From NCBI GenBank assembly GCA_000320545.1, contig ADNK01003053.1:1-46974 (forward strand): a stretch of DNA of 46,974 bases, read 5' to 3'. The stretch is from Bigelowiella natans CCMP2755. Taxonomy: Eukaryota > Protista > Cercozoa. The translations under genes were made by a program, and so were the position numbers. The first letter of the stretch is position 1, and the number at the start of each line of letters is the position of its first letter. Of this stretch, positions 1-46,974 are shown in pieces. A model generated the notes under the pieces. The model was given only the letters and a program-made list of their open reading frames with translations. It searched no databases and was not told the origin of the DNA.

Positions 1-253
1 GGCAAATCCGCAAAGGTAAAGGCTTTTATCTGCCCCCTAGCCACTGACAGACGGGGGGGGGGGATTGTTTTTGCTGGCTCGTCTCTTGCAGCGCCCATGC
101 GGAAATGGGAGTGAGCATGATAGTCGTATTTATGAGGATGTGTGGAGCTTCAGTTTTGTGGTGTTGTATTCGTGTGATGGCCTTCTTCAAGGGGTTCCTT
201 CTGATGTTGGCTCCTGGGATACCCTTTACATTATCCCCCCCTCTTCCCTCCCA

Positions 254-292
<39 letters not shown>

Positions 293-300
293 TCATACAG

Positions 301-831
301 TTTACGAGTACATCCGGAGCCAAATACCCACCGGCCACAAAAGAGCTCATGAGGATAAACGCGGCGGGAGAGATGGCCGCCTCAAACAGCAAGAGGAGAG
401 CTGCAGACGCCGCCTAGACCTCTCCGAGGCAGCGCCAGTCCCCCCCCCCATCCATCTCCGTCACGGCGCCACCGGGCGAGGAGGCCGAGGGGAGGGGCGA
501 TTCCCTTGAGAAAAATCGTTCTATTGGCAGGGAGGAGGAAGATGGGGAGGGCGGGGGTGAGGAGGAGGCTGTATATGAGCTTCGAGAGCGAAGGCGGCGC
601 GGATCTAGTTTATCTGTGACGCTCGAACCCCCAGTTAACAGCCCTCCCCTCCCCCCGGATCGAGTCACTGAAGCCGCTGGAGAGGGGGGGAGGAGGTCTT
701 CTCCTGGCAGCCGCGGCAGTCGCCTTGGTGGAGCGTCGAGCAAGAAACACGACGATGCGGCGAATCTAGTCGTACTTGCGACCATGTTTTGCGCCTTCGT
801 TGTGCTTGCGACATGGATCGCAAGCTGGTGA
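301..831 (+). CDS. Probable last exon of a hypothetical tail-anchored membrane protein (5' part outside the window or unresolved)
   Basis: Pyrimidine tract and acceptor (cttcatacag) end at 300. The GC-rich reading frame ends in a hydrophobic segment NLVVLATMFCAFVVLATWIASW-stop at 831. Continuity needs a one-base frame change, probably in the C-run at 440-449. Confidence 0.4.
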
Positions 832-899
832 TGGATGATGCGGTTGTGCGTTGTTGCCTTCATGTAACTATCAAAGAAACTCTAAATCCGATGTGCACA

Positions 900-1810
900 T
901 GTGTGTATTAACGTGACCTACCTAGCTAGCTATCTCGCATCTATGTAGACACATCTACACATGCCGAGCGTTTGTTTGATGACGGCGGTCTAGCGGTGCG
1001 TCGATCGTATCCATCTCGATGCGACATATTTTATCGTACATGCTGTAGCGTGCATCAACAGCTCTGAGCTAGTGTTCCCCTAGCCGTCCAGCATGCACCT
1101 AGCTAGACGACGTTATTGCACAATGATCTTGTCTAGAGCTAGCTAGCTAGATGTGACAACATCGGCGCTCGTGAGTAACAAATCAATTCTACCTTGCGGA
1201 TGATCGACTGCTGCTAGACTGTCTAGCTAGCTAGCTAGCTGTGAGCATGCTAGCATGGAAACAAAGAAAAACAAGTAGTATAGTATTAGTGATAACTGCT
1301 AGATTGATTGCCAGTTAACGCTCGAATCGCATGCTGTCTAGCTGTGCACTGCTCTGCACATCCACATGCGTCGTCGTATCGTAGCAGGCAACAGCCATGC
1401 TAGCATGTGAAGATGTGTGTGCGCTAGCATGCTAGCATGCAGTACGCACTACTGACTAGCGTAGATGATGATGTGCTCCGTTCTAGCGTTGCTAGCTAGC
1501 TAGGCTGCTGCGTGCGGCACATGCTAGCTGCTAGCTAGCTAGGCATGCACATCACAGCACTTCTAGCATCTAACTAGTTAGCACACTCATCTAGTCATGT
1601 GTGTAGCGCGCGTACCACAACGTGCCTGTGCGACTAGATCTAGCTAGCTAGGGAGAGCCGCGCATACTAATACAACTAGACAAGCTGGTGTACGACGTGT
1701 AATGTTTGCTTACACATCACACACACACAGCAGCTGACCATCAAGTCGCCTGCTGGTGCAGCTAGGCAGCGTTGAAGAGTAGCAATCTACAATGACATCA
1801 TCTAGATCAC
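900..1810. repeat. CTAG/GCATGC-rich low-complexity intergenic spacer
   Basis: About 40 CTAG tetramers counted by eye in about 900 bp, including (CTAG)3-4 runs. No credible ORF. Confidence 0.8.
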
Positions 1811-1991
1811 ACGTGTTCTCTACAACTTTTTTATTGATTAAATTTACATTCTGCGTGTATGTATTTCATAGATATGGCCATATAGCAAGCACATGGAAAT
1901 CAGTATGTTTTCAGCCATATATCATCATGGCCAAATGCGTCGCAACGACCGGCATCACGCACTCTCTAGCACTGTGCGTATGCACATGTCC

Positions 1992-2796
1992 TAATTGCTG
2001 CTGCCATTGCTATTCTTCTTCTTCTTCTTCTTTAAGCTGCTGGGAAGCAGCAGCTTACCCTGGATAAACAGAGAACCGACAAAAGAGGAAGAAAAGGGGG
2101 GGGAGGGGGGGGGAAGGTTGAGAAATAGATGGAAAACGACGAGATATAATATATAGACACGTAAATCAGGAAATCGTGCACAACGCCAAGTAAACGTAAC
2201 CTATACACTTTAAGGCCAATACACATCAAAGAAACACCGAATATGCGCTGCTTCTTTTGCTGTTGGGAGAAGAAATCTCCGGTAATTCCCAGGAGCATCA
2301 TGCTGCAAAGAGGCTACTATTTCCTGGCATGGTAGCCAATGTTTGGGAGCTTGGAATGGGGTTAAAACATGAAAACAAGCGAGCTGCATCGTCGTTCTTC
2401 TCTCTTCTACCGTCAGCTTGTCCTTTGCCCCTGACATGAAGATATTCCCTAGATTTTGCGCGGCCTTCATTTGCTTCCTTTGGAGTTGCGTGTATTATTA
2501 TAATTGTCGCGTTTAGTATTTGTTATGATCAGTTTTGTTTTTTTGGCATGATATCGTTTTCTGTTACTATGCAAGAGGAGCTTACTACTACTACTACTAC
2601 TACTACTACTATTCCTACTACTACTACTATTCCTTCTACTACTACTACTACTACTACTACTATTTTTACTTTGACGTGGCTCGGTACTGCTGCAGCGTTT
2701 GGTCTTTGTTGCGGTTACTATAGAGCTCCTGCTCTTCCTTCGACTCGAATTTTGACTTTCTCAGGCCTATGTGGGTACACACGTGTGTGCATGTGT

Positions 2797-2828
<32 letters not shown>

Positions 2829-4600
2829 AAACAGCATATAATAAATAATAATGTACTTAAAATGTTCAAAGATAGCTGCTTGGTTTAGCCATTCGAGCAG
2901 TTCTAAAAAGGAAGCGTCTGCATCACAACCGATCAATTATCCCCCGCCCCCCTCAAATATTCACTTCTACGAAGTTTTAATATGCATGAAGACGCCTTAG
3001 AACCACAGCTATTCGTCATACAACCTCTATCATCATCACCATTATCATCATCATCATTATTGCCCTCGTCATCAACAGCATCATAATCATCATCATCATT
3101 CCACATCCTCAAGAGCTGTTTTCTGAACATGCGTCGGGCCAATAAACGCGAAAAAATCATCGGCAGTCTCCTTTTGTTTAAGCTCAGAGTCTATGTAGGC
3201 AATTGCACAAACCAGATTTCCCTGTCGTTCTCACTCCAAGCTGCTTATTCATAAAACAGGCCAAAGAGCCCTTCGTTTCTCCCGTTCCTTTAATCCTCCT
3301 TTCATCGATTCCGGGGTAAATGTTAGTGCTATGCGCCAAAATACTATTGTTTCAACGCTATCTAAATATCCAAACATCTGTGTGGGGAGAAGATGCGGAA
3401 GATGTTGTACGGTATGGTACAATCAGCCTTATAAACTAACTCTCCATACTCGCTGATATTCAAGCAGAAACATACGAAATCTACCCGTCGGCTGTTTTTT
3501 GCGCCCCCCCCCTTCTCGGGCCTGGAAAAGTCTTGGTACGGTATCTATATGAAATCAATCCAGACATATTCAAAAAGGAGGAGAACATAGAACAACCGCC
3601 CCTCCACCACCTCCCCGAGCCAAAGGGAGGAAAAAAAACCTCTAAAACAACGATTTTGGTAATGATCGAAGATTCGAGGGTTTTTCCGGTGCAGCGCTTG
3701 ATTGGCGTTGGTATGGGGTATAAAATCCTATCATTTTTGTTTAATAATCTTCTCTTTTAGAATTCCCCATCCCTCCCCCCCTCCTCATATGCTAGGACCA
3801 ACCTGCCAGCGTCTTGCCCAGCGCTGCTTTTCGGAGCAGCGGACTCTTGAGACAGTCTTTTCTTCAGCACACCTGTTTTCTTGAAGCCTTGGAACTGAGA
3901 TCGTTGCAGCATTTTGTGTGGGGGAAACGAGTGAGGATGGGTCTTTGGAATCAATGATGTGACAAGACGGATGTGTATTCGGACGATTCGATCCTGTAAC
4001 CAAGGAGCGTACAAGCTCCTCAGCTCAAGACACAGGGAATCTATGCATGCGTGCAGTGTGTTGCATTCACGCACCCCAAAAGGATTCTTTGGCGGCTCAT
4101 TCTTCGGAGCTGATGATGAAGATACGAAATCACAATTAACGCCAAAGACATGTAGGGGGAAAGAAAAACTTGCAATTGTTGAGCAGAGGTAGCGAATCGC
4201 CCAATCTCTCGTTCATTGCCACCTTCCTGCCCCGGCTTGTAGAAGCTTCTCATCTGCACACGACAGCAGAAGATATCAAAGAACAACACCAAAAACAAGC
4301 GCGCGCGAACCAAAGCGAGTTAACAATCACGTCCGCATCCAAAGGAATAGTAGACATGCATGCGGCACTTGGAAACACGGAAGTCAGTTGAGCGAACCTT
4401 TGCCTCCTGGCCTCTCACCCACTTCCTGCAAGACGGCCTGCGTGCTGACCCCAGTCGGAATTTAGCGATGAGGAGGAGAGAGACAGAGCGGAGCGACTCG
4501 TGGGCCGAAACGGGCGAAAGTGTGACGCCGAACCTTCGAACAGCGGATTTCCCCCATTCAACCCGATAATTTCCAGCCCAAACCTCCCCATCTCGAAGGA
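1992..4600 (-). CDS. Putative multi-exon hypothetical gene (structure unresolved)
   Basis: Several minus-strand segments are bounded by AG/GT, e.g. DASFLELLEWLNQAAIFEHFK (about 2858-2918), MKAAQNLGNIFMSGAKDKLT (about 2411-2470) and RSQFQGFKKTGVLKKRLSQESAAPKSSAGQDAG (about 3823-3905). They are separated by microsatellite introns. No family recognised. Confidence 0.3.
2583..2663. repeat. Imperfect (TAC)n microsatellite
   Basis: Direct reading of the tactactac... array. Confidence 0.9.
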
Positions 4601-5003
4601 GCCGCAATCACCGAAACTCAAAAACTTTTAGCGTTTATATTCTGCGACATAGTAGATCTTTTGCCTCAGAGAGTTTTTTTCGGCGACTCGGGGCGTGTAT
4701 TAGGTAGATGCTTGGATTACGCCCGAAGAGAACGCAGCCCAGAACTGCAATGCGAAGTGCATAATTCTTAGTTTCCAGAATCATGCGTCTTTTAAGGAAA
4801 ATAGAGTATATTGTATACCTACGACAACGGTAAATCTATGTCGCAATTGATTTGATGAAAGCGGGCAACGGACCTGGTGTACAGCACGCAAACTCCAGCC
4901 CTCCACTTCCTCGCGCGTGGCAATCCGGCGCCCCCTCTCCTCTCCCGGCGTGCTTGGTGAACATCGCTGTTGATATCGGGATCGCCAAGGGGGACATATA
5001 ATA

Positions 5004-6491
5004 ATGGGAGATAACGATGGGAGCTCGGGGCAAAACAAGAGGAAGTTTTCGCTCTCGTTCTCCTCCAAGAAGGGGACGAAGAGGTCCAAGGGCTCAGTGA
5101 AGATTCAGGTGCAGGAGAAGGAGCGGGAGAAGATCTACGTAAGTTCCCTCTCTACGAGTAAACTCAAGAAACTCGGTCAAAATAAAAAAGAGGCTCTTGT
5201 AATCCCTCTGAGGAAGGACAACTGGGAGGAGAAAGAGGTGCAAGGCGGGAACAGCGGCAGTAGCAGAGCCGATGGGGGGAGCACGAACGCTGACGAAAAG
5301 AAAATGGAGGTGGAGGCGCCTTCGAAATCACCACCTCGAAAACCCAAGGAGGAAGAAAAGCCTGTATATGGGCTAGTTGACCGGAAAAAAATGAGGGAGG
5401 AGTCTGCAAAGAAGTCAAACGCCGGCGCAAAGCCGATGCTGCTCATGAACCAGGTCCCGGGCCTAGACCGCTTCGACAACGACTCGGAGAAGTTTCGCCA
5501 CGACATCAGCATGCGGCCGCAAGAATCCACATTGGCCGACTACGAGCGAATACCCGTGGAGGACTTCGGCAAAGCGATGCTGCGGGGGATGGGGTGGAAG
5601 CCTGGCGGGAAGATAGGGGTCGGCGCTAACGCTAAGCACGTCGAGCCCATTCAATTCCTGAAGCGGGGGTACCGAGCAGGCTTGGGAGCCGACGACAAAC
5701 TAGTGGCGCTCAAGAACGCCAAGAAGGAGAGGAAGTACATCCGGCCCGGGGAGAAGCGGGGAGTGAAGATGCCGCAGGTGGCCAAGGACGCGGACGGGAA
5801 GAGGCGCCATTATCAGAAAATCGGCGAGAAGCTTCAGACTGTGAAGGACCTTGTGCTGGAAAAGGGGGCACTCGTCGAGTTCGTAGCCGGCGCGCACAAA
5901 GGGCTGTTTGGCCGCGTCGAGAAAATGATCTTGGAGATCGGTGGTGGTCGCTGTGTCGTTTGCCTCAACATAGGGCACGCACTGGTGAAGGCGAAGAACA
6001 AGAATCTAAAGGTGCTTGATGGCGACGCCCTTCCTAAAAACCACCAGGCCTTTGCCACCAAGCAGGTCAAGACAGCCTCCTCGAAGGACGGCCGGGGGAA
6101 GGAATCGTCGGGCAAGAAGAGCAAGAAGAAGGTGCGGAAAGTGACGTGGGTTCGGCCCAACATCCGCGTCCGCGTCGTTAGCAAGAGCCTAGAGGGGGGT
6201 AGGTACTACAACAAGAAAGGCACTGTGTACGACGTCACATCCATGTACGAATTCACGGTGCTGATGAAGGGGGACCAGAAGCTCGTCGAGCATGTCATCG
6301 AGAGAAACGTCGATACCGCGCTGCCAAAGGCCGGCGGCAGAGTGATGGTCGTCCTGGGCGAGCATAAGGGGAAGGTTGGCACGCTGATAGAGAGAAACTC
6401 GAAGGCGAAGAAAGGGGCGGTGGTGCAGCTCGACGACGAGGTGGAGCTGTGTATTTGCAGCTTCGACCAAGTCGCTGAGTATGTTCCGTGA
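5004..6491 (+). CDS. GPKOW: G-patch domain and KOW motifs-containing protein (Spp2/MOS2 family splicing factor)
   Basis: 495-aa uninterrupted ORF. Spp2-type G-patch ESTLADYERIPVEDFGKAMLRGMGWKPG...RAGLGA, and KOW repeats (GAHKGLFGRV; WVRPNIRVRVVSK...GRYYNKKGTV; VMVVLGEHKGKVGTLIER). Confidence 0.93.
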   Translation: MGDNDGSSGQNKRKFSLSFSSKKGTKRSKGSVKIQVQEKEREKIYVSSLSTSKLKKLGQNKKEALVIPLRKDNWEEKEVQGGNSGSSRADGGSTNADEKKMEVEAPSKSPPRKPKEEEKPVYGLVDRKKMREESAKKSNAGAKPMLLMNQVPGLDRFDNDSEKFRHDISMRPQESTLADYERIPVEDFGKAMLRGMGWKPGGKIGVGANAKHVEPIQFLKRGYRAGLGADDKLVALKNAKKERKYIRPGEKRGVKMPQVAKDADGKRRHYQKIGEKLQTVKDLVLEKGALVEFVAGAHKGLFGRVEKMILEIGGGRCVVCLNIGHALVKAKNKNLKVLDGDALPKNHQAFATKQVKTASSKDGRGKESSGKKSKKKVRKVTWVRPNIRVRVVSKSLEGGRYYNKKGTVYDVTSMYEFTVLMKGDQKLVEHVIERNVDTALPKAGGRVMVVLGEHKGKVGTLIERNSKAKKGAVVQLDDEVELCICSFDQVAEYVP

Positions 6492-7447
6492 GCACAGCCG
6501 TGATGGGCTAAGCAAACGACGGTGTTATCGGGTCGTCGTGTGTGCTGCATCTGTAAGTCTCTATCAGTGTATATTATCAAGCAGCCTTGCATGCTGCAAA
6601 AAGCACCGTGTTCGTCACATTAGTTCTGAGTGTCTGTGCGTCTTAAAACATCTTCGTTTAATACAATATGAATGTAAATATGCACGCATGCATGCATGCA
6701 TGCACGTCTAAGCGTCTTCACGATGCGACGTGGTAACCTTACGAGCATAAAGCTACAGCATCATCGTGCATGTAGCAATCTACTAGTCTAGCATATAAAT
6801 ATGTGCTGACAAGGTCTATGCTAGCTATGGAGGATGTTGTATGCCCACAGAGAAAAACTCCACCGTTTAAATAGATGACGCACATTTTAGGTCGAATAAA
6901 ACATGGGCGACCACACGTAAGCGCATGCATATATGGATGCGAGGCTGATGGCAGATTTAGAGATCTACAAGCGTGAGTGTAGCCTCAGCAGTATAGGATG
7001 TATATAGTGAGCCTGTTTAGCTAGTATGGCATGTCAACAATATGCAGCTGTGGTTTGAATGTAATTTCTGCTTTGCCTGTTAGACTAGCATGGCATCAGC
7101 TGTAAGCTAGCACGTATAGCACTTTTCATTTTAGCATCTACGCATGTCTAGTCATGCACGGTTATTATTGTGTGTTTGTTGCGGCGGCACCAAATGATGC
7201 GTATAGAATGGGGCGCATTGGCCCATACGATCTAGCGACGCCGCAATCATCTAGGCGATAGCTGTAGAACAGCACGGCAGCAGGCAATATGCAGGCACAA
7301 CTAACGCAACACAGCCCATACGTCATAGGACGTCGCCTATCCGCTGGACAGTGTGCTTTCGTAGGTCACCGGATGTGGATTTATTTCACTTAATCAAAAC
7401 AATAGCTGCTAATCTACAATTCGCCATTGATGATCACAGTTGCAAGC

Positions 7448-8377
7448 TCAACTGGGGTGCTGTTGAATCATTGCTGCGGCGGCTCGTGCAAACACTTCAG
7501 CGCCTTTAATAATATCTTCTTCCTTTGTGTCCTCCCGGAAATCGTGGGAAATGCCATCAATGGAAGGCACAAATAGCATTACTGAGGGGATTTGTCCCAT
7601 TTTCTTAATAATCCCGGCATCGTGAATAGCGCCTGAGGGGTGGAGGGGGGGGGGGGTATAAAACACGCCAAATCAAACACCTTATCTCAGCCTACATCTG
7701 CCATGCCGCCTCGAAACGCATCGCTCACCGCTGAACAGGTCTTCGCAAGAAGCACCAGAATGGACCGCGCTTTCCCTGACGATGTCGACCAAATGGCTGT
7801 CCATGTGTACGGCCTCAACCGCTAGCCGATCCCCAGCATCGAGCTCCACATCTACAGGCACCTCCGGGTCGCCGCGAAACGCCTCCACCAGCCGCTTGAC
7901 CTCGAGGTACATCTCGTCCATCCGCTCCTCGGTCGCCGCACGCCACTGCACCGTCAGATCTGCATGCGAGGGAATGATGCTGGCCGCTCCGGGAGAGACC
8001 TCGATCTTTCCCATCGTCCAAACGGCTTCTGTAGAACCTGTGCGGGGCGCCGCCGTGGCAATAAACGAGCGTTTGGGGTTTGTTGAAAACATGGGACATG
8101 CAGCGGGAAGATACTCCCTCGCGAAAGCTCGAATGCTCCGCCTGCTATTGCGGCGCGTTCTTCGCTATCATAAAGCGCTATCCCCCGCCCCCCCCATCTC
8201 TCTCTCTCTCTCTCTCTCTCTCACCGTATTTTTGCCCCATGATGTTACTAAGTTTGTATGCAAACTGGATTGCCCCTTGGAACGCATCTCTCCTGTCCTA
8301 GAATATGACCATGAACATCGTGGAAGGACAGCTCAGCTTGGAGAATATATACATTTATATATATAAATATATACATT

Positions 8378-8420
<43 letters not shown>

Positions 8421-9870
8421 GGATATGTTGACTAACAACAAAAATGCGCGCGCGCGCGCACACACACACCCACACACACACACCCTCATTTGCGTAGACC
8501 CCGCGTGGTTCGATTCACCGCTGAAAAGCACTCGACATTGCCGCAGACCCACGATCCTACGAAAGAACGTTACAAACAATGCGCTTCCATCCCCACATCC
8601 CAACAGCGCTTAAAACACACGATGCGCGACGAGTTCCACCGAATTCCTATACTTATGGAAATGGTCTATTGCAGCAAAAGAATGAAAAATAGCACAGAAA
8701 ACGACGTCGAAGCAGAAGTTCTCCCGAGTACCCGGTCACAGCTGCAACGTCCACATTTCCCCTCTCCAGTCTCCGACCCTAATGGCGAGGGAATGCTTAG
8801 TCCGCAGGGGCTATCAAATTCGTTTCTGTATTGGTTTCCCGCGAATATTCTACTTCACCTGCTCGATGTGAGCCTCGAAATACCCAAAGTACGGCCCTTT
8901 CAAGGGGCCGTCTCCAAGTCGGAACAGCGGCAGATCTTGCAAATCACGGTTTCGTATCTCCTCGCCTATTCAACGAAACCGAGTTAGTTTCATCGGAGAA
9001 GTAGATAAAATGCGTGTTCTTGTTTCCCCCCCCTCATACCTAATGTTAGCCTCGGAGCGACGCCTTCAGGACTGCTACTCACAGAGCCCATATCGACGTT
9101 TCCTAAGAGGTAGATGATAAGGCGGCGGGTTTGAATTTAGGCATACACACACCCCCTTACCTCCACAAATGCTCGTCGAACCAACGAGAGAGCCAAAGCG
9201 CCCTGATTTTCACACAGGAGGACTCTGCGTTAGTTTCTGAGGCTATCGTCGCTGGAATTCGTGACTTTCTACCTTCCTCGTCGTTGAAGTTGACCACATC
9301 AAGGACCTGAGGCAGTCCGTGCTCCTTGAGCGCTCGGGCCGCTTCGATAGCGAAGACAACCCCGAGGGCGCCATCTAGCCACCCTGTGTGCGAGGTCGGC
9401 GCGACCATCAACAAAATCGATTTTGACTGGTGAAAAATTGAAACGGAAGAAATCCCCTTTATGTGTCATACGCACGCAAAGCGAGTACCTCCTGTCGGCT
9501 GCGTGTCTGAATGGCTGCCAGCCAGAAGGCGAGGTCTCGTTGGGTTTGCGTCGTCACCCGAACCGACGCACACGGTGTTACCTAGTCGGTCCATAGACGT
9601 CTCCATCCCACTCTCCTCGCATCGCTGCATCAGCCACTTCCTCGCCTCCACATCCTGCGGGGTCAGAGCCGGCCGAATCACGCCCTTCTTCACCCCATCC
9701 CCCCCTTTGGCTTCTGGGACATAGGGCTCTGCTGCTCCGATGGAACGAAGGTGATGAAGATCTTCCATAAGCCTGGTAGGGTTGATGTTTATGATAGGGG
9801 CGGCACTAGAAGAGAAAAAACGACGCAGGGGCGCCATCACGCGCCGCCTCCCGATCAACGCGGCGACCAT
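7448..9870 (-). CDS. Zn-dependent M20-family amidohydrolase (N-carbamoyl-L-amino-acid / allantoate amidohydrolase-like), multi-exon, likely mitochondrial presequence
   Basis: Family motifs occur in order across GT-AG exons: MDRLGN, LLAGSHSDTQPTGG|WLDGALGV, NFNDEEG|RFG, SGESNHAGSTQM, GKIEVSPGAASIIP, SG|AIHDA, MLFVPSIDGISHDFREDT. N-terminus is MVAALIGRRRVMAPLRRFFSSSAA. Alternative ATG at 9909. Confidence 0.88.
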
Positions 9871-10342
9871 TCTCGGGGAGCCAAAATTTGTGAGATTCCG
9901 GGATTTCATCGCGACAATGAAATTTAGATATTTTTAGGATAAAATGCGATCCAAAACAATTTTATGACTGGATAAATACTCGCACAGATTTTTGCGGAAG
10001 AAAAAGTACGAGATAGTCTCAGCGTTTCTGCCCCTGAAAAACCGTACCAATTTGGCCTTGCGACAATGAATCTCGAGATATTTCACTCTCACCCTTGCCT
10101 CGCAACTGAGCATCTTTCTATACGTTTGAGTTCCGACAAACTTTCGTCCTGAGAAGCGAGTTCCAAGGTAACAATTCAGTCGATGAATTACAGATTTATG
10201 GAAGAAATATGCAAATATATACGAGAAACTTCGTAGAAAAAGATTTAATATTTCCTCAAAACCCACAGGCTCCGGAAACGTAGTTTACTCCTCCCGACCC
10301 GCCCCCGCTTTCGTCTCCTTCGTTGTGCCCTCTGTGCCGATC

Positions 10343-11223
10343 ATGGCCGATTACAAATTTATCTTCAAGTACATAATCGTGGGAGATACAGGTTGGTGGA
10401 ATTCTCGAATGATTTGATCTGCATCCCTCCGCCGCTCTTTACTCTTCCTCTGATATCTTATCACATCATTCATGATGGGGACTCATTTCTTCGCTGCCCG
10501 CATATGTTGAGTACGATGTAAATCCTCCCTATTCGAACGAAGTTGGTAATCAAGCTTACATGAAAGGTGTCGGAAAGTCGTGCCTCCTCCTCCAGTTCAC
10601 TGACAAGCGATTCGTGCCGGTCCTCAGCTCACTTATACACTTTCAGAACCAGACGATATCAGCACATATGCCTGGAGACCCTATCCTTGTTAATAAGAAG
10701 GCCGGCTTTGATAGATTTTAATATGAATGAAAAGGTTCATGACATGACGATTGGGGTCGAGTTTGGAGCAAGAATCATCAATCTTGAAGGAACTTCAGGT
10801 AGCTGCTTTCGCATTGCCCTGGATTGCTGCCGCGTTATGCCCCTCATTTCAAATAACCGAAAATCCAATTTCCGTCCCACACATTTGAAAGCGCTTTTGA
10901 ATTGGTGTCGTTTGATTGCGACTTGTGAGATGTTGATGGGAGTGAGGGGGTGAGCGTCCTTCTGCGCTTTCTTGCTTTCTGAGCACCCTTGTTCTTCATG
11001 TTCGATCAAATCTTTAAAAGTTAAAATCCAGGTCTGGGACACGGCGGTAAGACTATGCACATGCCCTCGCTCCTCCCCCTCCTCCACTAAACATATCAAA
11101 TGCTTAGTGCAAATTGAAGTGATACGAAAAACAACCATCGATCACGCTTTCGCTCTGCGGTCGCATTTAGACTCTGCCATATTCTCTAGCTTTGTTTTTG
11201 ATGTGTATCCATAAAGAATAGTT

Positions 11224-11300
<77 letters not shown>

Positions 11301-11979
11301 ATATAGGGTCAGGAGTCGTTCCGATCTATCACAAACAGCTACTACCGCGGAAGTGCTGGCATTTTGGTTGTGTACGACATCACAAAGGCGTAGAAAGACG
11401 CTGTGATCCTGATCATCGGTAACAAAACCGACCTTGGAGATGCCAGACAGGTCCCTCGTTCCTTCTTCTACTTCTTCCTCTGATTCTTCTTCTTCTTCTC
11501 CTCATCCTCTTTGATTTAACGCATTCATCCTCTCCACGACAGCGAACCTGACCCCCCCTCGTATGGTTAATGTGTTAATTTAAAAAATGCCGGCAATAGG
11601 TTTCCACGGAGGAGGGGGAGAGCCTCGCCGCGAAGCACAATGCTCGCTTTGTCGAAACATCGGCCAAATCCGCGCACAACGTGGATAAAGCTTTCATGAT
11701 TACTGCAAGAGAGATACTGAAGGTAGGTGGCAATTACAGAAAGAAGAGAGTAGAACTGCAGGAAGTACATGGGGAGGACTAATAATGAGCACGTGTTTAT
11801 TCATGCCCTGATATCCACCAAATCTGAACACCGATTTGTGCTGTTCTACGCATCGAAAGACGGAACAATTCGCGGATAAAGCTATTGGAGGCGACAAGGA
11901 GCTGCTGATAAGTGAGAGGAAAAGCAACATAAATCTTGATGACGAAGAGAAAGAAAAACGAAGGTGCTGCAGTAAATAG
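10343..11979 (+). CDS. RAB2: Rab2-like small GTPase, multi-exon, with an in-frame stop and a missing segment in this sequence
   Basis: Exons encode MADYKFIFKYIIVGDTG|VGKSCLLLQFTDKRFVP|VHDMTIGVEFGARII..|VKIQVWDTA|GQESFRSITNSYYRGSAG..IGNKTD..|VSTEEG..FVETSAK..|..RRCCSK-stop. A TAG at 11391 interrupts the frame. Confidence 0.85.
11228..11296. repeat. Perfect (TA)n microsatellite in a Rab intron
   Basis: Direct reading. Representative of many intronic (TA)n arrays (e.g. about 22218, 24853, 26701, 40033, 43238). Confidence 0.95.
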
Positions 11980-12029
11980 AAATGCTTGCGGCCCAGAAGT
12001 TAAGAAATTAAGATGTCGACGCACGCGCC

Positions 12030-12575
12030 GCTAGTGTCAATCTCACAGATAGATATCCTACTTATACTAGTCTAGACCTATTAACTATTAGCATCTCTTG
12101 ACCGTGCTTTGGTCTATAACAACTCATTATTCGAATATACGTGCACATCTAGATATGTTAGCATGAATGAACGATAGGTTAACCTGCGCTATCCCTAGAT
12201 CTAGAGATCCTCCTTCCCACAATCTAGCAATGCATGTACTAGCTAGCTAGTGCAGCACGCCCCTGCTGTCTAGCTGTGTGGCAAACATGTCTAAATGCCA
12301 CAGCGAGTAGCAACATACGAAAACTAATTCAACAAGGGCCAATCTCTAGAATGTCTATAGATGTAGTATTCTAGCTCTAGAGCTAGCTAGCTAGTAATTG
12401 CAAAATGATCAAGATAGTCCATGCTAGCATGCGTTATTGAATTTTGTTTGGAATGCATTTAGTGAGCTGAGCACGCTTGAAAGTCTTTCCGAGTTGCATG
12501 TTGACGTGTCCTGATTTTGTAGCTAGCGGCGCACATTTTTCATGCATCTGCGTAGCTTCATGGAACCAACTAGCC
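12030..12575. repeat. CTAG-rich spacer between convergent genes
   Basis: About 20 CTAG by eye, including (CTAG)3 runs near 12239 and 12383. Confidence 0.75.
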
Positions 12576-12694
12576 AACACTAAAAGAATCATTTACAACA
12601 TTAAATATTTTTGGATGGCGCCGCACAATTGAAGTATCTATATTACAATGCTTTAAGTTTTTCACATTTTTTCTAACATTACATATTGTTTATT

Positions 12695-14996
12695 TCAATT
12701 TGCTCCTTTAAAATCGGCATACATCACGCTACTATGTCGTGCTCGTAGCATCCTAACAAATGCTTTGGGCCATGAAATCCAAGAGTAATAAAGGAGGAAA
12801 CAATATCCTACAGGGAAAGCATACGTGAAAATATCAATTGTCATAAAGTATTCGTCTGGTGAATAATATTCTCGAACTGTTTGCGTGGATGATGCCCAAT
12901 TTGCTGTTACGTACAATGAAGCAATTAATGTGAATATTGAAAATGCAATTCCTGCGACAGAAGACACAAAGATCTTCCGTAAAGCGGCAACGTTCTTTCT
13001 CTGATCGAAACAATAACTCAGTAAATTTGGGAGTACATTTTTTCAGTAAAGCAAATTAGTAACGCTTATTTATTCATTACCTCTCTATCTAACGCCTGGC
13101 GAGATATTTGAGCAACAGTCCGAAGGATGCGTGGTTTTGGGGAGCCCTTCGTCTTCCTTGCCTCGCCCTTTATTTTACTTGTGTTAACCTCGCTTTCGTT
13201 GACTTCAATGGCAGTATCATTCCCACCGAGTACATCAAGCACAGCTGGTGTCGAGGATGTAGGCAACGAAGAGTGCGCTTCTAATGTTGCGACTGTTGGC
13301 ATTGGATCTTTGACGGAGCCTTTCAACGATCCGATAGTTGTGTCGCCGTTCCAATTGCTGCTCCCAGCATCGAAGTGTCCCGAATTCATATACAGCTGGC
13401 TGCTTGTCTGATTATCAAGTCCACGAATAGGGAGTTCTATTCCATTGTAAGAGCTCACGCGTCCATGCGAAGAAGCCTCATTGATGTTGCTTTGAATTGA
13501 ATGACCTATTATATTTTTTTTATCTAGGGAACCTTCCTTTTCGGCTATCTCTTTGTTAAAACCCTTTTCGTGTCTTTTTTGAATATTAGTTTTGGTGAGA
13601 CTCTTAACCGGGCTAACTGCAACTTCTTTCTCTCGGGAGACTGTTGAAACAACGTTTATTTTCCTCGAAGGTATTTTGCATATGGCATTGGATATCTTAG
13701 TGGTGCTGCTAGCGCTAACACTTAAACTTTTTTCATCGGTCTGGAAGAGAGCACCTGGTCTATTCGTCGATGGCGCCGACAGTTTAGAGACACCTGCCCT
13801 TGCGCTCGGATGAATTCTAGATCGGGAAGGAGTGTGTTGCGACGCGCTGATAGCTGTTCCAGAAACAGAATGCTCTGGGATGTTAAGAGTAAGGTGCTGT
13901 GGCATGTTCTCAGCCTGGGAGTTTGGGCCAGAATTCGGAGACGATCTGGCAGTGATGGGGTTATTTGTTCTAGCTCGACCTTGTGAGTTGAATGGATTTT
14001 CGGAGCCCCATGGTGAATCTTAGGCAACAAGCAGTAAATTTAAATGTAGCAACTCAAAATCAATTAACGTTGGTTAATCATTCTCATAGCTGCATAGATA
14101 AAATATCCAAAGAAAAATCGACTATTTTTTTTTCTTCAATGAAGATATTTCACCTGTTGCTGGTTTTCTCTTCCCATGTGACCGAGTACTCTCAACATGC
14201 CTGTCGGCCATCATTCGCGCCTTATGGTAAAGACTGTACATTGTCTTTGTAAAGAGTGTTCCGAGAATCAAAGCTCTATTAAACATTATAATTCAAAATG
14301 AAGGTTGGATTATGTCAATCTATACTCTGTGTTAGATTATTATACTGGCACCCGAGGCAATAGGAAGCTGATCTGATTGCGAAGAATTTGATTTTGTTCA
14401 AAGCAAGAGTCAATACTATGGATGTCCACTGCATAATCTGCACTACGATTGCCTTCAAATTGTAAAATATGTATCAGCTGTTGATGGGAATGGCAAAATA
14501 TATTGTAATGTTTGTACCACTCCAATGAAGATAGACTTGTAGTAGCGAGGAATATATTTTGTAAGTTTTGCAGCCCGAAAATTTGCACATAAGACCACGA
14601 AGAGTACGTATGAAGAAATTAGTAGAAGACAATCCTAAGTATTAAAACATAATCAAGTAATTATCTTTTAGACATGACTAAAAGAATTATTACCCCAGCA
14701 AGAGCATGGCAAAGACCAACAATTTGCCATGGAAGAACTACGGGTTCGCGGTGACCGAGAAAGGCAACAAAGCAAATGGAAACTCCCACGAGAGCGGCTC
14801 TAAAATAAACGCGTTCATCATTGGTTGTATTCAATTATTTCATCCCACACAATGAACGCAACACTTACCTGTGGATTCTCTGTTTTGGTATGTTCTGACT
14901 TCGCAGCGAGATCTGGACCAACAGGAGTGCAGCACACACAACACATATGCTTCCACGAACTGAGTCAGAGACGACAGCGGCAACCAACACTCGCAT
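12695..14996 (-). CDS. Multi-pass (about 7 TM, GPCR-like topology) membrane protein with a long Ser/Thr-rich loop before the last two helices
   Basis: Hydrophobic exons splice in frame: MRVLVAAVVSDSVRGSICVVCAALLLVQISL.., RAALVGVSICFVAFLG.., LLISSYVLFVVLCANF.., AIVVQIMQWTSIVLTLAL.., ALILGTLFTKTMYSLY... A roughly 300-aa low-complexity exon (13081-14020) follows, then IFVSSVAGIAFSIFTLIASLYV..IFTYAFPVGYCFLLYYSW. Confidence 0.6.
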
Positions 14997-16659
14997 GATG
15001 CAATGCGATAGTGGCACTCACGAATTATCCGCTTACAAGGAGGAATGGGGTCGGTCTCATCTTATTGTCCAAACTTCACACTTCTTGTCACAAAACGATG
15101 GCGATTCTGTGAATGCGACATCAAAATGCAGCCACAATTTTGAGGGAATGTGTGTCGCATTCCTTGCCTTGTTTGACTTGTTGCACTGCCATGAACATCA
15201 AGTTGCGACAGGTCATGATGCCAAGTCGCGATGAGATGAACCAAGGACATTTCGAGAGGAAATATTCGGTTTGTGGACAACTCAATGGAACGCAATGGTC
15301 AAGCCACAGGGAAGGAGCACGGTGCAATTCAAAGCGAAGAGGCCTAGCCATTGATGCGAATCTGAACGCAAGTGAGCATGGAGATTGCGGGTGTGGGAGA
15401 AATCCATGAGATTTGCAAAAGCACTGGCTCCATCTTGAAAGAGACGAAAGAAAATCATCGAATTGCGAACGGTGAAGGAGCTGCAAAAGTGCTTCAGTCA
15501 GCCTCTTGAAACCTGCTGTTGAGAGTTTGTGCGAACGGAGACCAACTCAAGAAGTCCTCAGAGAAGTGACCACTGTTTTGGTAGTGTGCGAGAGTTCATC
15601 GTGTCGTTCCAGGGACAGGGTTGGTTCAAGAAGTGCTTTTCGAAGAGGCACAAGAACGAGTTCAAGTCGACACGCCCAAGTCGCACACCCAACACTGGAA
15701 AAGAATCGTTGAGAATGATTGTGCTCACCTTTGCAGCCTTCTTCTCAAGTTCAGAAGGCGCGCTTGACCACACTTTGCCTTCTGGATCCACCGCCATTTT
15801 TGAAGAGCACTTTTGACCTCCAGGCACCTCTCCAGCTCTGGACCTGGCTGGCTGGAAGCCACCAAAAAAAAAGTTCCAAGCCAGCAAGCACGATGTCATC
15901 ACGGTCTCTCCAGCCATCAGCAGCTCCTTCTCGACGTGCTTCCGAAACATTGCCAGACTTTTGTGATGAGCTCGAACGAGCACAGCAAGTTTCGCAGCGC
16001 CTTCGGAACAAGACTTGTGAAGGGAGTTTTGCTCCAACTTTTCACGAGGTTGTGCATCGAGTGCGACACGCAGGTGCCTCACCTGGTTCTCTCTTCACTC
16101 GTGGCTGTGGCGGTCGGTCTGGGGGACTCCTTTGGCTTCGATCAACCGATGAGCCCTGCCGAAACGTGGACCTGCACAGTGCGATGTGTGCTGGTGTGGC
16201 TCGACAGTTTTTCCACACACTTGCACTTTCCACGCGACAGCTGGTGGTCGAGCTGACCGTCCCTGCCCAGACCGAGCTTGAGCGCACAACGAAGCTGCCC
16301 ACCGGGGAGGAAAGCACTCCCCCAAGGCAGCTCCGGCGCCACACACCTCGTGCGAACTGCTGGACTCCAGGACTGGCAAACCCCACGCGGACTGGCGGGT
16401 GCTCTGTTCACCACCTCCGCCTCCTGCGACCCCCACCTCTTGCAGTGTGTGCACTGGTGGACTGGGCCAGCTGGCCCGACAACCCTGTGCCCTTCAGGCC
16501 ACCAAGCGGCTGGCCCGTGCCAGGCACAGGCAGGGGAGGTGCACACCCACCCCCTGTCGCCCTCGTCCAGCACAGTGGACCCCACCCCCGTTGCCAACCA
16601 CGTGGTTGACTTTGCAGGGCGTGCTGGCACGGACCGACCTGCAACGAAGTGCGCCGTGG

Positions 16660-16919
16660 AGCACCACACACCAACAACAGCAGCACCTCGTGGTGGTGCG
16701 ACCAAGTGTGCTGACAAGGAAGGTCCTGCTGTGCAAGAGACGAACTTCCAGGTGCTCAAGCACGGGGTCTTTCCAGGCGGTGCCTGCGGACGACCCCAAC
16801 GTCAGTGACATTGCGAAGTGCAAACTGGTGTTCAAAGTCAAAGCAAACCGTGACGGGACAGCAGACAAGTGCAACACGTGCCAGCGTGGCTGTGTGCCAA
16901 GGGGTTTGCACAGGTGGCC
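16660..16919 (+). mobile_element. Ty1/Copia pol remnant: start of reverse transcriptase
   Basis: Frameshifted VLKHGVF..CKLVFKVKANRDGTADKC..LCAKGFAQV matches the Copia RVT_2 consensus CKWVFKxKxxxDGxxxRYKARLVAKGFxQ. Confidence 0.85.
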
Positions 16920-17830
16920 TCCAGTCCTCTCTGTTGCACTCTTCTTTGACAGCTGCACGCCGTGCAGCACCCGTCCCGCCCTTTTCACAAGCTCCAGAGC
17001 TGTGCAGGGACGAAGCAATGAGTGGTTCCTTGGAGTGAACGCACTGTCCCCCAAGGTGGCAAGGCCAGAGCCGTGGGGGATCACGTTGTGCAGAGTGAGG
17101 TCCAGGGTCGAGCACAAATCGATGCCACGCTCCGTGCCACGGGCTGGCGGGTCAGACGGCACCACAAAGTGCACCCGTCACTTCCAACCAAGTGGACACC
17201 TTTGAGGCCACGAACTCCACGGTGGCCGTTGCAGTGTTCGACTTGTGCTTGTCTGGACGGGTGCTTTTGTTGTGCGTGGTGCCGTTTGTGGAGCCCAACA
17301 ACACCCCGTGCAACGCCCTGTTGGACAGCCCCAGGCGCTGAGTTTCTCACCTGTTGCAAGTTCGGTGGTTCAACCTTTCCTGCTTCAGGCAGAGGTTCGG
17401 GACGGACTGGACACCATCGTCCACGTGGACGCAGGGGCAGGCCCACTTTTCCCCCCACTCCAGCACTCCCTCGCGTGTGAAAGAGCAGGGCTGGAGGGGT
17501 CCACCTTTGACTGCCGGAAGCCGGTGCCTTTGAAGTGACTGGCGAGTGCGTGGTGGAAGCACTTGGGACCTCCCTTGGTGCCACGCAAGCACGCAACTGG
17601 GCGATGCTTTGTTTCGCTTCAGGTGGTGTCCAGGGGAAACGTCCACACCTGGGAGGGGTGCACGCACGTGGGGTGCTCTGGCTCCACGTCGGCCGTGAGG
17701 AAGGCCCCGCTGACGTCAAACTCCACGGTGGTCGTTCCCCGGGTGGCTGCCAAAAAAAACAGCAACTCCACTGAGGAGGTGCGGGAGACAGGTGCAAACG
17801 TGTCCGCGGCGGGGTGGTCGGTGATTGCAC
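16920..17830 (-). mobile_element. Ty1/Copia pol remnant: reverse transcriptase core (inverted relative to the 5' part)
   Basis: DTFAPVSRTSSVELLFFLAA..EFDVSGAFLTAD..LRGTKGGPKCFHHALASHFKGTGFRQSKVDP..CVHVDDG corresponds to TFAPV / DVxxAFL / LYGLKQAP / GFxQSxxDP / YVDD. Multiple frameshifts. Confidence 0.88.
17136..17205 (+). repeat. 70-bp direct repeat, copy 1
   Basis: gccacgggctggcgggtcag[a]cggcaccacaaagtgcacccgtcacttccaaccaagtggacacctttga. One mismatch to 18374-18443. Confidence 0.92.
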
Positions 17831-18373
17831 TCCTTGCAAGTCGCCCACGGACACCAGGTCTGGAGGTCTTCCTCCCAGCCAGTGGGGAAGGCCGTGTTGT
17901 GTTTCCAGGCGCTGCGCAACGGCTGGCACGCTCCGCACGTCCAGTCGTCGTCCCAAGGCACAGTGGCCCTGCTGCCAGCTTTTGCACCTTCGACTCACTC
18001 ACACTTGGCGTGGACGGCGTGTGACTCATCACGTCGATGTTGTGTCGTTGTTGCGGACTTTCATTCAGTTCCAAGTTCAACGGCTTCACGCAATGGAGTC
18101 CACGCCTGCAAAGGTCCCACCAACGGTCGGTGTTTCGCGCGAACAGGTGTCGTTTTTCAAGCACCCGTTGGCGTGGTGCAAAACTCTGATGGTGTCCGTT
18201 CTGTGTGCTCCGAAAAACCAGACGAAATCGATTTCAGCTCCTCCTCTGACTCAGGAGGTTCGGAGCCTTTGTGCACCCCTGCCAAACTGGCAAGTTTCCC
18301 GAGCACAAGGCACCGGAAAGTGAGGCAAAAGCAAGCAGTGTCAAGAAGGTGAGAGAAGGAACATCGTTTTTTG

Positions 18374-18443
18374 GCCACGGGCTGGCGGGTCAGGCGGCAC
18401 CACAAAGTGCACCCGTCACTTCCAACCAAGTGGACACCTTTGA
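18374..18443 (+). repeat. 70-bp direct repeat, copy 2
   Basis: Identical to 17136-17205 except for one A/G difference. Confidence 0.92.
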
Positions 18444-19034
18444 AGCTGCGAACGGCGCCATTGGAACAAACGAAAGCTGAGAGTGTTTGAGTTCAGCACG
18501 CAAAGCGTGGAACCTGCAACCAGTGAATTGAGTGAGACGATTGCCGCACACACTGACAAGAGATTGAAGTGGTGCAAGAACGGTCTGAACGTGTTCGGTC
18601 AGGCTTCAGCGTTCAACGTGCTGGCGTGACTTGCAAACTTTTCAACACAACGAACCACCTGCCGGAGGCCCGCAAAGAGCACTTCTGCCGTGCTTGTGGT
18701 GAGAAAGGGCACAACAGGCCAGCAGGGCCAACAAAAAGTGCACCAAGCACCCGAAGAGACAGAAAAATTTCTTGCATCAGTTCGATGATGTGACAGGTGG
18801 TGATCCATGTTTGGATGTTTTGACCAAGTTCACTGGGAAAAGCACGCTTGGTGGTGTGATCCAGGTCAAAGCATGGCACAAGTGTTGATCAATCATTGAA
18901 GTGTTTTCCACTTGGAACACACTCATGCCAGCCAGCTTTTGTTGAAATTTGAGTTCTCCCTCCCCCCTCCCCCCGCGCCCCCCCGCGCCCCCCCCTCCTT
19001 CCAGCGTTGCACGCAAGGCCAAGACTGGAAGAAG

Positions 19035-19037
<3 letters not shown>

Positions 19038-19070
<33 letters not shown>
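19038..19070. repeat. Poly-G homopolymer (about 33 nt), preceded by a C-rich tract at about 18958-18998
   Basis: Direct reading. Confidence 0.9.
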
Positions 19071-19072
<2 letters not shown>

Positions 19073-20384
19073 GACAGGGACAACTTTGATGACACCTGAG
19101 CACGGTGTCGTGATGAACGTTGCCCAGAACGTGTGCGCATGTTTTTTTGGTGAGCGCGCTGCGCACTCATGCCGCAGCAATGTGCAAACTTGACAAGTTC
19201 GCGAGTTCGGCCCAAAAGTGCGCCGCGTGCGTGCAAGTTTTGCAGAGCGGGCCGTTTTTTTTGTTGAATCGTGTGTTCAATCATCGAAAGAAAGTCAGAA
19301 AAAAGTTTGGTGGGAACCCGTTCAGCCCCCGCAACGTGTCTGTGTGTGCACGACTTCCGTGTGGAGTTCAGACTGGAACTCACTTGAAAACACCAGCACG
19401 AACTCAGAAACTTCGAAAGCATCGTGTTCGACTTCGACGCTTTTTGTGGATCAAGTGACTCTGCACACGTTTCACTGAAAGCTGCGTCTGCATCGCGTGC
19501 ACAAGTGAGTCAAAATTGAATCAACACTGACACTCGACACGTGCCGTCAATGTGGCTCACAACACGCAGTTGACAAGTGCCGCTTTGGCATTGTGGAAGA
19601 ACTCGTCTTTGAGTTTGCATTGAGGGTCGTTCACACAGCTTGAGCAACGGCGCCAGCTGTCAGTTCACACCACCGTTGTCTGTGCCACGCACTTCCACGA
19701 TGGAAGTGCACCGAGAAAAAAAAATCACTGGAGGATGAGCAGAGAGCTGGAGAGCAGAGACAATGCCAGAATGGTTGAAAAATTGCCACACGAGAGACAG
19801 AGAGCAGAGGCAGAGAAAAAGCAAGTGTGATCAGCGGAGTGAAGCTGGGATGCCTGACTGGCCAGCTAGGTGCACGCCAAAAGCCAAAAATTGAAAGCGG
19901 GAATGTGAGTTGCTGGCAAAGCGTGCATGCAAAAGTTTGATCTCTTGAGCGGAATGATGCCACACGAGACACCTGGGCACACCTGCCAGATGCATGCTGA
20001 CATGGGGCTGCAACGTGAATGAGCGGATGTGCACGACGATGATGTGACACCCATGAGTTCACCAGTTCACTTGGGAGTGGTCAGAGCCGGCCTGCCAGTG
20101 CCAGCTAGCTAGCTAGAGCAGTGAATCAAACACGGCTAGACTGCGCGATGCCACCCAATCTAGCCACCTCCTCCATGTCCGATTCAGCCAATGCAATCAC
20201 AGCTCCAAATCTCGATCTGATGATTCTGAACACGCTGCTGCTGTCACGAGCACGCTGGCACGCTTTGCCAAACACAACCACCATGTTGGAGACTCAAGAA
20301 AGTGAAACAATGCGTCTGTGCGCATTCCCTTGCGAAGAAGAATTGTTGCCTTGCACAAAACGACTGTTACGCCTCATCACACTC

Positions 20385-21741
20385 TCATCTGAGTAGGTCG
20401 TCTTCATTCGCAAAATTCATGAATATGCCCCGCATCATCATCTCTTTCTTGTTTGGAGGAGCGAGATTTCTAATCTTTTCTAGCAAGCTCTGCAATTGCA
20501 TACGCAAAACAAACACACCCACACATCCGATTATCGTAACGCAAAGCACGAACTATGTGAATGGACTACGCGTATACGGCAAAAGAACAATGGATGTCTG
20601 TGCAAAAAGTTGATTTATTCTACATTTATCATTTTACATCCCAACAAGACCTGGTTGAGACTTTTGTACTCAAACTTTGGAATCTTTTCTTTTTCTTTCT
20701 CTACCAGCACAGTCTTCACACCCTCCTGCGCCAGTAATTGCCAACATCACAATTAAAAAAAAATTAGAAGAGGAAAGTACAGTTCGTTCCTTCCAGTGAA
20801 ACCACACACCCATAGCTAAGAAGGCCTTACTTTCTCTCTTATTGTTACCTGAAAATCAGCTCTGTAAACAAGCTCCACTCCCAACGCATATCTGCACCAA
20901 AACAAGATCGATGAAGGCAACATGAATATGCGAAGCAATCACCATCGTTACAAGCCACACTGTGTTTTCTATTGGCGAGAGTTTATAAGACATTTAAATA
21001 AATTCTGAGAATCCTAAAACATGCTCTGTCAATCAGATTGCGTGGAATTTGGAAGAAACAAAGAAATATTACTCTCTGGCTAGCACGGCTTCGATATCCG
21101 GAAGCTTTGCCGCCTCGTGCTTTGGCCGCGACATCATCGCAATTTTCTCCAGTTCCGCTATTATGGCGAGTGTGCGTATTTGCACATTGTACGACGCAGA
21201 GAGAAAGAATACACAAAGTATAAAAAATGTTTTATAAAAAATGTAAAAAGTAAAAAATGTTTTATAAATTTTTTTGACAAATGGTAAAAATATGTATCTA
21301 ATAAATGGGTAAATTTTAGATTTGTGAATGGAAGCCCATTCGCATTCATTTATGTCTCTGCATGATAAATGGGCAAATTCTGGATTTATGAATGCATACG
21401 CAAGAAGAAAAATGTAGCATTGTTTTAAAGAAAGCATGAATTTTAAACGACCGTATCACGACTTTTGCTTTCATGCAAAGAAAGATAATAATTTGTTACA
21501 GATCTTTCCGGCCTCCGCATGCAGCTTATTATGCTAGATTTGTAGAAAAATAAAGATCAAAGATAAAATTGAATTTACCATCAGGTATTTCGTCCAGATT
21601 CGGTGGGTAGAGCAGCTTACGCATCCTCTTTCCATCTCTAAACTCATCGGCTTATGGTACGATGGGCAGGGCACACATAAATATACATTTATAAACATGA
21701 AACCCGACAAAGATAGGAAGTGAAAGATCGAAAGAGAGAAT

Positions 21742-21783
<42 letters not shown>

Positions 21784-22210
21784 TGAACATTTAACAATAT
21801 TACAACCTAACGATAACACAAAGCTGATAAGTGAAATCAATTTTCACCCATTACAGAAAGAAATCTACGACTACATATAGCAATGTTCATAGGCACTTCG
21901 ATTCAGAGTGGACACTTTCACACAAAAAGGTCGAGTGGTGCATAAAAGCAGGTTCTCTTAATGCTGGCTACATTTCGAGTTATATGAATGCTGCCAAACC
22001 GTATTTCTGGTAATTCCTATGTATGAGCATCAGGTGCTGCCAGAAGGCCTCTTGGGTGTAGGCCGATCCCCTGTCAGAATGGTCATGAATAGGGAGATAA
22101 ATACAACGACAAGGAATCGTTGTTTTGTGTTGTGATAACCAGTGACGCATGTATACACTTTAGCATTGCGCAGTATAATGAGTACACACACGCACACACA
22201 TGTGTATACC

Positions 22211-22260
<50 letters not shown>

Positions 22261-22717
22261 TTATATATAAGAAACTATCTAAAAATTTATTGAAAATACA
22301 GCATTATTTATACTCTTCACACATACACGCTAGTGACCGTTCTGCGTCCGCAACGACTCGACGAGCGAATTCCTTAAACTGCTCGGAGCGCTCTCCTGGC
22401 ATTTCCAACAGGAGCAGCAGCAACAACAACAATTGTAGATAGAGCATCCATCCACATATTCAAAACGAAATAGCAGCGCATTTTGAGAATACAACTCCGC
22501 ATTATGTTCAAAAGCCATTTCAGACTATGGATTTTAATCATGGTCTTTCGCAATGTTCTCTCGCTATTGATGGAATAAACACACGCCTTATTTTATTCTT
22601 GCAAATAAAATAGGCTGGCGAGGTACCCCTCTTTGTGGCGTTGCGAAGAGCTTCCATAGCCTCATGCGAGTGATTGCAGTTGCTTCACCAGATTGACAAA
22701 ACATAAATGTTATATCA

Positions 22718-22753
<36 letters not shown>

Positions 22754-24274
22754 TATATTTAGTGTGTGTGTGTGTGTTCACTTATAGTTCTTAAATAATA
22801 TGTTACAGAGAACAACGCGGCTCGCAACGACACGAAGACTCACAATCCAAACACCCAATATACTCGCGCTTTCGTATGTTATATACGTGGCAAGGCCAGC
22901 TTGGAAAAAGTACCCACACATATCTTTACGAAATCATTCACTGTAATAAGCACTCTATCTAAACTCGAAACAACCAATCGTTTCATTCTGTACCTGATAA
23001 CGCTGTCTAGATCGCCCTTTATCGTTAATATCGGCGCATACGGCATATGGCCTATCAGACCGAATGCAAACGTTACACACACCTCCTTCTTCATTCTATA
23101 CGCCCCCCCCCTCCCCCCCCCCCCCTCTCTTCATACGATTTTCGGGAAATCGGACAGGGCGCTGCGTTTGGAAGAATGTTTGGTTTTGATGCAATTACGT
23201 TGCGACACGCGCCTCACAGCAAACAATGCTTCTTTGTGGAAATCCGTGGCTGCCTCCATTGTCCCAGGAACTTCATTGCAAGATAGGTGAATGCGGGTTA
23301 GTTTCTCCCCCCTCTTTTCTCTCTTACTCTCTTTCTTTCTCTCGCTGTATTCGCACACTGTACACTTGTTGCATATTGTTATTTAGAGCTTAGCTAGTGA
23401 AGCAGGATTATGCATTGAATTGTTTAATATCTGTATTGTTATCGTCGGCATCGTTATTCTCATAATCTTCGTCATCATCATCAGCATCATTATTATCATC
23501 ATCATTGTCATCATCATCCTCATTGTCATCGTATCGATCGTTCGTCGTCTTGTAGTACCAGATGAGCTTGGAACCATTCCTCCTGATTGATGGGGTTGTT
23601 GATGAAGATATTGAAAATGACGAGAATGACGATAATGATGATGGTGTTCACGATGCTGATAAGATGATGGAGATTTTGTTCCGTACTACTACTACTACTA
23701 CTACTACCACTATTAGTACTATTCTTGTACCAATATCTTGGTCATTGAGAACTGTGAGAATCTCCTTTTCCACCTCAGGAAGCTAATCCATAAGATATGC
23801 ACGTCTCGTCACGAAGATATAGTCAATCGAGTAGTAGCCGTAGTGTCCAACAACAACAATGATAATAATATTAATATTAATATTAATGTTAATGATAGCA
23901 ATATACACGCAAATACACTCACGCACACACACACACACACACACAAACACACGCACGCGTGCGCGCGCACATATTATATATTCACTATTACGAGTGTGTT
24001 TGCTTGTGATTCGTGCATCTGAAATGACCTTATCCTCGGTCACGTAGTGCGTGGCGATTCCGAGTGCTATCAGATCACTGCCACCATAGCTGCCATTTCT
24101 TCCAACAGCAATACCTACAAATATGAATATACATATCATTTGCATGTACATATATTTATATATATATATTAATATATATATATATATATATATATATTAT
24201 TTACATGTATTTAAATTGACATATAGTTAGCGTGTGTGTGTGTGTGTGTGTGTGTGTGCGTCTATGTGCGTCTA

Positions 24275-24312
<38 letters not shown>

Positions 24313-24850
24313 TATGTGTGCGTGTAGCGTGTGGCGACGAATCGATGCAAGAAAACAAGGAGGGGTGAAGGAGAGGAAGAAAGAAAGAAGTATATGAAAA
24401 TCGATATTCACCGCTAACGCCAATTGCTGCTCCTGCACTCACCCCCCTGCTCAAACGAACAAAATGGAATGGGGCGTTACAGAGAAGCAAGCACATTCGC
24501 CGATTTCCCTTTTATTTCACCATATACTACAGATAGCCCAAAAGCAACGCTGTTGGGAGTACCGACGTTTTTGCAAGAGCGAGGTTGGATTGATATATGC
24601 AGAGGTTTCAACGCATTTGCGTGTGTCGGATATGTGTGTTTGTGAGTGTGTGTTTTGTGTGTATGTGTGTGAGTGTGTGTGTGTGTGTGAGTGTGAGTGG
24701 CTTACGCTTTGGACCGCACGACATGGTAGGAATATCTGCATGTATGGAATAATCGATGAAATCGATTTGAGTAATCAAAAACAATAACACACAAAACATA
24801 CACGGCATGCCGTAAACAAGCTTTCAAAGGTACTATACCTGTCATGTGTG

Positions 24851-24898
<48 letters not shown>

Positions 24899-25283
24899 AT
24901 GTGTGTGTATTTATTATATAAATAAGTACCCGACGTCAGGAAAGAACCCAATTTTAGCCTCCGGCATTGCAAAGAGGGTGGTATTTGTCGCCACGCGTAT
25001 CTGAGCGATACGTGACAAATGTACGTCACACTCATCATATATAAAACGATAAGTGTGTGTTGTGCTACCGAGCATGCAGCGGCGAGACCAGCGCCAAACC
25101 CCATCGTAACACCTTCGATCCCAGAAAACAACACACTTACAGTTTCGTGCAATATACAAGTGTAACCGAAAAATAGATGGATAGCAAATAAGTTTGGTTC
25201 CACCTACACTGTACAAATATGAATTGATCACTTTAACTTTCTATATAAATATATGAATATAATAAATATATATATAGATATAA

Positions 25284-25324
<41 letters not shown>

Positions 25325-26694
25325 CCCTACCGTTCATCAAGCATATAATAGGCTTGTTGAAGTTGGCGACGGTCCGGATGATCTAACCAACCAACCCACA
25401 CACACACACACACACACACACAGCATGCAGTTAATAGTATGGCGTGAGAGCATAAAGCGCGGAAGAAACCAACTATTCTAGCTTCGCCTTCGTGCAGATC
25501 GCTCAAAGTCTGTCTTTCACTCAAGCGACTAATGATACTACTGATAATAGAAATCCCCCATTGTTTTGGAACCACCTGGTACTCAAGCATCAGCGCCTTT
25601 TTGGGATGCGAGGTCTTTGGATCCTCCGCAATGCTCTTAGCGATTGCAGCGACATCACCTGCATCGTGAAAGGAAGGTGTGCTTGAGGTAATTATGAGCT
25701 TTGCTCCGCCCCAATCCCAAAATCCGCATGATGAATGCGTTGGCACGTCGCAGCATTCTTACTGTTATTGCTGTTACTGGTTGTTTTTGTTATATGATTG
25801 CGCGTGTTTGACAGCCTCGTTAGCTGCTTCTCTGGCTTGTCGTACTCGACGGCCAAAACAAGCATATATTTTCCAATAAAGGGTATCTTGTCGTGAATAT
25901 CTCCCCCCCCCCCCCCCCAACCCCCCGGTTATTACCTCCTGCACAGAAGGCGCGTGGGGAGCTGCTTTTCAGGATGACGACGCGGACCGTTTCGTCCACG
26001 TACCTTTGTTGGTAACACGCGTTGTGTCATTTGAACACAGTATAATATTTGAAATATCTGGATATTGAAGGCTTAATGGATTGCATGCTCTTTCGAGGCA
26101 GCAGCTAGCACGTACCATTGGGTGAGCTTGTCTTCGATTCTGGAGAGCATGGCCAGGTTGGCGGCGTTCAGCTTCTCAGGCCTGTTGGGAAAAGGATGGT
26201 GGTGATGATGACGATGACGACGAAGACGACGACGACGATGATGATGATGATGATGATGATGGGGTATTTTGGTGGTAGTGGTAGTCCGTAGCTCCATCAT
26301 GACCTTTTCATTCCTGAATTTTCGATACTATATCTCTCTCTTTCTCCCTCTCTCTCTTTTTCTCTCTCCATGTGTGTGTGTATGTGCGCGCGCGGGTGCA
26401 TCCGGCGCATTTACCTATCTAACACTATGAAGCCAACGTGCCCTGCCTTGTGACACCTCACGCCGTGTGGAGAAGACACCGACACATTATGAACAGCTTC
26501 CTGAATCGAAAGCAGCAGCAACGTGCATTGTATCATCTCGAAGGTCAAAATGAGAGACATGGATCGTACGCATACCTCTTTCGCGTTTTCACCAGCTTCC
26601 GGCCCCTTTGCCGCCTCAAGAGGGGATTCTCTCGGTTTGCCTTTGATGCTGTGTGTTCTGTTGTGGGGTGGGTTTTTATCTTACGTTCATCCTC

Positions 26695-26753
<59 letters not shown>

Positions 26754-26798
26754 GCCTTCATGCCAACTCTAATGCACAAGCTCACAAACACACACACG

Positions 26799-26834
<36 letters not shown>

Positions 26835-27356
26835 TAAACACACGCTCGATCTTTTGCTCCGTCTAATATTTACCCCCCCCCATCCTCGAGCAAGCCTTGA
26901 TTCATGAGATCTGTGTAGAGGATGTCCTCCTCAAATTTCCTGCGGAGCGGTGTGCATAGCAACCAGCAACGTAAAAGATACATACGCAGAACGGGTTCTG
27001 ATGGAGTGTTACCGATGGTCTTCTTCTCCTCCCCCTTCTTTCGATGACCCGTGTTCGTCATTCATCGTCTCCGAGGCCCGGCCCTTGGCAAGAACACGCG
27101 GATGCTGTCCCGCGACAGCAAATGCAAGCGCTGTGGTTGTGGAAAACAGCGCGCAAATCGCGCCGCCTCCTCCTACACCGACCTCGTATCCGCGTCTGCT
27201 CCCGGCAGCACTATTTCTCGCGGTTGCCGCCGTCGGTGGGGGGGCAGAGAAGTGCAGCGGACGCCGCTTGCCTTCTTTCGGCTCGGACACAAGAACTACC
27301 AGAGTCCAGAGGAGGAGGAGGCCTGGGAGGAAGAAGATTCGTCCGTGCGGCCTCAT
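20385..27356 (-). CDS. HIBCH: 3-hydroxyisobutyryl-CoA hydrolase-like protein (crotonase superfamily, ECH_2), many exons, with an N-terminal signal/transit-like extension
   Basis: Exons in order: GHVGFIVLD|RPEKLNAANLAML, RAFCAGG|DVAAIAK, NKPIICLMN (frameshifted), GVTMGFGAGLA, RVATNTTLFAMPEAKIGFFPDVG, GSDLIALGIATHYV, EAVLARE|YALGVELVYRADFQ|EGVKTVLVEKEKEKIPKF. The terminal exon and stop at 20385 are tentative. Confidence 0.85.
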
Positions 27357-27819
27357 TGCTGCAGGGAGGCCGGGCGGGGGCGAGGAATCAACCGTCGATC
27401 CGTTGAAACTGTGAAGATGAAATCTGGTAAATATTTGAGCCGAATATTACTAAAACCGAAATTTAAATTCTAGGAAAATTCTAACCCGGATAAAACCGAA
27501 AGATGAGTGCCAGTAGTCACGTGGGAAGCGAACATGTACCAGGAATCGTCTAGCAACACAAACAACAACGACGACGAGCTTGTGCTAGGATATATGATCG
27601 GTTTATCAAGCCCCTCTTTTTGGCAACACGTAAACAACATCTAATAAAGGAATTTCACACATCCGACAAAAATGATTCGAGATAATAACTAAACAATATT
27701 TTTTCCCAAAAAGTAACAAAATCTTACATTTCGCAGTCCCATAACAAATAGAGCAGAACGACTCTGAACCACCTAACCGAGTGAGGGGGGGGGGTGACAT
27801 AGGACCAAAGACTGCAGCC

Positions 27820-28380
27820 ATGCTATTACGCAGGGCAATGAGAACAACCATAACACTACGCCCGGCAATAGTCGGTCGAAGGCTCCACCGACATGTCATG
27901 GAGGGAGATCTGCGGGGCCTCAAGCAAAAGCTAGGGAGGAAAGTCGACCCAGACGAGAAGGACGGAGACGGGAACACAGCTTTACATCTTGCGGCGGGCG
28001 GAGGCCTCGCTCCCGCAATTGAAATTCTGCTCGATAGCGGTGCGAATCCAATTGTCACAAACAAGAAGAAACAGATTCCACTGCATTGCGCCGCAGTCGC
28101 AGGCTCGGGAGGTACGTAACAAGTAACATCGAACTAAACACAGCCCATGGCACTCGAAAAGACTCACTGATATGCACTTTTAGATTGCGTTCGAATGCTG
28201 ATCAAACGTGCTGGAGCGGCACAAACTAAAATGAAGGATCGAGAAGGGAAAATACCGATCATGGTTGCTTCCAGCGAGGAGGCGAAGGGCATCTTGCGCC
28301 CCTTCTCAGGAGGGTTCGACGAAAGAAGTGGGTACGGTCCTGGGAAGGATATTTTTGGGGAGCAAGATTCTGCTATTTGA
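27820..28380 (+). CDS. Small ankyrin-repeat protein, two exons, possible mitochondrial presequence
   Basis: DGDGNTALHLAAGGG..LLDSGANP..KQIPLHCAAVAG; GT-AG intron at about 28112-28182; second exon CVRMLIKRAG..DREGKIP..; Arg-rich N-terminus MLLRRAMRTTITLRP. Confidence 0.85.
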
Positions 28381-29611
28381 TTCGGTGTATGGCTAAGTGA
28401 GCCCATGCCATAGATAGAGCAGATCTTGACATTCTGACGTTCTTGGCCAAGACATTTACGACACATGCATACATATGTATTTCATAAAAGACTTCTAGGT
28501 GCATTATATTGTACAGTACGCATGGTGCGACGTCAGTGAAGATGTAAAACAACCACGTGCAGTACAGCAATGTAGCTAGCGTATGGCCAAATGGCGCAAG
28601 TTTGCTTCTTGCTCTATCACACTTTGCGAGGGCTACTCTAGAATGATTGCGATGGCGACAATGTGATTCACGTGTTTGATCATGTAATCGCATCACATCT
28701 GTGCATCTGTGCCAGATCTCTAGACCCATCACCATTGTCGCTCATTCCTAGCTAAACATTCTAGCATTGTTCAATGCAATGACAGTTTATCGTGGACATC
28801 ATGGTGTGCAACAATGTGCATGAAATGTTGCTGTGTGCTGCCCATCGTTTTGAAATGCAACAACATGCAATGTGCTCGCGCGTGACAGATATTGCTGTGT
28901 CTGTTGATAGACGGCCGAGTTTTTGCACACTGACAACCAGTCACATATGTAACATGTACATCACATTGCTGTGTCGCGCACCAGTAGGAGTAACCCTGAT
29001 AGATTTTTTTATTAAATTTTGGGGGAAGGGTATTAACGTTTTATGTAATTTCTCACGAACTGAATCTCTTGCCGCATTAATATCTTCTGAAGATGGAGGA
29101 TGTCGGACCAACTAAGTAGTAGACATGGAGAACGTGCAGACGTTGTAAAGTTATGTAATTCACGTTACTTCTCTCTCTCTCTCTTTCTCTCTCTCTATCT
29201 CTCCCTCCCTCCTCTATTTCCTCCCTCTGATACTCGCTGGGGCATTTCACACTTCGTATCCTTGTCTGAGGTAACTAATCAGATAGCAAATCGCAGAGCA
29301 GACGCAGTAACAAAAATGGAGGAATCTCGACCAATGGATGCTACCTGCCCAGGTTCCCTTCCCTCCCATCACGCTGTCCCTCCAAAAGGAAAACTGCTCG
29401 TTCTACCCTCCGAAATGAGGCTGCAACTAACCCATGGCTGCGGGAATCGGCAAGGGGGCAGGAGGGGGAATGGAGTGCCGTTTCTCAGTTTTTAGAACAA
29501 TGAACAATGAACAATGAAGAAAGCGTAGAGCACACATCAGCTACCGGTACAGGCCTGTAGTCTGTTTGTTGTCGCACGCGTGAGCGATGTTTCCGAAAAA
29601 TCTAGGCAACA

Positions 29612-31035
29612 ATGTCGTCTGGCACCTCCAGCAGCGTCTTCGAAGCAATAAACAACAACGACCTTCCCTGTGTGAAGCGTTTCATTGCGAGGAACGCAAA
29701 TGTTGAGGAGCGCGGCCTTCTCGGTAGTGAGCAGCGGCAGCGTGAGCATTGTCACGTGTAGTGTTGGGGGTTAGATCAAGATTTAGCAAAATTTTAGCAG
29801 CAGCAGCAGTAGTAGTAGTAGTAGCAGCATTAGCAGCATTTGTAGAAAGCAACATTGGCAATAGGCTTGGTGACACTGATGGTAGCAGACGTAGCATTGC
29901 ACAGTCATGGATGCAAGTTGTGACATGATGAGTCATGAACAACTCCTAGAGGACATTTCGTCATTATTTGGAACATGACATTCAAAATTGTAACTATGTA
30001 AACACAAGGCCGTTTTCCTTTAAGAGGACAATTGGGGTGGGTACCAATGCTAACATTGAGGGAGCAGCAGTTGTAGACGACGTTGCATTGTTTGTAATGA
30101 TTACAGAACGATACATCAGGTGATACTCCGTTACTTTGGGGTTCCATGAAAGGTCGTTTGGACATCGTAAAGTACCTGGTTGACATGAAGGCAAACATTG
30201 AGGCGAAAGGCCAATACGGTGGATACCAATGCTAGCATTGAAGCAGCAGCAGTTGTAGAGGACGTTACATGATTTGTAATGATTGCACAACGATACATTA
30301 GGTTACACTCCGTTACTTTGGGGTTCCGTGCACGGTCGTTTGGACATCGTAAAGTACCTGATTGGCATGAGAGCAAACATTGAGGCGTCGTTGATCGCTG
30401 GTTCCATGGAGGGTCAAATGGATATCGCAAAGTGTCTAATTGGCATGAAGGCAAACATTGAGGCGAGAGACGACAGCGGTAAGAACCAATGCTAGCATTG
30501 AGGCAGCAGCAGTTGTAGAAGATGTTTTACATAATTTGTAATGATTACAGAACGATACATTAGGTGATACTCCGTTAATTTGGGGTTCCAAGAGGGGTCG
30601 TTTTGATGTCATAAAGTACCTGGTTGACATGAATGCGAACATTGAGGCGAAAGGCAAATACGGTGGATACCAATGCTAGCATTGAGGGAGCAGCAGTTGT
30701 AGAAGATGTTACACAATTTGCAATGATTACACTACGATGCATTAGGTTGTACTCCGTTGATCGCGGGTTCCGTGAAGGGCCATTTGGACATCGTGAGGTA
30801 CCTGGTTGCCATGAATGCAAACATTGAGGCCGAAAACAGATCTGGGCACACTTCACATGACTTGACAACTCATGACAAACTCAAAATCTTCATCAAGCAA
30901 GATTGCATTAAGCGACGGGTCCAGGTGTTCAACAGAGAGATGAGGAATTTGCACTTCTTGAGCACGGAATTGAAGCGAGCGTTGGGGGCGGAAAGTGGTC
31001 GCCACATGCTCGAAAAAATGGACATTCAGGAGTAG
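29612..31035 (+). pseudogene. Ankyrin-repeat gene built of tandem exon-intron units, probably decaying
   Basis: Exons GDTPLLWGSMKGRLDIVKYLVDMKANIEAKGQY and variants (30120-30218, 30302-30478, 30564-30662, 30746-) are separated by four near-identical 83-85-bp introns. There are Tyr>Cys changes, an internal deletion, and a TAG at 31033 followed by further open frame. Confidence 0.65.
30037..30830 (+). repeat. Tandem array of about 182-bp intron + ankyrin-exon units
   Basis: Intron copies at 30037-30119, 30219-30301, 30479-30563 and 30663-30745 share accaatgcta[ag]cattga..gcagcagttgtaga..aatgatt..acgat[ag]cat[tc]ag. Confidence 0.92.
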
Positions 31036-31039
31036 ATGC

Positions 31040-34000
31040 GCGCCATCTGCTCAGTGAGCGATCTCGGAAGTCTCATGTTGTCCGGTGGCCAATGTGAAGA
31101 ACTAGAGAAGCAGATGGAACACGCAGCACACGTGGCATCGTGAAAGGCGTGGACCATCTCCTCTAGCAGTGGCAGTCATTGGGTGTTGACAGTGGGCTAG
31201 GCAGATGCCAGAGATGCAGAGACATGACGTGCTGTCTAGCAAGCACGCACACGTGGTGGCAAAAAAAGAGATTGTTGGGGCAAGGTGAAGAAGAATCTTG
31301 AAATGGACGTGCAGCAAACGATGTCAAGAGTTTGAACTCCACAGGAGGTGCAGAGCATGCAAATCAAAATCATCAATTGCAAATTGCTTGGCTTCTACTG
31401 TTTGTCATGTGTGCATGCACCGTTGCCATCACATCGCACCGACCACAGGTTGCAATCATTGAACACGTTCTTTCCATCCATCAACAACATCATCCATTGG
31501 ATAATAGACACAGCAATACACTATACATATTATATATATTGTGTATTGCATGTCTATCATTGGGCATCACAATGAACTGCACCATTGAACGTGTGGCGGA
31601 TGTGACAAACAAAGTGATTGAACCTTTTCAATGGCCATTCCAATGTGACTGTGCAAAGCAGCGGCCACAGCGCTCATGTCGCATCTGTTTGCTTCTTCTG
31701 TCGTGTGTTTCATGCGTTCAAAAGCATCCACGTCCGGTCGTCGATGTCGTGCAGTGCGCGCAGCAGTTTTTGCTTCTTTTTCTGCTTCAAACAGCAGTGG
31801 CTTTGTCTCATCGTTTTGATTTGCAAAACCTGTGGAGGGGATCGAAGGAGGGCGATTCCATTCGTTTGACGATCGATGAAAACGAATTTGAGTTTGGAGA
31901 AATGGATGAAAATGGGAAGAGAGTTTCAACAAAAACGATGAAGGAGAGAAACAAGCAAGTCATGGACAAATGGATGGATGACTGGATGAATTCAAGAAGG
32001 AAAAACAGCCAAATGCTGGAAAAGCATGCTGGCATGGCAGGATGGCAGGAAGACTGGCTGTTGACGCATCGGTGAGAGACGTTCAACACCACACGCAAAA
32101 GTGCGCATTCTGTGTTCTCTGATGATTTTGGTCTTCGTTTGGGGAGAAGTTCACTGCATCTGACCTCCTCCTGCACGTCGAAAAGTGGAGCAACAAAGAG
32201 GATGAGAGTCTGAATCCTGGAGATCCATGCAGGAGATCGACTGCACATGAACGATGCCAATGAGTGTCATGAAACAGTGAAAATGATGAGCAATGCATCT
32301 GGGCACACAAGCACGCACGCGCGCACACTCATGCACACGTGTTGCAGTGTTGCATTGCACATGGCCACAAAGGCTCCACAGCGTGCAGCCCATCAGCACA
32401 CGTGTCATCCACTGCACGTGTGGTGTCTTGCCATGAAGGCTCCACAATTGCCTTTGTCACACCAGTCTGTGCTCGTGCGGGCATCAAACCGCGCGTTTGA
32501 ACTTTGATTTGCCACTCCATGCACGCATGTCCAGATTTGCGCACGCACCGCATCAAGACTAGCATCGCCGCATGGTTTGAGTTTGACTTCAGCTGTTTGT
32601 GCCAGTCTGGCAGTGTGGATTGCAGAGTTGATTCACCTCAGCTCCACAATCAAGTCCACCGAATTGTCTGAACGAGTTTGTGGCACGCTCAAGCCGAAAC
32701 TTCAAGCGTTGTCATGGGAATGCAACGACAACGTCCTGAAACACGTTCGCAGTTTTTCGTCATTCTGATCAGTCCAACAATCTAGCAATCGAGAGGGTTC
32801 GCAGAAAATCGAGGCAACTTTCCGATTTGGCGACCCTCAGTGCATCCTTTGGCCACCTCAACACTCGAGACGAGCTTGAAAGAGTGAACAAACGAACCAG
32901 TTCTGCAGGAGCGGATGAAAGATTGTGAATGATTGAACGAACGTGGACCAGACGTGAGACAAACTTTGTCAATTGACAATCTTTGCACTTCTGGGGTTGT
33001 CGCAAATCGCAAAAGCAAAACAACGCACACTGGCACACCTTGTGGGAAGAAGTGCGTGTGGCCAGAAGAGTTGCACCGCCGCAGGGGGAACAACGACATT
33101 TCAGTGAGCCGTGAAGGCCTCGTGCATTGGATGCTCCCATGTTTTTCTTGGTGTTCTCATCACACCTGGGGCAAACTGTTTTGAACTCTGCACCGTGCCA
33201 GCGTGGTGCAATTTCATGTCTCCTTGTGCGCGCGTCGAGCTAGCGAGCCACCGACACGCCTGACACGTTTGCTCTGTGGCCCATGCGCTGCGCCGCTGGA
33301 GCACGCTGCGCTCTGCGATGGCCACTGGCAATCAGGAACATCACAATGAGCGGATGCACGAGAACAGGCGTGCGCGACCGCAACACACCAGCACAGGGCA
33401 CACGCAGGGTGGATGTGCATCACACTTGGTGCAAATTGAATGCAAATTTGCACCACAGTGTGAACTTCAATTCAAGATCATGCAGTCGGTGTGAATCACA
33501 ATCACTTTGCATTGTGGTGCATCACTTGTTGCACGTCGTGGGTGCAAAGTTTGTTGACATTTCACACTGTGGTGTCAGCAAGTGCAAACCACATTGTCGA
33601 TTGAGGTGTCAAGTGAAATGCACCAAGTGCAAAAAAACAGTATTTTCGCACAAGGTGTGTGCCGCTGCGTGCGCACGCACTTCTGGACTTGGCAACGCTG
33701 GCTGGAACGTGCGTTTGACTTGCCTGCGACAGCTGCAAGTGATTCAGGAGTCACGTGCACGCAATGAAAAATGGTGATGAACTGCATTTCCAAAGTGTTG
33801 CAAGACACTTGCACGCGGTGAACGATCATCGAACGTGTTTCCAACTTTCGATTCAGAGAGCTCCTCCTGTGCAGCACGGCACGCCACCTTGTGAGCACAA
33901 GCTCACGAGCGTTTGAGCGCACAGGTGTTCCACACGTTCACGCAGAAAGTGCAACAAAATTTCAAAATTGCAGCACCAAACTCACGCTTGCTAGCTAGCA

Positions 34001-34313
34001 AGCTGGCAAGCGACGCGTGTCGTTGCGCACACATGCACCAGCACACAAGCAAACCCGCCACGTTCGTGCAGACGAGGGAGGACGCGTCGCGCCTCGTGCA
34101 CTTGTTCGTCCAATTGATCGTTGGTCAAGTGGAATCTGTGATTGAAGCATTGGCTTCGAACTCATCAGCTGAGAAGCTCATGATTTCGTTCCAATCATCA
34201 CAATCACGGTCCGGTTGGAGCTCCATTGGCACTTGTGCGACCCCATGGTTGCAAGGCGGGCTGCCCAACAGCAACTTGTTTCATGGGAAATCAATGCCGA
34301 ATGAACAAGAATT
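31040..34313. other. Second TpA-depleted degenerate block (probable repeat / pseudogene remnants, family not recognised)
   Basis: Six TA dinucleotides seen in 31557-34313, five of them in CTAG. A coding-looking remnant lies at 31830-32075. Confidence 0.7.
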
Positions 34314-34726
34314 TAGTCAAACCCACGACATTTTGTTGACTAAATGGACGTTTGGTGACACCTATTTTATAAAGATTTATCGAACATTTAACGTAGTTAA
34401 TTTACCTACATTAGAAACACAGACAACACTCACAACAGTTCTAGATCTTCCTCACCACCACCTATCTGCCCGAAGGGGGAGCTCTCATTATATACAGTTG
34501 AAGGGGAAGGAAACGCTTACACCATCGCTCGAAACAGGGAAGGGCAGAAAGGTAAGTTTAACTGTGTTATACGTGACCCAAGAAGCGACTCTAGGGGCTC
34601 TGAAATCAAATTATATCGAATCGATCTCAGAGATATGCCCAGGAGCGCGGCAGCCATTTTGCCTCTCCATCTCTTCTTTTTCTCATCCCATCGCTCAAAT
34701 GCTGCCCTTGCAGGACACTCGAGACG

Positions 34727-36212
34727 ATGTACGACGATGGCATGGACGAGTTGGAGAAGACAGGTTTTCTGTTTAAGCGGGGAAAGGCTTCGAAGGTAGA
34801 TACTTACTCGATGTAACAAAGTCTAGCATTACAAAACTAATGGCAGCGCAGCGTTTGGGTATACCTACGTCCTCCTGGCAACTACACTATTTTAAATTCC
34901 ACATGCTTTAATTATTATGCTTCGCTTGGAAATGGTACATGCTTGTTTGGGAAACTTTGGCCAACGCCATAAAAACTCTCTTGTATCTGCCATTATCACC
35001 ACTATTTCCCCCTTCCCAAAGTCTTTAATTCGATCAGGGGTATGCAATAGATTTTGTTTAATAATCATCGGGATCCGCTTGCGCTTGATATATTTGAAAT
35101 GCGTGCTTAGACGTGTATGTGCCCGCTACGTTTATCTAGTTTTCATCTAAAATACTTACACACATCATTATACCTCGTTATATCAAGGATCTGCGCTATG
35201 GCCTGCTCCGAACAAAACCAACATTCATACTAAATAGAGGTTTAATATCTTCAGGTCGATCCAAAGCCTGCATGGAAAAAACGATGGTGCGTGATCAATG
35301 TCCTCCTTCCCCGCCTTCAGGGGGAAAAAAACTGCTTCCTATTACTAATGCAGCGAGATTAAACTGATTATTGTTCTTAACTTATTTATTTACCTCCTCA
35401 ACAATTGAAGGTTCGAGTTAGACCTCCACAGTAAGCAGCTGAAGTACTACAAGCACCAAAGCGACATATCTACCAAAGTAAGAGCATGCCGCCGAAGACG
35501 ACCACCAGCAAACACCTTACCAACCAGCCCCAAAACTGCATTTGAAAAACTGCAAAAAAAAAAATACTCAAATAAAAAAGCAAAAATCGCCGACGGGTGT
35601 TTGAATTTCACACCTTCATTCGGCACAAGAAACCCTAATCCTGCACGAATCTCCGATGCTACGTGAGAACGGCGGAAAAACTAGCGTGCAAATCTGCATC
35701 GATTCCCTTTGTGTTTCCTGCAGGGCGACATTCCCATCTCCGGGGCCATCCTCCGCATTTTGAGGCCAACCGAGAAACTATGGCGCCCCAGAGCCTTTGC
35801 GATATCTGGTCGAGTCAACACGAAATAACACGCTTATCTAGAGTAGAAGCCAGATCAGCAGTAGTATCCCCAGATAGGTAGCGCAGCGTACATAACTCGT
35901 GATTTATCATCCATCGACGTATGGCTCGTTGTGTTCCGGATTAGCCTACATGAAAAGGGTTGGGACTGAGTTGATTGCCGTGTGCTTCCCCCCCCCCCCC
36001 CCTCTTCACCATTGCACTACTCGCAGGTCCGCATACGAAGCGCGAGTACTTTTTGCAGGCAAAAACGCAGGAGGATATGGAGGAGTGGCTCAAGTCAGTG
36101 AATCGAATGTTTCTTGTGAAGATACTGGGAATCGGACCGAGAGAGAGAGAAGGGAGAGATGGGGAAGGCGAAGAGAGAGAAGGAGAGAAAGGGAGAGGGA
36201 GCGGGGGGGAGG

Positions 36213-36255
<43 letters not shown>

Positions 36256-36452
36256 AGAATAGTAGGATAGACGCTACAAGATCATAAATAGCGACCACGA
36301 TGTTTCCTATTGGATTTGACAAATACACGCACGAGTCTACAACTGAACTTCACCCCCCCCCCCCCCGCCTTTCGGCTTTGTTTGAAGGGCGATTACCGAC
36401 GCTGTGAATTACCTAGCGGAGACGGATCGGAAGAATCAGATGCCAGAAACAG
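34727..36452 (+). CDS. PH domain exons (N-terminus of a long gene, probably continuous with the WD40 exons downstream)
   Basis: MYDDGMDELEKTGFLFKRGKASK|VDPKPAWKKRW|FELDLHSKQLKYYK..|GDIPISGA..|GPHTKREYFLQAKTQEDMEEWLK|AITDAV gives the canonical PH beta1-beta7 strands and C-terminal helix, on GT-AG exons. Confidence 0.85.
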
Positions 36453-36615
36453 TCATGCAATGATGATGATAGAAACATACAACTTTCAGCTTATTGTTCT
36501 CTCTTTCTCCCCCCTCCTCTCTACCTCTCTTTAGCCTCTCCCCCTCCTCTCTCTCTAGACACACGTAGTTATATAACATATTATGCACATTATATTTACA
36601 CATGTTTATACTTTA

Positions 36616-37765
36616 GACTGGAGACTTAAAAAGCTCAGCGCCTTTGGGGGGCAGCAACAACCCAGAGGTGCCTCTCGAGCCGAAAGGAGGGCTAGGGTGC
36701 CGGGGGGGGGGGGGGGAAGAAGGGGGGAGGTTGCGAGTCACATCCTTATGCACTTATCCTACTCCTCTTCTACTTCAGAATATGAAGAAAGAAGAAGTTA
36801 AAATCAACTTAAACCTCGCACTACCGAAGACGTTCTTCCCGCTCATGTCGCGCATGAATGCATGGAGGAGCGTCGCTGCACTCAGGTGATATGCGAGATA
36901 GACGGCGTGTTTTTTTGGTGAGAGGGAAATTACGATTCGTCTTGCCGCTGCTCGATGCACGAGTGTGGTAGAGCGGATGCAGACTGGAATTGATGATGAC
37001 AAACCTGATGCGAATTGGTATTTTTGGGAGATTTGATGGGTCTTCTGGTGCTCAAGTAGATACTGATATGCGTAGCGTGGATATGGCGTTCTACATTTTA
37101 ATTATGGTGTTGTTCTACTCCCCCCCCCCACTTCCTTTTCCCTTCATCTTCAATTTGGCTTTTGTTATTCGGTTGCACAGGGGCTACGTCGACCACGAAT
37201 TAGTTGTGGAGGTGACACAGCAGCAGTAGAAATAGAATAAATGATCTCTCTCCCCCTCTCCCTCTTCCTCTCGATTTTCCTCTCTATGTGTCTATGCTTG
37301 TGTTTCAAGCACTCACACGATGCTGCTTTGTCGTTTGTATAGACCCGAACTCTGGAGAGGGACTTAGTGCCTTACACCAGCTGCTTAGCTGTCCGCAGAG
37401 GTGCTGATTCGCCCACGACGGGAGGGCGGAGAGGGAGATAGGGAGAGAGAGCGAGAGAGAGAAAGGGGGAGGGAGGGGAGGGAGGAGGGAGAGAATACAG
37501 CAGCAGCAGCAACAACCAAAGGATCGGGGAAAGCAATATTTGCCATTCATATCGAGTATTGTGAGAGAGAGGCGGGGCAGGAGAGAGCTCGCCGTGCCGA
37601 TTACATAGATCGTGCTGGCTATACCGAAGGAAATTCTTTCTCATTGTTCTGATTTTGGTTGGACTTCGCAGGGAGTAACGTCACACCAGACACGGGATTC
37701 TTCGCAACCGGTCACGACCCCTCATTTTATATGTATCTCAGAAAGGGGGAGGGGCGGGGAAGAAT

Positions 37766-37812
<47 letters not shown>

Positions 37813-38111
37813 CGTTTGTTTCTGCTTAATTGATAATACTTTCTTTTTCGTGCCCGTTCCCCCCCCCCCCCTCTTAAAATATATCATACAACCGACCAAT
37901 AGGCAATTCGAACCCAGACAGCAACCGTTCCCCTGTGACGTTCTTCTACCCTGGGTAACATTGCACGTATCTAACGAGGAGATCTAGAAAGAGTAGATGT
38001 GCCAGAGACGAGTCGATCGCATGCACATATGCAAACAATTGAATTGGGGAGTTTGCATTTATATCCTCTCGCGCGAGCATAGACACACACACGCACACAC
38101 ATACACACAGA

Positions 38112-38142
<31 letters not shown>

Positions 38143-38559
38143 GTTCTCACACGCACACAGCATACGCGCTCGCCATCGTTTTTGGAAGTGTAACAATCCC
38201 ACGCATACCGAGTAGGACGATGCAGAAGGAGACGCTCCGAGCGGAGGCCCTTCGCACTGACGTCACGGCCTCGTGCAGATGCACGGTGAAACACGATTTA
38301 TCTCTTTCTCTCCCACATCGTAGATCGTTATAACCCTCACTTGCGCCTCTCGCAGGACATTGATTGGCGCGACAACAAGCTGCTTTGTGGGACGAGTGCA
38401 GGGCAGCTGCGCTTGTACGTGACAGGGGTGAGATATTGCTGTCTCTCGGATTGATTTCTCCAATGCCAAACCTGATGGTGGCCATCGAGCTGCTAGCCAA
38501 TGTTATAGAGCCTCCGTTTGATTATTAATGTTTGTTTTCATATCGTGCGTCCCCCCCCC

Positions 38560-38599
<40 letters not shown>

Positions 38600-39033
38600 A
38601 TGAAAAGGTGATGGGAGACGGCATCAGCGTTGTCAAAACTAGGGTGAGAATAAACCGATGGCGAATAGATTTATGGAAGAGTTCAGCAGCGGGGGGGAGG
38701 CGAGCGGGGCGTTATAATGCGATGAGATATAATATTTATCGGTTTGCATTTTTTCTCATCGATTTCCTCAATCAGACAATTGAAAATGAATACCGGCTTC
38801 AGCAGCCTCCCACACTCCCCGGCGTGCTGATTGTGCTGATTGCTTGTGTTTGCGTTTTGGTATAACAGACGTTTCAGGAGGAGGAGAAAAAGGACTACGC
38901 CAAGATGAAAGTGGCCGAGTATGGAGAATGGGGGATTTCGCAAAGGGTTAGCATTTTATCGGCGTTTGGTCGTCGTCGCCATCACATTTGATTAGACGCA
39001 AGCAGCACGCCACTGTTCTGCTAATTCATTTCG

Positions 39034-39068
<35 letters not shown>

Positions 39069-39687
39069 ACTCGTAGGTTTAACACTGTTTTCCTTCAGTT
39101 TGATTCTGGATATATTATAGACACGAATGAACGTGTTTCCTAATCTCCTTTCTTCCCCCCACCTCCTACTCGCCCCAACAGATCTCTCAGTGCGAGCTGA
39201 ACCCGAAAAAGTAAAAGCGCTTTCCTTCCTCTTTCTCGTGCATTGCTCGGCGCAGCAGCAGAATCCTTGTTCTATCGCCAGCGAATTATTTGTTGTTTTC
39301 TTGGGAAAGCATGCACAATAAACTGCCGCAATAATGATTATGCGAAAATGGATATTCCTGACAGTGCTGATAGTGCTAGTTCTGACGTCGATTGATAACG
39401 ATGAAATCTCCACCCATGCCGCATGCGCCAGGTCGGATATGGCTCTTTGTGTGTCAAACACCGTGTTTTCTCTGTGGAATTTCGAGAAACCGAAGGTGAC
39501 GGTATATGTGAAAAGTTACATAAATTCTAATTTATTTTTTTTGTAACTATTTTTTGTATGAATTTAGTTTTTATTGTGTTCACTCCATCGAGTATTCATG
39601 ACTCGCCTGAAATCAAAAAAATATGATATAGTGATTTATAATAAAAATATATATATTATATATATATATATATATAAATATTAATAA

Positions 39688-39733
<46 letters not shown>

Positions 39734-40028
39734 ATAAGCGGAGTTTACATGATTTGAGAAATCGGCTTCTTCACTGATTTTGTGTTGTGGACGCTATTTT
39801 TTTTATTGTTATCGTTCGTCACGGCTTGGGTAGAAGCCTATCTTCTCCGCCAACGGTACATCTACATCATATTCACTTATTCTATATAATATAATATAAT
39901 ATATATATATATATATTATATATAAGTGATGCGTATTGATCTAATTCATCGAGAATGATGGATGACGAATGGCGTGTACGATGATGTGACAAGGCGCCAT
40001 ATTCGTTTTCTAAGTACACACAAATACA

Positions 40029-40066
<38 letters not shown>

Positions 40067-40733
40067 AAATATAATATGATCCTAGTCATTAGTGTGTTAA
40101 TTCTCATCGTTGTTCTCCAAAAAAACTAGGCTCCTCCGACGCTCTCTTTGCTTGCTCATGGGATGTGAATAGAGGTGGGGAAAGACCGCACGTGTTTGCG
40201 CCAACCCATGCCCTTAAACCTCGGCATTAGACTGGCAGTTTATGAGCCATTGCAAGCGGGATTTCTGTGTGCATCGTCGTCGGGGCGTTTCGATTGTACG
40301 CCTGAGATCTCTGGCATGTTTCTACTTCTGTATGTTTGTTTGTTTGTTTTTATTATGATCGCCGCTGCTGCGTGGGCAACGACAACAACAACAACAACAA
40401 CAAAGGCGCTTCTTTCATTATAGCCGGGCAATCGAGGTAGTGGTTGATTCACGCGCTCTATAATAAGACTTTCACCGTATTCTCCCGTTATTTTATTTAT
40501 CGTTCCAATCATCACGTGTTAGCACTAGTTAATGCATCTTTGCGTCATTGTCGTTCATCTCTCCATCGATATTGCTGTGTGGTAGATCTCTAAAGATACT
40601 CGACGGAAGGAAGCTGAACGATCTTAACAAATCGGCGCGGTGGAAAGTGGCCGATGCACATGCAAGGAGGGTACGTATAATTGCAACCACCAACGAGAAG
40701 AAAGAGCGAGAAGAAAGAGATTTAATGGGAGTC

Positions 40734-40779
<46 letters not shown>

Positions 40780-41761
40780 CGAGAGAAGGAGAGAAAAGGG
40801 CTCTCTTAAATTTATTTATTTTCTTCAAAGTAAGGTTGAGAATCGCCATGTACTTTGCTTGGCCTTTTGGTCGTTCGTTTCTAGGTGACTGACGTCGCTT
40901 GGAGCCCTCTCGTACGATGGTGGATTGCATCTGCAGGCGCTGATGGGGTCGGATGTTCTACCGAAATGAAATGCGTAGATTTGAGACACATCCACAGGAA
41001 GTGCAGATGCATCATAGCATTCAAAATCCAAGATGTCTCTTCCTCCACGTTGTTGTTTAATCCGGCATGTTTCTCAAACGATTTTTCCCCATTCCAAGCA
41101 AGAGTCTTGATCGTCATCTGTCTACCCTGCAAAGCACCATGCTCTTCTGACTTTCTTCCCCTCCTTCGCCCCCCAACCGCGCATTCTTTCTTCCACAGGA
41201 TGTGAAGATCTGGGACCTCCGCTCGGGGGGGGGAGAGCCAGTGTACACGCTGTCAAGTCATCTTTCCTCTATTAACAGAATCGCTTGGTCTCGGTCTCAC
41301 CCCGAGATGTTGGCCAGTGCAGGAGTTGATCGGTACAAAAGAAAGCGAGAGGGGGGGGGGGGGGGAGAAGGGGGGGGAAGACGAGAGTAGAAAGGATAAC
41401 GGCATTATCACACACGCATCAGCACAAAGTCGAGTCTCCCTAATATCGCCATGCCTTCTTGTGCTGATATCTCTCTGACACTCCCAGGACGTTGAGGTTG
41501 TGGAATTTGAGGAAGCCACCTCGTTTCCTCGTCCACACGCAGGACGACTTTGCGACGGTCGCTTTGCTTTATCTCGCCTTTGCTTTTCTTTGCTGCTGCT
41601 GCTGCTGCTCCTGCTGCTGCTGCTCGCATTCATTTGTATACATTGCTCGCTTGCGGGTGTAGAAACCTCGGCCTGTGTTTGCTGTTTCGTGAGCTGTAGA
41701 GTCGGAAAGCGAGCATGAATGCAGCACATTATGTCTTTTCGAGATTGGGAGATAGATAGAT

Positions 41762-41798
<37 letters not shown>

Positions 41799-42598
41799 TA
41801 GAAAGAGAGAGAGATTGATGGATTTCAAGCGCAACTGAACGTTCGTATTGCATTTTCTTTCGAATGCAATATCACGTGGTTTTGACCAATTTCTCTCCGG
41901 AGCAGCAAAGTGGTCATATTTCTTTACTTTGCCTTTTTGCTAGATCTTCCTAGTTACTAGGCTCGATGGCAAAAAAGCGTGATTTGATGCCTGGCGTTCG
42001 ATGATTTGTCGTTTTAAACAGGAGGTGGTTGGCGTCGATTTCTCCTCTACTCATCCGCTGAAGGTACTTGCATGCCTTTAGTGCCGTGTTAGCGTTGCCT
42101 GTGTTTCTGTACATAATAGCGGAGAGCGAGAAGTAGAAGGAACTTCTTGAATGTTTAAACAGAAAGCAGCCTTTCGAAATATATCGTGAAACTAAACAAA
42201 AACTGATCTGGATTTGAGGATGAGCATGTCTAACGCCATTATTCGTTTTGTTAAATCTCGTCTCCCCGGTTCCGAAAGGTGCACGCGGTATCGATGGGAG
42301 GGGAGGCCATAGAGCTCACGATGACAGGTATTGCAGCGTCGTCGTTTGTTTGGCTATCATCCTGTTTATGCGCGATATGCATTTATGTTCTCTTGTCATT
42401 TAGACGAGTTCATGACTCCGTTTGTCCAGCATCGTTTCAAACGGCCAGAGGAAAAAGGTGAAGGAAAAACAGAGGAGAGGGGTCGGGGGGGGGGGGAGGG
42501 ACTAACATATCCGTATTTTTTAAAAAAGTCGCAAACGATAGTGAATCGGAAAATGGCAGAAGAGGAAATATAATTAGCCCAGATATGCCGTTGATGCA

Positions 42599-42647
<49 letters not shown>

Positions 42648-43219
42648 TGAACGTATATCCGACATACGCAACTACAAATGCGTTCTAATATGAGCAGGAG
42701 AATCAGTGGCGTCACCCAAAGAAGCCAAGAATGCAGGTAGTTAGCGCATATATCTATGTTTTTTGTATTACATGGAACTCGTACACACGCGTGAGCACAC
42801 GACACGCACGTTCAGTGATAGATCCCACCGCTCTGTCGGACTCTCCTTCCTATAATAGCTAGACTTATCGTATTCGCGTTCAAGCTTCTCCACAGCTTTC
42901 CCCACTTAGTAACTTCAATCCGCTTGTGCAATGGGGGCTGGGAGAGGGGGTGATATCGAGTGTTTTGCGTGTGTGGTAGCAGGATTTAGCAGCCCTGTTT
43001 CAGCCTCGCTCTCCCAGCGGAGCGTCACCTCTCCTCCCCCGATGCGGGTACGTGCAGTTCAGAAGAAGAAATCGAGGCAGATTCTCTTTGTCTGTTTGCT
43101 GAAACACGGAAATGAGCGTCTTCTCAGCAGTAATTAGTAGTAACAACAGCTGCGACAAAATGCCGCATTTATTTTTCATTAATATCACTCGCTTTTATAC
43201 GTACTTCACACACACACAA

Positions 43220-43273
<54 letters not shown>

Positions 43274-44168
43274 TCATCATCAACCTACCACAGCTGCAGC
43301 AGCCCGCACCCTCATCAGCGCTATCAAGTACACCTGCTCTAAGAGGCGAGTCGAAGGTGAGGAGTGTATATAAGCGTTGTGGCGTGTGCATTTATTTGTG
43401 TGTGGAGATGTGTGAGAGTACCAATGATTCTTGTCGCTTCGAATCACCATTTATTGCTATTAAATCACCTTTATCGCCTCCCTGTTTGCACGCGCTTCCA
43501 TATTTCATATTCACTTTCGAGTTTGTTGGTGCAGGGCTCTGCGAGCATGTGTTAAATGCCCCACTTCCGTCCGCCACCCCCCCCTCTCCCATTTCATAGC
43601 AGATCGGCATTACCAGCTATCAGCAATACATCGTCACGGATGAAGATCTCGAGAAGGAAAAGAAGGTGAAATCGAGCTTCTTCACTGTATTTTGTGTGAA
43701 AAAATACAACTCTCGTCCTGATTTGTCTACATCGGCACTAGCCATCTTGTCGTATGAAGGGGGGGGGGGGGAGGGCTCCATTAGAATCCTCAATATTGAC
43801 TCTGCTTTGTCATCAGGTGGAACATTACCTTTACACGAGGGATCTTAAGAAGGCCTTTCAAACCATGAGCGAGCTCGCAAATCGGTGATTCTTTGCAAAT
43901 GCCGTCTTAAGCCTCTTTTCACTCGCCTCCTTTCTTCGCGTTCTGGAGAGCCTCGATGACGCGCCGCCTTCTTTCGTGCTTATGCCCGTTGTGTGCGTGC
44001 AGGTACTATGAAAACAAGATGAATCAGCGAGCGATAGATCTGCTCAAGCTGGCCTCGGGGTCGTTGTTCTTCAAGGTGCTCCAGCAGGTGGATGTGAGCG
44101 ACGCTAAGATTGCTCGATTCGTCGAGGACGTCTCCTACTATCTGCCCTCGGATTGTGTCAGGTGCGTG

Positions 44169-44206
<38 letters not shown>

Positions 44207-44281
44207 AGAGAGAGAGAGAGAGAGAGAGAGAGGAAGAGAAAGAGGGGGGGGGAGATGTGAGGGACAGACCTCGTGAAGGAA

Positions 44282-44323
<42 letters not shown>

Positions 44324-44567
44324 TAATATAAAGGCTACCGCATATCGTTCTTTATTTAACATATTTGCTTTGTTTCTGTGAGACGATGAAATTTCGTTGG
44401 ATGGTGCTACAGCAAATCTGATTTGTTGTGGATTATCAGGCTGAGCAAACCCAATGAGGAGGACTTCAAGCTCATACAGCTGCTCAAAACGCGTATAGCC
44501 TTGCGGACGCTCATACAAACGAAGGTGTTTCATTAATATATGTTTGAATATATCTTTATTTAATATT

Positions 44568-44598
<31 letters not shown>

Positions 44599-45323
44599 TA
44601 TAATCGATAGTATGTGCAGAGCGCCTCTTTTCTTTAATCATAAAGTGTTTTCATTCTTGATTGTTACGTGTTTCTGCGGTGGCTGCTGCTGCCTGCTTTC
44701 TCCGCGTCAGGCCTGGGACAAGATCATCGATATCAAGGACGAGATCGACAAGCAGCTTTCTGAGAACGGTGCTGATGCCTAATATAACTACTTGGCCATT
44801 GCTCTGGCCTCTACCTTCGAGGAGGGGGGGGCTGGGGGGGAGGGAGGAAGGGGTGGATTATATCATTATCATTATCATTATCATTATCATTATCATCATC
44901 ACCATCATCATCACCACCGCCGCAGGTGATGCATTTTCCGCCCAAACGCTGGACGATATGGTACCACGTTTTTCGATTTCACGCCGCATTGGCAAAACAC
45001 AGCATCCACAAGCATGCTGCCAGCAGTACACCGCCGTGTTTTCCGACTGCACACCATCACTGGCGGCGTCGCCCATTGCGTTGCGAACGCGTGTGAAGTC
45101 GCGGCTCGACGCGTTTTCCCCGAAGTCCTTCTCCTGATGACACCGCGCTGTTTCTCCTCGATTCAGGTGGCGACGATTCTACCGGAGAGCTACTTGGCAG
45201 GGCTGAACTTCGCAATGACACTTGGGACGAAGCTGAAGGAGAAAGGTGGTGACCATCCATCATGACGGAAATGCTTAGTGTTAGATCGTGCATGTGCCGC
45301 GAGGTTGTGTATATACATACAAG

Positions 45324-45354
<31 letters not shown>

Positions 45355-45483
45355 ATATTCCACGTTTTGTTTCATTTCCAGGGACCTTTGAGAAAAACTT
45401 CGTTCTCATCGCTAAGAGATTGTTCTTTCCGACGATATACCATGGAGGTCGGGTTGTGGAGAGCAGTGATTCGACTGTGTTGC

Positions 45484-45519
<36 letters not shown>

Positions 45520-46558
45520 CTAAATGTATTTCATGTGTCAGACAAAAGAGTGTGTGTGTGTGTGTGTGTGTGTTTCTGCTTGAGTAAGTCTGTGATGACG
45601 AAGACACCTCTCACCCGAGCAACCTATATACCCGCAAAGGACGCGTTTCGAGCCAAGGACAAGGCAGTGAGATTAGCGGCAGCGCGCAAGCCTCCAACAG
45701 CACAATGGGCGTGGTCGCGGCTGATGATCTACAACAGCAGCAAGCTGGAAATTCCTCTTCAAAGATGATGGAATCAATGGAAGGAGAGGTGTGCAGATGC
45801 AGCTCGTCATCGATAAGCAGCAGAGACGAATAGTAGTACTGATCGTCGTCATCGCCATAGTAGTAGTAGAAGTAAGAACAGGTCCGGTATTTCCAACACT
45901 AGAAGTAGCGAGAAGTCACAGTAATATTGCGAGCTCATCTTTACGCGTCTTTTTTCCCTCTCGTTGTATCTATTGCCCGTTTCAGAACGCCCACCCCTCG
46001 CACGATGTGAAAACCATGGAGCGAAAGATGGAGAGGGAGGTGTGATGAGTCATTGTCTCTAGATCTAGTCCTGCATAAGCTATACGACGTTTGTGGGTGC
46101 AAACGGGTATATCCCACGGTTGCATTGTAGGCCAGTTTTTCCTCCGTTATTTGCCGGTTTTTTATGATTTAAACGACGCTGACCTTGCTTTCTCCAATTG
46201 CTTGTGTGCGGTAGTTTCGCAATCCGTTGTGTATCATTCCACAACTCAAGCTCGTTAATGAAGTGCATATGGCGCTGTCGCGGGTGGGGCATTACACAGC
46301 ACCATTGAGTGAATTCTAACGATATACTATACATATAATATATACATATTTATATAAATATATAATATTGCCAAAGTCATCGATACGGCGCGAGCTCGAG
46401 TGAGAGGTGCTGATTGTTGGGTTTTGCATATCTTCAGGCTTTTACGAGAAGTGATGCAGGATCTGACAGTTTGTACCAGCCAGCGGAGGTAGATTATTGT
46501 GTGTCTATTTGTGCGTGTGTGTGTGCGAACGTGCGTGGAAGTTTGTATGAGTGTGTTT

Positions 46559-46595
<37 letters not shown>

Positions 46596-46787
46596 GTATA
46601 TGTGTGTTTGTACGCGAAAAACAGGTTGTGATATCCGTCGTGGAGAAATTCAAGGAGGACAAGGAAATCGCTCCCCAAAACATTTACCCATCCATGGTGC
46701 ATCGTTTGTACGTCAATGCGCTCATACAGCGGAACAAGCTCGACAAGGTCTTTGTCTATGCGACAGCGCTGTCGCAGGCGATTCGAG
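36616..46787 (+). CDS. WD40-repeat protein with helical C-terminal region, many small exons, 3' end beyond the window
   Basis: Exons DIDWRDNKLLCGTSAGQLRL, VFSLWNFEK, AHARR|VTDVAWSPLVRWWIASAGADG|DVKIWDLRS..HLSSINRIAWSRSHPEMLASAGVDR|TLRLWNLRK, then helical exons (VEHYLYTRDLKKAFQ.., MVHRLYVNALIQRNKLDKVF..). Confidence 0.78.
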
Positions 46788-46881
46788 GTATTTTTATAGC
46801 AAAAAAAGCAAAAAAAGCAAAATAACACCAAGAAACGAGGATTGATGTATAGTTAGTGAACAGAGAAGCTAAAATTTTGTC

Positions 46882-46923
<42 letters not shown>

Positions 46924-46974
46924 TTCTCGTTCACACGTTTCCTCCCCTTCCTCTCCCCCCCCCCCGCCCCTTTG

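Follow-up and report, generated by a model that had tools for sequence, protein, structure and literature searches.

In fungal RIP, C:G pairs are converted to T:A at CpA, a process that makes TpA dinucleotides and stop codons and lowers the GC content. ADAR and APOBEC work on RNA or on replication intermediates that are single-stranded, and their changes fall in clusters biased to one strand. Enzymes of the TadA/ADAT2–ADAT3 type convert A to I at A34 of tRNA, which follows the conserved U33, and the adenine base editors derive from TadA.

The closest described system operates in the organism studied here. By mutation accumulation in vegetative lines of Bigelowiella natans, Mettrop et al. (bioRxiv 2026, 10.64898/2026.01.13.699255) described TpA>TpG/CpA hypermutation. 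Of the 231 de novo mutations that fell in two regions of integrated virus, 230 were A>G or T>C, every one of these at TpA; they arose at ~6e-7 per site per generation, and in some lines only. The targets are NCLDV and virophage inserts in which many TpA remain, and the NCLDV insert is single-copy and transcriptionally silent. The same authors listed 324 TpA-poor predicted coding sequences, enriched for reverse-transcriptase and DDE domains, together with 124 TpA-poor clusters, and proposed an ADAT2-like adenine deaminase as the candidate mutator. Copia, retrotransposons, tyrosine, stop codons, ApT, and CTAG do not come up in their preprint. The hypermutation process is already described by that work, and the relic reported here, a group of decayed Copia fragments, is a new and unusually far-gone instance of it. 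What is new are the saturated Copia targets, the open frames that lack tyrosine, the resistance of CTAG to the process, and the loss of ApT in the core of the relic.

Results

A TA-Free Tract with Copia Fragments

The window analyzed here is the whole 46,974-nt stretch of B. natans CCMP2755 contig ADNK01003053.1 (assembly GCA_000320545.1), and all positions refer to its forward strand. Between 15582 and 19867, 4,285 bp contain no TA at all where ~204 are expected (P ~1e-89), and there is no Tyr codon in any frame. CA and TG are enriched equally (475 CA and 464 TG; observed/expected ~1.5), AA is undepleted, and GC content is 0.57–0.62, compared with ~0.45 in the flanks. Mettrop et al. define their tracts as stretches of at least 3 kb that are depleted of TpA and enriched in CpA+TpG, with a cut-off of 1.52. 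Four successive 1-kb intervals of the present tract show this pattern, with TA observed/expected ratios of 0.00–0.02 and CA/TG ratios of 1.47–1.64, two of them lying slightly under the CA/TG cut-off. The tract is present in 14 DNA runs of the same organism from 2025, which come from 12 studies. Inside it, at 18963–19070, lie C-rich and G-rich low-complexity arms that form a 36-nt imperfect inverted repeat, where assembly contigs break. The window also holds a second TA-poor tract, at 31555–34314, with TA observed/expected of 0.03–0.10, CA and TG of ~1.7, and normal ApT (0.88–0.97); it is a lower-dose contrast to the relic at 15.6–19.9 kb.

A decayed remnant of a Ty1/Copia reverse transcriptase (RT) occupies 17416–17852 on the minus strand. 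Its motifs, read from the unrepaired sequence with no pieces joined across stops or frameshifts, follow the canonical Ty1/Copia RT order of KARLVAKG, TFAPV, DVxxAFL, xYM..P, LYGLKQ, DP, and YVDD, and all seven have a counterpart: VRGRLARS, first in order; D-H..TFAPV (17822–17787); FDVSGAFL (17720–17697); TCVHP (17672–17655); LRG within CLRGTKGG (17591–17568); KVDP within FRQSKVDP (17507–17484); and HVDD (17427–17416). From VRGRLARS to FRQSKVDP these share one minus-strand frame interrupted by a single TGA (17621–17619, between TCVHP and CLRGTKGG), and HVDD is reached only past one frameshift downstream of KVDP. Pfam RVT_2 (PF07727) matches the remnant significantly (E 7e-6, 26.3 bits), with a second match at profile positions 51–148 (E 1.8e-5, 29.7 bits), yet both scores fall below the gathering cut-off of 31.6 bits, and for this reason the remnant is not an intact domain.

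The initial annotation of this DNA had pointed to conserved Copia tyrosines replaced by His, Cys, or Arg, and the codons, read directly, are indeed where it placed them: CAC GTG GAC GAT for HVDD, TGC TTG CGT GGC ACC AAG GGA GGT for CLRGTKGG, and CCC ACG TGC GTG CAC CCC for PTCVHP. The Tyr positions of the minus-strand fragment now read H, C, R, and H (codons CAC, TGC, CGT, and CAC), and the 0 TA observed against ~204 expected put the pattern far beyond chance.

A second Copia RT N-terminal fragment probably lies in the opposite orientation at 16822–16907, where KLVFKVK (16822–16842), DGTAD, and DKC (GAC AAG TGC, plus strand, 16864–16872) are followed by a frameshift and AWLCAKGF (16884–16907). 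This fragment gave two weak but collinear matches to in-house profiles (E 0.089 and 1.2) and no match in Pfam. The TA-free tract thus combines at least two Copia fragments that run in opposite directions, which bears on the earlier claim that both strands were hit within one element. DKC and HVDD do not demonstrate it: they belong to two oppositely oriented fragments, and in window coordinates each of the two changes is an A>G of the plus strand. The claim nevertheless stands on TCVHP (TGC) and HVDD (CAC), which lie ~230 bp apart in one minus-strand fragment.

The minus-strand RT fragment is flanked on both sides by an 80-nt direct repeat (17136–17215 and 18374–18453, both on the plus strand, the second copy 95% identical to the first, with contig depth doubled at the first). 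A weak Gag-type zinc-knuckle-like remnant (C-x2-C-x4-H) is found on the plus strand at 18680–18730 (zf-CCHC_2 E 0.04; in-house profile E 0.15). Apart from this weak knuckle on the other strand, the 20 ORF pieces of the tract yielded no integrase or gag, and their sole RT match in Pfam was the sub-threshold RVT_2; a search for LTRs around the relic returned no LTR pair, just the 80-nt repeat. A whole Ty1/Copia element would have flanking LTRs and, ahead of RT, gag, protease, and integrase; the relic does not show this layout. Sister copies of the relic were sought across the 91.4-Mb genome by a DNA search and by protein searches with both RT pieces, and none was found; when 30 of the genome's Copia proteins served as tblastn queries to look for relatives of the relic, nothing below E 0.027 came up.

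Sister Copies of Other Copia Families Indicate the Direction and Spectrum of Change

The initial annotation had recommended alignment to the closest Copia relatives. Since the relic itself has none, we turned to three other Copia families of the same genome, each with TA-bearing and TA-free copies at 83–91% protein identity, and compared sister pairs in codon-aware alignments. Among the 413 TA of L051, 209 are TG, 180 CA, and 2 CG in its TA-free sister L053, and 19 are unchanged. The 291 TA compared between L052 and L055 gave 156 TG and 115 CA, with 15 unchanged; L052 against L056 gave 129 TG and 130 CA, with 25 unchanged; and L058 against L054 gave 54 TG and 59 CA, with 7 unchanged. Across the families, 91–95% of TA were lost to TG or CA. 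CG products were almost absent, double hits amounting to ~0.5% of TA sites, which indicates that one hit abolishes the target for the other strand. Outside the TA context, only 15–26 A>G or T>C changes were found per sister pair, and the per-strand A>G rate was 0.47 at TA vs. 0.008–0.047 in other contexts.

At the level of codons, the 247 Tyr codons pooled from these alignments comprise 122 that became His, 117 that became Cys, 1 that became Arg, and 7 that stayed Tyr. Hence 97% were replaced, and 99.6% of the replacements were His or Cys, rather than random residues at background rates. The Leu codons TTA and CTA became TTG and CTG or else Ser and Pro, Ile ATA became Met or Thr, and Val GTA became GTG or Ala; with Tyr, these are the codons singled out for counting in the initial annotation. 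The catalytic motif shows the same relation. TA-bearing copies carry YVDD (L004/L051 and L010) or FVDD (the L052 family), while HVDD (L054 and L060), CVDD (L057), and HADD (L059) were seen in TA-free copies only; within one family, the TA-bearing L010 has LYVDD and its TA-free sister L054 has LHVDD. The initial annotation had named natural HVDD in intact relatives as grounds for refutation, and these data do not refute its reading. The most abundant intact-looking Copia of the genome, the L052-type family (L009, L024, and others), has FVDD naturally, a motif that contains no TA target.

Comparison of independently mutated copies places these events in time. In the copies of an LTR family, the same TAs were lost independently, with differing outcomes at identical sites. 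Likewise L055 and L056, scored against L052 as the reference (G000:C873, C485, and C3735), have 250 doubly mutated TA sites, of which 157 agree and 93 differ (P 6e-5 vs. 1:1). About one-quarter of the hits in L055 and L056 seem to predate their split, the remainder having arisen in place afterward, and a partly mutated L052-type copy seems to have been still copied or duplicated and then mutated further in place. The divergent outcomes at both the LTR sites and the L055/L056 sites mean that mutation took place after insertion.

Collectively, a TA>TG/CA polarity that affects both strands and is restricted to TpA was found in three Copia families and one LTR family, and the alignments indicate that TA is ancestral and that both DNA strands are hit. 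The ancestral state that had first been deduced from the Tyr positions of the relic is in this way borne out by the sister copies, as it is by the published mutation-accumulation experiment. The relic has no sister copy; which way its sites changed we infer from the Tyr positions and from the symmetry of CA and TG.

These results bear directly on whether the changes were made in RNA, by an ADAR-type edit of retrotransposon RNA or double-stranded RNA before integration, the A>G changes then being fixed by reverse transcription. ADAR-type enzymes favor U before the edited A, as discussed by Mettrop et al. (10.64898/2026.01.13.699255), and the B. natans genome has one gene of the A_deamin family. 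However, the changes are not confined to the transcribed strand: the sense and antisense changes within elements are near equal in three sister pairs (209:180, 129:130, and 54:59) and stand at 156:115 in the fourth. Nor is AA depleted, and LTRs, noncoding parts, and composite fragments of both orientations have all been cleared of TA. Moreover, sister copies diverged in outcome after insertion, and mutations arise in a single-copy, silent integrated virus (10.64898/2026.01.13.699255). Editing of RNA before integration is largely refuted by these data, and we consider it highly improbable; the initial argument for a process at the DNA level, as opposed to editing of the sense transcript, is upheld by both the sister-copy comparisons and the preprint.

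Frames Remain Open and CTAG Sites Resist

No A>G or T>C change makes a stop codon out of a sense codon, and such changes erase TAA and TAG. As no stops are created, TA-free frames remain open: those of the polyproteins run to 1,158–1,751 codons with 0–0.2% Tyr. In L053 and L056 (G000:C1756 and C485), the family stop TAG has become TGG, which lengthens the frame by 19 and ~220 codons, respectively. Such Tyr-free ghost frames probably account for many TpA-poor predicted genes.

At first sight, TA-free copies that keep frames of this length resemble products of purifying selection, and it might be supposed that the elements have evolved away from TA, perhaps because a nuclease or an insertion target is directed to it, and yet are functional. 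Open frames are, however, expected without selection from a spectrum that never makes stops, and the change of the family stop to TGG, with the lengthening that follows, speaks against it. The replacements are those that mutation dictates (Tyr to His or Cys and not Phe, Leu to Pro or Ser, and Ile to Thr or Met), the catalytic YxDD tyrosine is among the residues replaced, and 15–18% of residues differ between sister copies. Selection or codon adaptation is accordingly very improbable, the least credible of the explanations considered here, and the earlier view that the changes destroy function and are no codon adaptation holds.

The TAs that survive are not a random sample. In a set of 15 tracts (from the window, L035, L036, L043, L046, L050, L053–L056, L059, and L060), 67 TAs remain; 52% of them lie in CTAG, against a background of 4.8%, and 92.5% lie in CTA or TAG. 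Within sister pairs, CTAG was unchanged in 19 of 34 cases (56%), followed by GTAG (32%), TTAG (23%), and CTAC (14%). CTAG resists the process. A model in which TAG is resistant on one strand only was rejected: it predicted mostly Cys from Tyr codons preceded by C, and such codons gave 30 His and 24 Cys. The missing shift toward Cys argues that CTAG resists as an entire site and not through one of its strands.

The Relic Core Has Also Lost ApT

The core of the relic, at 16185–18027, is nearly free of ApT as well, with 8 AT in 1,843 bp, an AC/GT observed/expected ratio of 1.3, and undepleted AA/TT. A run of 626 bp (16184–16810) has no AT, and 16000–18300 holds 19 AT vs. 86 ± 7.7 expected. The depletion is graded, being strongest at 16250–18000, intermediate from there to the tract borders, and normal outside. 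Loss of TA alone costs just those ATs that overlap a TA, and in sister pairs that differ by TA loss only, 68–80% of AT are kept. In those TA-only pairs, A>G is raised ~3-fold at (A/C)AT (Fisher P 2e-8) and is not raised at GAT; among the ATs that survive in the relic, GAT is the commonest context.

Two of the residues in the minus-strand fragment would trace to ApT loss. In TCVHP it would account for the change of Met to Val (ATG>GTG). The Arg of LRG had initially been read as a simple double hit on TpA (TAT>CGT), a reading that does not survive comparison with the sister pairs, where both strands of a TA are so rarely hit and 1 of 247 Tyr codons became Arg; it needs the path TAT>CAT>CGT, the second step of which is at ApT.

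We read the loss of ApT, hitherto unique to the relic tract, as the mark of a second and weaker target of this mutator, one that shows up only once the cumulative dose is very high. A separate process, a separate epoch, or an unusual ancestral composition could also lie behind it. Against the first reading stand the normal AT content of 23 other TA-free tracts (observed/expected 0.74–1.15) and the de novo mutations of the preprint, which are at TpA only (10.64898/2026.01.13.699255).

A related alternative dispenses with an ADAT2/TadA-like deaminase altogether and supposes another TpA-directed process in DNA, such as the loss of a modified adenine (e.g., 6mA) at self-complementary A/T steps or a lesion at TpA followed by error-prone repair, the ApT loss of the relic being a separate activity. 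TA and AT, the dinucleotides depleted here, are the two self-complementary A/T steps, and AA/TT are spared, which fits a symmetric, duplex-recognizing factor. That CTAG is resistant as a whole site, with the near balance of His and Cys at C-preceded Tyr codons, agrees with such a factor, and the normal AT of the 23 other tracts agrees with a separate activity behind the ApT loss. On the other hand, deamination to inosine gives just such a spectrum, confined to A>G and T>C, and the weak excess at (A/C)AT in TA-only copies points to one enzyme with a graded context preference. We regard a process without a deaminase as unlikely, if still a serious competitor.

Present State of the Relic

In three DNA runs from 2025, the contigs agree with the window except for a T>C at 16747, in a CTTCC context, and three 1-nt gaps at 16464, 16493, and 16533. 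All four differences are common to the three runs and none lies in a TA or AT context; they are probably errors of the reference assembly or fixed strain differences. As to ongoing mutation, no new TA or AT change was seen at the tract edges in these three runs, and the relic itself has no TA left to mutate. In an RNA run from 2026, read depth over the relic was at most 0.27, but the neighboring gene reached just ~1–2x; these values suggest that the relic is transcriptionally silent.

Discussion

The present study suggests, with high confidence, that the His, Cys, and Arg residues at conserved Copia Tyr positions are what a host process has left behind at the codon level. That process converts TpA to TpG or CpA (A:T>G:C) in place, in the nuclear DNA and on both of its strands, in tracts that derive from transposons or viruses. 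Specifically, each TA is destroyed by a single hit on either strand, which turns TAY into TGY (Cys) or CAY (His) about equally often, and the process runs to saturation, at which point no Tyr codon remains and no stops have been created. The Copia fragments of the window appear to be an old, silent, single-copy relic that has received a far larger cumulative dose than other TA-free tracts, and at such a dose ApT, a much weaker target (to GpT or ApC), may have been largely consumed in the core. Chemically, the conversion most likely proceeds by deamination of adenine to inosine, with an enzyme of the TadA/ADAT2 type as the candidate. A preference for UA is native to the ADAT2/TadA fold because A34 follows U33, which fits the proposal made in the preprint. 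By profile matching, the genome offers as candidates at least six MafB19/TadA-type deaminase matches (PF14437; G000:C980:65313–65621, C3623:2918–3217, C3286:4241–4639, C3588, C570, and C1679) and one A_deamin (ADAR/ADAT1) gene (PF02137; C2414:14438–15741).

The preference of the mutator may be graded, with TpA far above (A/C)pApT and GpApT at the bottom. Beyond the point of TpA saturation, the extent of ApT loss would gauge the dose, and the relic, free of ApT at its center and grading to normal toward the borders of the tract, would be a long-lived nucleation center from which targeting spreads. Combined loss of TA and AT would lead to Tyr>Arg and Met>Val, and, separately, ghost polyprotein frames without Tyr would be called as genes. 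We are evenly divided on whether this scheme as a whole is correct.

The findings have several implications. A natural, near-absolute TpA-specific A:T>G:C mutator of nuclear DNA, credit for which belongs to the 2026 preprint, is among the few such genome defenses outside fungi and animals, and the process hints at a natural DNA adenine deaminase. The present data add LTR retrotransposons as saturated targets. They also supply a protein signature, a 1:1 replacement of Tyr by His and Cys in frames that stay open or are lengthened, and the absence of Tyr offers a simple filter for spurious TpA-poor “genes.” If ApT is a second target, it could serve to rank tracts by cumulative exposure and would constrain the recognition rule of the enzyme. 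Furthermore, the resistance of CTAG and the depletion of two self-complementary steps leave room for a duplex-recognizing factor.

The process has features in common with several known systems. Like fungal RIP, it makes dinucleotide-specific transitions in mobile or foreign DNA, in place, on both strands, and to high saturation. Unlike RIP, it removes TA and adds CA and TG, creates no stops, and raises GC to as much as 0.62, and, where RIP depends on duplication, the NCLDV target of the preprint is single-copy. RIP was therefore rejected as the identity of the process, its direction being the opposite. With ADAR and APOBEC it shares deamination-type transitions that inactivate selfish elements, and with ADAR a preference for U before the edited A. 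It differs from both in affecting the two strands equally, in acting on integrated DNA, and in its near-absolute TpA specificity and saturation of >90%. The natural substrate of TadA/ADAT2-type enzymes is tRNA, whereas the tract here is DNA; the preference for UA is nevertheless one that their fold already has. The closest likeness is to the B. natans hypermutation of Mettrop et al., with which the relic shares changes on both strands, TpA>TpG/CpA conversion, TpA depletion with CpA/TpG enrichment, and clustering in tracts. In contrast to the viral inserts of the preprint, in which many TpA are left, the target here is a saturated, old Copia relic, and its loss of ApT goes beyond the TpA-only change reported there.
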